A stretch of DNA of 63,841 nt from a virus (taxonomy: Duplodnaviria; Caudoviricetes). The stretch spans positions 1-63,841 of the IMG/VR virus record IMGVR_UViG_3300032088_000004; one strand, given 5' to 3'. The position numbers and the translations under genes are program-made. A model generated the notes under the pieces. The model did not search any database, was not told the origin of the DNA, and was given only the letters and a program-made list of their open reading frames with translations. Positions 1 to 63,841 of the stretch are shown here, piece by piece. Numbering within the stretch: the first letter of the stretch is position 1; every line of letters starts with the position of its first letter.

Positions 1-135
1 TGGACCGGTAGGAGGACCGTCGAACCACATAATATATACAACGTTGTCTCCACCAATGAGTGAGCCTTTGTTGACAGATAGCACAACACCCATATCACCA
101 TCGGCGCGCCAACGAACGAGGTCACCTTTTTTCAC
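1..135 (-). CDS. KOW/SH3-like cassette mini-protein (3' end truncated by window edge)
   Basis: Manual translation MKKGDLVRWRADGDMGVVLSVNKGSLIGGDNVVYIMWFDGPPTGP...; paralogue of 3200..3382. Confidence 0.85.
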   Translation of the reverse strand, partial: MKKGDLVRWRADGDMGVVLSVNKGSLIGGDNVVYIMWFDGPPTGP

Positions 136-283
136 TGACTAACTCCAGGGACACTTTGTGTGCGGAAATTACCACTCCATCCATCCTTATCACATCAAAA
201 AACCCGTTATCATTCAAAGTGCTAATGACCACACCGACAGTGCCAGGGTCGTACTTCAACTCAACTAAATCACCGACTTTCAC
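122..283 (-). CDS. KOW/SH3-like cassette mini-protein, 53 aa
   Basis: Manual translation MKVGDLVELKYDPGTVGVVISTLNDNGFFDVIRMDGVVISAHKVSLELVSEKR; related to 3527..3694. Confidence 0.85.
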   Translation of the reverse strand: MKVGDLVELKYDPGTVGVVISTLNDNGFFDVIRMDGVVISAHKVSLELVSEKR

Positions 284-425
284 TTAACACCTCAATCTGC
301 TTGTTGTCTTCATGTAAATCTTGTTTTGTACCACAGCTCCACAATATTGTATGCCTACCCCAACAGTGCCTTTTAATTACGATACCTACCCAATCCAAAT
401 AATAAACCAAGTCACCGACTTTCAC
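270..425 (-). CDS. KOW/SH3-like cassette mini-protein, 51 aa
   Basis: Manual translation MKVGDLVYYLDWVGIVIKRHCWGRHTILWSCGTKQDLHEDNKQIEVLSESR. Confidence 0.85.
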   Translation of the reverse strand: MKVGDLVYYLDWVGIVIKRHCWGRHTILWSCGTKQDLHEDNKQIEVLSESR

Positions 426-600
426 TCACTACCTCCAGTGCTTTATAGCTCCAAAGCCTTTTGCCTTGGGATGTCAGAACATGAACATCCGGGTTCAAGA
501 AAGGGCACTCATCATAACTCGGACAGTTGCCAGCATAGCCAATGCCTGTCACGATGCCTGTGTGTCCTTGTCCGTTTCTAACTAAATCACCGACTTTCAC
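412..600 (-). CDS. KOW/SH3-like cassette mini-protein, 62 aa
   Basis: ORF track; MKVGDLV...LEVVSESR; 57/62 aa identical to 2093..2281. Confidence 0.9.
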   Translation of the reverse strand: MKVGDLVRNGQGHTGIVTGIGYAGNCPSYDECPFLNPDVHVLTSQGKRLWSYKALEVVSESR

Positions 601-748
601 TGATTAACTCCACTTGATATTGCCAAAGGTGGTTTACCTCTCCACCTATTATCACACGGAGGTGACCATTCAATGAAATCTCTACTACAACACCAATGTG
701 TTTATGCTTGATAAAGCCGACACACCTAACCAAGTCACCGACTTTCAT
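587..748 (-). CDS. KOW/SH3-like cassette mini-protein, 53 aa
   Basis: Manual translation MKVGDLVRCVGFIKHKHIGVVVEISLNGHLRVIIGGEVNHLWQYQVELISESR; 42/53 aa identical to 1245..1406. Confidence 0.88.
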   Translation of the reverse strand: MKVGDLVRCVGFIKHKHIGVVVEISLNGHLRVIIGGEVNHLWQYQVELISESR

Positions 749-929
749 TGACTATTCTCAAGCTACTTTCCGAAGCAGTGCCAATTCCACCGTGTTGCCA
801 CAGTATTCTATACTCAGGGCTATCATATCTGTTGATAAGAAAGTCAACACTGAACCCAAGAATAATTCCAACAGGTTTCTTTTTTTCCTTTGCTGGCAGT
901 GCTATACAGACTAAATCACCGACTTTCAC
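735..929 (-). CDS. KOW/SH3-like cassette mini-protein, 64 aa
   Basis: ORF track 735..974; start moved to the GTG inside the repeat (929), downstream of GGAGG. Confidence 0.88.
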   Translation of the reverse strand: MKVGDLVCIALPAKEKKKPVGIILGFSVDFLINRYDSPEYRILWQHGGIGTASESSLRIVNESR

Positions 930-1116
930 TGATAACCTCCAAGTGGTCCGGTAATGCGGTTTCTTTGATGCCATTTTGCCATAAGACTATCACCCTATCA
1001 GGTACGAAACTGAGACGCACAAGGTCATTTGATACGACTAGTCCCAGTCGCCAATGAGGTGGGTATACGTCAGCAGCGAGTGGCAGATTGATTCTCACTA
1101 AATCACCGACTTTCAC
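916..1116 (-). CDS. KOW/SH3-like cassette mini-protein, 66 aa
   Basis: ORF track; MKVGDLV...LEVISESR. Confidence 0.9.
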   Translation of the reverse strand: MKVGDLVRINLPLAADVYPPHWRLGLVVSNDLVRLSFVPDRVIVLWQNGIKETALPDHLEVISESR

Positions 1117-1258
1117 TGATTACCTCCATATCATCTCTATGAACACGATATTCCCCATCAGGAAATAAAACATAAAACCCGAAAGGAACAACCTTAGTGA
1201 TAATACCAAGTGTTAACTGGGGTTGACTTACCTGTCTCACCAAGTCACCGACTTTCAC
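1103..1258 (-). CDS. KOW/SH3-like cassette mini-protein, 51 aa
   Basis: Manual translation MKVGDLVRQVSQPQLTLGIITKVVPFGFYVLFPDGEYRVHRDDMEVISESR. Confidence 0.87.
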   Translation of the reverse strand: MKVGDLVRQVSQPQLTLGIITKVVPFGFYVLFPDGEYRVHRDDMEVISESR

Positions 1259-1406
1259 TGATTACCTCCATTTGATATTGCCAAAGATGGTTTACCTCTC
1301 CGTCTATTAACACACGGAGGTGGCCATTCACTGAAATCTCCATTACAACACCAATGTTCTCGTGTTCGATAAAACCAATACATTTAACCAAATCACCGAC
1401 TTTCAT
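1245..1406 (-). CDS. KOW/SH3-like cassette mini-protein, 53 aa
   Basis: Manual translation MKVGDLVKCIGFIEHENIGVVMEISVNGHLRVLIDGEVNHLWQYQMEVISESR. Confidence 0.88.
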   Translation of the reverse strand: MKVGDLVKCIGFIEHENIGVVMEISVNGHLRVLIDGEVNHLWQYQMEVISESR

Positions 1407-1551
1407 TTTTTAGCCTCACACTTTGACATGGTATTGGTGTAGCCTCATCATGCCACATAACCATCACATCACATCCAAAACTGCCGAAGGCACCGACTTC
1501 AACAATAATGCCCACTGAACCACGAAAAGATACCAAATCACCGACTTTCAC
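1393..1551 (-). CDS. KOW/SH3-like cassette mini-protein, 52 aa
   Basis: Manual translation MKVGDLVSFRGSVGIIVEVGAFGSFGCDVMVMWHDEATPIPCQSVRLKNESR. Confidence 0.85.
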   Translation of the reverse strand: MKVGDLVSFRGSVGIIVEVGAFGSFGCDVMVMWHDEATPIPCQSVRLKNESR

Positions 1552-1744
1552 TTATCACCTCAAATTCACCAGGTCGTTCGCGGCGGATGGGGCGGTCTGG
1601 ATACAACACCATGAGCCAGTAACCGTGAAACGCAGGGTTTGGCCCGAGGGGATCAACGTGCTTGCCGGTTACGATTGCAACTGTCCCTACTTGGTGTGGT
1701 TCAATCTTGCCCCAACGCTTCTTAACTAAATCACCGACTTTCAT
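1538..1744 (-). CDS. KOW/SH3-like cassette mini-protein, 68 aa
   Basis: ORF track; MKVGDLV...FEVISESR. Confidence 0.9.
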   Translation of the reverse strand: MKVGDLVKKRWGKIEPHQVGTVAIVTGKHVDPLGPNPAFHGYWLMVLYPDRPIRRERPGEFEVISESR

Positions 1745-1922
1745 TTATAACCTCTAGAAATTGTTGCCGGATTGGTCTCACCCATTCGCAATCAAACCAA
1801 TAAACATTCTGCATCAAAAGCCCGTCCTTGCCAGGATAATCATAATCTGAAACAATAATACCTGTCTTTTTAGGATCTAACTTGCCATGATACTTCCACA
1901 TCACTAAATCACCGACTTTCAC
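1731..1922 (-). CDS. KOW/SH3-like cassette mini-protein, 63 aa
   Basis: ORF track; MKVGDLV...LEVINESR. Confidence 0.9.
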   Translation of the reverse strand: MKVGDLVMWKYHGKLDPKKTGIIVSDYDYPGKDGLLMQNVYWFDCEWVRPIRQQFLEVINESR

Positions 1923-2106
1923 TGATGACCTCCGCTTCCGTTTCCCACAGTGGACCTGTCAAAGTGGGCAATGTTGGAGAGTATGTGCCCCACAAGACCT
2001 TGAACAATCTCCTGCGAGATGAGTACGGTGGGCGAGGAACCTCTGCCAAGACAATGCCAGCTCTTTCCATCCCCCAATTCTCTTTTACCAAGTCACCGAC
2101 TTTCAC
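1909..2106 (-). CDS. KOW/SH3-like cassette mini-protein, 65 aa
   Basis: ORF track; MKVGDLV...AEVISESR. Confidence 0.9.
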   Translation of the reverse strand: MKVGDLVKENWGMERAGIVLAEVPRPPYSSRRRLFKVLWGTYSPTLPTLTGPLWETEAEVISESR

Positions 2107-2281
2107 TGATCACTTCCAGCGCCTTGTAATTCCACAACCTTTTACCGTGTGCTGTGACGACGTGAACGTCTGGATTTAAGAAAGGACACTCATCATAACT
2201 CGGACAGTTGCCAGCATAGCCAATGCCTGTCACGATGCCTGTGTGCCCTTGTCCGTTCCTAACTAAATCACCGACTTTCAT
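2093..2281 (-). CDS. KOW/SH3-like cassette mini-protein, 62 aa (first gene after the internal promoter)
   Basis: ORF track; near-duplicate of 412..600; has its own GGAG RBS. Confidence 0.9.
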   Translation of the reverse strand: MKVGDLVRNGQGHTGIVTGIGYAGNCPSYDECPFLNPDVHVVTAHGKRLWNYKALEVISESR

Positions 2282-2308
2282 TTGAGTTCTCCATTTCTCT
2301 ATATTATA

Positions 2309-2337
2309 AGTATAACAGGTAAACCACTGAAAGTCAA
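2309..2337 (-). promoter_or_regulatory. Sigma70-type promoter inside the cassette array
   Basis: TTGACT (2337-2332), 17 bp, TATACT (2314-2309) with extended -10 TG. Confidence 0.8.
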
Positions 2338-2519
2338 GGCTTTTTTTCGCTGAGTAGCTTTAAATCGTAGTCCCAGATGTTGTCTCCAACCTTACCGTTT
2401 TGCCACAATACCTTGAACACTTTATTTAGAGCGGTTGAGTGTGGCACTGAGGCAACAACTATCCCAACCCAGCGTGGGCCGGTTGGGTGGTTGTCTTTCA
2501 CTAGGTCACCGACTTTCAT
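2334..2519 (-). CDS. KOW/SH3-like cassette mini-protein, 61 aa
   Basis: ORF track; C-terminus changed to LLSEKKP where the promoter module interrupts the repeat. Confidence 0.9.
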   Translation of the reverse strand: MKVGDLVKDNHPTGPRWVGIVVASVPHSTALNKVFKVLWQNGKVGDNIWDYDLKLLSEKKP

Positions 2520-2706
2520 TGAGAAGCCTCGCGCTTTGCTCTATCTGCCTGCCTAGTGCAATGTACCTGCCATCTGTCATAACGAGCCAGTCATACTCAT
2601 AAGAATCATTCCTTGGCAACTTCTTAACTAAAATAGCAACATAACTTTTCAAGTCAAAATGGTTGCCTACACCGCGAGATAACCTCACCAAATCACCGAC
2701 TTTCAC
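2506..2706 (-). CDS. KOW/SH3-like cassette mini-protein, 66 aa
   Basis: ORF track; MKVGDLV...LLNESR. Confidence 0.9.
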   Translation of the reverse strand: MKVGDLVRLSRGVGNHFDLKSYVAILVKKLPRNDSYEYDWLVMTDGRYIALGRQIEQSARLLNESR

Positions 2707-2887
2707 TGATTACCTCCAACTTAGAGACCACTTCTAGCATCGGCTGACCTAGAAAATGCCCTGACCCTAGATGCTCTTTTGACCAAAGCACATAACAGTG
2801 TGCGGAACCTACCAACGACGTGGAGGTGACAATGCCAGTACCTAACGCCTCAATAGATTGATGCCTCACCAAGTCACCGACCTTCAC
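2693..2887 (-). CDS. KOW/SH3-like cassette mini-protein, 64 aa
   Basis: ORF track; MKVGDLV...LEVISESR. Confidence 0.9.
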   Translation of the reverse strand: MKVGDLVRHQSIEALGTGIVTSTSLVGSAHCYVLWSKEHLGSGHFLGQPMLEVVSKLEVISESR

Positions 2888-3041
2888 TGACTAACTCCAA
2901 CAAATTTTTGTCCATATTGTATTGAGTGTTGGTGTCAAAGAAGAGGACCATACACCTGTCGCTCTTCAGGTCATGAGTTATAATACCAAAACGCGGGGAA
3001 GACCAGCGCGGTGTTTGTTTCACCAAATCACCGACTTTCAC
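2874..3041 (-). CDS. KOW/SH3-like cassette mini-protein, 55 aa
   Basis: ORF track 2874..3113; start moved to the repeat GTG at 3041. Confidence 0.88.
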   Translation of the reverse strand: MKVGDLVKQTPRWSSPRFGIITHDLKSDRCMVLFFDTNTQYNMDKNLLELVSEGR

Positions 3042-3213
3042 TGACAACCTCCATTGCTTGAGCGCTCCAGATTCTCTTGCCCTGAGGGGTCGCGACAACC
3101 ATAAAGGGACCACAAAGGTTGAGGTCGTAAATACTCTGGCTGTCGGTATAATCGAGACCCACCACTATACCAGTATCTCCGCGCTGATTTCTCACTAGAT
3201 CACCGACCTTCAC
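3028..3213 (-). CDS. KOW/SH3-like cassette mini-protein, 61 aa
   Basis: ORF track 3028..3234; start moved to the repeat GTG at 3213; diverged relative of 412..600 (VRN.RG.TGIV...QGKRIWS..A.EVVSESR). Confidence 0.88.
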   Translation of the reverse strand: MKVGDLVRNQRGDTGIVVGLDYTDSQSIYDLNLCGPFMVVATPQGKRIWSAQAMEVVSESR

Positions 3214-3382
3214 TAACCAACTCCAATTCATCATGATCGTTTTCTATCGGTCCGGTGGTGTTACCATCAAACCAAAGCACATAAACGATAGAACTTCCAG
3301 TAATCTTGCTGACGATTCGCGTCTGTAGAACAATGCCCATTCCATCATCGGCGCGCCATCGCACTAGGTCACCTGCCTTCAT
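3200..3382 (-). CDS. KOW/SH3-like cassette mini-protein, 60 aa
   Basis: ORF track; MKAGDLVRWRAD...LELVSEGR. Confidence 0.9.
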   Translation of the reverse strand: MKAGDLVRWRADDGMGIVLQTRIVSKITGSSIVYVLWFDGNTTGPIENDHDELELVSEGR

Positions 3383-3546
3383 GGCACGATCTTTCTCATT
3401 AAATCGTCAGACCAATGCTCTCTCTTGCCTGTGTGTTGGTCCACAAGAATGTGCCAATACTTAGTCACTTCAACAATAATTCCGTAACCCATTACCTCAC
3501 CTGAAGCGGCGCGGTATTGGACATAATCACCCACGTCTATGTTCAC
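3379..3546 (-). CDS. Divergent KOW/SH3-like mini-protein, 55 aa
   Basis: Manual translation MNIDVGDYVQYRAASGEVMGYGIIVEVTKYWHILVDQHTGKREHWSDDLMRKIVP; GGAGG RBS; ATGA overlap with the next gene. Confidence 0.8.
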   Translation of the reverse strand: MNIDVGDYVQYRAASGEVMGYGIIVEVTKYWHILVDQHTGKREHWSDDLMRKIVP

Positions 3547-3694
3547 TGATAACCTCCACTGACCGTTCGTGAGTAAAAACGATTACTCCGTCAGATCTCA
3601 AGACATCAAGATAACCGTTGCCTGTGAGTAGACTCGCGATCACACCTATCAAACTGTGATTACGCCTGTGCCTCACCAAATCACCTATCTTCAT
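3527..3694 (-). CDS. KOW/SH3-like mini-protein, 55 aa (first unit of the array)
   Basis: ORF track 3527..3757; start moved to MKIGDLV at 3694. Confidence 0.82.
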   Translation of the reverse strand: MKIGDLVRHRRNHSLIGVIASLLTGNGYLDVLRSDGVIVFTHERSVEVISEHRRG

Positions 3695-3848
3695 TTCTTC
3701 CATAAAGTTCATCCAATTTCTTTTTTTGGTCAACGCGGCGAATAACTTCTCTGACAAAATCTTCCTTCTGGCTTTGAAGGATTGCAGCCTTGATTCTGTT
3801 CCGCAAAAACAGAATCGCGAGAATTAAAAAGATAAATCCAAATTCCAT
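3681..3848 (-). CDS. Small protein with N-terminal transmembrane helix, 55 aa
   Basis: Manual translation MEFGFIFLILAILFLRNRIKAAILQSQKEDFVREVIRRVDQKKKLDELYGRNEDR; same 14-nt overlap as the cassettes; directly after a promoter. Confidence 0.65.
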   Translation of the reverse strand: MEFGFIFLILAILFLRNRIKAAILQSQKEDFVREVIRRVDQKKKLDELYGRNEDR

Positions 3849-3854
3849 AATACT

Positions 3855-3883
3855 ATTCTACCTTATTATCTTAGTAATGTCAA
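3855..3883 (-). promoter_or_regulatory. Sigma70-type promoter heading the cassette array
   Basis: TTGACA, 17 bp, TAGAAT. Confidence 0.75.
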
Positions 3884-4061
3884 TAACTTTTTCTTGTGAT
3901 TTTGGCACTTCTTCTATCTCTTGACAGTGGTACCATCCTGATTTGGTGGAGTCTCTGAATCGTAGCTCCACTAGCCAACGGGCGATGGAGACGCAGATAC
4001 ACTTTTCTTTGTGGCGGGTTGACCAGTAGGTCTTATTGCATTTTACTTGCTTTGATTTCAC
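3858..4061 (-). CDS. Hypothetical protein
   Basis: 67-aa ORF tiling with its neighbours. Confidence 0.55.
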   Translation of the reverse strand: MKSKQVKCNKTYWSTRHKEKCICVSIARWLVELRFRDSTKSGWYHCQEIEEVPKSQEKVIDITKIIR

Positions 4062-4068
4062 GTAATAA

Positions 4069-4317
4069 TTAGTATGTGTATTCTAAAGTTTTGACGTGCT
4101 CTATGAACTTTCTATACTTGCTAGGGATGTATCCTGGCTTGTTTACCATTTCAAATTGTTCTTCTTTTAGCTCGGCCCACTCGCCGTTGCAAGGGAACCA
4201 AACAAGGTACTTGTCGTTTGCTTCACTAAACTTAATGAAGCAGCCTTCTTCTCCGTTGATGTTCTTCTCGAATAAATCATAATCGTCAATGCAACGTACT
4301 GCTTCACCCCTTTTCAT
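4069..4317 (-). CDS. Hypothetical protein, divergent KOW/SH3-like
   Basis: MKRGEAVRC...YLVWF pattern resembles the array proteins. Confidence 0.7.
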   Translation of the reverse strand: MKRGEAVRCIDDYDLFEKNINGEEGCFIKFSEANDKYLVWFPCNGEWAELKEEQFEMVNKPGYIPSKYRKFIEHVKTLEYTY

Positions 4318-4595
4318 CAGGGCTCCTTACGAATAAGCTGGTTTCTTCTGAGAGAGTCAGTAATGACTTGAGCCATTGAGAGTCTGTCGTTTTCGTCGTC
4401 ACAACAATATTGTTCATTATTCTCTAGGGCCTCTCTAATTGCAACGAAAGTTTTCTCGTATGAGTCGACAGCTTCCGCTATTGTTTTGGTGTTCAGATTG
4501 TCTGTTTCATGGAACTCAGATGTTCGATACTCTTCCTCAATTATCGTTTTCAAATGTCTCCCATTCCTTATTTTTGTCACGTTGTCCAAAGACAC
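4317..4595 (-). CDS. Hypothetical protein
   Basis: 92-aa ORF whose stop overlaps the start of the next gene. Confidence 0.65.
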   Translation of the reverse strand: MSLDNVTKIRNGRHLKTIIEEEYRTSEFHETDNLNTKTIAEAVDSYEKTFVAIREALENNEQYCCDDENDRLSMAQVITDSLRRNQLIRKEP

Positions 4596-4782
4596 AATTA
4601 TCTTCCTTTCTTAGCTCAAATGATTTGAGTCTTCTTATCTTACCTTTTCCGTATCCATTTGTCAATAAAACATTAAACAAACTTTCACCAACAAAACCAA
4701 CGATAACTCCTCGTATCTTTGTGGCGTGTCCTAATGGCCTATCAAGTAAAATGACTCGGTCTCCCTTCTCAAAGTCGTCCAT
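4537..4782 (-). CDS. Hypothetical KOW/SH3-like protein
   Basis: FEKGDRVIL...RGVIVG...FNVLL pattern. Confidence 0.65.
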   Translation of the reverse strand: MDDFEKGDRVILLDRPLGHATKIRGVIVGFVGESLFNVLLTNGYGKGKIRRLKSFELRKEDNCVFGQRDKNKEWETFENDN

Positions 4783-4801
4783 ACTTTAAATAGGGTGCTG
4801 A

Positions 4802-5353
4802 TTAACTTTCTAACATAAGCGAGTGTTTGTAACACACAGGCTGATACGATTCTGCGCCGCCCACTAACACTTCTTTGTCTTCCTTGCACAACCTCTCAGT
4901 ATAGTAGGCATCCCTGCTGCACTTGTAGCACACAGCAGGGCAAACCTCTATACTTGTTGCCCACGGCATTAGCTCTTTTACTTCTTCAAACGCAGTGTAT
5001 CCTGTAGGTTGAGAAGATAGCTGTAGGGTGGACGCTAATATTGTTTTACCTTTTTTGAAGAGAGTGAGCAACGCTTGGGCAGACCCAGGGATCATGAACA
5101 TCTCGTCAACGGCTACAACGTCGACGTTGCGAGCCTTTTTAAGAATCTCCGAACCCGTGGACACTAAGACTGAGTTATGAGTCTGTCCCTTATGCGTTAC
5201 CACCTTACCATCAGAATATCTCTTGTCTATGTTCGGTTTGAACAGAATTGTTTTCCTGTTCTGATAAGAAAAGCGCTCAAGAGCTGCTAACATCTTGGTC
5301 GTCTTACCTCCGAACATTGGTCCTGTAAAGATTTTTACTTCTGGTCTTTTCAT
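4802..5353 (-). CDS. tdk: Thymidine kinase
   Basis: GPMFGGKTT P-loop, VAVDE Walker B, CxxC, VGGAESYQPVC; start moved to MKRPEV. Confidence 0.95.
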   Translation of the reverse strand: MKRPEVKIFTGPMFGGKTTKMLAALERFSYQNRKTILFKPNIDKRYSDGKVVTHKGQTHNSVLVSTGSEILKKARNVDVVAVDEMFMIPGSAQALLTLFKKGKTILASTLQLSSQPTGYTAFEEVKELMPWATSIEVCPAVCYKCSRDAYYTERLCKEDKEVLVGGAESYQPVCYKHSLMLES

Positions 5354-5354
5354 T

Positions 5355-5843
5355 TTAGATTGTCGTCGTGAACTCGCCACCTTCGATTGGAATAGAAACT
5401 CCCCAACCAGAAGCAGCGTCAATGTTTTCCTTTAAGTTTGCGACTGTAGTCGTAAATTCAGCAGACACAGTACAGCAACCTCTCTTGTGGTCGTACTGTT
5501 CTGTTGAAAACTCTACAAATTCATCCAAGTCGTGCGGATTCTCCCTGATTGTTTCCGCGATGAACTGTTGGAATGCAAATTCGCCGCGGCCATAGTCCTC
5601 CAAAAAATCAGCATCCCTCATCGCTTCGAGGGCGTTTGTATCCCCGAACGACGTCCTCACTGCGAGTTGAGTGTCGGTGATTAAATCCGCGACCCTGTCT
5701 GCCGTGTCTGTCTCTCGGACTGCGTTCTCCTCTAAGTCTCCGGTCGAATGCCAGCCCTCATGCTTGTCTTCGTATGTCAGTGTGACGATTGTCTCGTCGG
5801 TTACATCAAGATTGTTGATGGTGTCAATAATTGTTACAGTCAT
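5355..5843 (-). CDS. Hypothetical acidic protein
   Basis: 162-aa ORF with AGGAG RBS and its own promoter. Confidence 0.8.
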   Translation of the reverse strand: MTVTIIDTINNLDVTDETIVTLTYEDKHEGWHSTGDLEENAVRETDTADRVADLITDTQLAVRTSFGDTNALEAMRDADFLEDYGRGEFAFQQFIAETIRENPHDLDEFVEFSTEQYDHKRGCCTVSAEFTTTVANLKENIDAASGWGVSIPIEGGEFTTTI

Positions 5844-5888
5844 TTTTTCTCCTTTATTTGTGTTTGTGATAACTGCTTATCTTTAATG

Positions 5889-5917
5889 ATTATAGCACTT
5901 TGCTATAATTTTGTCAA
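5889..5917 (-). promoter_or_regulatory. Sigma70 consensus promoter
   Basis: TTGACA, 17 bp, TATAAT with extended -10 TG. Confidence 0.85.
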
Positions 5918-5931
5918 TACTTATCTATTCT

Positions 5932-6861
5932 TTATTTTACTTTGCGTAGCTTCAAGAGCGCCAACTCTTTTTTCTTGCATTCTAGCATGATGTCGTGCAT
6001 CTGTCCATGATTGTCTACTGGTCTTTTGATAAAATCTGAATGAGCTTGTTTGCGAATTTTTGGGTCGCCGTATTCAAGAGCTTTCGACTCCGAGACGTGA
6101 ACAACGGGAGTGATCCAGGGTGGCCAGGTTTTGGCGGCGAGTTTGACTGCTTCTCCTTCTGTGAGTCCTCCGGTGCAGAATCTATGGTGATGGTAATCGA
6201 AAACAATCGGGATTCCAGTTTTGTGATGAATTTTTTCATATATCTCCTTTGTGCTCCACATTGAAGCTTTGTCATCATTCTCTAGTGTAAATCTCTTCCT
6301 GCAGTTTGTATCAAGGCCGTCGGGATTATTGAAGTTTTCAATGAATCTGGCTGCCGTCTTGTCCTTGTCTCCGTACGTGCCACCGACATGGATGTTGATC
6401 TTGTTGTAATGGCTCGGTTCGAAGCCCATCATGTCAAAGATACGAGAGTGCATGTTCAAGTCTTTGTAAGCCTTCTCTACGACGTGTTTGTGGGGTGAGC
6501 CTAGGCAATTGTAGGGCCCAGGGTGAAACGTCAGTCTGTGGCCATTTCTCGTGGCGTATTCTCCAATCAGCTTGAGGCGCCTTCTAACCTCCCTGATGTC
6601 CGGAAGTGAACTGTACTCGTACTCTGAGGCCCATGGAAAAATGTCAGAGGACATGCGATAGAACTTGATGTCGTTTTGCTCATTCCACTTCAGTATTTTA
6701 AGCAAGTCCATGATGTTGTCAAGGGCAAGTTCTGATGCGTACTTGATGCCTTTAGCTTTGAATGTTCTTTTAATCATAGAACGGTTAGTCATGATGCGCT
6801 TGGACTTAGGCACATCGGATAATGTCATGTTGATACAGGCATAGCCGTAGTTCTGCTTCAC
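5932..6861 (-). CDS. uvsE: UV-damage endonuclease
   Basis: GYACIN, FYRMSSDIFP, RLTFHPG, INIHVGG, LENDD, FDYHHH, AHSD, ECKKKE motifs. Confidence 0.95.
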   Translation of the reverse strand: MKQNYGYACINMTLSDVPKSKRIMTNRSMIKRTFKAKGIKYASELALDNIMDLLKILKWNEQNDIKFYRMSSDIFPWASEYEYSSLPDIREVRRRLKLIGEYATRNGHRLTFHPGPYNCLGSPHKHVVEKAYKDLNMHSRIFDMMGFEPSHYNKINIHVGGTYGDKDKTAARFIENFNNPDGLDTNCRKRFTLENDDKASMWSTKEIYEKIHHKTGIPIVFDYHHHRFCTGGLTEGEAVKLAAKTWPPWITPVVHVSESKALEYGDPKIRKQAHSDFIKRPVDNHGQMHDIMLECKKKELALLKLRKVK

Positions 6862-6893
6862 AGGGGTTTCCTTGATGTTGTGATTGTTTATAA

Positions 6894-6922
6894 ATTATAG
6901 CTTAGATTGATGGAAAAGTCAA
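6894..6922 (-). promoter_or_regulatory. Sigma70-type promoter
   Basis: TTGACT, 17 bp, TATAAT. Confidence 0.8.
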
Positions 6923-6927
6923 GAGTT

Positions 6928-7146
6928 TTATATCTTTTTATCAACGATTGTCAGTACTCCATGATTGTATGAGTTTTTCTCGTAGCAGTGCCAGCCATAT
7001 TGTTCAACCACTTCCCTAACAATCTCTTTCATTTCTTCGGAGTTGCCAGTTATGATTTCACAAGGCAAATCTACGAAGTTAAGAAACCTCCTAACTTCCT
7101 CGTCTATCAGTTTGTGTCTTTTTCCGTGTAAATCGAGCGTCATCAT
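6928..7146 (-). CDS. Stand-alone Smr-domain protein
   Basis: LDLHG...IITG...N.G motifs of the Smr (MutS2 C-terminal) domain. Confidence 0.8.
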   Translation of the reverse strand: MMTLDLHGKRHKLIDEEVRRFLNFVDLPCEIITGNSEEMKEIVREVVEQYGWHCYEKNSYNHGVLTIVDKKI

Positions 7147-7414
7147 GTTTGATCTCTATCTTAAACAGCCAATTGGATGAGACATATCCGAGGTTGTCAT
7201 TTATTTTGTTTTCCTTCGAGACCTTCTGTTTGAAGAAGCCCTCGTGTTTGGTTCCTGGTTGAATTTGGACCAGTGCTTTTTCATTGTGTAGTGAATTGTT
7301 GTTTTCATCGTTTTTAAAATCTAGAATTACGCCTATCCACTCTTTTCCATAGAGGACGTGAGTAACTAAATCACCGATGGTCAAGCCCCTGCTTCTCGAT
7401 ATATCCGAATCCAT
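7091..7414 (-). CDS. Hypothetical protein, KOW/SH3-like
   Basis: LTIGDLVTH...WIGVIL pattern. Confidence 0.7.
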   Translation of the reverse strand: MDSDISRSRGLTIGDLVTHVLYGKEWIGVILDFKNDENNNSLHNEKALVQIQPGTKHEGFFKQKVSKENKINDNLGYVSSNWLFKIEIKHDDARFTRKKTQTDRRGS

Positions 7415-7546
7415 AATATTGAACCGCTCCTAATATAATTAAGGAGAGAATCCACAATATCACGATAAAACGAATATTACTGTTAACAATTTCTAAAAAT
7501 GAATAAAGCTGCTGTCGCGAGCGCTGCAGCAATCGCCAGAGGCCAA

Positions 7547-8158
7547 TCAATGTTTGTTCTTTTTCTCATAAGCGTTTGCCTCGGTGAGTTTCGAAAGTTG
7601 AAATCTACACTTCTCTGCTATATCCCCCCGGTTTCGAGACTGGGCGTCTTCAATTATCAAATTCAATTTTCTAAATGTTGAGTCGCAATTGATATAAAAC
7701 TCAAACGCGTCGAGCGTAGCGGCGAACGAAGAATAAAGTATCGAACGAGACGTGTAACTAAACTCTGATACTCCTCTACCTGACACTTCAACCATGAGAG
7801 TCACTTCTGTTTTCGCGTCCGAACCTATAGCGCTTCGAGAGTTTTTAAAATTTGGCTTCACCTGATAGTCTACTAATCTTAGGTTGTTCAAACTAGCGTG
7901 CTCTGCAACGTATTGTTCACAACACGCTTTAAACATTCCGTCTACAAAACCTTTTGCTTGCTCTGACTTAATCTCTTTACATCTTTTAAGTCCGCCGATG
8001 TGCTCTTCTATGACCATTTCAACCACAGTAAAGTCACTGTTCCAAAACTCTTTTACGGAGATGTCGTATGGTGCTAGTTTCAGTTCTTGACCTCTCAAGA
8101 CTTCGACAAATAGTTCCTTTACGGATTCTCTTCTGAACTCTTGCGGAGTTTTCCTCAT
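7547..8158 (-). CDS. Stand-alone LeuA-type allosteric (regulatory) domain protein
   Basis: GFVDGMF, LRLVDYQV, GSDAKTEVTL, SILYSSFAATLDA resemble the isopropylmalate synthase C-terminal regulatory domain. Confidence 0.6.
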   Translation of the reverse strand: MRKTPQEFRRESVKELFVEVLRGQELKLAPYDISVKEFWNSDFTVVEMVIEEHIGGLKRCKEIKSEQAKGFVDGMFKACCEQYVAEHASLNNLRLVDYQVKPNFKNSRSAIGSDAKTEVTLMVEVSGRGVSEFSYTSRSILYSSFAATLDAFEFYINCDSTFRKLNLIIEDAQSRNRGDIAEKCRFQLSKLTEANAYEKKNKH

Positions 8159-10030
8159 TTACTCTAACCTTGTCAATCCTGTGGATAGTTTAAATAGCGA
8201 ATGAACATTCACGAGCCTCTTTATATCTCGAACTATCCTCGCCTTTACGTTTTCGGGAGTATTCATATCCCCTGGTGTTGATGGTATAAATTTAATGGCT
8301 AAGCCAGCAATGTACCTGCCCTCAGCCACTTTTTGATTTCTAACTGCAACCGTCACGATTGTTACGTTTGGCAGGGCGCGCATGTCTGCCAATATATCGT
8401 CGAGGCCTCTCGTTCTTTCACCTTCAGCTGTCAAATTGTAAGCAATCATACAATAGAACTTATAAATACCTCTCTGTCTTGAGCGGCCTTTTTCTTCTCC
8501 GAGGAGTTGTGATTCTAAGCCTTGGTAGAATTTATTCTCAAGCAAATCATCGTCTTCATCTTCGTCTCTGTTTCTATCTACGCCGGCTTCAGCGTCCAGC
8601 ATTGCTGCCATAAGCTCTTGCATCTGGGTGCCTCTGTTCTCTATTGCTTTGCAGTCTTCTGCACAAAAGGCCTCGAAGCCTTCTGCATCGTCTCCGTGGT
8701 AAGAATCGTACCCGTCGAATCTAAGCTCCAATTTCGCATAGTTGTCTTCAGCATAGCAGTTTACCTCTCCGGACATGTCAGACCATGGTGGGCCCATTTT
8801 TTGCAAATTCTCTGAAAATTTAGACTCGAAGTCTCTCCAGAAACGATAGTCTTTGTTCAGTAACACGTTACCTGTGTCATCCTCGTACTCCGGCTGGTCT
8901 AAATCCCAGAGTACCTCCAGGTTCGCATAGAACATAACAGAAGGCGGTTCGCCTGGTTCTCGGTTTCCCATTTCCCAGTGTGGACTAACAAACTCGTATT
9001 CTTCATCGGCCATGCGCTCTGCTTCTTGGCAGCGTCTCTCTGTCGCCTGCTCAGGATCTGCTGGTGGATTGTGTTGTATCCATTCTTTTGATTCCCTCAG
9101 AATTTCTTCTACTATCGAGAAGGCCTTTGATTCTAATCCTGCATCTGTCATTGGCTTCGGCTCTTCTCTAAAATTCGCTATAGCATCGGCAGATGCCTTT
9201 TCTTGCAAGCCCTTGAGGTGTCTCTCTACGATTTCGTAAATATCATCCGGATCCTGCGACTTGTTTGGACCATCCCATATCATTGTTAGATCACCGTCCT
9301 GATCAAACTCTAAAGTAATCAAGTGGTCTTTGTCGCCTTCTGGGATCCCTGAAAAATAAGCCATAACAAATGCCTTACCTTCTTGTTCGGTGTATCTGTT
9401 AAAATAGTTTAGTTTAGATTTCGTCGAGATGCACCAATTTGTTAGTCGAGGGTTTTGGCCGTAGTAGCACGAAGATTGTGTTGTGAGTGGACGCACAGCA
9501 AAAATGCCGTTTTCATTGTAAACTAGTTCTGAGTCTTTTTTGGCCAATTCTTTATCTTTTAGGTGCCTCTTTCTTTCTCCGGCGGACTGCGGCAAGGCTT
9601 GCAATTTTTGAGTGAGGGTATCAAAAGTATACTTGTTTATGTCTTTCTCATCGATTCTCTGCTGGTTTCTGTGGAAGTCCGTAACTAAACCCATCACTTG
9701 ATCAAAGAAGGTCTGCGCAGTGTATCCATCTTTCATAACATGCTTGCCTTCTGAGTTTTTGATTGTAAATTTTTGATAAAATTCTTCCATGCACTTGCAG
9801 GCAAACATTATGTATTTTGACATGCCCTGAGGTCCGAATTGACTTTTCAGTTGTGTCGCGAGGATATCCACCACTCCGAACTCGTTTGTTATTTCAAACT
9901 TTCCCTTGGCTAGTTTCTTTTTGCTTTCTGCTAACAAGTTAGCTAGCCTATAGCCTTCCTCCATCAGGAGGACGTTCCTAGATTTGATTGGTGTGCGAAC
10001 ATAGTTTCGCCATGTGTTGTTGAAGTTCAT
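8159..10030 (-). CDS. Large hypothetical phage protein, possibly virion-internal
   Basis: 623-aa ORF; WCIST...YFNRY segment; LxE motifs; late-type motif upstream. Confidence 0.8.
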   Translation of the reverse strand: MNFNNTWRNYVRTPIKSRNVLLMEEGYRLANLLAESKKKLAKGKFEITNEFGVVDILATQLKSQFGPQGMSKYIMFACKCMEEFYQKFTIKNSEGKHVMKDGYTAQTFFDQVMGLVTDFHRNQQRIDEKDINKYTFDTLTQKLQALPQSAGERKRHLKDKELAKKDSELVYNENGIFAVRPLTTQSSCYYGQNPRLTNWCISTKSKLNYFNRYTEQEGKAFVMAYFSGIPEGDKDHLITLEFDQDGDLTMIWDGPNKSQDPDDIYEIVERHLKGLQEKASADAIANFREEPKPMTDAGLESKAFSIVEEILRESKEWIQHNPPADPEQATERRCQEAERMADEEYEFVSPHWEMGNREPGEPPSVMFYANLEVLWDLDQPEYEDDTGNVLLNKDYRFWRDFESKFSENLQKMGPPWSDMSGEVNCYAEDNYAKLELRFDGYDSYHGDDAEGFEAFCAEDCKAIENRGTQMQELMAAMLDAEAGVDRNRDEDEDDDLLENKFYQGLESQLLGEEKGRSRQRGIYKFYCMIAYNLTAEGERTRGLDDILADMRALPNVTIVTVAVRNQKVAEGRYIAGLAIKFIPSTPGDMNTPENVKARIVRDIKRLVNVHSLFKLSTGLTRLE

Positions 10031-10064
10031 AGTGATATTGAGACCTTTTTACTATAAATAGTAT

Positions 10065-10415
10065 TTACCAAAACAATTGGATTAGGATTATAAGAATAGC
10101 AAGGCTAAAACAAATCATAGTTTTCGGAGTAAACATCGATTCACCCAACAAGGACCAGGTCAGTAGCGGAAAAACAAGGAACCCAGTTCCTGATCCTATA
10201 AATCGAGCCGACCAAGCAGAGTCAGTGTGGCTCGCGACGATACGCCAAGCATACCAAAACAATATGCTCGTGGGTACTCCGAAGATGATAGCTGAAACAA
10301 TAGGTTTGTTTTCCCACCACTTCCAGATAAACTGAGAGTTCAGTTGAAACCATCCTCCCACCTGGCCTAGCATAAAAATAAACGAACCTAGTAGTATAGC
10401 TGCTGTGCCGCTCAT
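10065..10415 (-). CDS. Four-helix membrane protein (SMR/DMT-like size and topology)
   Basis: Four hydrophobic segments in 116 aa. Confidence 0.7.
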   Translation of the reverse strand: MSGTAAILLGSFIFMLGQVGGWFQLNSQFIWKWWENKPIVSAIIFGVPTSILFWYAWRIVASHTDSAWSARFIGSGTGFLVFPLLTWSLLGESMFTPKTMICFSLAILIILIQLFW

Positions 10416-10416
10416 G

Positions 10417-10758
10417 TTAGTGACTCCAGATGCCGGTGTTTATAATTGGTATTCTCTGCGAGGTCTCCAGCGCCTTCGCCATACTCAATAACTCTTCAAA
10501 TTCTCTTCTCGGTAGGTGCAATTCTGTAGCTGAATGTTCCCTTGCTTGTTCCAGGTATTCTTCCAAGAGGGTCTTGAGGGTGGTGGCACAGCTGGTAATT
10601 TCTAACAAGGCAGCCTTGTCAACTTCTGATATCAGGATTCTCTTCATGACGACATCCTCAAGTAGTGCATTGAAGCGATAATAAGTAGGGAGTACAGCGT
10701 CGTAAACAACCTTTATGACGCTTGTCTTAACCGGAGTCATACCTTTCACGGCAAGCAC
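10417..10758 (-). CDS. Hypothetical protein
   Basis: 113-aa ORF; true start may be MTPVK at 10740. Confidence 0.65.
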   Translation of the reverse strand: MLAVKGMTPVKTSVIKVVYDAVLPTYYRFNALLEDVVMKRILISEVDKAALLEITSCATTLKTLLEEYLEQAREHSATELHLPRREFEELLSMAKALETSQRIPIINTGIWSH

Positions 10759-10991
10759 TCTAAAAGGTCTGTGTAGCCTCCTATTTTCTTCGTCGCGCCG
10801 GTCTTTGTGTCGTTGGACAATATGATTGGAACTGTGTTATGTTTGTAAAACTCTTTGCACTCGTCCAATATTGAGGGGTTAGATGAGTAATCTAGAAATA
10901 TATACTCTGCATCGTTAGCTTTGCAGAAATCTATGGCATATACACAGAAAGGACAGTTGGCGCGCCCATAGATAATAAACCTTTTATCCAT
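10746..10991 (-). CDS. Glutaredoxin
   Basis: IYGRANCPFC, TVPII, IGGYTDL; start moved to MDKRF. Confidence 0.92.
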   Translation of the reverse strand: MDKRFIIYGRANCPFCVYAIDFCKANDAEYIFLDYSSNPSILDECKEFYKHNTVPIILSNDTKTGATKKIGGYTDLLECLP

Positions 10992-11268
10992 TGAGGATTC
11001 CTTTTTTCGATGAGTTAAAACTAGAATGTAATTCGGCCGCGGTACCAAGCGCGATGATTTCAGATACTGTGTGGCCCTCGCTTACCTTAACCAGTGAAAA
11101 GCTTCTATCTAAATATTTATCGGCGCCTTCGCGGAGCAAGAAATCGTGGGCTCCGGAGTAATCAACTATCGAAATTACGTTGTTCAAGTTAACATAAATT
11201 TTGGCGAGCGATATGCTGCGTTTATATCCCTCGTTCATTATCTTCAATTTTTTTAATTCTACCAACAT
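10984..11268 (-). CDS. Hypothetical protein
   Basis: 94-aa ORF in the operon. Confidence 0.7.
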   Translation of the reverse strand: MLVELKKLKIMNEGYKRSISLAKIYVNLNNVISIVDYSGAHDFLLREGADKYLDRSFSLVKVSEGHTVSEIIALGTAAELHSSFNSSKKGILNG

Positions 11269-11271
11269 CTA

Positions 11272-11544
11272 TTAGCCTATGCCTTTTAATATGAAAGCAC
11301 CTATGAGTCCCACAACGCTTGTAAACAGAGTCCATATCATTTTAGAGCTAGTTGACTTCCAGGACTCCAACTCTCTCAATCGTGCATACAATCCGTTGTC
11401 CGGATTGTATACCGCCTCTTTTATTTTAGTTACGTCTTCTGACATCTCTTCTTGCTTCATCTGCATAACGTCGATACCGTTACACACTTTGTCCAATTTA
11501 CTAGTTAAATCTAATATATCTTTTTGTTCTACCATAGCGTTCAC
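11272..11544 (-). CDS. Coiled-coil protein with C-terminal transmembrane helix (XhlA/holin-like architecture)
   Basis: Amphipathic N-terminus, RLRELESWK, then a hydrophobic C-terminus. Confidence 0.65.
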   Translation of the reverse strand: MNAMVEQKDILDLTSKLDKVCNGIDVMQMKQEEMSEDVTKIKEAVYNPDNGLYARLRELESWKSTSSKMIWTLFTSVVGLIGAFILKGIG

Positions 11545-11565
11545 CTCCGCACTAATAAGTAGTCG

Positions 11566-13134
11566 CTACTGTTGCACAATGCTGTGATTAGTCAGCAAAA
11601 GAGTTGCTGCAACGGATACTGCGTTCTTGAGAGCGCATCGAGTGACTTTGGCCGGGTCGATGATGCCAGAAGTTAGAAGGTTCACTCTTTCTCCCGTGGA
11701 AAAATTAACTCCTTCGAAATCTTTCGCATCAGATATCGTCCACATTGTGACATCCGCGGACATGCCGGCATTCTTGGCCATGATGCGAAAGGGGGCCTCT
11801 AGCGCGCTTCGAAATATAGACAAAGCAACAGATTGCTCCTCTGTCGCGAAGTTGGGTGCGATGGACTTTGAGGCGCGCAACAGAGTCATGCCTCCGCCGG
11901 GAACTATCCCTTCCTGCTGAGCCGACCGGACGGCTTCCAATGCGTCTTCAATGCGGTGCTTTTTCTCAATCATCTCTACTTCAGAAGATGCGCCGACGCG
12001 GATGATAGCAACACCAGAAGACAGGCGAGTAACACGATCCTGGAGTCGTCCTGCTTCATGAAGGTCTTCAGTCTGCTGAATTTCGGCTTTGATTTTTGCA
12101 ATAGTTTCTTCAACTTTATTATAATCTCCTTCACCGTCAACGACCGTAGTCACATTCTTGGTGATTTCTACACTACTAGCTTTGCCGAAGTCGACCAGAG
12201 ATACTTCTGTCAGCTTGTGGCCCATGGACTGTTGAAAGAACTTGGCACCAGTGGTGATTGCAAGGTCACTCATGATGGCGCGACGTTCTTCTCCATACCG
12301 CGGTGCTTTGATGGCTGCGACCTTCATCGAACCGCGCATAGTATTCATAATTAGTGCAGCTAAAGCCTGACCTTCTATATCTTCCGCTACGATAATGAAT
12401 GGTCGTCCTTCTCGGGCGGCAATCTCAAGAGAAGGTAAAATATCGTTGACCTGGTCTATTTTTGAGTCAGTAATCAAGAACATTGGTGTCTCATAGCGGC
12501 ACACTCCCCGTCTCTCGTCCGTTACGAAGGCTGTTGCTGCATACCCACTATCAAAACGAAAACCCTCTACAAGGTCTAAACTCGTCTCGTGAGAGCGCGC
12601 CTCTTCGATGGTGATGGAACCGTTCTTGCCTACTTTATCGGCTGCTGTTGCGACAAGATTTCCTATGATTTCATCGTTGTTGGCAGAGATTGTTGCAATA
12701 TGCTTTACATCTTCGGTTGACGCGATTGGTTTTGCGATGTCTGATATGAACCCCATAGCCTGTTCAAGGCATTGCTCTAGTCCTCTCTTAATTTCAATGG
12801 GAGATGTACCTGAAGCAATGTGCTTGTTTGCTTGGTTTAGGATTTCTCTTGCCAGAACTGTAGATGTTGTGGTACCATCGCCTGCTTCTGCATTAGTCAT
12901 TGCTGATACTTGCTTTACTACTTCTGCTCCCGCGTTCATGTGCGGGTCCTCAAAGTTGACGTGCTGTGCTACGGTCACTCCGTCCTTTGTGACAAAGGGT
13001 CGTCTATCCTTTTGATGGATAAGAACATTCTGTCCTTTGGGTCCGAGTGTTGTTGCTACGTAATCCGCTAGAGTGTTTACGCCTTCAAGAACTTTATTGC
13101 GGAGTTCAGTTCCGTGGCTGAGTTGTGTGGTCAT
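11566..13134 (-). CDS. groL: Chaperonin GroEL
   Basis: TLGPKG, VTKDGVTVA, GDGTTT, IEDAL.A, GIVPGGG, GIIDPAKV. Confidence 0.98.
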   Translation of the reverse strand: MTTQLSHGTELRNKVLEGVNTLADYVATTLGPKGQNVLIHQKDRRPFVTKDGVTVAQHVNFEDPHMNAGAEVVKQVSAMTNAEAGDGTTTSTVLAREILNQANKHIASGTSPIEIKRGLEQCLEQAMGFISDIAKPIASTEDVKHIATISANNDEIIGNLVATAADKVGKNGSITIEEARSHETSLDLVEGFRFDSGYAATAFVTDERRGVCRYETPMFLITDSKIDQVNDILPSLEIAAREGRPFIIVAEDIEGQALAALIMNTMRGSMKVAAIKAPRYGEERRAIMSDLAITTGAKFFQQSMGHKLTEVSLVDFGKASSVEITKNVTTVVDGEGDYNKVEETIAKIKAEIQQTEDLHEAGRLQDRVTRLSSGVAIIRVGASSEVEMIEKKHRIEDALEAVRSAQQEGIVPGGGMTLLRASKSIAPNFATEEQSVALSIFRSALEAPFRIMAKNAGMSADVTMWTISDAKDFEGVNFSTGERVNLLTSGIIDPAKVTRCALKNAVSVAATLLLTNHSIVQQ

Positions 13135-13164
13135 TTTGACTCGCTTTCATGTTTGTATGTATAT

Positions 13165-13193
13165 ACTATAATGCATTTCGGCTGAAATGTCAA
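13165..13193 (-). promoter_or_regulatory. Sigma70-type promoter of groEL
   Basis: TTGACA, 17 bp, TATAGT. Confidence 0.75.
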
Positions 13194-13198
13194 GGGGT

Positions 13199-15067
13199 TT
13201 ATTTATCTTTTGTTGATTGAAGTTCTTCTGTCTTTGAGATAACATTTCCAGAAGCCTTAATTGCCTCTTCTGCTTGTTCGTCTTTCTGCATTCCGCCGGC
13301 GATATAAGCATAGGTGTTGTCTTGTATTGCTTTTACGTTCACAAAAATTTCAAACAGAGACTCATTAAGGATTCCTGTAACTCTGTTCAGCATTTTCTGT
13401 GTATTCTTGCGGCCGACGTTTATTGCGCCAAAGAATGCTTTTTCTTGGTTAGGGCCAAGAACTCGGCTTTTACTATAAGTATGTATCTCCGCTACCATGT
13501 TCTGGGTTAAACCAAATTGCTCTGTCGAGAGAAAGCCGCGGGTTTGCACTAAGGCTGCCAACTTTTGTTCTCTGCTCATATCATTGTATAGTTCTGCAGA
13601 CTTCTCCGGTGTGTACCAGTTCCTCTTCTGGCTTAGAATTTTATTACGTTTCATGGTCTCTTTCGTGGCAGAATATTGCTTTATTATACTAAGCTTGTCA
13701 GCGGCTCCGCCGCCGTTGTTGGCAGCTTTGGCGCGCCTTGCGATGTTAATGGCAAGACCGTTTCGTAGGTTAGTGATAGTCCTATCCTCCAGGTTGTACC
13801 TAGGTTCAGATAGTGTGTCATTAACCTGAGCTAGAGTCCCCAGCACTACCTGAATCAGCGCTGCGAACGGCTCGCCTGAGCCGTACATTTTAGAAGTCCC
13901 CCTCTTAACATATGGCGTTCTTGGTTCATAATCAGGAGCAGCTTTTTGTTCATCTGATAATCCCGCATCAGGGTCGAATTGTACGAAAAATTTATCACTT
14001 AGCTGTGTGGCCCAACTTAGATTTTTAAGAAATTGTTGCGTAAATGCCTCATCAACTTGTAGTTCCTCTGGTAACTTCGCGTTCATAACGTCCATTTCCT
14101 TTTGAAAAGCCATGGCGTATTTGTTTTCCATCTCTTCTGCTGATGGTGCAGCGATGCCTGGTAGGTTGTCTATAAAAGCTTGGCCACCTTTCGGCAACTG
14201 AATGCACAACCTGGAGTGCTTTGAAGACCTAGAAAGTATGTCAAAAATGTTATCTAGAGTAAAGTCAAATCTATACCACTTCAAGAAACCATTGACGTCC
14301 TGCCCTTCTTTTTGGCCGCCTTCGAAGCGCTTAGTCACAGCAACATAACGCATAAGATCGTTATCAAACTTAGGGTTTGTTATGTCCCCAACGAGATCTC
14401 TGAAAGAGCCTCCAACGTGCAGGTTTCCGTCTTGATACAGTTTCAAACTTACGGGCATGGCGGTACCGTCACTTCTAGAAAGAAAGTCTGCAATAGTCCC
14501 AGTATTGGCTGGTATTTGCTCGCCTTCCATTAAGACAGCTAGGAACGCTTCGAAACTAAAGCCGGCAGAGGCAGCGTTAAAGTTCGCTATGACCTTCGTT
14601 AAGGTTTTATAGAAGACCAAGTAAGATAAAGCTACCGCTATCTGTTGCGCGGTTGAAGTACTTCCCCCTTCGCCGAACATCTCTTGCATTGCAGCATCAG
14701 GATTGTCATAGAAATTAGAAAGTGATTTAATCTTTTCTACAAAGTCTCCGCCTGGAATGTTCTCCAAGAACTGCAATAGCTTTTGTCTCTCAGGTCCATT
14801 CACTGGATTGTCGCCTCCGGCACCTGTGACGTCGGTCCAGCCCAATTCTGTGACTGCTATTTCAGGAATAGCATCCAAAGTTAGGGTCATAGACTTTCGT
14901 TCGTTGAGGAATTGCTCTTTAAGTAGAGCGATTGGGTCTTTGTTCGACTTAAACAGTCTACCCTTCTCTACTTCATAGACCTCTTCGATGAGGTTGAAAA
15001 GATCTCCCATTGTTGATAGTGTTTTCTTCTTATTGTTCTCTGATAAAAATTCTTTGTGCCAAGTCAT
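13199..15067 (-). CDS. Large hypothetical protein with a possible PD-(D/E)XK nuclease-like core
   Basis: GFSFEAFL...IADF...PVSLKL spacing resembles restriction-fold motifs. Confidence 0.7.
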   Translation of the reverse strand: MTWHKEFLSENNKKKTLSTMGDLFNLIEEVYEVEKGRLFKSNKDPIALLKEQFLNERKSMTLTLDAIPEIAVTELGWTDVTGAGGDNPVNGPERQKLLQFLENIPGGDFVEKIKSLSNFYDNPDAAMQEMFGEGGSTSTAQQIAVALSYLVFYKTLTKVIANFNAASAGFSFEAFLAVLMEGEQIPANTGTIADFLSRSDGTAMPVSLKLYQDGNLHVGGSFRDLVGDITNPKFDNDLMRYVAVTKRFEGGQKEGQDVNGFLKWYRFDFTLDNIFDILSRSSKHSRLCIQLPKGGQAFIDNLPGIAAPSAEEMENKYAMAFQKEMDVMNAKLPEELQVDEAFTQQFLKNLSWATQLSDKFFVQFDPDAGLSDEQKAAPDYEPRTPYVKRGTSKMYGSGEPFAALIQVVLGTLAQVNDTLSEPRYNLEDRTITNLRNGLAINIARRAKAANNGGGAADKLSIIKQYSATKETMKRNKILSQKRNWYTPEKSAELYNDMSREQKLAALVQTRGFLSTEQFGLTQNMVAEIHTYSKSRVLGPNQEKAFFGAINVGRKNTQKMLNRVTGILNESLFEIFVNVKAIQDNTYAYIAGGMQKDEQAEEAIKASGNVISKTEELQSTKDK

Positions 15068-15087
15068 GTTAAAGTTCCTCTATGTAA

Positions 15088-15789
15088 TTAGATAATTTCG
15101 TCTGCAATTCCCATTTTAATTGCTTCTTCTGCAGAGATGTAGATGTCTCTTTGGGACTTTAAAAGCTTCTTTATCTTGGATGGCGTCAACTTCGTGTAAT
15201 TTGCTAAGGTTTCAATGTAGCGATCTTGGACCCATCTGATTTCCTCAAGCTCATTCTCCATTGAGAAAATGGTGCCGCCTGTTCCTGCCATTACATTGTG
15301 AAGCATGATGCGACAATTGCGGCCAACTTTTCTTCTTCCAGGTGTGCCGGCAGCGAGAATGGGTACTCCCGCAGACATTACCTTTCCGATGCCGAAGGTT
15401 TCCACATCACAGGTTCTCCTTTTAATCATCTCCATTATATCCAAAATAGAAAACATATCAGAAGCAACTCCACCATGAGTTGAAATCATCATAGATATAG
15501 ACCTAGCAACAATTCTGTCTGGGCTCTTCGGGTCAAGAGGGTCTTCTGGTACCATTGTCAGCGAATTGTTTTCGAGGTACAACAGGGCCGCAATTACGTC
15601 GGCGCCTTTTCTTTCGGTAATATCACCATAAAGGTTAATAGTTCTAAGCTCTGGTTCAGGATTTTGCGGAAGTTGAATGTTATTTACTATCACCACCTGC
15701 TTGTCCTCTTGAGGTGACTCTGGCTTTTCCTTTTGCTCCCTCTTCTGCTCTTTCTTTTTCTTCGGTTGGGATGTTATTCTTTCAATCAA
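15088..15789 (-). CDS. clpP: ClpP-family protease
   Basis: INLYGDI, ISTHGG, VMSAG (Ser), IMLHN (His), RDIYISAEEAIKMGIAD (Asp). Confidence 0.93.
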   Translation of the reverse strand: MIERITSQPKKKKEQKREQKEKPESPQEDKQVVIVNNIQLPQNPEPELRTINLYGDITERKGADVIAALLYLENNSLTMVPEDPLDPKSPDRIVARSISMMISTHGGVASDMFSILDIMEMIKRRTCDVETFGIGKVMSAGVPILAAGTPGRRKVGRNCRIMLHNVMAGTGGTIFSMENELEEIRWVQDRYIETLANYTKLTPSKIKKLLKSQRDIYISAEEAIKMGIADEII

Positions 15790-15848
15790 TTTATATTTTC
15801 CTTTTCGTTAAAAAACTTTTTGTTAGACTGTATCTCACTTACATAGCA

Positions 15849-15877
15849 AGTATACTCTACTTCTAAGAAATTGTCAA
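15849..15877 (-). promoter_or_regulatory. Sigma70-type promoter of clpP
   Basis: TTGACA, 17 bp, TATACT. Confidence 0.78.
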
Positions 15878-15883
15878 CACAAT

Positions 15884-15917
15884 AAAAAACCCCAACCTTT
15901 ACTTAGGATGGGGTTTT
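15884..15917 (-). terminator. Rho-independent terminator
   Basis: AAAACCCCA...TGGGGTTTT stem followed by a U-tract on the minus strand. Confidence 0.7.
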
Positions 15918-15945
15918 ATGAGCAATAACATTCGTATTATAGTTG

Positions 15946-16521
15946 TTACTTTCTTCTCTGTGCTACGATTCGCTTGGTGACCCTTTTGAGAACTTCGTTC
16001 ACTATTTCATCACGATTCTCGTACATTCGGTCGCCCATTGCAGGGTCTTCTTCAGCAGCTGGCTCATCACCCATCGGGTCGTCGGCGACCACTTCGTCGT
16101 CCATTGGCTCATCTTCCAGACCTTCCATGTCCTCTTCTTCTGAGCCCATGGCAGCCGACAATCTCTCACCTAGGTCGATGAGAAGCTGCGCTTCCTCTTC
16201 CGTCAAACTGATGTCGGCTGCGCCCAAATCGCCTTCGGAATCGTCACCCATGTCCATTTCCATGTCCATTTCGTCGTCCGGACCTTCCTCTGGCATATCG
16301 CCTTCGGGGGCCATCTCGTCTTCCTCTTCCTCTTTCAAGGTATCGTCATCATCTCGGTCGTACATGCCTTCGTTTTGGGCTTCGTCTTCGTCTTCTTCTT
16401 CTTCGTTAACCTGCTCCTTCTCAAACTTTTCGCTGATGAAGTTGTTAGTTAATCCATTCACGTTTGCCAGCTTCATGAACCGGCGGATAGTGTTTTCGTT
16501 CAGTAATTTGTTACCACTCAT
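15946..16521 (-). CDS. Highly acidic low-complexity protein, probable prohead core/internal protein
   Basis: D/E/M-rich like the scaffold; N-terminal RRFMKLA resembles scaffold C-terminal RMQKLAG. Confidence 0.75.
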   Translation of the reverse strand: MSGNKLLNENTIRRFMKLANVNGLTNNFISEKFEKEQVNEEEEDEDEAQNEGMYDRDDDDTLKEEEEDEMAPEGDMPEEGPDDEMDMEMDMGDDSEGDLGAADISLTEEEAQLLIDLGERLSAAMGSEEEDMEGLEDEPMDDEVVADDPMGDEPAAEEDPAMGDRMYENRDEIVNEVLKRVTKRIVAQRRK

Positions 16522-16597
16522 TTTATAATCTCCTTGTTAGCAAAGTAGTGTTTATTCGTATAATACAAATATAAATAGTTTATGTCGCTTTAAAACG

Positions 16598-16843
16598 TCA
16601 GATTTTTATCCTTTTCGAGAGTTTTGCGAGTGCTTGTTTTTCTATTTGAGAAACTCTCACAAGAGATATCTTCAATCTCTTAGAAACTTCGTCCAGTGTC
16701 ATAGAGCCGTTGTGATAAATAGAAACAAGAGAACAATTCTGATCTCCTTCATAGTCTACCCACATACGGCAACTTTTCTTATCGCATTCTTCTCCGCTCT
16801 TTACACAGCTGCGGGCGCATTCTGGTAGTTGATATTTACTCAT
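16598..16843 (-). CDS. Cys-rich mini-protein with a sigma70 region-4 HTH
   Basis: MTLDEVSKRLKISLVRVSQIEKQALAKL preceded by five Cys. Confidence 0.8.
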   Translation of the reverse strand: MSKYQLPECARSCVKSGEECDKKSCRMWVDYEGDQNCSLVSIYHNGSMTLDEVSKRLKISLVRVSQIEKQALAKLSKRIKI

Positions 16844-17165
16844 ATTCTCCTAAATCCATTTCAATCATATCAAATATATCCTGCTTATCTGATTCCGTAA
16901 TACCCAAATCTGATAGCAGTTTTTTGCCTCTTTCGAGGTCTTTTGAGGTACTTGTAAGCTTTCTCCTCCCCATAGTCTTTTTGTTTTTCTTGATTTCTTC
17001 TACGACAGTCATGACTAGCGGGTCTTGTGACACGTACATCTTTAATATTGACCTGAAGAACTCTCCCTGCTGTAGTCCATCATATTTGAGCCTAATCTTC
17101 AAGTCTGCTGATTCCTTCTCATAACACCTGAATACAAAAGTAACATTTTTATTTGGGTCTCTCAT
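16836..17165 (-). CDS. Hypothetical protein
   Basis: 109-aa ORF coupled to its neighbours. Confidence 0.7.
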   Translation of the reverse strand: MRDPNKNVTFVFRCYEKESADLKIRLKYDGLQQGEFFRSILKMYVSQDPLVMTVVEEIKKNKKTMGRRKLTSTSKDLERGKKLLSDLGITESDKQDIFDMIEMDLGEYE

Positions 17166-18202
17166 AATGTTAATATATGTGTCTTACTCTCACTCATACC
17201 TGAAGAGGTTTGTTTTATAAACCTCGCTTTCGACTGCAGTTCTCCGATGGAGTGTGCGCCGGTGTATGAAAGTCCAGACTTGACCTTCTGTATTGTGTCA
17301 CTCAGTATTTTATCTACCTTTCCCTTATATGGAATTGTTGTCGAAATACCTTCTAGTGAACGAGCATTGCCTCTCCAGGCAATTTGTGCCTCCGGTGATG
17401 CCATTCCTCGATAGACCTTATAGTATTTGTCGTCTTTCGATTTAAATGTCTCTCCTGGTGACTCCTTCGTTCCTGCCAGCATTGAACCCAGCATCACCAT
17501 ATCGGCTCCTGCTGCCAGTGCCTTGACTATGTCACCGGATGTTTTGATTCCTCCATCTGCAATTATCGAAGCGCCGTCGATGTCGCGGCAGTCAAAAACA
17601 GACTGAAAGGTTGGCACACCGTGGCCGGTTTGTATCCTTGTTGAGCATATGGAGCCGCCTCCTATTCCTATCCGGACAGCATCAGCTCCCCACTCAGATA
17701 GATCTAGGTAACCTTCTGCCGTTGCAACGTTGCCAGCTATCACAGTGATGGACGAACCGTACTTGTCCTTTATCTTCTTCACTGCTGATTCCGTCATAGA
17801 ATGGTGCCCATGGGCGACGTCGAGGCAGAAGATGCGGGCGCCGGCGGCATGCAGCGAAGACACCCTATCCATAAATCCTTCATTGACACCTGTGGCTACG
17901 GCGATGGAGTTCACTTTATTATTTGACTGTTCTTCAAGGACCTCTCGAATCGAGTACACAATCTCGCACTGCTCACGGGTCGTGTTGTAGCGATGGACAA
18001 TCCCCAATCCACCTCTTGACAGCATTGACAGGGTCATCTCTGATTCAGTGACAGTGTCCATCGGGCTTGAGACAATTGGAACCTCGAAAGATACTTCCCC
18101 AATGGACGTTGATAGATTTATTTGTGCTCGGCTGTTTATAGTGCTTTTTTGAGGAACCAGAAGCACGTCATCGAAACAAACTGTCTCCCTAAACATCTTC
18201 AA
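17162..18202 (-). CDS. GMP reductase / IMP dehydrogenase family protein lacking CBS domains
   Basis: [46 protein letters not shown]; no IMPDH flap Arg-Tyr dyad visible, which favours GMP reductase. Confidence 0.92.
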
Positions 18203-18483
18203 ATCAGTTCAACCTTTGGTCCGTTTGAGCCGTCATGACCTTCTCCTTTGAAAGGGTCCTTTCGAATGTCTCCAGTGAGGCATTCGGTGCACACTAGATC
18301 GATATTCTCCGACTCTTTGTTTATGTGCCACTGGTCTATGTTCTCCCCTTCCTCTGGTGGGCGATCACACTTGGAACACTTCACTTGCTTTTTAAAATTA
18401 AGCATCTGAGATTTGAAATCCTTCATGAACTGCTTTTTTGCAGCATTCATTTGTTTTCTTTTTATTTTACGCAAGAAGCCCAT
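18199..18483 (-). CDS. Hypothetical zinc-binding protein
   Basis: CSKC...CTEC. Confidence 0.7.
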   Translation of the reverse strand: MGFLRKIKRKQMNAAKKQFMKDFKSQMLNFKKQVKCSKCDRPPEEGENIDQWHINKESENIDLVCTECLTGDIRKDPFKGEGHDGSNGPKVELI

Positions 18484-18944
18484 TATTTATCTCCAGTTGA
18501 GCCCAATGCTCCATCACCTCGGTCAGTAGCGCCGTCATAGATATTATCTTCTTCTATGAGGGTCAATCCCGGTTTTTCAATTCTCACAAAAACTCCCTGA
18601 GCAATTTTCTGACCAAGTTCTATATACTCTGCTCCGGTTCCTATATTGTGCAGGTTGACAAAGATTTCTCCATCGTAGCCCTCGTCCACAACGCATGCGC
18701 CGGTAATCAAGTGCTTCTTACTTGCGACGCCTGACTTGTTCATAATCTGAAGCATGCACCCGGGTGGTACCTGCATCTTGATTCCAGTCTCCAGCAAGAC
18801 ACTTTGTCCTGGTTTGATTCTTGCAGCTGCCCCTTCCTGAGGGGCGAAGAAAAAATCCATGCCTGCGTCAGTTGAATGGGCCCTGTGTGGCAATTTCGCG
18901 GTTGGCCTAGTACGGAAAACCTTTACTTTATCAAACGATGTCAT
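18483..18944 (-). CDS. dut: Trimeric dUTPase
   Basis: DAGMDF, KSGVA, VVDEGYDGEI, KIAQG, RGDGALGSTG. Confidence 0.95.
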   Translation of the reverse strand: MTSFDKVKVFRTRPTAKLPHRAHSTDAGMDFFFAPQEGAAARIKPGQSVLLETGIKMQVPPGCMLQIMNKSGVASKKHLITGACVVDEGYDGEIFVNLHNIGTGAEYIELGQKIAQGVFVRIEKPGLTLIEEDNIYDGATDRGDGALGSTGDK

Positions 18945-19578
18945 AATTAATCCCCTTATTTTTTAAATCTCTCTCTTCAATCAGAGTGTAGGTAAATTTA
19001 TTGCTCCACTTGTCTGCGGAGATGTTGCAAGTATGCATAAACTCGTAAAAGTCTGCAGAGCTTTGAAAAACTTGGCAGCCTGCAGAGACTCCTCCTGTGT
19101 ATTCTCTCTCGTCGGAGCCAAACTGCCTGTGAATGTTGATTCCGTACATACCTTCGTCTTCGGGCCCAACGTAATCCGGCGTAGAATCTCTATTATCGTC
19201 TCGCCAAACCTTGACTTTTCCGGCTCGTTGGCATAGCGCGGTATACTTCCTCTTTCCCCCATGGGTGTCGATTCTGTAAGTTGAACGATATTGGTCTGGT
19301 ACCAAGATGGCGGTACCCTTGTCGTTAATCGGCCTGTTTAAAATCCTTGTTCCTGGTTCTGTCGTGGCGGGGTAAGTGTCCACCACCCACTCTCCTTCAA
19401 TTTTATAAAAGACGATAATCAGGTCGTCAAACCTACTGGCATCGCCGGAGTCGCTCCTAACTCCTATAATGTTGAGGTTATAGTCCCCCTTTTCAAAGAA
19501 GCTGTACCCCTTATTTATTAAAGTCTCCCTATAATGGTTGACGGTCATTTTGGCGCATAGCCCTGTTAGTCTAGACAT
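18931..19578 (-). CDS. L,D-transpeptidase-like (YkuD His/Cys motif) cell-wall enzyme
   Basis: GINIHR...SAGCQV; start moved to MSRLTG after AAGGAG. Confidence 0.65.
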   Translation of the reverse strand: MSRLTGLCAKMTVNHYRETLINKGYSFFEKGDYNLNIIGVRSDSGDASRFDDLIIVFYKIEGEWVVDTYPATTEPGTRILNRPINDKGTAILVPDQYRSTYRIDTHGGKRKYTALCQRAGKVKVWRDDNRDSTPDYVGPEDEGMYGINIHRQFGSDEREYTGGVSAGCQVFQSSADFYEFMHTCNISADKWSNKFTYTLIEERDLKNKGINYDIV

Positions 19579-19750
19579 TTTCTTTCTCCTTTTCATTTTT
19601 GCAAATACTGACTACTTTCCACGCATAGCCTAGTTTACTCCGAGTGTTGTAAGCTTCCATGGCTGCCTCTGGAAACGTGAGCTTCTCTACCACTCTTTTA
19701 TCCCACAGACCTTCTTCTTCGTTGTGTATCTTAATTGTGTAATTGTTCAT
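19571..19750 (-). CDS. Hypothetical protein, 59 aa
   Basis: Manual translation MNNYTIKIHNEEEGLWDKRVVEKLTFPEAAMEAYNTRSKLGYAWKVVSICKNEKEKENV; GAGGAG RBS; fills the gap. Confidence 0.65.
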   Translation of the reverse strand: MNNYTIKIHNEEEGLWDKRVVEKLTFPEAAMEAYNTRSKLGYAWKVVSICKNEKEKENV

Positions 19751-19760
19751 TTGCTTCTCC

Positions 19761-22700
19761 TCATGCTAATAACTTGAACATTTTTCTCATACTGAAAGTG
19801 GAAAATCCCCACTGTTGATTATAGTTTAACCTTGCCATGTATGGTCTATTGATGTGCACAATGTCTCTCTCTGGGTCAACGCCCCAACAGCGAATCACGG
19901 TCATTTCATTGTTGTCGTCGATTACCTTCACGACATAGAAGTTCTTTCCGTTCTTTGACTTCTTGAGTTTACACTCGCGAGGTATGAACCAAGTCACGCC
20001 AAGTTCAGGATCATATTCTGAAATAGGAGGTATGTAAAGTTCATCTAACTTTTGGCGCACCCTGGGTGTCACTACCGCGTTGATGGGGAATACACCAGTA
20101 AGGTTTACCAGGTACTCTAACTTCTCTTCTTCCGAGAAATCCCCCTCTGGTGCATACAACTCTATGTTCTCGGCTAGGTTTTTCTCCTTACGCGGGCGTT
20201 TTTCAGAGATGGCGGTCCAGAAGTGTCTTAGCCCAGTAAATCTATCATCCATCAGACCATTCAAAGCCTGAGCAAGAGTCAGTGCGTGTATCGACTTCTT
20301 GTTTAGCTTTGAGTATACGATGTCTGGGTGGAACAGAAAGTCCTCAATCACGTTGAATGGCCGGTGCTCTATAATCTGTTCAATGGCCTTGATGCCAAGG
20401 CCTTTGATGGACGACAAAGGCTGAATCAAAGTTTTGCCATCATCGCTGATTTCCCAATTGACCCCCGAAGTGTTGACGTTCAGCGGCTCTACGTTATAAC
20501 CAAGTGACTTAGCTGTTGCGATTGCTCTTTCCTTTCTTGTCTCCGGCTCTTTATCCAAGAAGGCGGCTAGCCATTCTGATGGATAGTAGTTAAGAAGATA
20601 AGCACACTGATAAGAGAGCACACAGTAGGATACAGCGTGAGACTTATTAAAACCGTAGCCGGAAAAGTACTCAAATGTTTCCCACAGTTCTCTAGCTTCA
20701 TAATCTTTCATTCCTTTCTCCAAGCATCCGCGCTTGAACTTGTCAAAGATTTTGTCTTTCTGAGCCTGGACTTCGCCAGTGCCCTTCTTAGTAAGTAGTT
20801 TTCTGAGCTTATTACCTTCATCCAGGGATAGGTCCTTGCCCAACTTGTGAGCAAGCATTGCAATCTGTTCCTGAAAAATAAGGAAGCCGTATGTCTCTTC
20901 CGTTACTTCACGCACATGGTTGTTGACGTACTCCACATCTTCTGGGTTTGACTTTGCTCCAATGTACTTTCTATCTACTCCCGCACCTAGTGGGCCAGGT
21001 CGATAGATAGAAGTGATGGCAGACAAGTCAATGATGTTGTCTGGCTTGGCATTCTTGCAGAACGATTGAGCGCCAGTCTCTGTGAACTGGAAGATACCAG
21101 CCCACTTGCCTTTGTGAAAGATGTTCTCCCAGACTGCTCGGTCTTCCAAGTTAATCTTTTCTGGATGTAGATTCTTATCGTAGAACTCTTTGATGTCTGC
21201 AAACGTAGGGTTATCCATTCCATGATGTCGTTTGAGGATACGTTCGATAGCACCCTCCAACATACGAAGTGAAGCGAGGCCAAGAATGTCAAACTTGATG
21301 AAGCCCATTGGCTCCAAGTGCCTTACATTCATACCCTCGGACCAAGGTGTTTGTCGAACTCCTCCTGAGTTGATAAGCGGCATCCACTGGTCTAGGTTCT
21401 CACCTACAACAACACCACCAGCATGGCGTGAGGCTGAACGTGTCTGTCCGTACAACTTCTCGATGTGAGTTCTGATGTGTGGATACTTCTCTAGGAAGCC
21501 TTGTAGCGATTCTGAGAACTCAACTAACTCTTCAAACGTGGGAACATAAACACCAGATGTAATTCCGTGCTTTGCCTTGGCTCGCGGTGTGGCCTCGTAG
21601 ACCATCTTGCTCGTTACATTGTTCGCCTCAGTGAATTCAATGCCGTAGAACTTTGAGATGTCTTTAATAAGAGAGCGAAGTTGCAAGGTATTCCAGTTGG
21701 TGATAGGTACGACAGAGTTGTCGCCCCATTGGTCAATCAGAACTTCCTTGAGAACCATCGGGTCAGATACATCATAATCAATATCTGGATAACCCGAACC
21801 TCCCTTAGTTAAGAACCTTTCGAATTGAAGTCCGTATTTGATAGGATCAACTTGAGTGATGTTCAATACGTACGCTACAAGAGAGCCGGCAGCGGAGCCG
21901 CGGCCAGCTCCGACTAGCTGTCGGTCCACAGCCACGTCAGCAATAGATTTCATCGTAAGGAAGTATTTGGAGAAACCTCGCTCTTCAATGACGCTTACCT
22001 CGTGTTTGAGGCGCGCCACGTAACCTTGGTCATCCTGCAAGTTCAACGACCGCAAGCCTTCGACGCACAGCGCGGCTAGCGTTTGGCCGGCTGTAGAGCC
22101 CTCCGGCACAACGAAGTCAGGCAGACGGACAGTGTTGTCTGGCAAGAACGCTTCGATTCTTTCGTGCGCAATCTCGTGAGTCCGGACTATTGAATCCCTT
22201 ACAATATTGTCGTCATATTCGGCGCCGCATTCTTTAGAATATTTGAGGTAAGACTCCCACATCTGGTCTCCGTTCTTTGGGTACAGTTCGTAGCCTACTT
22301 CTTCTACGGAGAGTGGCAGCTCCTCTGATAGATAATCTGGTCGACCTTTGCCTAACCACCCTAGACGCTTGTAAAGCTCGCGGTCCTTCCAAACGTCGGC
22401 GTTGTAATAATGAGAATCAGCAGTGGAGATAAGCTCGATTCCGAACTCGTGGTGCATCTGGATGATGTATCTATTCAGGTCGTGCTGTTCCGGGACATTG
22501 TTCCACTGCAATTCTCCATACCAGCGGTCTCCGAAAATTGATTGCATTTTTTGAGTAGTTTTTCTCATCGCCCCCAAAATAGCGTCTGGGCCGGTATCTC
22601 TATTCTCCCAATAATTACCAGCGTATACGCCACCAAGGCATGCGGATGCGGCGATGACACCTTCTCCGTATTTCTTCAGCATAGCATAGTCGACTCTCGG

Positions 22701-23195
22701 GTATCGATAGAAGTTGTCGCCAGAGTAAGATTGTGAAATCATCTTGAAGATATTTTGTAGGCCTGTTTGGTTCATCGCCAGCAAAATAAGGTGGCGACGT
22801 CGATTTAAGATTGACTTAATCTTTTTCTTTGACGAGGATTCATCCTCAACTGTTGTTCCCGAGTTGTCGGCTTCATATTCGGATTTCTTCTTCGCGGCGG
22901 AGCGGACAGTCTCGTACTCCTCCTTCCATTTTGCGACAGAAGGAATAAAGTATGCTTCGCAGCCAAAAATTGGCTTGAAGTCTTTATTTTCTTTCTGCAT
23001 CTTCTTTGCATGCAGGACTTGGTAAGCTAGTCCGTTCGCGTTTCCATGATCTGTTAGGGCCAGTGCGTCCATACCATTTTCGTAGGCGAAGTCCATATGT
23101 TCTTGCGGATATCCCAATGCGTCAAAGGGGGAACCAGCGACGGAGTGGGCATGCAGCCCAACAAATGGTAAATTGCTTTCTGTTCTAGATGTCAT
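19761..23195 (-). CDS. dnaE: DNA polymerase III alpha subunit (family C)
   Basis: PHP domain (LHAHS, TDHG, FGCEAY, DSHY), GRGSAAGSLVAY, PDIDYD, KFDILGL, YGFNKSH. Confidence 0.97.
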   Translation of the reverse strand: MTSRTESNLPFVGLHAHSVAGSPFDALGYPQEHMDFAYENGMDALALTDHGNANGLAYQVLHAKKMQKENKDFKPIFGCEAYFIPSVAKWKEEYETVRSAAKKKSEYEADNSGTTVEDESSSKKKIKSILNRRRHLILLAMNQTGLQNIFKMISQSYSGDNFYRYPRVDYAMLKKYGEGVIAASACLGGVYAGNYWENRDTGPDAILGAMRKTTQKMQSIFGDRWYGELQWNNVPEQHDLNRYIIQMHHEFGIELISTADSHYYNADVWKDRELYKRLGWLGKGRPDYLSEELPLSVEEVGYELYPKNGDQMWESYLKYSKECGAEYDDNIVRDSIVRTHEIAHERIEAFLPDNTVRLPDFVVPEGSTAGQTLAALCVEGLRSLNLQDDQGYVARLKHEVSVIEERGFSKYFLTMKSIADVAVDRQLVGAGRGSAAGSLVAYVLNITQVDPIKYGLQFERFLTKGGSGYPDIDYDVSDPMVLKEVLIDQWGDNSVVPITNWNTLQLRSLIKDISKFYGIEFTEANNVTSKMVYEATPRAKAKHGITSGVYVPTFEELVEFSESLQGFLEKYPHIRTHIEKLYGQTRSASRHAGGVVVGENLDQWMPLINSGGVRQTPWSEGMNVRHLEPMGFIKFDILGLASLRMLEGAIERILKRHHGMDNPTFADIKEFYDKNLHPEKINLEDRAVWENIFHKGKWAGIFQFTETGAQSFCKNAKPDNIIDLSAITSIYRPGPLGAGVDRKYIGAKSNPEDVEYVNNHVREVTEETYGFLIFQEQIAMLAHKLGKDLSLDEGNKLRKLLTKKGTGEVQAQKDKIFDKFKRGCLEKGMKDYEARELWETFEYFSGYGFNKSHAVSYCVLSYQCAYLLNYYPSEWLAAFLDKEPETRKERAIATAKSLGYNVEPLNVNTSGVNWEISDDGKTLIQPLSSIKGLGIKAIEQIIEHRPFNVIEDFLFHPDIVYSKLNKKSIHALTLAQALNGLMDDRFTGLRHFWTAISEKRPRKEKNLAENIELYAPEGDFSEEEKLEYLVNLTGVFPINAVVTPRVRQKLDELYIPPISEYDPELGVTWFIPRECKLKKSKNGKNFYVVKVIDDNNEMTVIRCWGVDPERDIVHINRPYMARLNYNQQWGFSTFSMRKMFKLLA

Positions 23196-23385
23196 TAATA
23201 GTTTCTTTCATTTCTTCAATTGTTTGTAGCAGGTCTCTTCTTATCGAGGCCCTGTCAGTAAAGTATAAACCCATTATAAACCTTTCTTGCTCTCTTGTCA
23301 AGTTAAAAAAGTTGTCAGGAAAACCAACATCTTCCTTTGCCGATGACGACATGGTATTGTACGCGTCCTCAATGTTATAAGTCAC
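23185..23385 (-). CDS. Hypothetical protein
   Basis: 66-aa ORF overlapping both neighbours. Confidence 0.65.
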   Translation of the reverse strand: MTYNIEDAYNTMSSSAKEDVGFPDNFFNLTREQERFIMGLYFTDRASIRRDLLQTIEEMKETINDI

Positions 23386-24232
23386 TTTCCGTCTCCTTGT
23401 TAAATATATATGGTTTCATAAACTGTTTTGTTGGCCTTGGAATTTTAAGGTCTGATTTGTAATACTCTTTCAAGCTGTCCCAGCTATCAAGACTATAGTA
23501 TTTTTCTATTTCTACTGATTTATCTATATCTATTATATCAAGATTAAAGATTTTGTCAAGCGTAAAATGTCTACTTGACCACCTTTCTTCGAACGGCTTA
23601 TTTTTATTGCCTCCGGTGCACTGATTCTTTATGTTCCACTTAAACTTTGGCCAATCCTCTGGAAAGAAAGTAAACGCTAAGAACATGTTATCTCTCACTG
23701 TTTTTCCTTCATATTCTAAGAAGAAAGATTCAGGTCCGCGTATCGCGTCGCGGTGGTCCCTTACTTTTCCAGGGTGATATATACCATAAGGGAAAGAAAC
23801 GAAATACTTTGTAGGAGTAACCCACTGACTCATCTTGTCTGATATCATAAAAGCATTAAGTGCCCCATGTAACACCGACCAGCCCAGCGAATCTCTCCTA
23901 TCTCTGTCTTTTTGGGAAATTGGAGTGTAATAGATAGGTATCCACTTCTCGTGATAATCTTTTCTTTTTACGAATTCTTTCTCTTCAAAATATCTCGGAG
24001 ACATAACGTAGTCTCCAACCCTCTGCTTAACCAGCGGAGCAACGTCATCGTTGCATACTATCCAAATGCTATCGCAGCCTGCATATGCACATTCATATAC
24101 AGATCTTTCGACAGCTAAAAATCCTTCTCTCAATGGTTGCAGATAGTCTGGCCATGGAAAATCGAAAGAATCGTGCCAACCGGACAAAGGAATGATACCA
24201 GCAACGTTACGGCCGTGTGGTGCTGGCTTCAT
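23375..24232 (-). CDS. Nucleotidyltransferase-like (GT-A fold) protein
   Basis: AGIIPLSG...YLQPL...AVERSVYECAYAGCDSIWIVC resembles the NTP-transferase N-terminus. Confidence 0.6.
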   Translation of the reverse strand: MKPAPHGRNVAGIIPLSGWHDSFDFPWPDYLQPLREGFLAVERSVYECAYAGCDSIWIVCNDDVAPLVKQRVGDYVMSPRYFEEKEFVKRKDYHEKWIPIYYTPISQKDRDRRDSLGWSVLHGALNAFMISDKMSQWVTPTKYFVSFPYGIYHPGKVRDHRDAIRGPESFFLEYEGKTVRDNMFLAFTFFPEDWPKFKWNIKNQCTGGNKNKPFEERWSSRHFTLDKIFNLDIIDIDKSVEIEKYYSLDSWDSLKEYYKSDLKIPRPTKQFMKPYIFNKETESDL

Positions 24233-24995
24233 TAAATATCTCCTTCAGGTTCATTTCCAGGAACTTAACGCGTTCTGAATCTCTATAAATTGTTTTTTCT
24301 ATTTCTCGTACCGTTCTCGAACTATGTACAACCTTCGGTTTGCGGTATTTTGGGTTTCCGTTTTTGTAGTACTCCATGAAGTTACCATAGATACCTATAG
24401 AAGTCAAGTGTCTTTCCACTGCGAATCTGACCATCGAATCAGAGTACTCAAAGTCGTTTAACTGCTCTCTTGACAGAGTTGACTCAGATACACAATCAGT
24501 GACATAGTGAGCTCCGTCGACCCTGTTCGATGTGTAATAGTATATTTTACCCGCGAAGTTCGTAGGTTCTGATTTTGGTTGGAGATATTCATGTTTGCCT
24601 CCAAGGTTTGACAACTCGAAATCATCATAAACTAAGAACAAAGGCTGTGCAGACGACACAATGTCATTCTCTAGTTGCAGACCTGTGGTCTCAAAAATTT
24701 GACAAAGTTCAAACTGATACTTGTTGAGGCCTTGAAACGAAGATATCTTAATCTCTCCTTCGGAGACTCTGATGCTGCTGACTTCTTCATGATTCAAGAG
24801 TTTTCCATTTAGCGCCATAATGGTCTGAAGTCTACTCCATGAATAATCTATTCTCCTGTTTCCAAATAGATTCATTGTAGAGATATCAAAAAACATTGGA
24901 GAGTATTCTATAATTGGAAGGAAGTAGCAGTCATTTAGGAAAGCGTAGGTTATTGACTCTAGGCTCGTACCCAGCACTACTCTTTCTAGTAGCAT
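24207..24995 (-). CDS. Hypothetical protein
   Basis: 262-aa ORF; N-terminal VVLG..L.SI.YA may be a degenerate Rossmann motif. Confidence 0.7.
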   Translation of the reverse strand: MLLERVVLGTSLESITYAFLNDCYFLPIIEYSPMFFDISTMNLFGNRRIDYSWSRLQTIMALNGKLLNHEEVSSIRVSEGEIKISSFQGLNKYQFELCQIFETTGLQLENDIVSSAQPLFLVYDDFELSNLGGKHEYLQPKSEPTNFAGKIYYYTSNRVDGAHYVTDCVSESTLSREQLNDFEYSDSMVRFAVERHLTSIGIYGNFMEYYKNGNPKYRKPKVVHSSRTVREIEKTIYRDSERVKFLEMNLKEIFNEASTTRP

Positions 24996-27205
24996 ACGCC
25001 TCGAACATAATCATAACGTGTTTCCGAGTGTGATGCAAATGAATAGTTGATTTCTTTCCTTGAGGCTTGGCCGTTTGCTCTTGGTAGGCAAGCTTCGTCA
25101 ATGATTGACATAAGGTCGTTGTACATACTTACTGCGTTGGAAGTCAACTCGAAGATTACACCTCCTCCTGCTAAGGTTATGTTCTCCCAGTCCTGGTTCG
25201 CGTTGCCCAACCTGGGCATTTCAGCGAATGTATAAAGTTTCAAACTCGGAGAAGCTCTCACTGCGTTTGCGACTATCCCTTCAGTGATTGGCCTTCGAGG
25301 GCCCTCTGGATCGTTGACATCTCTTAAAAATGATTGCTCGTTCTCATCTGAAAATACTATTATTACCCTGTCAGTGTCGGGTCTCCACGTAATGTTGAAG
25401 TTCTCCTTTTCGGGGATAGAAGTTGTATTTCTCCACCAGGCGACAGAGTCTAGGTCCAAGTTCGCGTTGGCTGAGAGGTTTCTAACTGCAAGGTATATGG
25501 CGTCCAAGAGCATTTCGCTGCCGGTATCCATACCTTCTACTCCCAAAGCGGCAAAGGCAGCTAAGAACTGAGCGAATGGTGCAATGTCAGACACTAATAC
25601 TAATGTTTCTTTCTCACTTCTTGGAAGCTCCTTCGGGCCTACAATCAGCCCCCACTGGAGCTGTTGTTCAGCCGAGAATTGTCCTGCGAATCGGTTTAGG
25701 GCAATCCGTACTGCCTCTATCTCTTGGTCCATGGAACCCGACCAGTCAACAATAAAAAGTATGTCTGTATCTCTTATTTCCTCTCCATAGTCTACCACTC
25801 CATCGCAGTCGTTATCCGCTCCGTCACATATTTCTTCGCTTGGTGTCACTTCCCCGGTGCACAGCGAGGGCTCAAATCGGCCGTTACGGTCGTTGCCCCA
25901 CGCTCCTTGGTGACAATACACCTCTCCGGGAATACAGACACCTACAAGCAGCGTTTCCGGCTCACCAGTGTAGCATGCTTGGGCTAGGTTCTCGTCAATG
26001 ACCTGATCACAATCTTCATCAAAATTGTTACATTCCTCCTGCACTAGTGCTATGCCTCTAATTGGGTCACACACTGGAGGTTCGGGCATCGGAACATATA
26101 CACACAGTGCTGCACAATCAGTCAACCTCATCTCTTGACAGGCTGGGTCCACACACTCACACGTCTTAAAACCTTGTCCGCACAGCAATGGTGGCTCGCT
26201 ACACGGCATCAAGTTACCAACGTCGTTAACAGTACAGAGACAATCAAGTTGTTCGTCTACCTGTCCGTCGCAGTCGTTATCTGCCCCATCGCACTCTTCG
26301 GCTGCCGGCCTAGTAGCTGTGCATGAAATCCAGTTGCCGTCTTCACAGACCTCTATACCCCTCTCGCACACTGTTTCGCATTCCCTGGCCAACTCCTCGT
26401 CAATCAACCCATCGCAGTCGTTATCAACACCGTCGCAGATGTCGGCACCAACAGGGCCACATTCGTCGCACACATTCCTTTGGCCCTCGTCAACCTCACC
26501 ATCGCAATCATCATCGAGGAAATTACACCGTTCTTCGCCAGGCAAATCTGCAGTGCACTCTTCGACTTCCCCGTTTACACAAACCCCAACTCCAGTGTCG
26601 CATGCAGAAACACAAGGGAAGAAACCTTCATCTATCAAGGAATCACAATCATTGTCGGTGCCGTCGCACATCTCCGGGTCGCATGGGCGGCATGGCAGGT
26701 GCTGAAGGCTGCCCTTATCACAAATAATCTGCTGTCTTCCTAGCGTGCCGTCTTCAAGCTGGCACTCGAACCACCTAATAAATTCTCCACTTGTTCCAGG
26801 TGGACACTCCCATTGAGTGTAACATTCGCTTTGAGAAATAATCTCCGGTGGAGGACACTCTGGGTCGGTGCCATAAACGCAAGGGATTTTATCTTCGTCA
26901 CAGACCTCGACAACTACTTGCATTACATCAATTGTTTGCAGAGGGTTGGGCGGACAGTACCATCTCTGGGTACTGCAACACTGCGGATAACATTGGCAGT
27001 ATGATTGTGTTTCCTGTATTGGGGTTTGCGCGCACCTCTCCTCTCTTGTCAGCTCAGGTTCCGGTGGAATCGGAGGAGACCAGTCCAGTACATACACATC
27101 ACTAAATGATGAATCTGGAGAAGTAATTCTAACCCCTTCATCTACTTGAGTCGATACAGTGTCTGTGCATGCTGTTAGTAACAGTAAAATTGCAATTATT
27201 CTCAT
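24986..27205 (-). CDS. Lipoprotein with Cys-rich CDGxDNDCDGxxDE repeats and C-terminal vWA domain
   Basis: Lipobox LLTAC; six E.C(D/N)..D.DCD...D(E/Y) repeats; MIDAS-like DWSGSM and IIVFSDE. Confidence 0.88.
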   Translation of the reverse strand: MRIIAILLLLTACTDTVSTQVDEGVRITSPDSSFSDVYVLDWSPPIPPEPELTREERCAQTPIQETQSYCQCYPQCCSTQRWYCPPNPLQTIDVMQVVVEVCDEDKIPCVYGTDPECPPPEIISQSECYTQWECPPGTSGEFIRWFECQLEDGTLGRQQIICDKGSLQHLPCRPCDPEMCDGTDNDCDSLIDEGFFPCVSACDTGVGVCVNGEVEECTADLPGEERCNFLDDDCDGEVDEGQRNVCDECGPVGADICDGVDNDCDGLIDEELARECETVCERGIEVCEDGNWISCTATRPAAEECDGADNDCDGQVDEQLDCLCTVNDVGNLMPCSEPPLLCGQGFKTCECVDPACQEMRLTDCAALCVYVPMPEPPVCDPIRGIALVQEECNNFDEDCDQVIDENLAQACYTGEPETLLVGVCIPGEVYCHQGAWGNDRNGRFEPSLCTGEVTPSEEICDGADNDCDGVVDYGEEIRDTDILFIVDWSGSMDQEIEAVRIALNRFAGQFSAEQQLQWGLIVGPKELPRSEKETLVLVSDIAPFAQFLAAFAALGVEGMDTGSEMLLDAIYLAVRNLSANANLDLDSVAWWRNTTSIPEKENFNITWRPDTDRVIIVFSDENEQSFLRDVNDPEGPRRPITEGIVANAVRASPSLKLYTFAEMPRLGNANQDWENITLAGGGVIFELTSNAVSMYNDLMSIIDEACLPRANGQASRKEINYSFASHSETRYDYVRGVCY

Positions 27206-27218
27206 AGTCTTGTTTTCC

Positions 27219-27698
27219 TTAACATCCGTCCGTAATATCTGACCAAACTTGTCTGACTCTCTTGACGTATTTTAGCCTTTTGTAGAAGTGCTTCTTTGTC
27301 AAACACCTTGTACCCGCATTGTAAAAGCATAGCCCTTTATCTATGTTTCCTCTAGCATATTTAGAAATAACATAGGATAAAATTTGGGCCCCAACGTTTA
27401 TCGAGACAACAGGGTTTTTCAGTTGGGCGCAGGTGTAACTCTTACCACCGGTCTCTCTGGCGCCTGTCCATTTGGGGACTACCTGTGTCAACCCGCAGGC
27501 GCCAGCAGTAGAAACAACCCTAGGTCGAAAAGAGCTTTCAACGTAAATTAAAGAAGCCAACATATAAGGATCGACACCGTGTTTTGTCGCGGCGTTTAGA
27601 ATTGTCTTCTCATAACGACAGATATTCTTTGCTTGATAGGCGGACATGGGTAAAGCGGCCGGCATGGCGACGCACAGTGATAAAAGTAGGGTATTCAT
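27219..27698 (-). CDS. SLT-family lytic transglycosylase with N-terminal signal peptide
   Basis: LIYVESSF, AGACGLTQV, YNAG. Confidence 0.9.
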   Translation of the reverse strand: MNTLLLSLCVAMPAALPMSAYQAKNICRYEKTILNAATKHGVDPYMLASLIYVESSFRPRVVSTAGACGLTQVVPKWTGARETGGKSYTCAQLKNPVVSINVGAQILSYVISKYARGNIDKGLCFYNAGTRCLTKKHFYKRLKYVKRVRQVWSDITDGC

Positions 27699-28399
27699 TA
27701 TTTCTCCATTTTGTGCTTTCTAAAGGACTCAACTGAATTTGGAAATTTGCCCTTAACTATCTTGAGGCATGCCTCAGCAACTTGTTGAATTTCCCACTGG
27801 GCGCCTGAGTGGCTCCTAAGAGAGACAAACTTTAACAAATTGTGTAAGTTGACCGTCCCATAGTACTGGGTGTACAGGTTTTGCGGCAATACTCCCCTAG
27901 CTTGCTCTCGGCAGACACCCGAGTCCATCAGGGCCTTGTATAAAGACAAGCTCTTATTGTTGTGCATCCGTACTGCAGTTTCTGCATTTTCATATCCGAG
28001 CGACATATAAGATGAATTCAGGACTGGATTTATCAAATCATCGGTGCTGGCCTGTCTATTGCTGCCGTGTTGTTGCCTGAACTTCTTAGGTTCATAGAAG
28101 TTAATGTCTATGGATGTGTAACGTCTAGAAATTTCATTATAGGCCCAAGTGCGGTGTCTATGGTGTTGACTACGTATAAAGAGAGGCACGGTAAACCGAA
28201 ATGTGACAGCGCAGTGCTCAAAAGGAGAGCTATGGTTGTGTTCCATAAGGTAATTGATAAGCTTGATGTCTTTTTCGTCTACTTCTTCTTTTTCTGAACC
28301 GAAGGATACCCTTGCCGCATTAACAACCGAGAGATCCGAACCCATATGTGAAATGTACTCAACCGCACCTATCCCGTCTCCAAAGAGGTCAATTCGCAT
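27698..28399 (-). CDS. thyX: Flavin-dependent thymidylate synthase
   Basis: VNAARVS, HSSPFEH, RHRTWAYNEISRRY, EQARGVLP, AQWEI; start moved to MRIDLF. Confidence 0.96.
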   Translation of the reverse strand: MRIDLFGDGIGAVEYISHMGSDLSVVNAARVSFGSEKEEVDEKDIKLINYLMEHNHSSPFEHCAVTFRFTVPLFIRSQHHRHRTWAYNEISRRYTSIDINFYEPKKFRQQHGSNRQASTDDLINPVLNSSYMSLGYENAETAVRMHNNKSLSLYKALMDSGVCREQARGVLPQNLYTQYYGTVNLHNLLKFVSLRSHSGAQWEIQQVAEACLKIVKGKFPNSVESFRKHKMEK

Positions 28400-28709
28400 T
28401 AGGCCTCCGATAAACACCTACAACGTAATTTTCCAAAATCATGTAATGGGTACTGTCCTTTACCCTGACCTCTTGTATCATTGTTCTGTCAATAACTATC
28501 TTGTTGTTGTCAATATTTCCGTATTTTAGGTGCCGGAACTGTTTATCACAGTCTTCAGCAATGTCGATAACAGTGGCTTCTACGTAGCTATCTTCTTCAT
28601 GTTTGAAGTCCTCAGGCAAAAGAACGCCGGAGCTAGTTTCGTTCTTCTTTACGTGAGGAATAATCAACAGATGACGATTAACAGGCTTTAGTCTTGTTAT
28701 CTCAGCCAC
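28389..28709 (-). CDS. groS: Co-chaperonin GroES-like protein
   Basis: LKPVNRHLLI...ETSSGVLLP...ATVI...ILENYVVG. Confidence 0.82.
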   Translation of the reverse strand: MAEITRLKPVNRHLLIIPHVKKNETSSGVLLPEDFKHEEDSYVEATVIDIAEDCDKQFRHLKYGNIDNNKIVIDRTMIQEVRVKDSTHYMILENYVVGVYRRPNAN

Positions 28710-28974
28710 CTGTAATCCTCCCTACAGAACGTTGACATTTGTTAACATAATCTGTCAAGATTTCCATGTCTGTCTCTGACTTATAAAGGCGATATGCTTT
28801 TACAGCTAGGCGCATTTCTTGCTTTGTTAGCCAGCCGTTTTCGTCGTATGACTCTCTCAAGTCTTTGCGTTGCTCTTTGAATGGCTCCATTGCATCTTCT
28901 AAGGCGACGAATGTCTTGATATAATTTGCGAGGTGCTCCTCTTGGGTGGTGGTTTTATCGTTGTTAGAACTCAT
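28702..28974 (-). CDS. GapR/DUF2312-like (T4 DsbA-like) dsDNA-binding protein
   Basis: LANYIKTFVALEDAMEPFKEQRKDLRESY helical pattern; start moved to MSSNN after AAGGAG. Confidence 0.6.
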   Translation of the reverse strand: MSSNNDKTTTQEEHLANYIKTFVALEDAMEPFKEQRKDLRESYDENGWLTKQEMRLAVKAYRLYKSETDMEILTDYVNKCQRSVGRITGG

Positions 28975-29005
28975 AATTTCTCCTTTATTGTTGAGTTGTG
29001 TTATA

Positions 29006-29034
29006 ATAATAGTACATTTTATTAGGTTTGTCAA
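29006..29034 (-). promoter_or_regulatory. Sigma70-type promoter
   Basis: TTGACA, 17 bp, TATTAT. Confidence 0.65.
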
Positions 29035-29037
29035 CCT

Positions 29038-30468
29038 TTATCTTTGTTTCTTTTTATGTGCGTTTACATTTTTCTCGTTGTATTCCACTACAGACAAATC
29101 CCAGCTTGGAATTTTATCCAAGTCTTCGTACTTCTTTCGGGCGACCATTTGGCGCCACTTGAGACTATTCTCTTTTGGGTATACTCCTGTGCCGATTTTC
29201 CATTCTATCTCCTCTGAGTGTTTCAACATCTTCTTCGCTCTCTTATTTAATGGGAAAATATATCGAAACATTTTGCCCTTTATCTTCTTCATTCCTTTAT
29301 GATTCAGAAATTCAGGTGTGAGCCAGAATACTTGCTTCTTAGGTGCTTTTGAGTTATTTTGAATCGCATCGGTGACTTTCTGGTCATGGTTATCTTTAAA
29401 TTCTTGACTGAAACCCGGAGAGCCCTGGGTGTAGTGCCACCTCCAGTTCTCCTTGCACAACTCCGATGTGGTGCGTGGGTGCACCTTCTCTCCCTTGTCG
29501 GTCATATAACTGTCTGTCCAATACTCACCGCCGTAGTGGAAATTAGCGGCCTGGTAAACGTATCCACACTTACCCATGATACCGTCAGCTAGTGTGTATA
29601 GGTATTGGACTTCTGATTGTGGAGGGTCACTCTCTCTTCTTCTCTTATTCTCAACATCTTTAATCCATTTTACCAGCTGAGATAACATCTGTGACTCTGA
29701 GTTTCTAAGCTCTGAATCTAATAAACACATCTTACCGATTTCGTAATAGTCTTGAGAAGTCAAGTCCTTGCTTACAATCTTCTGAATTGTATGCAGAGGT
29801 CTCGTTCCCCACCCTAGGGTTACAACACCCACAAATTCTTCTTGTTTAAATATACCTAACCAAACCTTCGTAAGCCTAGGCATCACGGGAGAATAGTGAT
29901 TTGCCTGAACCAGTTCTGTAGCTTTTTCTCTGGTAATTTCCCTTAGTTCGTATTTCTTGTTGGATGATCTTTTAGAGTTGCGGCTAGCTAACTTCAAGCT
30001 ACTTATGCGAGATGATAACTCATCTTTTCGAATGATTTCTAGAGTCTTCAAATCCCCCATGAGACCGTTTTCCTTCAAGGTTTCTGCGAGCTTCTTAGCT
30101 GTCTCAACCTTGTGGTTTGCGCCTGGTTTGTCCCAGTGGGAACCGCTGAGTACAATAATATAATGAGAGATATTCCTTAAATTGTTCTTTGCCATATTCT
30201 CATTGGTAAAGTTTAAGGTTGCGTTCCAAATTTCATTTTCAAGCTTCTGATCAGCTGTACCTGAGACATCTTGGTGCTTGCATTCTACAATCGTAGATAA
30301 TTCTGAAACGTAATGATCTGTTGTTTTCTTGCGAACGTCTGGCGCGCAATTGGCTGGTTTGTAAGATAACCGGATTGGGTCATAACCAAAACCTTTTAAA
30401 ATCTTCTTCACGACGCTTTCGGATTTTTGACCACTAGCGTTGGCCTTAGCGCCTTGCGAGTCTGACAT
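29038..30468 (-). CDS. PD-(D/E)XK nuclease domain fused to a Mom-like GNAT DNA-modification domain
   Basis: N-terminus ANASGQKSE...TDHY...IVECKHQDVSGTADQK; C-terminus NHYSP, GVVTLG, EIGKMCL, NSESQMLS, YTLAD...GYVYQAANF. Confidence 0.8.
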   Translation of the reverse strand: MSDSQGAKANASGQKSESVVKKILKGFGYDPIRLSYKPANCAPDVRKKTTDHYVSELSTIVECKHQDVSGTADQKLENEIWNATLNFTNENMAKNNLRNISHYIIVLSGSHWDKPGANHKVETAKKLAETLKENGLMGDLKTLEIIRKDELSSRISSLKLASRNSKRSSNKKYELREITREKATELVQANHYSPVMPRLTKVWLGIFKQEEFVGVVTLGWGTRPLHTIQKIVSKDLTSQDYYEIGKMCLLDSELRNSESQMLSQLVKWIKDVENKRRRESDPPQSEVQYLYTLADGIMGKCGYVYQAANFHYGGEYWTDSYMTDKGEKVHPRTTSELCKENWRWHYTQGSPGFSQEFKDNHDQKVTDAIQNNSKAPKKQVFWLTPEFLNHKGMKKIKGKMFRYIFPLNKRAKKMLKHSEEIEWKIGTGVYPKENSLKWRQMVARKKYEDLDKIPSWDLSVVEYNEKNVNAHKKKQR

Positions 30469-30503
30469 AGGGGGGTTCTCCTTGTTTGTTTTGTACTTGT
30501 TAT

Positions 30504-30532
30504 ATTATACTATAGATGGGAGGACTTGTAAA
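30504..30532 (-). promoter_or_regulatory. Sigma70-type promoter
   Basis: TTTACA, 17 bp, TATAAT. Confidence 0.72.
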
Positions 30533-30540
30533 GAAAAAAG

Positions 30541-30617
30541 TGGAGCCTAAGGCAGGATTCGAACTTGCAGCTTCCTCGCTGGACACGAGGCACCCATTCC
30601 TATAGGGTCTCTTAGGC
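30541..30617 (-). tRNA. Atypical tRNA-Gly(UCC) with encoded CCA
   Basis: GCCTAAG/CTTAGGC acceptor stem, ACCC/GGGT D-stem, CCTCG/CGAGG anticodon stem with loop TGTCCAG, TTCGAAT T-loop, U73-CCA; A8 and G33 are non-canonical. Confidence 0.8.
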
Positions 30618-30627
30618 ATACTTGTTC

Positions 30628-31821
30628 CTACTTTTTCAGAAACTTTGATTGTCTCTTGTTCCACTGGTAGGCTTCATTTGAGACTCTATCGTCAGCCAAA
30701 TGTTTGTGGAAAATTATGCGGTCACAAAGGCTGCAGCCGCAGGCCTTAAAGTTCTTGTTTTTGTTATATTCCGAGATGTCTTCTAGGTTCTTTTTCTTCT
30801 GCTTCGCGTACTCGGACAGAGTTGTAAGATTCGCCTCGAAAGTCACGAATATTGTAATTTCATCGCGGACGGCGCTATGAGTTTCTCTTTTCGACCAATT
30901 ACCCTCATTTAAGGGCGCGAAGACACCTCTCTTCAATCGTGTAGTCGCGACTTCCTTACAGTAGGTGTTCTCTATTATCTCGGTGGACCAAGTGTCTTCA
31001 AAGAACTTGTTGTGAATCTTTTCTATTTCGCTCGTGTGAGGCTTGTCTAATACGAATGCCCGGTTTTCGGAGAAAACAGCGCCGACGATGTTTCCAAGCT
31101 CTGATTCGGGAGCATAATAAGAGTGGTTATTGATTAGATATTTTCTACCATATTCCTTAAGCTTTGCAGTGTCGAAACTAGATGTATCATCCTTCATCCA
31201 ATGCTCTGGGTCCTCAATATCAAGCAGCCTCTGTCCGTCGAGCGCATTAACATAGTCTCTCCTCTCCATGTCTCTAGTTTGGCTTTGTGATCTATCGTTA
31301 CTGTAGTCTGCCAATTTTTTGAGAAAAGACATATACTTATAAGGCTTAGAGTCAAAGTCGTCTGGAGGTGAAAGGAGCAAAACATCACAAAGAGACTGAT
31401 GCTTATACTCTTCAATAGCCATCTTATGCATCTGCAGCCTCTTCCAACCTGCTACTCCGTAAATCTCTTCATCTATCTCTACGACGATAGGGATTCGCTC
31501 TCGTCTTTCGGCGCGGACATATATCTCCTCATAAAGCTCCTGCAGGCCTTCCGTGGTTCCTGCCTTTTGTATCCTCATTTGAAGCTGTTTGAAGTAACGT
31601 TCGTTTGATTCTGTGCACCTAGCCAAGTTACCCAGGTCGATAGACTTCAAAACCTCCACTCCGAATCCTAGATTGACACCTTCCAAAAATATGAGGTCAA
31701 ACATCTTTTTGATTCTTGGGTCTGAGTCCTTCCATGGATCATTGTATCCGAGTTCAACAATCTGGTCTTTTATAGCCACTGAATGTGTGGGCTTAATGTG
31801 TAAAACTTTTTTATTTTTCAT
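30628..31821 (-). CDS. Hypothetical protein with a ParB/Srx-like motif
   Basis: PIVVEIDEEIYGVAGWKRL resembles the ParB box II region. Confidence 0.7.
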   Translation of the reverse strand: MKNKKVLHIKPTHSVAIKDQIVELGYNDPWKDSDPRIKKMFDLIFLEGVNLGFGVEVLKSIDLGNLARCTESNERYFKQLQMRIQKAGTTEGLQELYEEIYVRAERRERIPIVVEIDEEIYGVAGWKRLQMHKMAIEEYKHQSLCDVLLLSPPDDFDSKPYKYMSFLKKLADYSNDRSQSQTRDMERRDYVNALDGQRLLDIEDPEHWMKDDTSSFDTAKLKEYGRKYLINNHSYYAPESELGNIVGAVFSENRAFVLDKPHTSEIEKIHNKFFEDTWSTEIIENTYCKEVATTRLKRGVFAPLNEGNWSKRETHSAVRDEITIFVTFEANLTTLSEYAKQKKKNLEDISEYNKNKNFKACGCSLCDRIIFHKHLADDRVSNEAYQWNKRQSKFLKK

Positions 31822-31849
31822 TTTTCCTCTTCTAATTTGTTATGTCTAC

Positions 31850-31878
31850 AGTATATCAAATATTAGCTAATCTGTAAA
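31850..31878 (-). promoter_or_regulatory. Sigma70-type promoter
   Basis: TTTACA, 17 bp, TATACT. Confidence 0.68.
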
Positions 31879-31885
31879 GTGTTTT

Positions 31886-33748
31886 TTAAACAAATTTTAT
31901 TTCGCAAGCACCGCCAGCACAGGCAACTTCACCTGCTAGGTTGGTATTGTCCTCATCCTCAGAAACCTGAGTAAGGTCAATGTTTGTGAGTGAGGCCATC
32001 ATAGCCTCATAAGTCTCCTTTGAACAATCTTCGAATGGTGCCTGCGTGTAGGTTCCGCCGTTGTAAGGAAGAACCGACAAGCCGTTATAGCTAGCTCTAT
32101 TATCCCACATCCATTCGCCTACGTCAACCCATTCCGCATCTTTTATTGATACAGTCGCTGAGATGTTGTGGGTGTTCTGCCCCTTGCGAAAACCTGGCTT
32201 TACCCACTCGTCAGTCACGAGTTTTACTCTCTTGAGCAATTGTAGTGCCGACTCTGTTCTCATGATAGAACCTTCTGGGGCCTTCTGTGGAATAGAGATG
32301 ACGGCAGTAGTGTGGGGGCTGAAGTATTCATCCTCTACTAGCTCTGGGTGGTTGTTCAATAAGTGTGCATAGATAGGCTCGTTCTTGCCTACGCGGATTC
32401 TGCGAATATAGTAGTCATTGTGCCAAGCGTGGATACCCGAAGACGTCCCTAGGGTCAAGCTTGTGGTTCCTGCAGGTTTGACGCAGGTTGTTCTTGCTGC
32501 CGGCTTAATACCAATCAACTCTGCGACTCTCGCGTTCTCGACCTTCACACCCTTCGCTGCCTCTTTCATATCAAGTTCTAGCACAGCCCCTGATGCGATA
32601 CCAGTCATGGATACACCGATAAGTGCATCCTTTTCAGTTGTTCTTCTCCAGATGTCACGCAGATAGTGAAAATCAGTGTAGCTGGCCTGCAGTGTTCCAA
32701 TAAAAGTTGCTGCTCTAACTCTTTCGTTGAGGTCTTCTTGAGACTCCACGTTAGATACATTAACCTCTGTAAGATTGCAGAACTGATATGGGCGCAAACC
32801 AATCTCACAGCAAGGGTTGGTTCCCCAGTCTTTATCGTTTGAGAAATAAAAACCAGGCTCTCCTGCGCCAGAAGCTTTTACTCTGTCCCAAAGGTTCATA
32901 AAGTATTCCTTATCAATCTTGTGACGTAGTAGTACAACCGAGTTGTTGGCCCTTCCTCGTTGTGGATTGGTCTCCCACCAATTTCCTGTCTTGGCTGCAA
33001 TCATGTCCTCGTCATCTGCTGAAAACAAGGAAATGAGCGCTGCTCTTCTGATTCCGCCTGCAAGAACTGCGTCCGCAATGTGGCAAATCATGTCGTGTAC
33101 TTCAATTGTGGATAGCTTCTCTCCGTTCTCGCGGTTTGAGAGGATGCCCTCCAATTTGACCAAGCACTCTTTGAGGGGCTGTGGCCCTGGAGCCTTACCA
33201 CCTGAAGTGATTAGCGCTGCTCCCTTTGGCCGAATGTCTGTAAAATCAAATCGAAGCTTCGAGCCTCCATAGAAATATGATCTGGTGATTGCCTTTATTG
33301 CATCCGCCCAACCCTCAATCGAGTCGTTGACCAAAAATCGTCGGGTTCTATTCATGTTCGGTCGCGTGATTTCCGGCAACTTCTCTACGTGGTGCTTCTG
33401 CACCGAGTATCCAACGCCTGTTCCCCCAAGGAGCAGAAACATTGATTCTCCAAAACAACGCCAATCATCAGCTGGCATAAAGGCGCAATTAAAGATACGG
33501 TTTGGTGCCACTTCGATTGGTTTCCCTCCGAACTGCATCGACCTCATTGAAGGTAACACCTTCTTGTCGAAGACCATTTTGTAAGCTTTAATAATTTGAA
33601 GCTCCAGTTCTGGAAACTTCTTTAAGTGCATGTTCATGTTCCGAGTCACCAACTCGACCCACGTTTCCCTTCTTTTTTCAGCCTCAATGTACCTCGCGTA
33701 CTTCATGTGCACTGTAATTGATGATAATATTTGATTTGATAATTCCAT
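31886..33748 (-). CDS. nrdJ: Class II (B12-dependent) ribonucleotide reductase
   Basis: LPSMRS, FNCAF, GTNPCCEI, QFCNLTE, VKPAGT, C-terminal ACAGGACE; no beta subunit in the window. Confidence 0.93.
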   Translation of the reverse strand: MELSNQILSSITVHMKYARYIEAEKRRETWVELVTRNMNMHLKKFPELELQIIKAYKMVFDKKVLPSMRSMQFGGKPIEVAPNRIFNCAFMPADDWRCFGESMFLLLGGTGVGYSVQKHHVEKLPEITRPNMNRTRRFLVNDSIEGWADAIKAITRSYFYGGSKLRFDFTDIRPKGAALITSGGKAPGPQPLKECLVKLEGILSNRENGEKLSTIEVHDMICHIADAVLAGGIRRAALISLFSADDEDMIAAKTGNWWETNPQRGRANNSVVLLRHKIDKEYFMNLWDRVKASGAGEPGFYFSNDKDWGTNPCCEIGLRPYQFCNLTEVNVSNVESQEDLNERVRAATFIGTLQASYTDFHYLRDIWRRTTEKDALIGVSMTGIASGAVLELDMKEAAKGVKVENARVAELIGIKPAARTTCVKPAGTTSLTLGTSSGIHAWHNDYYIRRIRVGKNEPIYAHLLNNHPELVEDEYFSPHTTAVISIPQKAPEGSIMRTESALQLLKRVKLVTDEWVKPGFRKGQNTHNISATVSIKDAEWVDVGEWMWDNRASYNGLSVLPYNGGTYTQAPFEDCSKETYEAMMASLTNIDLTQVSEDEDNTNLAGEVACAGGACEIKFV

Positions 33749-33749
33749 T

Positions 33750-35126
33750 TCAACCTTTTCCTCCTTCTTTCTTGAAAATCTTGTATTTTTCTTTTAGAGT
33801 ATCGAGCCTCTCCTTCGAGGACCTCTGGATGATATCATTCACTGACTCGCCTGTCTGGTTCAAAACCTTTATCTTTACATTGCTCGTATCCATAAACAAA
33901 GGATACACGAGCCCATCAGGGCCGTTTCGATTCTTTGCAACGAAGATTCGGCCAGTGTTTGTGTTTTTGTCTTCAACTGTTCGTGAAACGGTGAAGATAA
34001 AATCTGCGACGAAACATTTGTTAAATGCTTCCGAGATTGATTCCATAGTAATCACTTCGGCGTTGAGACCAGACCGGTTAGTTTGTGATGCTGTCCACAA
34101 CGGACACTCGCAAATTTGGGCGATTCCCCTTAACTCTTCGTAAATAGTTTCTAGTTGGTGTCTTTTCTCATCTTTTCCGCTATTTTCTGGCCTGATTAGG
34201 TCCCCGTAGTCTACGATGATCACATCTGGGGCGAAATCTCGCCTTTTTAGCTTCTCAATGTGATTTTTGATTGTCTGAATACTAGCACTTCTTGTTGGGT
34301 ACTCTTTTACTATCAGTTTTCCCTGTATGTCTTTGATTTCGTCATAAATCTTTTCTTTAAAAACGGTTAGATTCTTAAGTTCCACGCCAGTAATAGCAGC
34401 GTCGTAGCGACCAGCGACAATAGTATCAGCAAGTTCCAAAGTATAATGGAGTACATTTTTTCCCTGCTTGAGGGCTTCGGCGCCGAGATGGACAAGCACC
34501 ATTGATTTACCAGCGCCAGTAGGAGCAACAACAACACCAAGTTCACCTTTTCCTAAACCCCCTTTTGCTATGTCATCTATATCTTTCCACCCTGTGGAAA
34601 TTGGGTCTCTCGCTTTCCTTTCGAACCTCTGCTCAAAGTCTACGAAGTAGTCGTACCCTAGGGTGTTATCCGACCCAAGTTTTAGCGCGTCGTCGATAAC
34701 TCTTGACACATCGTCAAAAGAGGAGGACTTGATAAGCTCTACTGATTTAATTAGTGCCTCTTTGAGTTTCTGTTTTTTACAAAAGTCGAGTGCTGTATCT
34801 TTAATATAGTCCGAGGATTCTGGGATTTTACCATTAGCGAGTACCCGGGCGTAATACTCTCGTATTCGCACCTTTACTGACTCAGGTTCAGAGTCGAGGC
34901 CTGTTCGTATGATCGAGTGCATGATGTTAGGAGTAGGGTGGACTCCATATCTTTTTCTGTACTCTTTTACTTTTCCGACGAAAACTCGCAAGTGTTTAAG
35001 TTCAAGAAAGTTAAGGTCCAGCACTTCGAACATCTGGTCTGCGAAGCTTCGGTCATTTAACACTAAATGACAAAGGTCTTCCTGAAATGTTTTTCCGAAC
35101 TTGGAAAAGCTCTTCTCTTGTTCCAT
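33750..35126 (-). CDS. dnaB: Replicative DnaB/gp41-like helicase
   Basis: APTGAGKS, HYTLEL, IIVDYGD, WTASQTNR, AKNRNG. Confidence 0.93.
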   Translation of the reverse strand: MEQEKSFSKFGKTFQEDLCHLVLNDRSFADQMFEVLDLNFLELKHLRVFVGKVKEYRKRYGVHPTPNIMHSIIRTGLDSEPESVKVRIREYYARVLANGKIPESSDYIKDTALDFCKKQKLKEALIKSVELIKSSSFDDVSRVIDDALKLGSDNTLGYDYFVDFEQRFERKARDPISTGWKDIDDIAKGGLGKGELGVVVAPTGAGKSMVLVHLGAEALKQGKNVLHYTLELADTIVAGRYDAAITGVELKNLTVFKEKIYDEIKDIQGKLIVKEYPTRSASIQTIKNHIEKLKRRDFAPDVIIVDYGDLIRPENSGKDEKRHQLETIYEELRGIAQICECPLWTASQTNRSGLNAEVITMESISEAFNKCFVADFIFTVSRTVEDKNTNTGRIFVAKNRNGPDGLVYPLFMDTSNVKIKVLNQTGESVNDIIQRSSKERLDTLKEKYKIFKKEGGKG

Positions 35127-35164
35127 TGTTATTCCTTTTCTTTAATACAGTATAGCAGACTTCA

Positions 35165-36124
35165 TCATGAAAAGGAAGTAATAATGTGATTAAATCTTTG
35201 TTCCAAATCTGTGGTCGTTACGGTCAGCACGCCGTCTTGAAGCATTAACTTTCTTATTTCCGTTTGATTGTAGTGGGGCTTATACTGCTCAAACGTATCG
35301 TCAATCCCTTGTTTGGCTTGTATAGATAGCATTGGCGAGGATAATTGCATAATATCATAATTGTTTTCTATTAACTCCTTTGATTCTAAAATATTTGTAT
35401 AAACTTTTTGTTTATTCTCTGGTTTTTGGCATTCTTTAAGAATGTGCTCTAAGTAGTACGTTGCTTCCTCTTTTAGGAAAGGAAAATTCTTTGCCACTGT
35501 CGGTAGTCCCACTCTGGGTACACCTGGTAGATTATCAGAAGAGTCTCCTACAATCGCCCTCGCGAGGGCGAAATTTGTTGGGTGGATGTTGAACTTCTCC
35601 ACTATATTATTCTTGTTCAGATACTCTTTTTGGATAGGTCTGTGTAATATTGTCTTGTCGTCCAACAACTGAATAAAGTCTTTATCGGCTGATACAATTA
35701 CTTTCTGCCACTCTGAAAACATTGGAGTATTCTTGATGTAAGAAATCACATCGTCCGCCTCGACATGAGGTTCCATAAACTGAATCACTGGTGTTTGGTT
35801 GAGGTATTCTATTACTCTTGTTTGTTGCCAAACCTTGTTGTTTAAAACTTCTTCCTCCCCCATCCCCACTTGGGTCCAATTTGTCCTCGGTGGCTTACGT
35901 CCACCCTTGTAATTCTTATTCATTGAGCGCCGCTTCTTAGAACCACCCTTTCCGTCCCAAACCAGAACCAACAGGTCTGGTCGAATCTCTCTCGTCAGTT
36001 TATTAAAAATATTAATAAATGTTCTTATTCCGCCAATGGGGGAGCCGTTTGGGTTTTTGCTAGGGTCTACTATGTATCCGCGGATGAACTGGTTGTACGC
36101 GTCTACTATCATTACTCTCTTCAT
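35165..36124 (-). CDS. 5'-3' exonuclease / flap endonuclease (T4 RNase H-like)
   Basis: MIVDA, VWDG, YKGGR, EADDVI, SADKDFIQL, GDSSDNLPGVPRVG. Confidence 0.93.
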   Translation of the reverse strand: MKRVMIVDAYNQFIRGYIVDPSKNPNGSPIGGIRTFINIFNKLTREIRPDLLVLVWDGKGGSKKRRSMNKNYKGGRKPPRTNWTQVGMGEEEVLNNKVWQQTRVIEYLNQTPVIQFMEPHVEADDVISYIKNTPMFSEWQKVIVSADKDFIQLLDDKTILHRPIQKEYLNKNNIVEKFNIHPTNFALARAIVGDSSDNLPGVPRVGLPTVAKNFPFLKEEATYYLEHILKECQKPENKQKVYTNILESKELIENNYDIMQLSSPMLSIQAKQGIDDTFEQYKPHYNQTEIRKLMLQDGVLTVTTTDLEQRFNHIITSFS

Positions 36125-36140
36125 GTTTTCTCCATAAAAT

Positions 36141-36169
36141 ATAAAGCCCGGCAGAGAGCCGGGCTTTAT
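36141..36169 (-). terminator. Rho-independent terminator
   Basis: Perfect ATAAAGCCCGGC/GCCGGGCTTTAT hairpin after recA. Confidence 0.8.
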
Positions 36170-36176
36170 TGTTAAG

Positions 36177-37310
36177 CTATTCTTCGGTCGGAATGTCTTC
36201 CGGCTCGTAGAAGTCGCCTGCGTTGCCTTCTCTATTCTTGAACTTCATAATAACATCTTCTTCAATAATAGTCAAGACACTTTCTCTGAATTTTTCACTC
36301 TCAAGTTTGGTGACCCACTGTTTGCGCTGGAACTTTTCCTTAGACCCATCATTGTGGATTAGCGTAAACCAGGCACCAGACTGTTCAAGTCTTTCAGAGA
36401 TTTGGATTGCATCGAACCAACTCTCTTCATCTTGGACACCAACGGCGTCATCTCCCCACAGGATCTTGAAGTTGCAGGTTCGGCCGTGGGTCCCGAAACG
36501 AGACTTCTCCAGCTTTACCTTTACTTCAGATCCAATGCGGAAACCATTGTCATCAACGATGAAACTAGCTTTGGCTTTTCTTGCCGTGAGCCATACACGA
36601 AGTGAATAAGCATAAATCATAGCCTTTCCACCTGGAGTCGTGTACGGTTCAGTCATAGCCTGCGCTGGTGTTCTTGCTCCCAAGTTAGTCTTCAATTGAT
36701 TGAGGACTAGAAAGGTAGCATTAGCATCGGCGATAGGGATAGTTAGCTTTGACATTCCCTTGGCTAGGATTCTAGGCTTTACCGCCATCGAAGACTGAGG
36801 ATTGAAGTCACCGTCAATATCAGAAATCGAGGGAGTAAGAGCCAAAGAATCCCAAATGAAAAGCCACTTGTTGCCAGTGGCTAGCAGTTCTTCGATGGTT
36901 TCCAGGACAAACTCAACAGATGCTGCTTGAACATACATAAGCCTGTCTAAGTCGCAACCTGCTCGCTCCATGAAAGAAGGGTCGATGGCGGACTCTGAAT
37001 CAAAGTACACTACATCGATACCCATCTTTTGGGCGTTCCCAGCAATCTGAGCAGCCAAAAATGACTTACCAGTACCAGGGAGGCCTGCAATCTCTGAGAT
37101 TTTACCCACAGGAATACCAGCGTGTCTGCCCTTGCAAATGATGGCATCAAGCCACCGTGAGCCAGTAGGAATCCACTCATTCACTTCTGTTGGATTGTTA
37201 TCCTGAAGTGAGTGAGCGACTTCTCTGCCGGCTTTCTTGTTGATAATGCCTCGAATAGAGGCAATATCTAAAGCGCCCTTTTTGAGTTTGGTAACCTTAG
37301 CCTTAGGCAT
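36177..37310 (-). CDS. recA: RecA/UvsX recombinase
   Basis: IPTGS, GLPGTGKS, DSESAID, IWDSLA, VLNQL, TPGGKA. Confidence 0.95.
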   Translation of the reverse strand: MPKAKVTKLKKGALDIASIRGIINKKAGREVAHSLQDNNPTEVNEWIPTGSRWLDAIICKGRHAGIPVGKISEIAGLPGTGKSFLAAQIAGNAQKMGIDVVYFDSESAIDPSFMERAGCDLDRLMYVQAASVEFVLETIEELLATGNKWLFIWDSLALTPSISDIDGDFNPQSSMAVKPRILAKGMSKLTIPIADANATFLVLNQLKTNLGARTPAQAMTEPYTTPGGKAMIYAYSLRVWLTARKAKASFIVDDNGFRIGSEVKVKLEKSRFGTHGRTCNFKILWGDDAVGVQDEESWFDAIQISERLEQSGAWFTLIHNDGSKEKFQRKQWVTKLESEKFRESVLTIIEEDVIMKFKNREGNAGDFYEPEDIPTEE

Positions 37311-37317
37311 TCTTCAC

Positions 37318-38076
37318 CTACGCATTCAACAGGTCGTTAAACGCTGCTTCTACTGTGTCTGTCGTACCTGTTGGTGTAGAGTTATTTCCTCCAAACTTTT
37401 GAACTTCGGTGTTACCTGACTCCCCTGCTAGAAACTGGTCCATGATTGACTGAACTTCCGCAGTAGTCTTTCTCTCAAAGATTTCGTCGAAGTTTGGAAT
37501 AGTCTCGAGAAGCTCTGCGCATCGCTCGTCTCCCCCCACAACATCGTCACACAAGACTGTCTTGCGAGGTCGTGGCCGAATATCGGTACGAGGAAAGCTT
37601 GCACCAGGCAACTTGCCGTACATCAGCTTGAGGTCGTTTCCAGTCTCAGGGTCTGTGATATCTCCATAGTCTGGGTCCAAAACAATTGTCAGCAGTTTTT
37701 CGTAAGCCATCTTACCGTATCCCCAAACTCGGATACCCTGGTCTTCTTCCCCTCGGACAAGAACCGGAGAAAAGAAACGTTGCTTTGCGAACATCTCCTT
37801 TGCTTGCCTCTTACTGTCTTCTGTTCCCTCATTCCACAACTTGTTTGCAAAATTGCAGGTTGGGCAGTCATCCCCAAAGTTCCGCTTTGGGCAGAGAAAA
37901 GACTGGCCACCAACACCGTAGTGGAAGTACTTTTCCTTGAACGGGTCGCCGTCCTTCGTGGAAACGATACGGATATTGCTTTCTCCGTCCTCTGGTCGCC
38001 AGAAGTTCTTCTTTCCGTCTCCCTTTCCGTTAAGTTTATCGAGTTTCGCTTTCATAGCGTCTAAGTTAATTGCCAT
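37318..38076 (-). CDS. Single-stranded DNA-binding protein (gp32-like)
   Basis: FWRPEDG..IRIV, H...C...CPTC zinc site, YGDITDPETGNDL, acidic C-terminus. Confidence 0.85.
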   Translation of the reverse strand: MAINLDAMKAKLDKLNGKGDGKKNFWRPEDGESNIRIVSTKDGDPFKEKYFHYGVGGQSFLCPKRNFGDDCPTCNFANKLWNEGTEDSKRQAKEMFAKQRFFSPVLVRGEEDQGIRVWGYGKMAYEKLLTIVLDPDYGDITDPETGNDLKLMYGKLPGASFPRTDIRPRPRKTVLCDDVVGGDERCAELLETIPNFDEIFERKTTAEVQSIMDQFLAGESGNTEVQKFGGNNSTPTGTTDTVEAAFNDLLNA

Positions 38077-38156
38077 TGTTATTACCTCCTATGGTATGTT
38101 GCTTTTTTGCACGTTTGGCTATAGCAGGTCAGCAAATCTCCTGACCAACTGTATAT

Positions 38157-38185
38157 ATACTATCAGATTCTGTTGTCTGTGTCAA
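38157..38185 (-). promoter_or_regulatory. Sigma70-type promoter
   Basis: TTGACA, 17 bp, TAGTAT. Confidence 0.65.
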
Positions 38186-39029
38186 CAGCTATTTGTTGAA
38201 TTTTTGGTGAGAAGTATTCTACGTAAATGTAGTCACTTTCATATTGTGTTGGATAAATCCCAAACGAAACCTTTGTTTCGTCTGTAATCCTTGATTTCAC
38301 TTTGTTTGTAATTGTTCTGAACAAGTTTTCTTCCGTCTTTAGTTTTTCTTCATTGATACCATAATAGTATACCACTTCTACCTCTTGATTGCAAGGAAAA
38401 AACATCAAATCGTCTTTCTCTAATGATCCCAGGCCGATAGTAGTAATCCTGCAAGATTCTTTTTGTCGCTTAAATGTGGACGTAATCGGCTTTGTGTTTT
38501 TAAACACGTCCAACATATAGTAAGTGCTTGTAAACACATGGTTTATTTGGTCATAGTAGTCGAATACATTAGTGGAACCCGCCAACTCCTCCAACCGCAG
38601 GTTGGATACGAGACAAATTTTTCCAAACAGGCCGCTTCGGGCGTAATTTTGCAATATGCCGCGGCAGGCTCTTTCTTGGAGTGTCTTCTCTTCAGATAAG
38701 ACCTCAACCTCGGGCATGAAATACACGACATCCATTTTCACACCTTTAAGGTGGAGTGAATGGAGGGCCCGCAAAGTGAGGCCCGACGAGGAGGCGCCTC
38801 CGCAGACAAACACTGTGCAGGTTTCCTCGATTGTGCCAAGCCACTTATCCAGCTTTTTTGTGTCCATCGCCTCATATTCTTCTGGGCCATCCAGCTGAGG
38901 CAGGTTAAAATGGTATTTTGTTGTTTTTTGATTTTCAGTACAAATCGTGTAGGGCTTATACATCTTGTATTGACCTAGTTGCTTGACTATATTAGATCCT
39001 GCGGTTCCTATTCCTAGTACTGTCTTCAA
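38163..39029 (-). CDS. Divergent tubulin/FtsZ-family (PhuZ/TubZ-like) protein
   Basis: VLGIGTAGSNIV N-terminal motif, degenerate signature loop GGASSSG, LVSN...YYDQIN. Confidence 0.7.
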   Translation of the reverse strand: MKTVLGIGTAGSNIVKQLGQYKMYKPYTICTENQKTTKYHFNLPQLDGPEEYEAMDTKKLDKWLGTIEETCTVFVCGGASSSGLTLRALHSLHLKGVKMDVVYFMPEVEVLSEEKTLQERACRGILQNYARSGLFGKICLVSNLRLEELAGSTNVFDYYDQINHVFTSTYYMLDVFKNTKPITSTFKRQKESCRITTIGLGSLEKDDLMFFPCNQEVEVVYYYGINEEKLKTEENLFRTITNKVKSRITDETKVSFGIYPTQYESDYIYVEYFSPKIQQIAVDTDNRI

Positions 39030-40156
39030 ATTCCTAAATCCTTTAGATTTCCAAAATTATTGCCTGTCTTGCATGTGCTTCTGAATGGGCCCCACGGTGT
39101 TTCTTCAAACTGGGACTTTATTTCTCTGAGCATTTTAATGTCTTCTTGCGATATATCGATAATAATCGAATCGTGCAGCGTGAACGCTATATAACTCTTT
39201 TTGTTTTTTAGCATCTTCATAATCTTGTATGCGTTTTGTATAACTATATCAGAAGTTGTCGATTGAAGCAAGTAGTTTTGTGCTTTTCTTTCGTCCACCG
39301 CCAAAACTCTACCAAATGGGGTTTTCAGCGTCTGGTTTTCAGGGGCAAAAAAATCTCGAAAAATTAGCCGCGAAAAAAAATCGTCAAATCGACTTTCTGT
39401 ACTCGAAGGATTGTACAACCACGCAAACAACTCCACCTTCGCCCTAGCGCGTTCTATCTCTCCATTGAACACATTCTCCACGACCCACTCATGAATGTCC
39501 TCCTGTGGCTGTTCTCGGCCTGATAAAGCTATTAGCGTACGTATCTCGGCGGCATTTAAATCTAACTCGACGAAAGCATCGTTCTGAGGGGTGATTTTAT
39601 ACCTGTCTCCCTTCTTCAAAGTCATAATGGGTACTGAGCCCTTCTTAGTAGTCAATCTTCCTGTTGCCGAGCCAAAGATGTTATATTGCACTCTACCTTT
39701 CTTGCCCTCGAATATCAGGTCTTGATGAGCTATCTCGGATGTCAGGACGTGGGCCTTGTGTAGGATATCATAATCGTCTTCTCGCTTGGTCGTCTTGTAA
39801 AGAGAGTGTAGTGCTTGCTCTCTCATTTTAAACCATTTACTCAATTGATGCTCGGGAAGCAAGTCAAAGAAGCACTCCTCTGTTAAGTCTATTTTTGCTG
39901 TTGCTGCGGCCTTTGCATGCGACGTCAATCTAGTCATGTATTCTCCGTACAAATCAACATCAGGCGAGTGAGTCGATAAATCATCGCTCCTAAGCCTCAA
40001 GTGCAAGTACTCAAATTTCTCATCATCTAGAATCGGAGAATGCTTCCAACACAAGTCATATTCATCCATCAAGTCTTGGTCCGGATTGAAAATAAATTGG
40101 TTTTTGTGGAAAATCCCCTTGCAGTTGTCTTTTATGTCAAGAGTTTGTAGAATCAA
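39026..40156 (-). CDS. Minimal family-A DNA polymerase-like protein
   Basis: ATGRL, motif A ELDLNAAEIR, motif B-like RAKVELFAWLY, NYLLQST, motif C LHDSI. Confidence 0.85.
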   Translation of the reverse strand: MILQTLDIKDNCKGIFHKNQFIFNPDQDLMDEYDLCWKHSPILDDEKFEYLHLRLRSDDLSTHSPDVDLYGEYMTRLTSHAKAAATAKIDLTEECFFDLLPEHQLSKWFKMREQALHSLYKTTKREDDYDILHKAHVLTSEIAHQDLIFEGKKGRVQYNIFGSATGRLTTKKGSVPIMTLKKGDRYKITPQNDAFVELDLNAAEIRTLIALSGREQPQEDIHEWVVENVFNGEIERARAKVELFAWLYNPSSTESRFDDFFSRLIFRDFFAPENQTLKTPFGRVLAVDERKAQNYLLQSTTSDIVIQNAYKIMKMLKNKKSYIAFTLHDSIIIDISQEDIKMLREIKSQFEETPWGPFRSTCKTGNNFGNLKDLGI

Positions 40157-41336
40157 CGTTAGTCCTTCTGAGTCTTTCTTTTAGGAGATTTGCGCATGTG
40201 TTTTCAATAAACAATATAACTCCCGAGTTATGAGTGAGTTGGGAAAGCCCCTGGTGAAGTAATATATTATACTTTTCTATCGATTCTGTCAAGACTTTTT
40301 TAAATCTTTTTCTAGCCGGGGTTGGATCTTCATCTGAAGAGTAAAAGTCTGCGTTTTTGAATTCTCCAATCTCTCTCATCCTGTTGGTCAAATATGTTTC
40401 AATCCAGCTCTCCTCTGGCACAGCATCTGCAAAGGTCTGCAGAACTGATTGTCCTTTTGTCTGTGCATACTTTAGATATAACCTCTTGTAAAACGACTTG
40501 ATTCTCCAGTAATCATCCAGTCCAACCTTGATTAAATACTCTTCTGAATAAAAGTCATTAAACGGCCTGTGAGATACTGAGTTTAATATATTCTCCTGAG
40601 CAACTGGGGAATAGAGATTTAAGACCAAACGCCATGGGCAATTTTGGTCAACGAAAAATCCATATTCATTTGCTATTTGCCCGTAACACTCAAAATTTGG
40701 GTCAGAGATTAACGCTACTTTCACATAATCGACCGCCGGGTCGTTATGTGGCGCGAGGTCGATATATAAACCTGTCTGATATGCGGAAGCGTAGCGGCTT
40801 AAAACGTATCCTGATTTACTCAGCTTGTATTGTTTTTTATCCTCATCGAATATGACCTGGTCGAGGGCAGACACAAAAGAAGAAAACGACATCAGTGGTC
40901 CAGCGAAGCGTCCAGTAAGGAAAGGGTCTATCATTACCTGGGATAGTAGATTTTGAAAATTTGTATACTTCTCGGAAATATCTTCATAGCTTTTCTTAAC
41001 TACCAGCCCCTCCAAACCTACTGGTACGCCGATGTTGCCCCTGGAAGCAGCGTCCAAATAGAAATCCCTAAATTTATTGAAGCAAGAGACCACAAAGTTA
41101 AGACCTGAAATGCCGCCGGCGTAATCTCCAAACTGTACTAGTTCTGGATTAGGTTCCACAATATAGTAGTCGTTGTCAATAAAACCATACAGTGGCGTCT
41201 TGCTCACGGTATCCAAAAAGTTAATTCCCAGGGAAGCCTTCTTCTCCTCTATGAAATCTGAATATCTAATTCTTTCTGAGTAGTTCTGGCCAGGGTCAGA
41301 GACGAGTCCTCCCATTAATCTATTTTCAACTGTCAT
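40137..41336 (-). CDS. Hypothetical protein
   Basis: 399-aa ORF at the end of the baseplate cluster. Confidence 0.75.
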   Translation of the reverse strand: MTVENRLMGGLVSDPGQNYSERIRYSDFIEEKKASLGINFLDTVSKTPLYGFIDNDYYIVEPNPELVQFGDYAGGISGLNFVVSCFNKFRDFYLDAASRGNIGVPVGLEGLVVKKSYEDISEKYTNFQNLLSQVMIDPFLTGRFAGPLMSFSSFVSALDQVIFDEDKKQYKLSKSGYVLSRYASAYQTGLYIDLAPHNDPAVDYVKVALISDPNFECYGQIANEYGFFVDQNCPWRLVLNLYSPVAQENILNSVSHRPFNDFYSEEYLIKVGLDDYWRIKSFYKRLYLKYAQTKGQSVLQTFADAVPEESWIETYLTNRMREIGEFKNADFYSSDEDPTPARKRFKKVLTESIEKYNILLHQGLSQLTHNSGVILFIENTCANLLKERLRRTNVDSTNS

Positions 41337-41347
41337 ATTAGCTACTC

Positions 41348-43624
41348 CTACTTTTTCTTGTTAAGTGATTTCGATCTCTGCATAAGGTCTTCCACTTCCT
41401 TGTCTGCCTTTACGGCCCCTGGCATTCGCTTGGCTTCGCCAATTGTCTCAGGGTACCCAGCAAACTGAAGCTGCAATGTTGTGTTCAAGACTCCAGACGT
41501 AAACGATGTTGTAACTTTGATTACCGAATAGTACCCTCCTATACCCAGTTTACGAGTTGATGAGTCCAAACTCGCTGGTTCGCCTAAGCCCAGGGCTTCC
41601 GGGTCTATATAAACCATCATGAGCGGATGAAAAAGAGTGTTTCCAAACATAGTTACTGTTGCATTGTGTGGTATTCGCAGAGCGTCAAATGCATTACCAT
41701 GTCCAACTATCAAATATTCCTCAAGGCCCGGTTGGTTTTGTGCAGAAAAGTTAATACTCTTGACCAACCCCCTGTCTTGACTAGTTCGAAGATGTATTAT
41801 CCCACTGTCCTGATCTTCTATTTGATTTCCCCTTCCGATGGTTCCAGAAGTGTCGCATCTTTCTTGATGATATATCACGTATTGGGCCTTTTGTTTTTGC
41901 TTTGATTTAATAAGCTTCGCAGTATCCGTATCTAGATGTTTGACATCTATTGAGCCTTTTCCTTTTCTTATCTTTTCGGACAAGTCGGTGCCTTGAAGAG
42001 TGCTGACTTTGACCTTTGCTTTTTTCATGATATCTGAGCCAGAATATTCCGCTAGTGCATCATTAAGTAATCCGGCGCAAAAGGATACTAGGAACTCCTT
42101 TAGTCCGAAAAAGTATTTCCTTGGTTGTATGTAATCCTCATATATCGCAGTGTATATCAAATCGATTGAGATTGGTATATCCGATATGTTGACCGCTAGT
42201 TCTCCTTTTTTACCTTTTGGTTGCAGGGTCATATCGCTGAAAAACACGTTTGTGAGTTGCAAAAACTTTTGACTTTCCTGCAGCGATTTCAACATTTTCT
42301 GCTCCTGCTTGGGTTTGATTCTTTTGTTTTTCAGGTCCGTTTTTATGTTCGACTTTATTTTATTGAAATCCTGGTCAGCTATCTTAGCCATAAAAGCATC
42401 CACCAAATCTCCGAAGTTGACATAAAAGACGTAGTCTCCTGTCAGTATGTTATCTTGAACTCGTCCAGCTGTACTAGGGGGCGCAGGGCTTGACTTGTCG
42501 TTTGCTGCGGCTGGTTTTGTCCCGAACTTCAAAAATTGTTGAGCATCTTCGGCAATGGGTACTGCAAATATTTTCTCTTTCCTATGTAAGTTATCAATTA
42601 CCCTTGAGACTTCTGACACTATACCCAGCATATAATCCGGTTTTTCTAAAGAGGAGTTACTTGCCGCAGAGTTTTCTTGCTTTGCCTTATCACCCGGGAC
42701 GGCAGTTTTAATATCCTGTGGTTCTTTTTTCCCAGAGTTGGGCTTCGCATCAGTACGAATCTCTAGCAGTTTCTTTTTTGTCTCAGCTTTTTCAACTACA
42801 TTATAAATAAAGTCCTTGTCCACAGCTTTGAGGCTACCGTGATATCGTGCACTGATAGTAGCTGAACCATTTTGTTGTATAGAAATATCTCTTCCCTTGT
42901 AGTGCATAGATACAAGAAGCTTTGTTGCATCTATTGCTTTTTTTTCTTTTGTTGTAAGGATGCCATCCTTATCCATAAATGAATATCCTATAGTAGCGGC
43001 GATTTCTAGTGCCCTGCCAGACTCAAGGGCGCCAACTTCGGGAGTTTTGCCAGAGTTTGGTAATCTCTTGGACTCTGGCACTCTCATTAAAATTAGGTCT
43101 GCGAGTTCTGCGAATGAATCATTTGGCCTACTGAAAAGAGTAGACAAACTGTCTATTTCCACCTCCAAGGATGTTTCTAGCATTCCCAAGCCTGCATCAA
43201 ATGGACTATTACCCACAAAATCTATATTAAAACTTTTTAAAACTGCCGAATTTGCAGAGAATGCTCTAGTCTTGTCATATTGACCATTGGTGGTAAAATT
43301 ATAATCAGTTGTTACCGGAAAATAGAAAGGCGTATATTGCTTTCCTTCCACCCTGTACAATCGTATCTCTGGCACCAAAAGAGAAAGCTTGTGATTTTCA
43401 ATATTTAAAAAGTCTCTTTCTAGTCGATAATCTTTTCCGTGCCCGGATGGGTTTTTAATCTTTGATATAACACAAGAGGGTTTATATGCTCCAGACAGTT
43501 TAGCAAGGGCGACTTTCTTTTGGAAACCGGTGTTGCCTCCGAAAGAACTTTGGCCGGTCGCTAGTCCCTGTTTGAATAGTGTGTATTGCAAATACGCCTG
43601 CGGCGTTAAAAGGTTCAATTTCAT
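41348..43624 (-). CDS. Putative baseplate hub/tail protein
   Basis: 758 aa; position after a gp53/LysM-like gene; C-terminal TVTMFGN...GYYSVIKVT typical of hub proteins. Confidence 0.6.
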   Translation of the reverse strand: MKLNLLTPQAYLQYTLFKQGLATGQSSFGGNTGFQKKVALAKLSGAYKPSCVISKIKNPSGHGKDYRLERDFLNIENHKLSLLVPEIRLYRVEGKQYTPFYFPVTTDYNFTTNGQYDKTRAFSANSAVLKSFNIDFVGNSPFDAGLGMLETSLEVEIDSLSTLFSRPNDSFAELADLILMRVPESKRLPNSGKTPEVGALESGRALEIAATIGYSFMDKDGILTTKEKKAIDATKLLVSMHYKGRDISIQQNGSATISARYHGSLKAVDKDFIYNVVEKAETKKKLLEIRTDAKPNSGKKEPQDIKTAVPGDKAKQENSAASNSSLEKPDYMLGIVSEVSRVIDNLHRKEKIFAVPIAEDAQQFLKFGTKPAAANDKSSPAPPSTAGRVQDNILTGDYVFYVNFGDLVDAFMAKIADQDFNKIKSNIKTDLKNKRIKPKQEQKMLKSLQESQKFLQLTNVFFSDMTLQPKGKKGELAVNISDIPISIDLIYTAIYEDYIQPRKYFFGLKEFLVSFCAGLLNDALAEYSGSDIMKKAKVKVSTLQGTDLSEKIRKGKGSIDVKHLDTDTAKLIKSKQKQKAQYVIYHQERCDTSGTIGRGNQIEDQDSGIIHLRTSQDRGLVKSINFSAQNQPGLEEYLIVGHGNAFDALRIPHNATVTMFGNTLFHPLMMVYIDPEALGLGEPASLDSSTRKLGIGGYYSVIKVTTSFTSGVLNTTLQLQFAGYPETIGEAKRMPGAVKADKEVEDLMQRSKSLNKKK

Positions 43625-43974
43625 AATTCACTCGCGTTATATGCCTGTCCAATCGCGGCCTCCAGGGGTAATGGGACAAGAATTGTATCTCCGTTATTGC
43701 AGTGGAAGTCAGTTGGTTTCGAATTAAACCAAGCGATGACCCACCAGTATTTAGCCTGGCCGTAATATTTATAAGCTATCTTACTTAGGCTGTCCCCTGT
43801 TGAATAAAGGTGTTGCATTATCTCTATTTCACTAAGAAAGGATTCTTGCGATGGATCGCCATAAGTTATTAAGCCAAAATGCCTTATCGATGTGGCGCCT
43901 GTTCTATTCATAAAGTCTCGATAAGTCTCGTCCGAGTTATTGTATATGAATCCGTATTTATTCCATTCTGTCAT
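43621..43974 (-). CDS. LysM-like baseplate wedge protein (gp53-like)
   Basis: GDSLSKIAYKYYGQAKYWWVIAWFN...GDTILVP. Confidence 0.85.
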   Translation of the reverse strand: MTEWNKYGFIYNNSDETYRDFMNRTGATSIRHFGLITYGDPSQESFLSEIEIMQHLYSTGDSLSKIAYKYYGQAKYWWVIAWFNSKPTDFHCNNGDTILVPLPLEAAIGQAYNASEL

Positions 43975-44001
43975 GTCGTTATCCTCTTTTCTTCTTTAAT
44001 C

Positions 44002-44628
44002 TCACGGCTTAATTGTGCCCTGGGTGTTGGAGTTTCCGTACCCATACGGAAAACCTTGTGCCAGGAAATTACCGTTCTGGTCAAACCCGAGTGGAACCTC
44101 GTGCAATGGTTGAAAATTTATACTTAAACTGTATATGATTGGTATCAGTTTGTTGTTTTTAGTTATAAAGTGTCCCTTATCTCTAAAATCCGGATTGAAA
44201 CTCATTCCACTCAAAGCACCAAGAAGGCCTGCGCCGGTGGGAGAGCTAATATAGTTTGCATACTTTATTCTCCACAAAGGTGGAGCTTTAATTGTTCGTG
44301 CGTTATTACTGTTTCCTATGGGAGAACTGTACACTGGGTAGCACATTTGTATTAGTTTACCATACTTTCGAAAATTGTCAATAGCTTGCTCTTCGTTTAC
44401 TCCAACTATATCGAAGGCAGCCTGAATCGTTCTGGACGTGGATTGGTAGTGTTTAACTGGATCGTTTCTTCCGAACGTTGTTTCTCCTCCGAACCCAATC
44501 GTGAAGTTGTCGTTAAAATTCGTTATAAACGCTGGAAAACTAATCGTTTCACCCGTTGCTATAGAGCTGAACTTTATCTCTCCAATTTCAGAATTTCTTT
44601 TTGCTATTTCATGAAAGTAATCGCTCAT
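44002..44628 (-). CDS. Putative tail tube initiator/baseplate protein
   Basis: FPAFIT.F.D, GRNDPV..Y..TSRTI, APPL; follows the tape measure gene. Confidence 0.65.
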   Translation of the reverse strand: MSDYFHEIAKRNSEIGEIKFSSIATGETISFPAFITNFNDNFTIGFGGETTFGRNDPVKHYQSTSRTIQAAFDIVGVNEEQAIDNFRKYGKLIQMCYPVYSSPIGNSNNARTIKAPPLWRIKYANYISSPTGAGLLGALSGMSFNPDFRDKGHFITKNNKLIPIIYSLSINFQPLHEVPLGFDQNGNFLAQGFPYGYGNSNTQGTIKP

Positions 44629-44647
44629 ATATTTTCTCCTTGGTTTA

Positions 44648-46630
44648 TCATGACGTCAGACCTTCCCCTTTGAGTCCGGCGTTCACTATCATATCCGGTT
44701 GGCCCGGGCCTAAGTTGATTATAAATTTCATGTTGTTAAAGGCGGACACGATCGCGCTTTCAAGTACTGAGGTGATATCGTCGGGTGATTGAGTCTTAGA
44801 CCCATCAACAGAAGCACTTTCGTCTTTTTTTGCTTCTTCCTTTCTCATTTTGCGTTGGAGCCGGGTTTTAACTGCAGCCTCAGTTTGTTTCCCTATTTTT
44901 TGCACGGGTTTGGATGGTGTATCACCTTCAGACAACGGTCCTTCAAGTTCACCTCTTCGGGCGATCTCAAGCGCTTGGCGTTTCAAGCCCGCAATATTGG
45001 GGGTGAGGTCAATAAATTTCTGTTCCTTGAATGTAACTTCATCATCCTGCTCGGAAGCCGGAACAAACTTGGTGTCGCCCCTAGTCATTTGCTGCAGCTG
45101 TTTGAATGCATCCTTTTCCTGCTTCGTGGTCATGGTTTTAGCGCCAGACAATCTGAGGACTTTTTGTAGCTGTTCTTGGAACTGCGTTTTGTCATCGCCT
45201 TCGTCCATGGTTTGAATCTTTTTAACCAAATCGCCTACTTGAGAAAAGCGAAAACGGGAGCGCCTGAAGGAGTCGGCATCGAGGTCCTTTATGTTTTTGA
45301 TTCCCAGGCTTTCTTCTATGTCGGTATCGGTGCCAAATCGAGCTAAACCTTGAAGCGCCATGCTCTGCAGTGTGTCTTCCGCGATTAAGCCCCCCCTGGT
45401 TTTCGGCATCATCTTCGCCCTATCCTCTACGAAGGCCCGATCGAATGGATTCAGGGACACATTCTTTATTACAGTGGCCAATCTTTCTAAACTATTTTCT
45501 AAAGCTTTAGAGTCTCCTTTTCCAAAAAACTGTTTAGCGGCCGCGGCCTTGTCACCATCTTTTGTCTCGCCACCAGTGACTCTGCCTCCTGAAGCCTTCT
45601 TGGCCATAAGCGTTTTCAAGGAACCGTCGTTTTCTTTTCCTAGTATGTACTTTCTTGTATCTTCCTTACTGAAACCTGTAAGCTTTGAAATGGTATTCAA
45701 AGCAAACTTGCCTAGCTTTCCGCCGCTTTCTATTTCGTTGTAGATTGGAGATTCTTGCAAGACTTCTCTTATCTTTACCATTCTCTCTGCTTCGTCCATC
45801 ATGAGAATTTGATTTGGGCTGAAGACATTTCGCCCTAATATAGCATTAAGTTGTCCAGTGAATTGTGCTGCTCCGCCGATAGTATCTAGCTTTTCACCCA
45901 TACCACCCATGAACGTGCCGATAGAGACGCCAGTTTGTTGACTGAGTCTTTGCATTTTTTTGAACTGCTCCGCTACCTTAGGAGCTTCATATGACAATGA
46001 TTTGGCGACCAATTGGAAGTTTTGTGATACAACCGATGGCATCATCTTCATCTGTTCAGCGAAATCGAACAGCCCTTGGTTTAGGCTTTTTACTTTATCC
46101 GACGAAAGGTTGAACATGTTCATGGCCAAGTCCATGTTCTTGGTATATTCTCCGAAGCCTAGACCCAGACGATCAAGGGCCGCGGCTTGGTTTGCAAAAT
46201 CTTCTGCTAGCTCTTGGCCGCCTTTCATGTTTTCAGTCATGACACCGAATTGAGCGAATTTCTGGGTCAACTCTTCGACCGCTTTGGCTCCCATGCCCGC
46301 ATTGCCCGTCATTCTGTCAAAAGTGCTTGCGACAGATTCTAGTGCAGCGTTTGTTTTTCCTCCTGGGGCGAAGGTGAGGCCAGTTGCGTTTAACCTCTTG
46401 AGGGTTTCGTCTATGACTTTCAGCCTTTTGTCGTCAATATTACCCAACATGGTCAGACCAGGGGCGTCGACCTCGTAAGTTGATTTCGACTCTTGAAGTT
46501 GCTCCTCTAGCTGCTTAACTCTCGCAATGAGCTTCTGGGCGGCTGCTGGTGTTAGCGCTCCTTTGGCAGCTTCTCCGGCTTTGGAGACTATACCTGGTCT
46601 TTTGGGGTCGTCGTGTTTTGACATTGTCAA
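44648..46630 (-). CDS. Putative tape measure protein
   Basis: 660-aa helical A/G/M/K-rich protein downstream of tube and chaperone genes. Confidence 0.7.
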   Translation of the reverse strand: MTMSKHDDPKRPGIVSKAGEAAKGALTPAAAQKLIARVKQLEEQLQESKSTYEVDAPGLTMLGNIDDKRLKVIDETLKRLNATGLTFAPGGKTNAALESVASTFDRMTGNAGMGAKAVEELTQKFAQFGVMTENMKGGQELAEDFANQAAALDRLGLGFGEYTKNMDLAMNMFNLSSDKVKSLNQGLFDFAEQMKMMPSVVSQNFQLVAKSLSYEAPKVAEQFKKMQRLSQQTGVSIGTFMGGMGEKLDTIGGAAQFTGQLNAILGRNVFSPNQILMMDEAERMVKIREVLQESPIYNEIESGGKLGKFALNTISKLTGFSKEDTRKYILGKENDGSLKTLMAKKASGGRVTGGETKDGDKAAAAKQFFGKGDSKALENSLERLATVIKNVSLNPFDRAFVEDRAKMMPKTRGGLIAEDTLQSMALQGLARFGTDTDIEESLGIKNIKDLDADSFRRSRFRFSQVGDLVKKIQTMDEGDDKTQFQEQLQKVLRLSGAKTMTTKQEKDAFKQLQQMTRGDTKFVPASEQDDEVTFKEQKFIDLTPNIAGLKRQALEIARRGELEGPLSEGDTPSKPVQKIGKQTEAAVKTRLQRKMRKEEAKKDESASVDGSKTQSPDDITSVLESAIVSAFNNMKFIINLGPGQPDMIVNAGLKGEGLTS

Positions 46631-46692
46631 TCTCCGTTAAACGTTAGCAGCAGTATTGATACTACAGTATAATTAGCACGCTTCAACGATTA

Positions 46693-46861
46693 TTACTCTT
46701 GCTCAGTTGAGATGTCTTCTAGGTTTCTACTGACAAACCACTTTCTGAGTCCGATTGGTAGGTTGTACGCTTCAGTGAACGAAAAGTTTCCTTCTTTCAA
46801 TAAAAAGAAAATTTCCTCGTATACGACGTTCTTGATGTAGTTAGATGTCGGTACGAAAAAA
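46693..46861 (-). CDS. Tail assembly chaperone C-terminal extension, probably made by frameshift
   Basis: YEEIFFLLKEGNFSFTEAYNLPIGLRKWF; no convincing start; overlaps the upstream gene at TTTTTTC. Confidence 0.65.
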
Positions 46862-47731
46862 GGCCCAAGAGATAGGCGCCTCTCTTTCAGTCTTGGTTTT
46901 ACAGACCTCACACGACACCTCTTGTATTGTACTCAGCGTCGGCCGACAAGCGCTATAGAATCTAAGTATCTGCTTTGCATCAGAGGCAGGAAGAACATCA
47001 ATCAATTGTTTGATAAGCTTTCTGTCAGTGATATCGTTAGCTGATACTATTGTTTTATCTAAAAACGCTAGTGTATAGTTGAATGGAAGGTTATACTTTT
47101 CTTTTTGTTTCTTATCTTCTTCCAGTTCTTTTTCATACTCAGGTGTGAGGTTTATTAGTTCAACCTCAACATCTGAAATCTTTAATATATGTCTAAATGT
47201 GTTTGTTTCCGGTGTATAAACTATCTCTGTTTCGTCTATCTTGGTTTTTGAAACTTTTGACAAATCAAAAACGTGTTTTGTCCTTTCGTTGCAACCTGTG
47301 CACATCACTACGGATTCGTACACGTTGCCATAGCCGGTCGTCCTAGCCTTCAAAAGGATAGCCATTTTGTCTTCTTCTAGGAACATGTCCGCACTTAAAT
47401 TATCATCCAAGAGGAGACTATCAATCAGCTTTTCAAAAGCACTAGAATCAGATTCGGTCACAGAGGACAGAATGTCTTCCTCTTTCGCGGTCATGTGCTT
47501 TATCTCTACCCTCTCCACTGCAGAAAGTGGACTGGTCAGCGGATAGTAGTTTCCCGAGGAAGGCAGGTCAACAAATTCAGTTGGAACAACAAAAGATAAT
47601 CCAAAAGGGTTATCTGGTTGTTTTGGCGCCTGAGGCTTGGGTACCTCAGGCTCCTTTTGTTCTTCTTGTTTGGGGGACTCTTTATACTCAGAGTTGGTTT
47701 GTGGTTTTAACTTTCTAGAATTTCTAGTCAT
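46841..47731 (-). CDS. Tail assembly chaperone / baseplate hub assembly protein (gp26-like)
   Basis: VDLPSSG..YP, IKHMTAKEEDIL, ARTTGYG, two CxxC. Confidence 0.8.
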   Translation of the reverse strand: MTRNSRKLKPQTNSEYKESPKQEEQKEPEVPKPQAPKQPDNPFGLSFVVPTEFVDLPSSGNYYPLTSPLSAVERVEIKHMTAKEEDILSSVTESDSSAFEKLIDSLLLDDNLSADMFLEEDKMAILLKARTTGYGNVYESVVMCTGCNERTKHVFDLSKVSKTKIDETEIVYTPETNTFRHILKISDVEVELINLTPEYEKELEEDKKQKEKYNLPFNYTLAFLDKTIVSANDITDRKLIKQLIDVLPASDAKQILRFYSACRPTLSTIQEVSCEVCKTKTEREAPISWAFFRTDI

Positions 47732-47787
47732 TATTACTCGCTTTCTTTTTTATATATTGTAACAGGCAATGGTTAATACTTTAAGAC

Positions 47788-48387
47788 TTAATTGTTGTCG
47801 GTATTACCTGGTGTGGGGTTTACACTGGGTGTCCAAACTCCGCCCTTCTTAACGGTGATTTCTGCAGGGTTTAGTTCCGCCCAGTCGTACTTTATTCCAA
47901 CTTGAATGTTAATGCCGTCATCTGAGGTGTAGTCCAAGCTGTCAAAGTTAACTGAAGTTATTTGTGGGTTATTGATTCTCCACGATTCAATAATTTCGTT
48001 TGAACCTTCAGCTGATATCTGGTCTATTCTTATAAAGTTGCCCAAACTCTCAACCATGGCCTTTTTGGATATAGTTCTTTTACCTGCGTCGTCGTCTAGA
48101 ACCTCTGTTGGCAAAACATAACCTGCAGACTTTATGATTGAATACAAGGAGTCGGTGGCGTCTGGGTTGACTGGGTCGACCAAGGTGACACTAATGTCCT
48201 GCCATGTAACTCTACCAGGAAAATGAAACTGATGCTGCAAAAAGTTATGTGCAGATGAGCCTACCTGAAAAGAAGGCTTCGTTACTGATTTGATTATAAA
48301 CTGTGGTGCTCCTGCAAAGTACAAGAGCCATCTAAACTTTCTTTTTGGCTCGATGTTTGGTTGTGTCCAAAAGTTATTTCCTGACAT
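47788..48387 (-). CDS. Tail tube protein (gp19-like)
   Basis: EPKRKFRW, KP.F, GRVTWQDISVTLVDP, LDY, IKYDWA; follows the sheath gene. Confidence 0.88.
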   Translation of the reverse strand: MSGNNFWTQPNIEPKRKFRWLLYFAGAPQFIIKSVTKPSFQVGSSAHNFLQHQFHFPGRVTWQDISVTLVDPVNPDATDSLYSIIKSAGYVLPTEVLDDDAGKRTISKKAMVESLGNFIRIDQISAEGSNEIIESWRINNPQITSVNFDSLDYTSDDGINIQVGIKYDWAELNPAEITVKKGGVWTPSVNPTPGNTDNN

Positions 48388-48431
48388 ATTATAGGTCTCC
48401 TAATAGTATATAGTTACGTCGCATCTTTTTT

Positions 48432-51400
48432 TTAGTCATCAAAAGAGGCGCCGGTGTTTGTTATTACAAAGTCAACTGCAATGAATTCTATGGAGCGCGC
48501 TGGCTTCAAGAAAATCTTTGCGTACATCACATTTCTGTCTACTAAATCCGGGGTGGTTGTAGTGTCATCCAAGACAACCTTGAAATCAGAAAGGCCAAAT
48601 CGGGTCTTTATGCTTTGAAGTTCCGGTACGACAGCGTTGATGAATCTGTTCCAAGTTTCCTGTACGTTCTGCTCGAAGAGAAGATTGTTCGATATTCTAG
48701 AGACAACCTTTTTGATGAAGATTAACAACCTTCTAACGTTGATTCTGTCTAGGGCCGACTGAGTCGACTGGAGCGTCTTCTGTCCGAACACAACCAATCC
48801 TTCCGATACGAAAGATGCGATTGGGTTAATGTTTGCCTCATATAGAGTGTCTCTATCTCTCGATAGAAGCTGCTCAGATACCTGAAGTACAGGAATTCCT
48901 GCATTTCCTTGATTGAGGCCGCCTCGATTGAATCCGGCTGGTGCGAACCAGACTTCATCTCTCTTTTCGGTGTAAGCCATGACGCCGAGAGCAACAACTG
49001 AAGGTGGTACCCACACATCCCTTGAGTTCTGATCATCTCTAATCTTGCACCAAGGATAGTAAGCAGCACCGTAAGAAGAATTCAATTGTCTCTTCACGAG
49101 AGCAGCTGAAGCCTTCTCTGGTGTTGTCTGTATTCTCTTGTCGAAACTATCACATGCATCTTCCGAAGGAGGAACATAAACACTTGGCAAGTCTATGATG
49201 GCCAGTGAGTCTCCTCTCGCTTCACACGCTCTAACTAACTTAGTAGTAAGCGAAGTGTTTGTGATACCTGGCAATAGGGCTAGGTTGTGCTCAATTGCTT
49301 CAGCATCCTTGACCAATTCAATTGCTCGGTCGACTGACGCGTATGCATAAGAGTTAGCGGTTGTTTTTCCATTTAACGTGTTGTTGTTAAATGGGTTAGC
49401 TTCAGTTATATCTGTTCCGTCGAAGCCGCCAGCTAGAGGGACATGGAATCCCTTTACAATTTCTGTCAATGGTCGAAGCGCGGACGCTTTACCAGAGGCT
49501 GCTGCGAGGACACCGGAAAAACTAGCAGGGCTTACCCCTCCAGTGAACTTGGCTGGCACAGTGGCGTTAGCAGTACCTCGCAAGGTGCCACTAATGTCTT
49601 TGTCACCGGTGGTACCGGTGGTACCTTGGGTCAAAGTCACAACGCCGCCGTCGACGGATACCAGAATCTTTCCGGCGTGCCCATTCGTATGTTCGATCGC
49701 CAACTTGAGACCTGCAGCTGCAAGTGTTCCGTTTGTTCTGTTGAAAGTAAGGTCGCCGGAGGCCTGACTATTGCCTCCGGCAGCGCGATAAGAAACCGAA
49801 GTTCCGTCTGCAGACAATAATACCAATGTCGCGTTGTCAGTTAACTGTCCCGAAAGCGTGATTACTGCAGTCGAGAAGGTACCGTTCTTGGAACCCGACT
49901 CATATCGAGCGACCGATACTTCAGAAGCTCTTGTTATACTGGCTGTGGCTATATTGTTAACAGGGGATGGCACTAGGACAACTTCGTCCATTGAGAAGCT
50001 GAATGCATGCTCTGTGATGTTCGCTGTTGCCGTGCCGTCATCCTGGTCCGTAGTTAATTTGGCTACATCGAGGTCTGCCAATCTACGAGTGTGGTCTGAA
50101 TAGCCCGGGTTTATTTCTTCCGACACTTGTGCAGCGTTGCCCGAGACATAAGTTCTCTTGTAAGGCGTGGCTCCCATGTAATACCCAGAATCAGAAGACC
50201 CTGTTATGACCAGCGGAAACTCTCCCCATGAAGCGGTAAGACCGAGAACAGTATTCAACGCGACATTACTGTCTATCCAGTGGCCAGCCGTAGCCTTAGC
50301 GAAATCTATAACGCTAGCGTTTGCATCATCCGTGAGAGTCTTTGGAACTATTGGACCCAAGAAGCCGAAAGGAACGGTTTCTTTGTTGGATGGTCCTTGT
50401 CCTGCGTCGAATATCCTGTCCATGTCCACTCGTACAAGTTCAGAAATATTTGGGTGCGTTCCGTACAGCTTGTTTCTTTTTTCAGTTGCGGACCACTCAA
50501 AGTACTGATCACCAATCATCTTTGCGACGTAGTTATCAGAACTAGGATTTAAGTTGCAATTATCGAATCTTTCAATCTCTTCCAAACGAGTGCTGGTTAT
50601 TCTCTTCACTACAACACTGAAGGTGCCATAGAGTCTATCTCCCTGCTCACCTTCACGTGGAATAGTTATATCCTCTATTGCGGTGATTAAGTTTGAGTTA
50701 GCCTCTGCACCTTCTTGGATTGCAATCAATCTAAAAAGCTTTTGCTGAGAAGCCACACTGAACGTGGAATTGTCCATCGCTGTATCGTTCCCGACAATCC
50801 ATCCAGTTCTAGCTGCATTTAAAGAATGCTTTGCAGAACGGAACACTGCCATCTCGTCATCTAATTTGAGTACTACTGCGGCGCGTTTGTTGGAGTCGGT
50901 TATTGAAGATTCAAACTTTCTGATTGATTCTTCAAATGTTTCTCCGAGCCAGTATTCATCAGCAAGAGTTTCAGACGCTGGTGTCATTATTCTTGAATTT
51001 GTAGCCACTGGGTTTGTATTGAAATCTTTTCTTATCTCTTCTGCTAAAAACTTTACTTCTTTTGTTCTACTGCTTGAACCAGACAGCATCAAACTTAGCC
51101 GATTTGACGTTGAACTAAATAAAACAGGAGTTCCTGGATCAGCTGTGTGAGTGGTTGAACCTGAAAGTGACTGGCCTTTCAGTTTTATCTGGAAATCAGC
51201 CGAGGTACCATAAAAGACACCCGCCAGCTCAAGCTTTGGAGAAGACGCTGCCATCGTCGCAGCAGAGCTTGATGCGAACATGAACAGTCCCCATGCGTTT
51301 GTGGCTTTCCAACCTGGCTCACCTGCAGAGTCTGCAACTGAATCTTCACCGGGGACGCCGGCGAGACGCACGACTGTCACTGGAGAGTCTATTCCTGCTG

Positions 51401-51677
51401 ATAAGTAAGCTTTCGCTGCATACGGCAAATAAGATTCTGCCAAGAGATCAGTACCCTGTCTCCAGGGGTCATCCCCTTCATTCCCGGGCATTGGTTTACC
51501 AAATACTCTCTCGAATTCTTCTAATGATTTTACTTTATAAGGTTTCATCGCTGGGCCTTTTCTGGTGCGACCTATAATGACCGGACCGATACCCGGTGCC
51601 TGGCCAGGAAGTTGGGAATTATCTATCTCTTTAAGAAAGACTCCTGGTGAAACAAATCTAAATTTTCTAGATGCCAT
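48432..51677 (-). CDS. Contractile tail sheath protein (gp18-like) with large insertions
   Basis: SPGVFLKEID, YGAAYYPW, VWFAPAGFNRG, INPI, GQKTL, DRINVRRLL, KPARSIEFI. Confidence 0.96.
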   Translation of the reverse strand: MASRKFRFVSPGVFLKEIDNSQLPGQAPGIGPVIIGRTRKGPAMKPYKVKSLEEFERVFGKPMPGNEGDDPWRQGTDLLAESYLPYAAKAYLSAGIDSPVTVVRLAGVPGEDSVADSAGEPGWKATNAWGLFMFASSSAATMAASSPKLELAGVFYGTSADFQIKLKGQSLSGSTTHTADPGTPVLFSSTSNRLSLMLSGSSSRTKEVKFLAEEIRKDFNTNPVATNSRIMTPASETLADEYWLGETFEESIRKFESSITDSNKRAAVVLKLDDEMAVFRSAKHSLNAARTGWIVGNDTAMDNSTFSVASQQKLFRLIAIQEGAEANSNLITAIEDITIPREGEQGDRLYGTFSVVVKRITSTRLEEIERFDNCNLNPSSDNYVAKMIGDQYFEWSATEKRNKLYGTHPNISELVRVDMDRIFDAGQGPSNKETVPFGFLGPIVPKTLTDDANASVIDFAKATAGHWIDSNVALNTVLGLTASWGEFPLVITGSSDSGYYMGATPYKRTYVSGNAAQVSEEINPGYSDHTRRLADLDVAKLTTDQDDGTATANITEHAFSFSMDEVVLVPSPVNNIATASITRASEVSVARYESGSKNGTFSTAVITLSGQLTDNATLVLLSADGTSVSYRAAGGNSQASGDLTFNRTNGTLAAAGLKLAIEHTNGHAGKILVSVDGGVVTLTQGTTGTTGDKDISGTLRGTANATVPAKFTGGVSPASFSGVLAAASGKASALRPLTEIVKGFHVPLAGGFDGTDITEANPFNNNTLNGKTTANSYAYASVDRAIELVKDAEAIEHNLALLPGITNTSLTTKLVRACEARGDSLAIIDLPSVYVPPSEDACDSFDKRIQTTPEKASAALVKRQLNSSYGAAYYPWCKIRDDQNSRDVWVPPSVVALGVMAYTEKRDEVWFAPAGFNRGGLNQGNAGIPVLQVSEQLLSRDRDTLYEANINPIASFVSEGLVVFGQKTLQSTQSALDRINVRRLLIFIKKVVSRISNNLLFEQNVQETWNRFINAVVPELQSIKTRFGLSDFKVVLDDTTTTPDLVDRNVMYAKIFLKPARSIEFIAVDFVITNTGASFDD

Positions 51678-51764
51678 ATTATCTTCTCCTTTTTGAGGGG
51701 GACATACAAATGTTATTTTACTTAATAAATAGTTTTTGTATGTTCTAACGGAAAGAAGAAAAAG

Positions 51765-51788
51765 AAAAGCCCGCCAAAAAGGCGGGCT
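51765..51788 (-). terminator. Rho-independent terminator
   Basis: AGCCCGCC/GGCGGGCT hairpin followed by a U-tract on the minus strand. Confidence 0.8.
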
Positions 51789-51821
51789 GAGGTAGGAAAT
51801 TCAAGAACTAGGTGGGCTATA

Positions 51822-54800
51822 TTACTTCTTGATATACTGGATTATGATTGCATCGTCATCTTCTGGCTCTTCTGCAAACTTGACTAATTTGTTTGCGGTT
51901 GAACCCGAAGTCAGAAGCTCATAGTCGAAAGTACCAGCGATGGAGCCTGACTTGACCTGCAACATGCCATTCAAATAAACTTGAAGTGACCCAACTACGA
52001 TTTCTTCGTCGAGTGGGGCGTACAGTCCGCTGTAAGACGAACCAACTCGTTGCAAGTTGGTGGGACCAGAACTACTAGCATACAAACCAGCAGAACCAGT
52101 AGAGCCCGAGAAATGCTGAAGTTGGTAACTGATTGAGATTGCGGCAGTTGAGTCGTTAACTTGTAACCCGTCGCCTGCGCCTAACAAATCAGCAATGTTT
52201 TGCATTGTCGCCTTCTTCATCAAGTGGTTAGTACCACTGTCACTAGCATCCGCGAAGAGGACACCGTCTGCAGCTGCCAGAGCTATATCAGAGCCTTCGC
52301 TAGCATCAAGTAAATTGAGTTCCGACGCGTTTGCGGTAACCGCGGTTCCGCCAATTCTCAACTTGCCATGATTGATATCAAGGAAGCTCGAACCGGATAC
52401 AATGCCGCCGGCGGTCAAAGTACCATCTAAATCAATGTGAGACATTGAGAACTGGCCTGAACCAGAAACAGTTGTTGCTCCCGCAATTGCACCTGCGGTT
52501 GTGACACCGGCAGAAAAGACTGCGCCAGCCTGGAAAGTTGGTACGCCTTCGACATTCAAAGTACCATCAATATCAGTGTTACCACTCGAATCAACAGTAA
52601 ACTCTGTATTTGTTATAGAGCCAACCGTTAGGTCACCAGAAGCGTCGATGGTCGTAGCGCCAGAAATGGCGCCACCGGCGTTGATACCAACAGCAACAAC
52701 GGCACCTCCACTGCTTACAGTGAAGTTTTCGTTTGCAGCACTAATTCCAACTGCCAAAGATAATTGACCAGAGCCAGAAATAGTAGTTGCACCAGCGATT
52801 GCGCCGGCATCTGTAATACCTCCAGAGTTGACATCAAGTGTCTTGACAGAAGTGTCGCCGTCAGCGTCGACAGAGAAGCCAGTCATTGTGATTGTACCCA
52901 TGGTAAGGTCACCGTTGCCATCAATACTTGTTGCACCAGCAATCGAACCACAGCCAGTAATGCCTTGGCTGCCCATAACCAGAGCTTCTGCTTGCGTACC
53001 AAGAGAAGTTAAGCTTGAGTTAACTACAGAACTCCCGAGAGTTGTTGCACTAAGGACAGAAGCGTTGTTAATTGCGTAGTCACCACCAGTCTGGATGTCG
53101 AAACCAGCAGTTGAACCACTAGCCTTCAAGCGCCCACCGTCGGCCGCGGCGACCAAAGAGATGTCCGCTCCGAGTGTAGATCCAGAAATATACAGACCAG
53201 CGCCTGCATTGGATGCTCTAGAGCCGCTATTGCCGCGGGCGATCTCAATCAAACTATCTTCCACTAGAAGATTTGTGGTTTCAACCGTTGTCGTGGCGCC
53301 GTTTATGGTAAGGTCACCAGTTACGGTAAGGTTACCGCCGACAGTTGCATTGTGTGTTACGGCCAGGCCTGTGCCAGATGCTTCGGCTGAGACTGCGCCA
53401 CCTGCGCCAACTGAGAAGTTGGTCATTGTGATTGTGCCCATGGTAAGATCACCTGAGCCATCAATACTTGTTGCAGAAGATATTGCGCCTCCGGCGACGA
53501 TGCCACCACCAGAAGTGATAGAACCCGTCGTCGCTAGAGTTGCTCCAAGAGTGACAGCGCCATTATTATGAAGCGTTGATGAGCCAGAAATTGCGCCAGC
53601 AGTACTGACTGTCAAGGCGTCATTGACGTTGACGCCACCATCGAGGGACGCAAGTCCACTAAGCGTTCCAGCAACACCAACAACATTACCATCCGTATCA
53701 ACAGTGAAGTCATCATTGACGTTGACGCCGCCATCTAGATCAGAGACACCAACTACAGTGACCTTACCACCAGCGTTGAGAGTTCCGTCGAGATCGATGT
53801 GGGACATCGAAAATTGACCAGAACCTGAAATGGTTGTTGCGCCGGCGATCGCATTAGCGGTTGTGACACCACCGGAGAAGACTGCGCCAGCCTGGAAAGT
53901 TGGTACTCCTTCGACATTCAAAGTACCATCAATATCAGTGTTACCACTTGCATCAACAGTAAACTCTGTATTTGTTATAGAGCCAACCGTTAGGTCGCCT
54001 GATGCATCAATGGTTGTGGCGCCAGCAATTGCACCAGCGGCGGTGATGCCACCAGACTGGAGCGCAAGGGATGTACCCGCTAGCGCGTCGAAAGTACCTG
54101 CAGCACCAGAAACGATGCCTTCTATTGTAGCGTTACTAGAGGCCGCAATGGTTGTTATGCCAGAAACTGCGCCGGCAAATACAGCGTCGTCTACGTAAAG
54201 AGTTTTCCATGCGTTTCTTACCGTCTCGGATCCGTTAATCGCAGAGCTTGCAAAAGAACTATCCGAAGTAAAAGAAGAACCATCACTCAAATCATCTCTC
54301 GGGTCAGCAACGAAGCCCCATGCGTTACCAGAACTAACAGCTGCCTCCAGTTCAAAGACAAAGTTGTTTGCAGGCGAGCTTCCGTCAGTGTAAGAAAACA
54401 GGGAACCCTTACTCGCAGAAACGCCAGACAAGCCGCCGCTTCCTGATATCGAACTGTATTGTTTAATATCGCTGATTGATGAAACTGAGGTAGAGTGGCC
54501 ACTGATGTTGCTAAGAGCATGAATCTTCATGGTAGTGCTACTAGAACCACCTGTGTAATCCTCGACCACAACAAAGAAAAACTTGTTTCCGCCGCTGTCC
54601 TCAAGTGACATAACAGTACCAGCGGATACAGAAGCACCACTATTGCCACTGAAGGGTAGTGTACCTGACCTATCAGAACTGAAGCCGCTGAGACTTACAG
54701 ACTGCAAGGTACTTGTTGTAATCCCGGAAGGTGCTGACGCTCCAGAGCCGGCTGACAGGCTTGAGCCGAAAAGAATTGCCTGGCTCTGAGAGTCAGACAT

Positions 54801-55382
54801 CGAGATAGTCTGGCCGGACACGATGTTAGTTCTAATATCTGTTGAAGTGCCGGCTACGAAGCCGCCTGGGTCACCGATATTGTCCGTGCCGTCAGCATAA
54901 GAAACAAGATTACCATCTATATTAACTGCGCCGCCTGTTGGGTCGAGATGAATATCTGCAGCTGCGATCACTGTCAGGTCACTCGATTGGATGTTCAGGT
55001 AATTTGAGGTACCTGCAATATTGAATTTATCGGATTGAAGTGCACCTCCTGCCATGGTCATCAGCTCCTGAGCCGGGTTCCAAGTCAGAGTATCGTCGTC
55101 GACCTTGAGAACTTGTGAGTCACCAGATCCTGAAGCGAAAACAAGCTTATAAGATACATTGTCTTCTGCTGCGACGAGGTCGGTGTTAGAGAAGTAGTTC
55201 TGCATTGCTGCAGCTGTTACGCTTTTCGCTTGAGCGGTTGAAGCCGCCTGGACGATAAATTCGTCCGTCGCGACGACTGTTGAGTGGACTGCTGAACCGG
55301 TGATATCGATTGCAATCGTTTTGAGGGCGTTATCTGAAACGAGTTTTTGAATCTGCCCTTGATTAATTTTTGATTTTGCCAT
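51822..55382 (-). CDS. Long G/S/A/T-rich virion fibre protein with internal repeats
   Basis: 1186 aa, beta-rich repeats, C-terminal LQVYLNGMLQ...DY domain; sits between neck and sheath genes. Confidence 0.8.
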   Translation of the reverse strand: MAKSKINQGQIQKLVSDNALKTIAIDITGSAVHSTVVATDEFIVQAASTAQAKSVTAAAMQNYFSNTDLVAAEDNVSYKLVFASGSGDSQVLKVDDDTLTWNPAQELMTMAGGALQSDKFNIAGTSNYLNIQSSDLTVIAAADIHLDPTGGAVNIDGNLVSYADGTDNIGDPGGFVAGTSTDIRTNIVSGQTISMSDSQSQAILFGSSLSAGSGASAPSGITTSTLQSVSLSGFSSDRSGTLPFSGNSGASVSAGTVMSLEDSGGNKFFFVVVEDYTGGSSSTTMKIHALSNISGHSTSVSSISDIKQYSSISGSGGLSGVSASKGSLFSYTDGSSPANNFVFELEAAVSSGNAWGFVADPRDDLSDGSSFTSDSSFASSAINGSETVRNAWKTLYVDDAVFAGAVSGITTIAASSNATIEGIVSGAAGTFDALAGTSLALQSGGITAAGAIAGATTIDASGDLTVGSITNTEFTVDASGNTDIDGTLNVEGVPTFQAGAVFSGGVTTANAIAGATTISGSGQFSMSHIDLDGTLNAGGKVTVVGVSDLDGGVNVNDDFTVDTDGNVVGVAGTLSGLASLDGGVNVNDALTVSTAGAISGSSTLHNNGAVTLGATLATTGSITSGGGIVAGGAISSATSIDGSGDLTMGTITMTNFSVGAGGAVSAEASGTGLAVTHNATVGGNLTVTGDLTINGATTTVETTNLLVEDSLIEIARGNSGSRASNAGAGLYISGSTLGADISLVAAADGGRLKASGSTAGFDIQTGGDYAINNASVLSATTLGSSVVNSSLTSLGTQAEALVMGSQGITGCGSIAGATSIDGNGDLTMGTITMTGFSVDADGDTSVKTLDVNSGGITDAGAIAGATTISGSGQLSLAVGISAANENFTVSSGGAVVAVGINAGGAISGATTIDASGDLTVGSITNTEFTVDSSGNTDIDGTLNVEGVPTFQAGAVFSAGVTTAGAIAGATTVSGSGQFSMSHIDLDGTLTAGGIVSGSSFLDINHGKLRIGGTAVTANASELNLLDASEGSDIALAAADGVLFADASDSGTNHLMKKATMQNIADLLGAGDGLQVNDSTAAISISYQLQHFSGSTGSAGLYASSSGPTNLQRVGSSYSGLYAPLDEEIVVGSLQVYLNGMLQVKSGSIAGTFDYELLTSGSTANKLVKFAEEPEDDDAIIIQYIKK
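52420..54030 (-). repeat. Internal ~245-bp duplication in the fibre gene (about 52420-52665 and 53780-54030)
   Basis: GATTIDASGDLTVGSITNTEFTVD.SGNTDIDGTLNVEGVPTFQAGAVFS...SHIDLDGTL occurs twice; central ~110 bp nearly identical at DNA level. Confidence 0.9.
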
Positions 55383-55481
55383 TATAATTTCTCCTATATA
55401 TAGCTTTATGAATTGCCTCAGTTGGCAATTAACAGTTCTTTTTAAATTATATTAAAAAAACATTATTCAGTAAAATATATC

Positions 55482-55522
55482 AGGTGAAAAAATGCTAGGT
55501 GAAAAAATGCTAGGTGAAAAAA
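55482..55522. repeat. 15-bp tandem repeat AGGTGAAAAAATGCT x2.7
   Basis: Copies at 55482, 55497 and 55512 (partial) in an AT-rich intergenic region. Confidence 0.9.
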
Positions 55523-55573
55523 GGTCTTAAAGAATATAAAACAAACAGGCGTTGTAAATAGTTTTTAGTTTTC

Positions 55574-55786
55574 TCAAGAGAAGAGGATTTTCTTGAGGTT
55601 GCGCACGATGTTGTCAAAACGACAAAAATCGGAATCTAAAAATTCCAACGATATTGAAGGACACTGGTTTTCCGGGTCTTCAAAAGAGAAATGAAACTTT
55701 CCAGTTTCTAGTCTCTTGCATTCTTTAATCTTGAAGCCTTTTAATTGCAAATATGCTGCTATTCCTATGTCACTCGTCCTAAACAT
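55574..55786 (-). CDS. Small DUF5659-like protein
   Basis: FRTSDIGIAAYL..KG...F.F pattern. Confidence 0.65.
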   Translation of the reverse strand: MFRTSDIGIAAYLQLKGFKIKECKRLETGKFHFSFEDPENQCPSISLEFLDSDFCRFDNIVRNLKKILFS

Positions 55787-55879
55787 TTGTCACTCCCATG
55801 TCGCGTATGTTTTTAATTAGAAACCTTACGAATTCCTAACTTCTTATGTAGCTGTGGGGCCTACAAGTATAAGTAGTTT

Positions 55880-56206
55880 CTATGAATCGACTTTGCGAAT
55901 AAAGTAAGCCTTCTCCCCTTCTTGCGTAGGCAGCTTAAACTCGTAAGTCCACTCTGGGTTGACATCGAATTTATGCTGTAAGGCCGTGGCTGTTTCATAC
56001 AGGTTTTTCTCCAGCTCTTCTACGTTTCTGAGTAGAGAACTCTTTCTTTTTTCGTGCTCCAAGAGCATTTGCGACAGGTATTGCTGTGTTTCTAACAGCA
56101 TTTTCCTAATTTCTACTGTTTCTTTCGCATCCTCCCAAGATACCTCTACGACCTCTGCATCGGCAGCTTCATTCTCTTTTTGTTGGTTATCAATTTCTTG
56201 TGACAT
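55880..56206 (-). CDS. Hypothetical coiled-coil protein
   Basis: 108-aa ORF with AAGGAG RBS. Confidence 0.75.
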   Translation of the reverse strand: MSQEIDNQQKENEAADAEVVEVSWEDAKETVEIRKMLLETQQYLSQMLLEHEKRKSSLLRNVEELEKNLYETATALQHKFDVNPEWTYEFKLPTQEGEKAYFIRKVDS

Positions 56207-56270
56207 GGTATGTCTCCTTTCTATAATGTTGATTGATTTATTTATTATAATATAACGTTTTTGTTATTTT

Positions 56271-57095
56271 TTAAAGGTTGTATTTATCTATTTCTTTCGG
56301 ATCAATAATTACTCTTTCTTTGGGAAGCTTGATTTCTACTGCGTTCTCTCGAACTGAAAAGAATGGTTTCTCTCCGTTCTTTCCTTCACCAATTAAATAT
56401 CCAATAACTTTTAAATTTATCTTCGATTCGAACTTGCGCTCTTCATTGTTGTAGTTATCTAGATTGTCTCCGATTTGATATTGACCATCAATGAACCCTT
56501 CGTATCTGTGCTTTGCATGAGTTAACGTTATGGCGCGCACTGTGCCCGGCTTTGTAACAAACGGCAAGATTAGCTCATTCATTTGTTGCTGAAACTCGGT
56601 TCTGATGTTTATCTCATACATCATTTCGACATTCACTGGCATAGGGGCGCTGACTGTCTTATAAACAATCTTTTTGTTGTTTCTAGGGCGGTTTTCATCT
56701 CCGTGCTTCTTTTTTGCATCTGCTGTTGCGAAGTTGGAGGTTTTTTCTTGATTTATGATTCTCATTACAGGAAGAGAACCTCCCTGGTGGTCAGAGTTTG
56801 GTGGCACGTTACCTATAAATATACCGGAACCAGGGGAAGGCTTGGTTATACCCGTCCTCCTTACTGTGATTACTGGAAATATCAAGGCTCCTTGCTGGTC
56901 TCTAGCTTCTTTAGCTTCTTTCGTTAGGAATCCTCTCTCTGCCGTACCCCAAAGTACTGGCACCTCTATTCTTCCCTTATTCGTATCTGCGTAAAGCTTT
57001 AAATCTCTGATGAACCCATACACTGAGCGGTCAATGGTTTCGATAGTCGATGGGTCAAAGTATATTTTGTCGTATTTGTTGTTAATTTCAGACAT
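56271..57095 (-). CDS. Tail terminator/completion protein (gp15-like)
   Basis: VPVLWG..ER, PVITVRR, PMPVNVEMMYEINI...QMNE; position. Confidence 0.72.
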   Translation of the reverse strand: MSEINNKYDKIYFDPSTIETIDRSVYGFIRDLKLYADTNKGRIEVPVLWGTAERGFLTKEAKEARDQQGALIFPVITVRRTGITKPSPGSGIFIGNVPPNSDHQGGSLPVMRIINQEKTSNFATADAKKKHGDENRPRNNKKIVYKTVSAPMPVNVEMMYEINIRTEFQQQMNELILPFVTKPGTVRAITLTHAKHRYEGFIDGQYQIGDNLDNYNNEERKFESKINLKVIGYLIGEGKNGEKPFFSVRENAVEIKLPKERVIIDPKEIDKYNL

Positions 57096-57576
57096 TGAAC
57101 AGCCCTTCTCTTGCTCTTACACACGATGCTGCTATCTCAAAGCTTGACTCTACTTGTCCGAACAGCCATTTTGGCTCCTCAAGAGTCAATATCTCATAGA
57201 AGTGCACCCCATATTGAATAAAGTCCCCCTCTCTAACGAAAAGGTTCTGGTCTTCTGTTAAGCGGCGCTTGTGGAACGCGACGTTTATTCGTTCAATCCT
57301 GTCGACGCCCATCGGGGTTACAGTTGTTGTCTGAGATTCATATTTTACCATTGCATACACTCGAACAGGGTTGTGAAAGTTCTTCTTTACGGCTTCTCCA
57401 TAAAGATCATGGTAATTTGTGTGTTCCAAGCTTATTGGATAGTATACAATTGTCTGCCCAACAACTCTTTCTATAATTTCGTCGTTGACTTGCTTTACTA
57501 GATTCTTTTCCTTCTCTCCAACAAAGAGTGGAGGAGGTGGAGAGTCCGGTTGTGACCATTTGTTATCATCTGACAT
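57088..57576 (-). CDS. Neck / head-closure protein (gp14-like)
   Basis: GQTIVYY, LYGEA..K.F, EGDFI...FYEI. Confidence 0.78.
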   Translation of the reverse strand: MSDDNKWSQPDSPPPPLFVGEKEKNLVKQVNDEIIERVVGQTIVYYPISLEHTNYHDLYGEAVKKNFHNPVRVYAMVKYESQTTTVTPMGVDRIERINVAFHKRRLTEDQNLFVREGDFIQYGVHFYEILTLEEPKWLFGQVESSFEIAASCVRAREGLFNV

Positions 57577-57582
57577 AAAAAG

Positions 57583-58842
57583 TTATCCTACAAAAATGTA
57601 ATTCGGTACTTTATCGAGTACCTTTTCGGTATTATCAAGCATGTTGGCGTCTTGCTCTGCCAACTTAGCATATGTAAGCTCCGCCAAGGTGGTTTTAAGC
57701 TCTTCTCTTAGCTTTTGCTGCTCGTCCTTACCTTCGGAGATTAAAGCGGCGCCATTGAGCGTGACCGACTCTCCTGGTATGGGTACCGTTCCAAACTTTG
57801 AGCGTATTTGTCCGAGGGTCTCCTTGCATAAAGATAAAGCGAATCGGCGAATCCACTGTTTACCTATTGAATTGATACTCTCATAAGGTAAGTTTCCGAT
57901 CGGCAGCGTGTTCATGTTGTTGACACCGTCAGTAGCCTTGTCATCATTCTGCCACACGTCTTGCGGTACAGAAAATTCGACCCACATCTTTGCTTGCATA
58001 GCCGTCTGTGGGATAGGATACAATCTAAGTTTGTTATTTTTCAATTCATATGACCAATGAGACATTCTAGTATAAATGGCGTCTTCAAATGCTTGGGCCT
58101 GTGCTTTGTTGTGCCAGGCAGGAATCAATTGAAACGTTGAGTCATCTGAGAACTGTCCGTAGTTGTGCATATTACCAACAACATTTAACCCACCGTAGTA
58201 GCCAAAGAATCTCCACATTGCGTGGGGCGTCTTGTAATACACTTTCTTTATAAGAACCTTTTTGCCAGCGACAGTACTTGAATGTTCTGTCGAGGTCTCT
58301 ATTATTCGCTGAAGGTCGTAGTCTTGCTCTCCAACAATTACGTTAAACGATGCAGAGAACTGTGTTGAGCCGTTCAGGCCGATTTCCGAGCCAATACCAT
58401 TTGCGACGCGTCGAGTCATGCTATAATCAAATTTGGGATACTTCAGTGCAACATGGCCCCCTTCAAGAGATGAAGATAACGCTCCTGGCAGAATGTTTCC
58501 GTCCGAGTCAAAGGACCCTGTTGTGTTTCCAAGTGCGTCTGACAGTATGTTCGTCGCCTGATGGACATTTATAAGGTAGGAATATTCTAGGACCGATTCT
58601 TCGTAAGCTGCATACACGTTGCCCTCTGTCAGTTCTAAATCCAGAACGTCTCCGCCGAGTTTCTTGTATACATATGATACTTGATCCATTGCTCCAGTTA
58701 GGAATTGCAAAGAATACAAAGGTGAGTCTTCATCTGAGTATATCTTATACGGCGCCGTGCTGTTAACGTTATATGTTGAGCCCGTAGCCGGCAAGACAAT
58801 TGCAAGCAGTGTACTTGCTGGTGTTAATGTAGGTACAGACAT
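57583..58842 (-). CDS. Neck / adaptor protein (gp13-like)
   Basis: KLGGDVLDLEL, WIRRFAL..CKE.LGQIRSKF..VPIPG..VTLNG. Confidence 0.85.
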   Translation of the reverse strand: MSVPTLTPASTLLAIVLPATGSTYNVNSTAPYKIYSDEDSPLYSLQFLTGAMDQVSYVYKKLGGDVLDLELTEGNVYAAYEESVLEYSYLINVHQATNILSDALGNTTGSFDSDGNILPGALSSSLEGGHVALKYPKFDYSMTRRVANGIGSEIGLNGSTQFSASFNVIVGEQDYDLQRIIETSTEHSSTVAGKKVLIKKVYYKTPHAMWRFFGYYGGLNVVGNMHNYGQFSDDSTFQLIPAWHNKAQAQAFEDAIYTRMSHWSYELKNNKLRLYPIPQTAMQAKMWVEFSVPQDVWQNDDKATDGVNNMNTLPIGNLPYESINSIGKQWIRRFALSLCKETLGQIRSKFGTVPIPGESVTLNGAALISEGKDEQQKLREELKTTLAELTYAKLAEQDANMLDNTEKVLDKVPNYIFVG

Positions 58843-58908
58843 TTTTGTCCCTCGCTAAATATAGTTTATCAATATAAATAGTTGTTGAGGCTAGCAATTA
58901 ACCTAGGC

Positions 58909-59298
58909 TTATGATTTTGTTTTCGTAGTGCGGCGCCTGCGTGTTGCAGAAGTAGTTTTCTTTGGCGTGTTAGAAGTAGTCTTTTTGGTTGTAGGAGTTT
59001 TCTTAACTGCCGGAGTCGTTTTAATTATTGTCTCTGGCTTTTCTAGATTGGGCGCTTCAACGTTGGGCTCCTCAAGCTGGGTTTCCTTATCTTCCTTTAT
59101 GAACTTTAGAGCATTAGGGTTTTGCTTTGTTTCTTCCGGTGCTGGTTCAACAGCTTTCGTGGCAATCTCTGTTGGCGCCTCTACTACTGTCTCTACTGTT
59201 TCTGTTATTTGCCCTCGCAGTCTTGCGAATGTGTCTCTAAGTGCCGATGCTTTGTTTGCATATTTTGGGCTTCTTAATTTTCTTGCTTTCTTTCCCAT
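58909..59298 (-). CDS. Hypothetical K/T/E-rich low-complexity protein
   Basis: 129-aa ORF with basic termini. Confidence 0.7.
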   Translation of the reverse strand: MGKKARKLRSPKYANKASALRDTFARLRGQITETVETVVEAPTEIATKAVEPAPEETKQNPNALKFIKEDKETQLEEPNVEAPNLEKPETIIKTTPAVKKTPTTKKTTSNTPKKTTSATRRRRTTKTKS

Positions 59299-59340
59299 GG
59301 GAATATCCTTTCGTGTTATATAATAAATAGGTTGGATATA

Positions 59341-59375
59341 AAAAAACCCCCAACCAGGATTGGAAGGGGGTTTTT
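59341..59375 (-). terminator. Rho-independent terminator
   Basis: AAAAACCCCC...GGGGGTTTTT. Confidence 0.72.
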
Positions 59376-59395
59376 AGAAGATTTGCTAAATCTTA

Positions 59396-59827
59396 TTAAG
59401 CAGCTACTACAGTTGGCTCAAACCCAACCCACTGAACGCCGTCTGCTTTAGCTACAACCAACATGGCGTTTGTAGCTACAGTGATGCCAGCGTTATCGGC
59501 GGCCGGTAAAATCTTATCACCAGATGCAGGATACACTTCCAAAGTGCCTCCCGCATTGTTTTGTATAAGATAAATATGGCCGTCTGCAACATCAGCTAGT
59601 GCTGGAAGAACAACTCCCTTGGTGCCATCGCCGCCAGAGACCAAAACAACTGCACCGCCTAATGCAGCAATAGCTCCGGCGTTTCCCTGGGCGTTGCCGG
59701 CTGCGGCAACGGCCTGAGCGCCGAGAGCAAGGCCCTGAAAACCAGTTCCTGCTCCGAGAGTGATTTCTCTCTTCAAATTCTCCATTAATGACTGGACTCT
59801 CGCCAGCCCTACTCTTTTTGTACCCAT
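59396..59827 (-). CDS. Putative capsid decoration/head fibre protein
   Basis: A/G/V-rich, directly after the capsid gene; start moved to MGTKRV after GGAGG. Confidence 0.65.
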   Translation of the reverse strand: MGTKRVGLARVQSLMENLKREITLGAGTGFQGLALGAQAVAAAGNAQGNAGAIAALGGAVVLVSGGDGTKGVVLPALADVADGHIYLIQNNAGGTLEVYPASGDKILPAADNAGITVATNAMLVVAKADGVQWVGFEPTVVAA

Positions 59828-59911
59828 TTTATAACCCTCCATTGGTTTTACCATTTATAATCATGTCATGAAACTGGGTGTATCATTACAATCACTAATA
59901 ACTAGTGCCAG

Positions 59912-59950
59912 AAAAAACAAAACCCCCGACCAAATTAATGACCGGGGGTT
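59912..59950 (-). terminator. Rho-independent terminator after the capsid gene
   Basis: AACCCCCG...CGGGGGTT followed by a U-tract on the minus strand. Confidence 0.72.
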
Positions 59951-59978
59951 AAGTTTATCTAATCGCTGTTTTCAGCTA

Positions 59979-62015
59979 TTAGGCTGTTGCACCGGACTCA
60001 CCAAGGAGACCACGTACAATAACTAGACCATACATATCTGGTCTAACCATCTTCTTGGCGTAACGGGTCATAACACCCTTACGTGGCACGAAGTCTTCCG
60101 TACCGAAAATGGTTGGCGTGACCTGCAATGGCACGTATGGAGCATAGACATATCCACTTTCGAGGAATGAACTACCCTTACGCCCAACGAGGACAACGTT
60201 TCGGATGAAGTAAGGGTCGACGTAAACGTCAAACTTCTTACTCAAGCTACCAGCCTTAACAGCACCGATGGTGCCTCTGTCCTGGTCAGCAGTTACGCTT
60301 GCGCGGAAACCACTAGTGAATTCCAAGATGTTCGCAACCTCAGGAGAACAAACAACAAAGTTTGCACCGCCGCGGAGCGTCTTTCTGTGGATCTGAGCAC
60401 TAACATCGTTGATAGTCTCAATGAGGGTTTCATACCACTCACTGACAGTACCAGTGAAGTCAGGAGCTGCAGAACTAGCGCCCTGCTCAACACCTTCCGA
60501 GTTAACGAAAAGACCTGGAGCGCGTGACCAGTAACGAGTACCGGCGGTTGCTCCGCGAACAAGCTCACCAAGAAGCTCACGGTCGATTTCCAAAGCAATC
60601 TGCTCTGAAAGAATACCAGTAAGCTCAACCTCTGCGTCGAGGTTGTGATAAGCGTTGAGGTCCTGACCAAGCTCTGGAGACCACTTGGCCTTCAGTTTCT
60701 TAGTCTGTGCAGTAACAGCGATGCTGTCAACCTTGATGTCAATCTCTGCAATCGCATTCTTATTCGAAGTAGACCCAGAGTTTCCAGTTCCTGGCGTAGG
60801 CTCTTCAAGTGCCCATATATCAGCACCAACGATAGAACCTAGGCCTCCGCCTGTGGCAAGCTGGTCTCTTGCGGGACCTTCAAGTCTACAACTCGAAGCT
60901 GCACCATGAACTTCAACTCCCCACTGTGCAGTGCTTACCGCGTCGACAGCGGCGTTGGCGGTGCCAAGAGCTTTAAGTCTCTCAATCTCTGCAACGATGG
61001 CATCCTTGTTTGCATCAGTAAGGGCATCCAATGAAGCCTGTGTGGTGTCGGCATCCGCGTGGCCGTAGAGTGTTGGTAGACCCAAGTCTATTACAACGCT
61101 TGGCTCAATAACCATTCTCTTTAATCCGCTGATGCTCTTAAGACCGTTAACGGACTCTGTTGCAACACTCGTAAGTCTTCGGATGGTGCGAAAAACAACA
61201 GCCTGAAAATCGTGGTCGGTGGCGGCTTGGCCAAAGATTGCGCCGCCGTCTGACTGGAACACTACAGCTTCCATGCCGTCTTTAAGAGCAAACTGCAGTG
61301 TGCCTGTTGCGGCGGCTACGCCCTGGATGGCAAGTACGCGTAGTGACAAAGCCTGTGGAACACCTGGGTCAAGCTGGCGACGAGCGCTAGCCTCGGCAGT
61401 GGACTCGGCAGCTGTGAGGTCGATACCTGCAGCTGCGAACGGGTCGCTGCCAGCAGAAATCAAAACGTGTGCGCCGAGGTCAGGGTCAAAATCCTGGTCC
61501 TTCCCGACGTTAGCAGCAGTAACTGCTTCGTTTGTACTTGCAAGGCTGATTGCGTCCGCGCCTCGTACGATAGCGTTGGACTTGCCTGTGCCGAGGTTAT
61601 AAAAACCTCCGTCCGGAGTAACGCCGTCAACGATTTCGGAAGCAACCTTGCGGCCGCCGTAGAGTGACTCTCCAGAAGTTTCATGAGTGAAGTCCAAGAA
61701 GAAAATCAATCCACTTGGAAGACTCATTGGCTGAACGCTAACGAGATCATTTGCAATCAATCCACCGAATACACGGCGAACGATTGGGAAAGCAACTGCT
61801 GCGAAGCCTTCGACATCGCCAGCTGCCATAGAGGATGCTTCGCGAAGAAGCTCCTTGGCTTGGTTTTCGAGAAGAACTGCCATTCCTTGCTTAGCTTGGC
61901 CTTGAGAAAGGCCCTCTAGCAAGCCGGTAGCTTCCCATTTGTTTAGTAGAGCTGCGCCTTCAGCTTGCATATCGCGATGCTGGACGCCCTCTGTTAGTTT
62001 TTGTAAAACAGACAT
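59979..62015 (-). CDS. Major capsid protein (T4 gp23 family) with a large insertion
   Basis: LLENQ, FPIVRRVF, VSVQPMSLPSGLIFFL, KLKAKWSPELGQDL.AYH, EIDRE, YAPYVPL, GVMTRYA. Confidence 0.96.
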   Translation of the reverse strand: MSVLQKLTEGVQHRDMQAEGAALLNKWEATGLLEGLSQGQAKQGMAVLLENQAKELLREASSMAAGDVEGFAAVAFPIVRRVFGGLIANDLVSVQPMSLPSGLIFFLDFTHETSGESLYGGRKVASEIVDGVTPDGGFYNLGTGKSNAIVRGADAISLASTNEAVTAANVGKDQDFDPDLGAHVLISAGSDPFAAAGIDLTAAESTAEASARRQLDPGVPQALSLRVLAIQGVAAATGTLQFALKDGMEAVVFQSDGGAIFGQAATDHDFQAVVFRTIRRLTSVATESVNGLKSISGLKRMVIEPSVVIDLGLPTLYGHADADTTQASLDALTDANKDAIVAEIERLKALGTANAAVDAVSTAQWGVEVHGAASSCRLEGPARDQLATGGGLGSIVGADIWALEEPTPGTGNSGSTSNKNAIAEIDIKVDSIAVTAQTKKLKAKWSPELGQDLNAYHNLDAEVELTGILSEQIALEIDRELLGELVRGATAGTRYWSRAPGLFVNSEGVEQGASSAAPDFTGTVSEWYETLIETINDVSAQIHRKTLRGGANFVVCSPEVANILEFTSGFRASVTADQDRGTIGAVKAGSLSKKFDVYVDPYFIRNVVLVGRKGSSFLESGYVYAPYVPLQVTPTIFGTEDFVPRKGVMTRYAKKMVRPDMYGLVIVRGLLGESGATA

Positions 62016-62053
62016 TATAAAATCACCTCCTTTTCTATAAATTTAATTTAGAT

Positions 62054-63220
62054 TTATTGTGTCTTTATCCCTGCCAATTTCTGCATTCTATTATACAAAG
62101 GATTGGCTTCCTTGTTTGGTTGCTCATTACGAGCCGCGACAAGTAGCGATGACCTTCTCGATACCACTTCATTTAATGTTGCACTCTTCCTCACGTCTGA
62201 AGTAGTTGTAACAGTTTCATTCATTGTATCAAAGACTATCTTTGCTTCTTGTACTGTTTCGGCTTTGGAAATGGCTTCGACAATTTTTCTTTTTTGTCGC
62301 TCATTCAAGGAGGCATTCTCTAAGGCCTGGTTTATATACAGCAACTTTGCGTTAGAAACATTCATGGTTTCCAGCTTTTCTTGCAAAGTATCAAAAGCTG
62401 TGTCAAATTTCTTGTTCTGATTCTGAAGCTTTGTTGCCGCAGAAATTAAAGTCTTGTTTTCTTTTTGAAGAGCGGCAACGTTCTTTCGAAGTTCCTCGTT
62501 CTCTTCTTTTACTTCACTGTCTTGCTCTCTGGCAAGCAGCATCGATTCGTATTCTCTCATCATAGGTTCAGGTGTTCCTGCCCAACCTGATTTTTGTGGT
62601 TCGAAATCAACTCTAACTCTTTCCATGAGTTCGTCGAGGTCAATCTCTTCTTCATTAATTCCCATCTCGGCGAGAACTTCCTGCATCATATCAGAAGAAA
62701 TGTCAACTCCGATGTTTGAGTCGACGTCAGGAGTGGTATCCATGTCAGGAGTGGTGTCTACGTCAACATCTGCAGCGATATCTTCGTCATCAAAGATATC
62801 GATACCAATCTCGTCGTCGCCAATCTCGTCTCCGCTAGCAAATGGACCTTCATCGTTCTCATCCTCATATTCTGCTTCGAGTGAATCGAGTTTAATGTTG
62901 ATTATCTGGTCATCATCCGACTTAAAAGAGTCGGGCAGTCCGCCCATAAGGGAATCAGGATCTAAAGCAATCTCTTCTGCTCCTGGCTCTTCCTCTGTTA
63001 CAGGCTCTTCCATAGACATATCGTCCATTCCCATGTCCATGTCACCCATGGCGTCGGCGGGCATGCCCATCTCGTCCTCTGGTGCCTCTTCCAAGAGATT
63101 ATTGACGGCAGTTTTAACTTCTTCTGAATATTTTTCAATTACAAGTTGTTCTGCGTTTTTCAACGCGGCTTCTTTGAGCGCTTTTGCGTCGACAATGGCT
63201 CTCTCAAGTAGGTTTGACAT
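62054..63220 (-). CDS. Prohead scaffold/core protein
   Basis: Acidic middle, coiled coil, NAKLLY.N, C-terminal RMQKLAGI; directly upstream of the capsid gene. Confidence 0.85.
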   Translation of the reverse strand: MSNLLERAIVDAKALKEAALKNAEQLVIEKYSEEVKTAVNNLLEEAPEDEMGMPADAMGDMDMGMDDMSMEEPVTEEEPGAEEIALDPDSLMGGLPDSFKSDDDQIINIKLDSLEAEYEDENDEGPFASGDEIGDDEIGIDIFDDEDIAADVDVDTTPDMDTTPDVDSNIGVDISSDMMQEVLAEMGINEEEIDLDELMERVRVDFEPQKSGWAGTPEPMMREYESMLLAREQDSEVKEENEELRKNVAALQKENKTLISAATKLQNQNKKFDTAFDTLQEKLETMNVSNAKLLYINQALENASLNERQKRKIVEAISKAETVQEAKIVFDTMNETVTTTSDVRKSATLNEVVSRRSSLLVAARNEQPNKEANPLYNRMQKLAGIKTQ

Positions 63221-63278
63221 TCTTTTGACTCCTAAAAAATTCTGTTTTTATGCATTGGCAAATAATTTTGCCTCTAAG

Positions 63279-63285
63279 TAAATAG
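63279..63285 (-). promoter_or_regulatory. Putative late-promoter motif CTATTTA (representative copy)
   Basis: Same motif upstream of genes at 4787, 10055, 16572, 51726, 55555, 58875, 59324; variants at 11556, 15085, 46670, 48407, 55814, 55870, 59899. Confidence 0.65.
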
Positions 63286-63326
63286 TTGTGGGCTGTTTAA
63301 AGGGAAGGAAAAAATTTTGAGGTGAT

Positions 63327-63764
63327 TTAGAAGGTGGAACAAGCTGCGTAAAACTGAACTTTGTCGTTAGCACCGTTTGAGCTAATTTTAAATCTAACCT
63401 TGTCAAACCCCAGGATTGGTATAATAGCAAATGCACCATCAGCTGCTAGAGATACAGCGGCGCCGTGAATATCCTTTGTTAAGGCAAACTCACTAAAAGC
63501 ATTGACAGTTCCATTTGCGTTGAACGTGGCCGCGGCGTGGGTAATTCCAAAAACCTCAAGTGAAGGGTCGCCTCCATCTGTATTGTCAAGACCTTTTACA
63601 AAAACATGCAAAAATCTTTGGTTTTCTGTAATGCAATCAACTGCGTCACCGCCATGTACTATTTCTTTCGCAGTACCTAGAGCGTCAGTCCCTGCTCTGT
63701 GTTTGGATAATATGTTCTTTGGGCTGCGGGTTCTACCCCAACTGGTGTGCTTAAATTGTGACAT
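63327..63764 (-). CDS. Hypothetical protein, probably structural
   Basis: 145-aa ORF with AGGAG RBS in the head module. Confidence 0.75.
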   Translation of the reverse strand: MSQFKHTSWGRTRSPKNILSKHRAGTDALGTAKEIVHGGDAVDCITENQRFLHVFVKGLDNTDGGDPSLEVFGITHAAATFNANGTVNAFSEFALTKDIHGAAVSLAADGAFAIIPILGFDKVRFKISSNGANDKVQFYAACSTF

Positions 63765-63778
63765 CTTTTATATAACTC

Positions 63779-63841
63779 CTATTTAAAATTTTCAAACTTG
63801 TCTTTATAGTCTTGTGTAGACTTCTGAGAGAGTTTTTTCTT
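63779..63841 (-). CDS. 3' end of a gene truncated by the window edge
   Basis: ...KKKLSQKSTQDYKDKFENFK*. Confidence 0.45.
   Translation of the reverse strand, partial: KKKLSQKSTQDYKDKFENFK

What the first reader, a model, noticed from the sequence alone, without database searches (positions are those of the whole stretch)
29038..30468. Nuclease-Mom fusion: a possible single-chain restriction-modification system based on acyl-type modification
Seen: residues ~1-150 carry PD-(D/E)XK motifs (SGQKSE, TDHY, VECKHQ..SGTADQK). After a basic linker, the rest carries Mom-family GNAT motifs (NHYS, EIGKMCL, NSES..LS, TLAD, GYVYQAANF). Established: phage Mu Mom hypermodifies adenine to block restriction. 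Inference: the fusion could mark self DNA and cut unmarked DNA, a non-methyl analogue of type IIC enzymes; alternatively the nuclease fold is only a DNA-targeting module. The gene has its own promoter.
Basis: partly seen in the sequence, partly recalled or inferred. Interest (0 to 1): 0.7.

Follow-up and report, generated by a model that had tools for sequence, protein, structure and literature searches.

The report
Nuclease-Mom fusion with its own tRNA
A marine phage gene joins a DNA-cutting domain to a Mom-type DNA-marking enzyme, and right beside it sits an odd glycine tRNA that probably supplies the glycine used for the mark.

Summary
ORF 29038-30468(-) encodes 476 aa: a PD-(D/E)XK nuclease domain (Pfam PDDEXK_11; catalytic residues conserved; confident model with nuclease fold) fused to a Mom-family domain (Pfam E=7.8e-48). 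The fusion is real: it recurs in an independent syntenic contig, contigs of three other runs span the junction, and both domains are under purifying selection.

I add support. Stand-alone members of this small nuclease family almost always sit directly upstream of an adenine-N6 modifier, either a DNA methyltransferase or Mom. That is the layout of a restriction-modification pair.

The contig's only tRNA, tRNA-Gly(UCC), lies 72 nt upstream. Mu Mom was shown in 2026 to use Gly-tRNAGly as glycine donor. In the related phage lineage 30 loci carry this tRNA before Mom. GlyRS identity elements are invariant, but only 4 of 20 distinct copies have a canonical anticodon loop. I read it as a dedicated, probably non-decoding glycine donor for DNA modification. 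I found no report of this in four literature searches or in the main texts of the two Mom-tRNA papers. Nothing here has been tested biochemically.

The parts
29038..30468 (-). 476-aa nuclease-Mom fusion gene (stop codon included)
   Evidence: ORF. Pfam PDDEXK_11 plus Mom. Same ORF in L111. Junction spanned by contigs of 3 runs. Whole-gene dN/dS 0.05 against L111.
30019..30468 (-). PD-(D/E)XK nuclease domain, residues 1-150. Catalytic candidates are E17, D51, E62 and K64, plus Q66 and the G70-T71-x-D73-x-K75 patch.
   Evidence: Alignment of 14 family members: E62, K64, Q66, G70, T71, D73 and K75 invariant; E17 and D51 at least 90% conserved. 14 of 14 members hit PDDEXK_11. AlphaFold2 model pLDDT 92.6, pTM 0.87. 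Best Foldseek matches are PD-(D/E)XK nucleases. dN/dS 0.068.
29953..30018 (-). Ser/Lys/Arg-rich linker, residues 151-172
   Evidence: Translation. Less constrained than the domains (dN/dS 0.18). Shorter in P0002.
29041..29952 (-). Mom-family domain, residues 173-476. Equivalents of Mu H58/Y59/S124/D149/Y159 are H191/Y192/S259/D295/Y305. Mu R111 is K246 and Mu R151 is I297.
   Evidence: Pfam Mom E=7.8e-48. PDB 8bv8 'Methylcarbamoylase mom' E=4.1e-11. Residue map from the alignment with Mu Mom and 42 clade members. dN/dS 0.029.
30541..30617 (-). tRNA-Gly, anticodon UCC, G at position 33, CCA encoded; the only tRNA in the 63,841-bp assembly. Proposed glycine donor for the Mom domain.
   Evidence: ARAGORN. 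Rfam tRNA 37.6 bits against gathering score 29 in a local search. Homologous xCC tRNA upstream of Mom in 30 loci, giving 20 distinct sequences. 5 stem pairs with compensatory changes.
30534..30539 (-). T-run directly after the tRNA 3' end
   Evidence: Sequence. A T-rich stretch follows the tRNA in the related loci printed. Its function (termination or processing) was not tested.
30504..30532 (-). Sigma-70-like promoter TTTACA-17-TATAAT between the tRNA and the fusion gene
   Evidence: 11 of 12 consensus match. A TTTACA/TTGACA, 16-18 nt, TAnnnT element at the same place in 17 of 20 distinct related loci.
30478..30483 (-). Ribosome-binding site AAGGAG, 9 nt before the ATG
   Evidence: Read from the sequence.

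Best explanation
This is a three-part cut-and-protect cassette of an uncultured marine T4-like myovirus: a tRNA, a promoter, and a nuclease-Mom fusion gene.

(1) The C-terminal Mom domain transfers glycine from Gly-tRNA to N6 of adenine in double-stranded DNA, and the product rearranges to N6-carbamoylmethyl-adenine. This is shown for Mu Mom and inferred here.

(2) The glycine donor is mainly the phage's own tRNA-Gly, encoded 72 nt upstream. It keeps everything GlyRS needs, but its anticodon loop is unfit for normal decoding. That gives Mom a private pool of activated glycine that translation does not drain. This is inferred from comparative sequence.

(3) The N-terminal PD-(D/E)XK domain is an active DNA endonuclease that cuts DNA lacking the N6-adenine mark (host or competing phage DNA) and spares marked phage DNA. 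This is inferred from conserved catalytic residues and from the partners the nuclease family keeps. Fusion guarantees that the nuclease is never made without its protector.
For: Domains:
- Pfam Mom E=7.8e-48 and PDDEXK_11 above cutoff.
- Model pLDDT 92.6. Top fold matches are Can2 nuclease domain (prob 0.99, TM 0.52), BstEII-DNA (0.97), AF1548, PspGI, McrC, NucS and Mus81.
- E62-x-K64, Q66 and GTxDxK invariant, E17 and D51 at least 90% conserved, in 14 of 14 sequences.
- Five of seven putative Mu active-site residues are kept: H58, Y59, S124, D149, Y159 (residue list from PMC13219725 section 13).
- dN/dS 0.068 (nuclease) and 0.029 (Mom) against L111.

Restriction-modification logic:
- The nuclease family is tiny: 13 relatives among 1.84 billion representatives, all 141-172 aa.
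- Of 29 distinct nuclease genes in 41 loci: 2 are fused to Mom; 6 abut Mom with overlapping ends; 1 has Mom 4.35 kb downstream; 15 have a phrog_799 DNA methyltransferase downstream (13 abutting, 2 with one gene between); 3 abut a Dam-family N6-adenine methyltransferase; 2 have none.
- Partner identities: Dam PF05869 E about 1e-32; phrog_799 E about 1e-50.
- In the nuclease-seeded subset alone, 18 of 20 have a methyltransferase.

tRNA:
- It is the only tRNA in the assembly.
- A homologous tRNA lies 40-160 nt before Mom, or before the fusion ORF, in 30 loci: window, 10 viral, 19 metagenome. A truncated copy sits at the contig edge of L113.
- In 20 distinct sequences: U73 20/20, G1:C72 20/20, C2:G71 20/20, and the C35-C36-A37 triplet (CCA) is present in every loop printed. 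Position 34 is U, C or A. Only 4 of 20 have a 7-nt loop with U33; 8 have G33, 1 has C33, 7 have 8-nt loops.
- The window (UCC) and L111 (ACC) differ at position 34 although their fusion proteins are 92% identical.
- 5 stem pairs carry compensatory double changes.
- GlyRS determinants are listed in PMC7826273 (passage read). All E. coli tRNAGly isoacceptors support Mu Mom (PMC13219725, Discussion).
- Gly codon use is GGA 0.30, GGC 0.32, GGG 0.10, GGT 0.29. That gives no translational reason for relatives to carry CCC or ACC anticodons.
Against: - No activity of any part has been measured.
- Mu R111 and R151, both reported essential in Mu Mom, are K246 and I297 here and throughout this clade. 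W48 (the Mu dimer residue) and W181 also differ. The chemistry or the donor could therefore differ from Mu.
- Nuclease linkage is a minority trait: of 89 distinct Mom genes with at least 600 nt of upstream sequence, 13 have a nuclease-like gene fused or abutting and 50 have none of the scored features.
- None of the 30 nuclease-seeded viral loci has Mom within 6 kb.
- All tRNA-bearing loci belong to one syntenic lineage, RNR - variable ORF - tRNA - Mom - 110-aa ORF - GroES - ThyX. The adjacency counts are not independent events, and simple inheritance explains part of them.
- 4 of 20 tRNAs have a canonical U33 loop. The T-loop (TTCGA) and the D-loop GG are canonical, unlike the staphylococcal non-proteogenic tRNAs, so use in translation is not excluded.
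- L121 has 2.4 kb of upstream sequence and no tRNA.
- The contig is probably a fragment of a 130-190-kb genome, because its capsid relatives are that size and no exact terminal repeat of 11-400 nt was found. Other tRNAs may lie elsewhere in the genome.
- The nuclease's recognition site and its sensitivity to the mark are unknown.
- No fold match reaches E <= 0.001.
Confidence: 0.55

Rival explanations
1. The tRNA-Gly is an ordinary phage tRNA. It either supplements codon usage or replaces host tRNA cleaved by a defence nuclease, and it sits next to Mom only because the gene order is inherited in this lineage. Mom would draw on the host Gly-tRNA pool as Mu Mom does.
For: All tRNA-bearing loci are one syntenic lineage. 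The cloverleaf, T-loop and D-loop are canonical and the Rfam tRNA model is met. 4 of 20 copies have a canonical U33 loop. GGA plus GGG make up 40% of Gly codons. Most Mom genes (50 of 89 scored) have no adjacent tRNA, and none of Mu, Melnitz, ET-ABTNL-9 or Y8A has a tRNA-Gly beside Mom. Variation in the anticodon loop could also be escape from an anticodon nuclease.
Against: Position 34 switches among U, C and A between close relatives: UCC against ACC at 92% protein identity. 16 of 20 distinct copies lack a 7-nt U33 loop, and 7 have 8-nt loops that would not decode triplets normally. Meanwhile C35, C36, U73, G1:C72 and C2:G71 never change, and the stems keep pairing through compensatory changes. 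This is the pattern expected if charging is selected and decoding is not. It is the only tRNA on 63.8 kb, and its amino acid is exactly the Mom co-substrate.
Confidence: 0.22
2. The nuclease is a selfish or mobile endonuclease (homing-type, or the R half of a mobile R-M pair) that landed in the variable slot upstream of Mom and became fused. It has no functional dependence on Mom's mark.
For: The nuclease is present in only 13 of 89 scored Mom loci. Two unrelated modules occupy the same slot: the PDDEXK_11 type, and 'module B' of P0003, L112 and L121. The slot between RNR and Mom holds a hypervariable gene.
Against: The nuclease family is almost never alone: 27 of 29 distinct genes have an adenine modifier downstream on the same strand, 24 of them fused or directly abutting. 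A nuclease without a protecting partner would not show this. There is strong purifying selection on the fused domain. The two readings also overlap, since R-M pairs are themselves mobile.
Confidence: 0.13
3. The N-domain does not cut. It is a nuclease-fold DNA-binding or targeting module that brings Mom to DNA or to particular sites.
For: The domain is small (about 150 aa) with no separate recognition domain. Inactive PD-(D/E)XK folds that only bind DNA are known (recalled, not from a call). Mu Mom needs extra DNA-binding elements (HTH-like insertion; PMC13219725 section 13).
Against: E17, D51, E62, K64 and Q66 are conserved across all 14 family members, including the fused ones. Degenerate binding modules normally lose these residues. 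Most Mom enzymes work without the domain. The same family also pairs with methyltransferases in the R-M gene order.
Confidence: 0.07
4. The nuclease is modification-dependent (Mrr-like) and attacks DNA carrying a foreign mark rather than unmarked DNA.
For: 4 of 14 family members give weak Mrr_cat hits (best E=5.9e-4). McrC and MspJI appear among the fold matches.
Against: Mrr_cat is a generic catalytic core. The weak hits come with DpnII/MboI hits of similar or better E-value (6.2e-6). Constant pairing with a modifier in the same operon fits a modification-blocked enzyme much better.
Confidence: 0.03

Closest known systems
Phage Mu Mom (PDB 8bv8; Pfam PF25680), the Gly-tRNAGly-dependent adenine N6-carbamoylmethyl transferase (Silva et al. 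2026, PMC13219725)
   Same: Same Pfam family (163 bits). Direct sequence match to 8bv8 (E=4.1e-11). H58, Y59, S124, D149 and Y159 are conserved. It is phage-encoded and presumably anti-restriction.
   Different: Only about 30% identical. Mu R111 is Lys and Mu R151 is Ile; W48 and W181 are not kept. The region replacing the Mu HTH-like insertion is longer and different, and there is a conserved C-terminal extension of about 60 aa. It is fused to a nuclease and preceded by its own tRNA-Gly, whereas Mu has the Com translational regulator upstream and no tRNA.
REase-fold endoDNase-Mom fusions of group 2 jumbo phages (Iyer, Anantharaman, Krishnan, Burroughs, Aravind 2021, PMC7824862, section 3.4.7)
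   Same: Same architecture class and the same proposed logic: momylation protects phage DNA while the fused endonuclease attacks host or superinfecting DNA. This phage is also a T4-type myovirus.
   Different: That paper assumed an acyl-CoA donor, and the passages I read do not mention a tRNA. I could not see its figure 5b or its supplements, so I cannot say whether this exact nuclease family (PDDEXK_11 type) is among its examples. This contig is 63.8 kb, so its jumbo status is unknown.
Phage-borne nuclease + N6-adenine methyltransferase gene pairs found here (L082-L110)
   Same: Same nuclease family, same gene order (nuclease first, modifier second, ends overlapping), and the same target atom for the modifier (adenine N6).
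   Different: The modifier is a SAM methyltransferase (Dam PF05869 or phrog_799) rather than Mom. The genes are separate rather than fused. No tRNA is involved.
Single-chain type IIC/IIG restriction-modification enzymes such as MmeI and BcgI (recalled, no call)
   Same: Nuclease and modification activities sit in one polypeptide.
   Different: Their modification domain is a SAM methyltransferase that shares a target-recognition domain with the nuclease. Here the modifier is a tRNA-dependent GNAT, and no shared recognition domain was detected.
Non-proteogenic tRNAGly isoacceptors of Staphylococcus that feed the Fem transferases (Rietmeyer et al. 2021, PMC7826273)
   Same: Extra tRNAGly genes that keep the GlyRS determinants (G1-C72, second acceptor pair, U73, C35, C36) but carry features that disfavour use in translation. 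They serve a tRNA-dependent aminoacyl transferase that Silva et al. compare structurally with Mom (FemX).
   Different: The staphylococcal tRNAs deviate in the D and T arms (T-loop UGC/UGU, weak EF-Tu binding). The phage tRNAs keep a canonical T-loop and deviate in the anticodon loop (G33 or C33, 8-nt loops) and at position 8 (A in 10 of 20). The acceptor is DNA rather than peptidoglycan precursor, and the gene is viral.
Virus-encoded host-DNA degradation coupled to a modified viral genome: T4 hmC with EndoII/EndoIV, and chlorovirus R-M pairs (recalled, no call)
   Same: The virus marks its own DNA and encodes nucleases that degrade unmarked host DNA.
   Different: Those systems use modified cytosine made at nucleotide level, or methylation. 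Here the mark would be a post-replicative adenine hypermodification, and nuclease and marker are one protein.

Membership tests
PD-(D/E)XK nuclease superfamily (Pfam PDDEXK_11, PF20472) | Profile match above the curated cutoff | tested here: met
   24.5 bits in the whole protein and 28.2 bits for the domain alone, against a cutoff of 23.7. 14 of 14 family members match, best E=2.2e-12.
PD-(D/E)XK nuclease superfamily (Pfam PDDEXK_11, PF20472) | Alpha-beta-beta-beta-alpha-beta core fold | tested here: met
   AlphaFold2 model pLDDT 92.6 with H5-26, E52-54, E59-65, H75-86, E102-108. Best Foldseek matches are PD-(D/E)XK enzymes, TM up to 0.52, though none reaches E <= 0.001.
PD-(D/E)XK nuclease superfamily (Pfam PDDEXK_11, PF20472) | Catalytic D...(D/E)xK motif retained | tested here: met
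   D51 is at least 90% conserved; E62 and K64 are invariant in 14 sequences.
PD-(D/E)XK nuclease superfamily (Pfam PDDEXK_11, PF20472) | Metal-dependent phosphodiester cleavage | not testable with these tools
   Needs a nuclease assay.
Mom family (PF25680) | Profile match and similarity to the solved Mu Mom | tested here: met
   163.3 bits against a cutoff of 27.1. 8bv8 E=4.1e-11.
Mom family (PF25680) | Residues needed for Mu Mom activity (H58, Y59, R111, S124, D149, R151, Y159; PMC13219725 section 13) | tested here: inconclusive
   H58, Y59, S124, D149 and Y159 are kept. R111 is Lys (R111K was drastically reduced in Mu). R151 is Ile (R151A was inactive in Mu). Both changes are shared by the whole marine clade.
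Mom family (PF25680) | Uses Gly-tRNAGly to modify adenine N6 in dsDNA | not testable with these tools
   There is only contextual support: a conserved tRNA-Gly gene directly upstream.
Single-chain (type IIC/IIG-like) restriction-modification enzyme | Nuclease and modification domains in one polypeptide | tested here: met
Single-chain (type IIC/IIG-like) restriction-modification enzyme | Modification domain is a SAM-dependent DNA methyltransferase | tested here: not met
   The modification domain is Mom (GNAT). No methyltransferase family was found in the protein. It is therefore not a member; it is at most an analogue.
Single-chain (type IIC/IIG-like) restriction-modification enzyme | Cleavage blocked by the enzyme's own modification | not testable with these tools
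   Inferred only, from the nuclease family's constant pairing with adenine-N6 modifiers.
Canonical elongator tRNA-Gly | Cloverleaf supported by covariation and by the tRNA covariance model | tested here: met
   Rfam RF00005 37.6 bits against 29. 22 pairs, 5 with compensatory changes.
Canonical elongator tRNA-Gly | 7-nt anticodon loop with U33 (near-universal; recalled textbook knowledge) | tested here: not met
   The window tRNA has G33. Across 20 distinct homologues only 4 have a 7-nt U33 loop; 8 have G33, 1 has C33, 7 have 8-nt loops.
Canonical elongator tRNA-Gly | GlyRS identity elements (G1-C72, second acceptor pair, U73, C35, C36; PMC7826273) | tested here: met
   U73, G1:C72 and C2:G71 are each 20 of 20, and the CCA (C35-C36-A37) triplet is present in every loop printed.
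Non-proteogenic tRNAGly (staphylococcal type) | T-loop lacking the TTC (T-psi-C) triplet and D/T-arm determinants that lower EF-Tu binding | tested here: not met
   All copies used as anchors keep GTTCGA in the T-loop. This is therefore not a member of that lineage; the resemblance is functional only.

The most novel reading that the evidence does not exclude
The tRNA-Gly next to Mom is a virus-encoded tRNA whose job is DNA modification, not translation. It would be a private glycine carrier, charged by the host GlyRS, kept away from the ribosome by a crippled anticodon loop, and consumed by Mom to hypermodify adenine. Together with the fused nuclease it would form a self-contained three-part cut-and-protect cassette (donor RNA, marker, cutter). 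That would make it the first restriction-modification-like system whose modification arm runs on an aminoacyl-tRNA supplied by the system itself.
Probability: 0.45. Interest if true: 0.85.

Novelty: new variant of a known kind. Interest (0 to 1): 0.62.

Why it matters
Mom was a 40-year puzzle until Gly-tRNAGly was identified as its co-substrate (preprint 2023, paper 2026).

A phage lineage that carries its own tRNA-Gly directly in front of Mom is independent, purely genomic corroboration that tRNA dependence extends to a distant marine branch of the family. In that tRNA the synthetase identity elements are frozen while the decoding parts drift.

It also suggests a new role for viral tRNA genes. 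They are usually explained by codon usage or by replacing host tRNAs cleaved by defence systems.

The partner-swapping of one small nuclease family between methyltransferases and Mom gives the best available comparative argument that nuclease-Mom fusions really are restriction-modification analogues. It also names concrete residues and constructs for the first experimental test of a prediction that has stood untested since 2021.

Tried and rejected
- **GATC as the nuclease's site.** GATC is the only strongly depleted 4-bp palindrome in the window: 78 observed against 229.7 expected, O/E 0.34, z = -10. Some family members hit DpnII/MboI models. But the depletion does not track with the nuclease: solo-Mom loci without the nuclease 0.26, nuclease+Mom 0.29, tRNA-Gly solo-Mom clade 0.62, nuclease+methyltransferase 0.70. 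Rejected as a clue to specificity.
- **Domain-domain interface.** Complex prediction with the Mom domain (A5) and the nuclease domain (A1, residues 1-160) returned 'no answer', score 0.00 in both runs, controls not folded. This is evidence neither for nor against binding.
- **Sequence-profile searches of PDB.** The nuclease family and module B gave nothing significant.
- **Module B (N-terminus of P0003, L112 and L121).** No Pfam family. hhalign against the PDDEXK_11-type family gave probability 0.2-0.4%. Atlas scores were below 0.9, with one cluster carrying RE_ScaI in 21% of members. Its nuclease nature rests only on the invariant P81-D82...E92-x-K94.
- **Invalid tally.** My first upstream-neighbour tally was invalid because a fusion ORF contaminated the second-round profile with the Mom domain. 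One search is the corrected count.
- **Rfam over the whole window.** At gathering threshold it found no tRNA; the local search did.
- **Cultured relatives.** No record in the 'phages' collection covers at least 80% of the protein (0 of 107 matching records). No tRNA-Gly lies beside Mom in Melnitz, ET-ABTNL-9, Y8A or Mu.
- **Expression.** The one RNA run (X20) holds only a 250-nt contig over 28966-29215 with 5 differences. That is too little to claim expression.
- **Longer proteins containing the nuclease domain.** Only P0001 was found; this is weak evidence of rarity.
- **Earlier scan notes.** Searches by place and by sequence returned nothing.
- **tRNA as a prophage attachment-site remnant.** Rejected. 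It is full length, structurally conserved with covariation, and lies inside a lytic-type replication and nucleotide-metabolism module.
Full report

Yes.

Pfam finds Mom (PF25680) at residues 173-419 with E=7.8e-48. It finds PDDEXK_11 (PF20472) at residues 9-85 with 24.5 bits, just above the curated 23.7; the N-domain scanned alone scores 28.2 bits. PHROGs agrees for the Mom half (phrog_1384, E=3.2e-33). The protein matches the solved Mu Mom structure 8bv8 directly (E=4.1e-11).

The fusion is not an assembly or frameshift artefact:
- The metagenome contig L111 has the same 476-aa ORF at 92% identity in the same gene order.
- P0002 (463 aa, 67% identity) covers 99% of the query.
- Contigs from three runs not flagged as possible sources cross the domain junction without a single difference: X5 29316-30656, X4 29489-30180, X7 29747-30101.
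- Against L111, dN/dS is 0.068 for the nuclease domain, 0.18 for the linker and 0.029 for Mom, at dS about 0.8-0.9. Both halves are maintained by selection.

**2. The host genome**

The assembly is the window itself: one contig of 63,841 bp, with all long ORFs on one strand. It encodes tail sheath, major head protein, a 1144-aa DNA polymerase, GroEL, a UvsX-like recombinase, GroES and ThyX.

The head protein is a distant gp23 type. Its nearest cultured relatives are 130-190-kb myoviruses of Flavobacterium, Microcystis and Rhodothermus, at 38-46% identity. No exact terminal repeat of 11-400 nt was found. The contig is therefore probably a fragment of a larger marine T4-like phage. The stretch occurs in marine or seawater metagenomes of many studies.

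**3. The nuclease domain**

A full HMMER pass over 1.84 billion representatives found only 13 relatives of residues 1-167, all stand-alone proteins of 141-172 aa.

In the 14-sequence alignment, E62, K64, Q66, G70, T71, D73 and K75 are invariant, and E17 and D51 are at least 90% conserved. This is the classic helix-Glu, strand-Asp, strand-Glu-x-Lys constellation. All 14 hit PDDEXK_11 (best E=2.2e-12), 4 also touch Mrr_cat and 2 touch DpnII-MboI.

The AlphaFold2 model is confident (pLDDT 92.6, pTM 0.87). Its best structural neighbours are PD-(D/E)XK nucleases: the Can2 nuclease domain (prob 0.99, TM 0.52), BstEII with DNA (0.97), AF1548 (0.90), PspGI, McrC, NucS/EndoMS, Mus81 and MspJI. None is close (no E <= 0.001), so this is a distinct small branch of the superfamily. 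The intact catalytic set argues for an active enzyme.

**4. What the nuclease family keeps company with**

This is the most informative evidence for mechanism. I collected every locus in hand that encodes the family: 41 loci, 29 distinct sequences.

| Partner on the same strand, downstream | Distinct nuclease genes |
|---|---|
| Fused to Mom (window, L111) | 2 |
| Mom abutting with overlapping ends (L074, L079, L161, L163, L173, L184) | 6 |
| Mom 4.35 kb downstream (L044/L045/L160) | 1 |
| phrog_799 DNA methyltransferase (13 abutting, 2 behind one intervening gene) | 15 |
| Dam-family N6-adenine methyltransferase, abutting | 3 |
| No modifier detected (L081, L089) | 2 |

Partner identities come from Pfam Dam PF05869 (E about 1e-32) and phrog_799 (E about 1e-50). 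One phrog_799 member (L087) also hits Pfam Dam and EcoRI_methylase weakly, which ties that group to adenine methylases.

The Mom-linked cases were found through Mom-seeded searches, so they are a biased sample. In the unbiased nuclease-seeded sample (L081-L110, 20 distinct sequences) 18 have a methyltransferase and none has Mom within 6 kb.

So the family behaves like the R gene of a compact two-gene R-M pair whose M gene can be a methyltransferase or Mom. Both modify adenine N6. A nuclease that always travels with such a modifier is most simply one that the modification blocks. The window's gene is the fused form of the nuclease-then-Mom operon.

**5. How common is nuclease linkage among Mom genes?**

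It is a recurrent minority. Of 107 distinct Mom genes in 161 loci, 89 have at least 600 nt of upstream sequence.

| Immediately upstream of Mom | Count (of 89) |
|---|---|
| None of the scored features | 50 |
| xCC tRNA only | 19 |
| Fused nuclease plus the tRNA | 2 |
| PDDEXK_11-type gene abutting | 4 |
| 'Module B' gene abutting | 7 |
| Distant Mom paralogue | 6 |
| tRNA-Leu | 1 |

An earlier version of this tally was wrong because of a contaminated profile; I discarded it.

Module B is the alternative N-terminal module of P0003, which is 77% identical to the window protein in the Mom part, and of L112. It also exists as 190-196-aa stand-alone proteins (22 clusters) with invariant P81-D82 and E92-x-K94. 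It has no Pfam, PDB or profile match, so its nuclease fold is only inferred.

**6. Prior art**

The cut-and-protect reading is published. Iyer et al. [quoted passage not shown]

**7.

ARAGORN finds exactly one tRNA in the assembly: tRNA-Gly(UCC) at 30541-30617 on the - strand. Its 3' end lies 72 nt upstream of the fusion's start codon. The Rfam tRNA model scores 37.6 bits against a gathering score of 29 in a local search; the whole-window run missed it.

Silva et al. 2026 (PMC13219725; abstract and sections 13-14 read, plus term searches of the main text) show that Mu Mom transfers glycine from Gly-tRNAGly to adenine N6 in dsDNA. They also show that all tRNAGly isoacceptors work, so recognition is probably at the acceptor end.

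In related loci the tRNA recurs:
- All 10 viral loci whose Mom is 58-72% identical to the window's have one tRNA on the same strand just before Mom. None of the other 70 viral loci has a tRNA-Gly.
- 19 metagenome loci, including the fused relative L111, have it too.
- nhmmer finds a truncated copy at the edge of L113.
- The exceptions in this clade are L112 and L126 (cut by contig ends) and L121 (2.4 kb upstream present, module B instead, Mom frame interrupted by a stop).

**8. What the tRNA sequences say**

The 30 loci give 20 distinct tRNA sequences.

Kept without exception: U73, G1:C72 and C2:G71 (each 20 of 20), the C35-C36-A37 triplet (present in every loop printed), all seven acceptor pairs, the GTTCGA T-loop and the D-loop GG. 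The first five are the GlyRS determinants quoted in PMC7826273.

Not kept: the decoding apparatus.
- Position 34 is U, C or A. The window has UCC and L111 has ACC, although their proteins are 92% identical.
- Only 4 of 20 have a 7-nt loop with U33; 8 have G33 (including the window), 1 has C33, and 7 have 8-nt loops.
- Position 8 is A in 10 of 20.

The stems stay paired through compensatory double changes at 5 pairs, so the molecule is under selection as a folded tRNA. Glycine codon usage (GGA 0.30, GGC 0.32, GGG 0.10, GGT 0.29) gives no reason for relatives to switch to CCC or ACC.

The simplest reading is a tRNA selected to be charged with glycine but not to decode: a dedicated donor for Mom. 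The nearest precedent is the set of non-proteogenic tRNAGly species that feed the staphylococcal Fem transferases. The sequence solution differs, though: there the T and D arms deviate, here the anticodon loop does.

**9. Caveats on the tRNA**

- All tRNA-bearing loci belong to one syntenic lineage, RNR - variable ORF - tRNA - Mom - 110-aa ORF - GroES - ThyX, with RNR 72-99% identical. The adjacency counts are not independent, and the argument rests on the substitution pattern within the tRNA.
- Four copies have canonical loops.
- The contig is probably incomplete, so 'only tRNA' holds for 63.8 kb only.
- None of Mu, Melnitz, ET-ABTNL-9 or Y8A has a tRNA-Gly beside Mom.
- I found no mention of a phage-encoded tRNA next to mom in the main texts of PMC13219725 or the 2023 preprint, nor in four literature searches. 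Supplements were closed, and the metagenome mining in the supplements of PMC13219725 could bear on this.

**10. Expression signals**

Between the tRNA and the fusion gene lie a T-run (30534-30539), a TTTACA-17-TATAAT promoter (30532..30504, 11 of 12) and an AAGGAG ribosome-binding site (30483-30478). The same promoter layout is present in 17 of 20 distinct related loci.

**11. The Mom half compared with Mu**

Using Mu numbering:
- H58, Y59, S124, D149 and Y159 are conserved; these are window residues H191, Y192, S259, D295 and Y305.
- R111 is Lys (K246) and R151 is Ile (I297), in the window and throughout the marine clade. W48 and W181 also differ.
- The clade has a conserved C-terminal extension of about 60 aa and a different insertion in place of Mu's HTH-like element.

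Membership of the Pfam family is secure. Identity of chemistry with Mu Mom is likely but unproven. The tRNA-Gly context is the best indirect evidence that glycine is still the group transferred.

**12. Verdict**

The feature is real. The fusion is a new member of a predicted but untested class. With its dedicated-looking tRNA, the whole cassette is a new variant of known kinds: Mom hypermodification, R-M fusions and non-proteogenic tRNAs.

My confidence is about 0.9 that both domains are what Pfam says, about 0.55-0.6 for the restriction-modification logic, and about 0.6 that the tRNA serves Mom rather than translation. For the model as a whole I give 0.55.

Noticed in passing
whole window; loci L001-L190: GATC is strongly depleted in the window (78 observed, 229.7 expected, O/E 0.34) and in Mom-bearing phage loci generally (O/E 0.26-0.62), whether or not they carry the nuclease. 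This may reflect GATC-specific restriction in the hosts.
   Followed up: partly
window 30628-31821 (-): The 397-aa ORF just upstream of the tRNA is only 35% identical to its positional counterpart in L111, although the flanking RNR, Mom fusion and ThyX are 92-99% identical. It looks like a hypervariable slot. There are only weak leads: TilS_C E=9e-4, and ParB-like structural neighbours at TM below 0.5 from a low-confidence model.
   Followed up: partly
L065 and L067, 5930-6013: In a different Mom clade (47% identity) a tRNA-Leu(UAA) ends 12 nt before the Mom start codon. This is either coincidence or a hint that some Mom relatives use another aminoacyl-tRNA.
   Followed up: no
L023, L029, L030, L031, L040, L154 (and duplicates): A distant Mom paralogue (30-37 bits to the clade profile, about 240 aa) lies directly upstream of the main Mom gene, making a tandem pair of Mom-like enzymes.
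   Followed up: no
window 28702-29034 (-): The small ORF directly downstream of Mom (110 aa as listed, probably about 90) is conserved throughout the tRNA-Mom lineage (53-93% identity). It also occurs at 40-43% identity two genes upstream of the nuclease in nuclease+Dam loci (L094-L096, L110). Function unknown (DUF6664, E=0.018).
   Followed up: partly
L121 2372-3274: The one clade member without the tRNA has a module-B gene in its place, and its Mom reading frame is interrupted by a stop (two ORFs, 2372-3112 and 3116-3274). This is either a decaying copy or a sequencing error.
   Followed up: no
window 24986-27205 (-): A 739-aa Cys-rich protein with many repeats of a C-D-G-x-D-N-D-C-D-G-like motif. 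I only saw it in the translation and did not analyse it. It is conserved in L111 (753 aa).
   Followed up: no
window 11566-13134 (-) and 28389-28709 (-): The phage encodes both a GroEL (phrog_5725, E=1.7e-143) and a GroES-like co-chaperonin (Cpn10, E=2.3e-5).
   Followed up: no
window 30469-30476: One contig of run X7 has an extra G (a C on the coding strand) in the C-run immediately 5' of the start codon. This is length variation between the ribosome-binding site and the ATG, outside the ORF.
   Followed up: no
run X4, record 7 laid at window 30587-30617: A 151-nt contig matches the 5' part of the tRNA and then continues with a relative's anticodon arm (a CCC-type loop). Strains with different tRNA variants therefore co-occur in one sample.
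   Followed up: no
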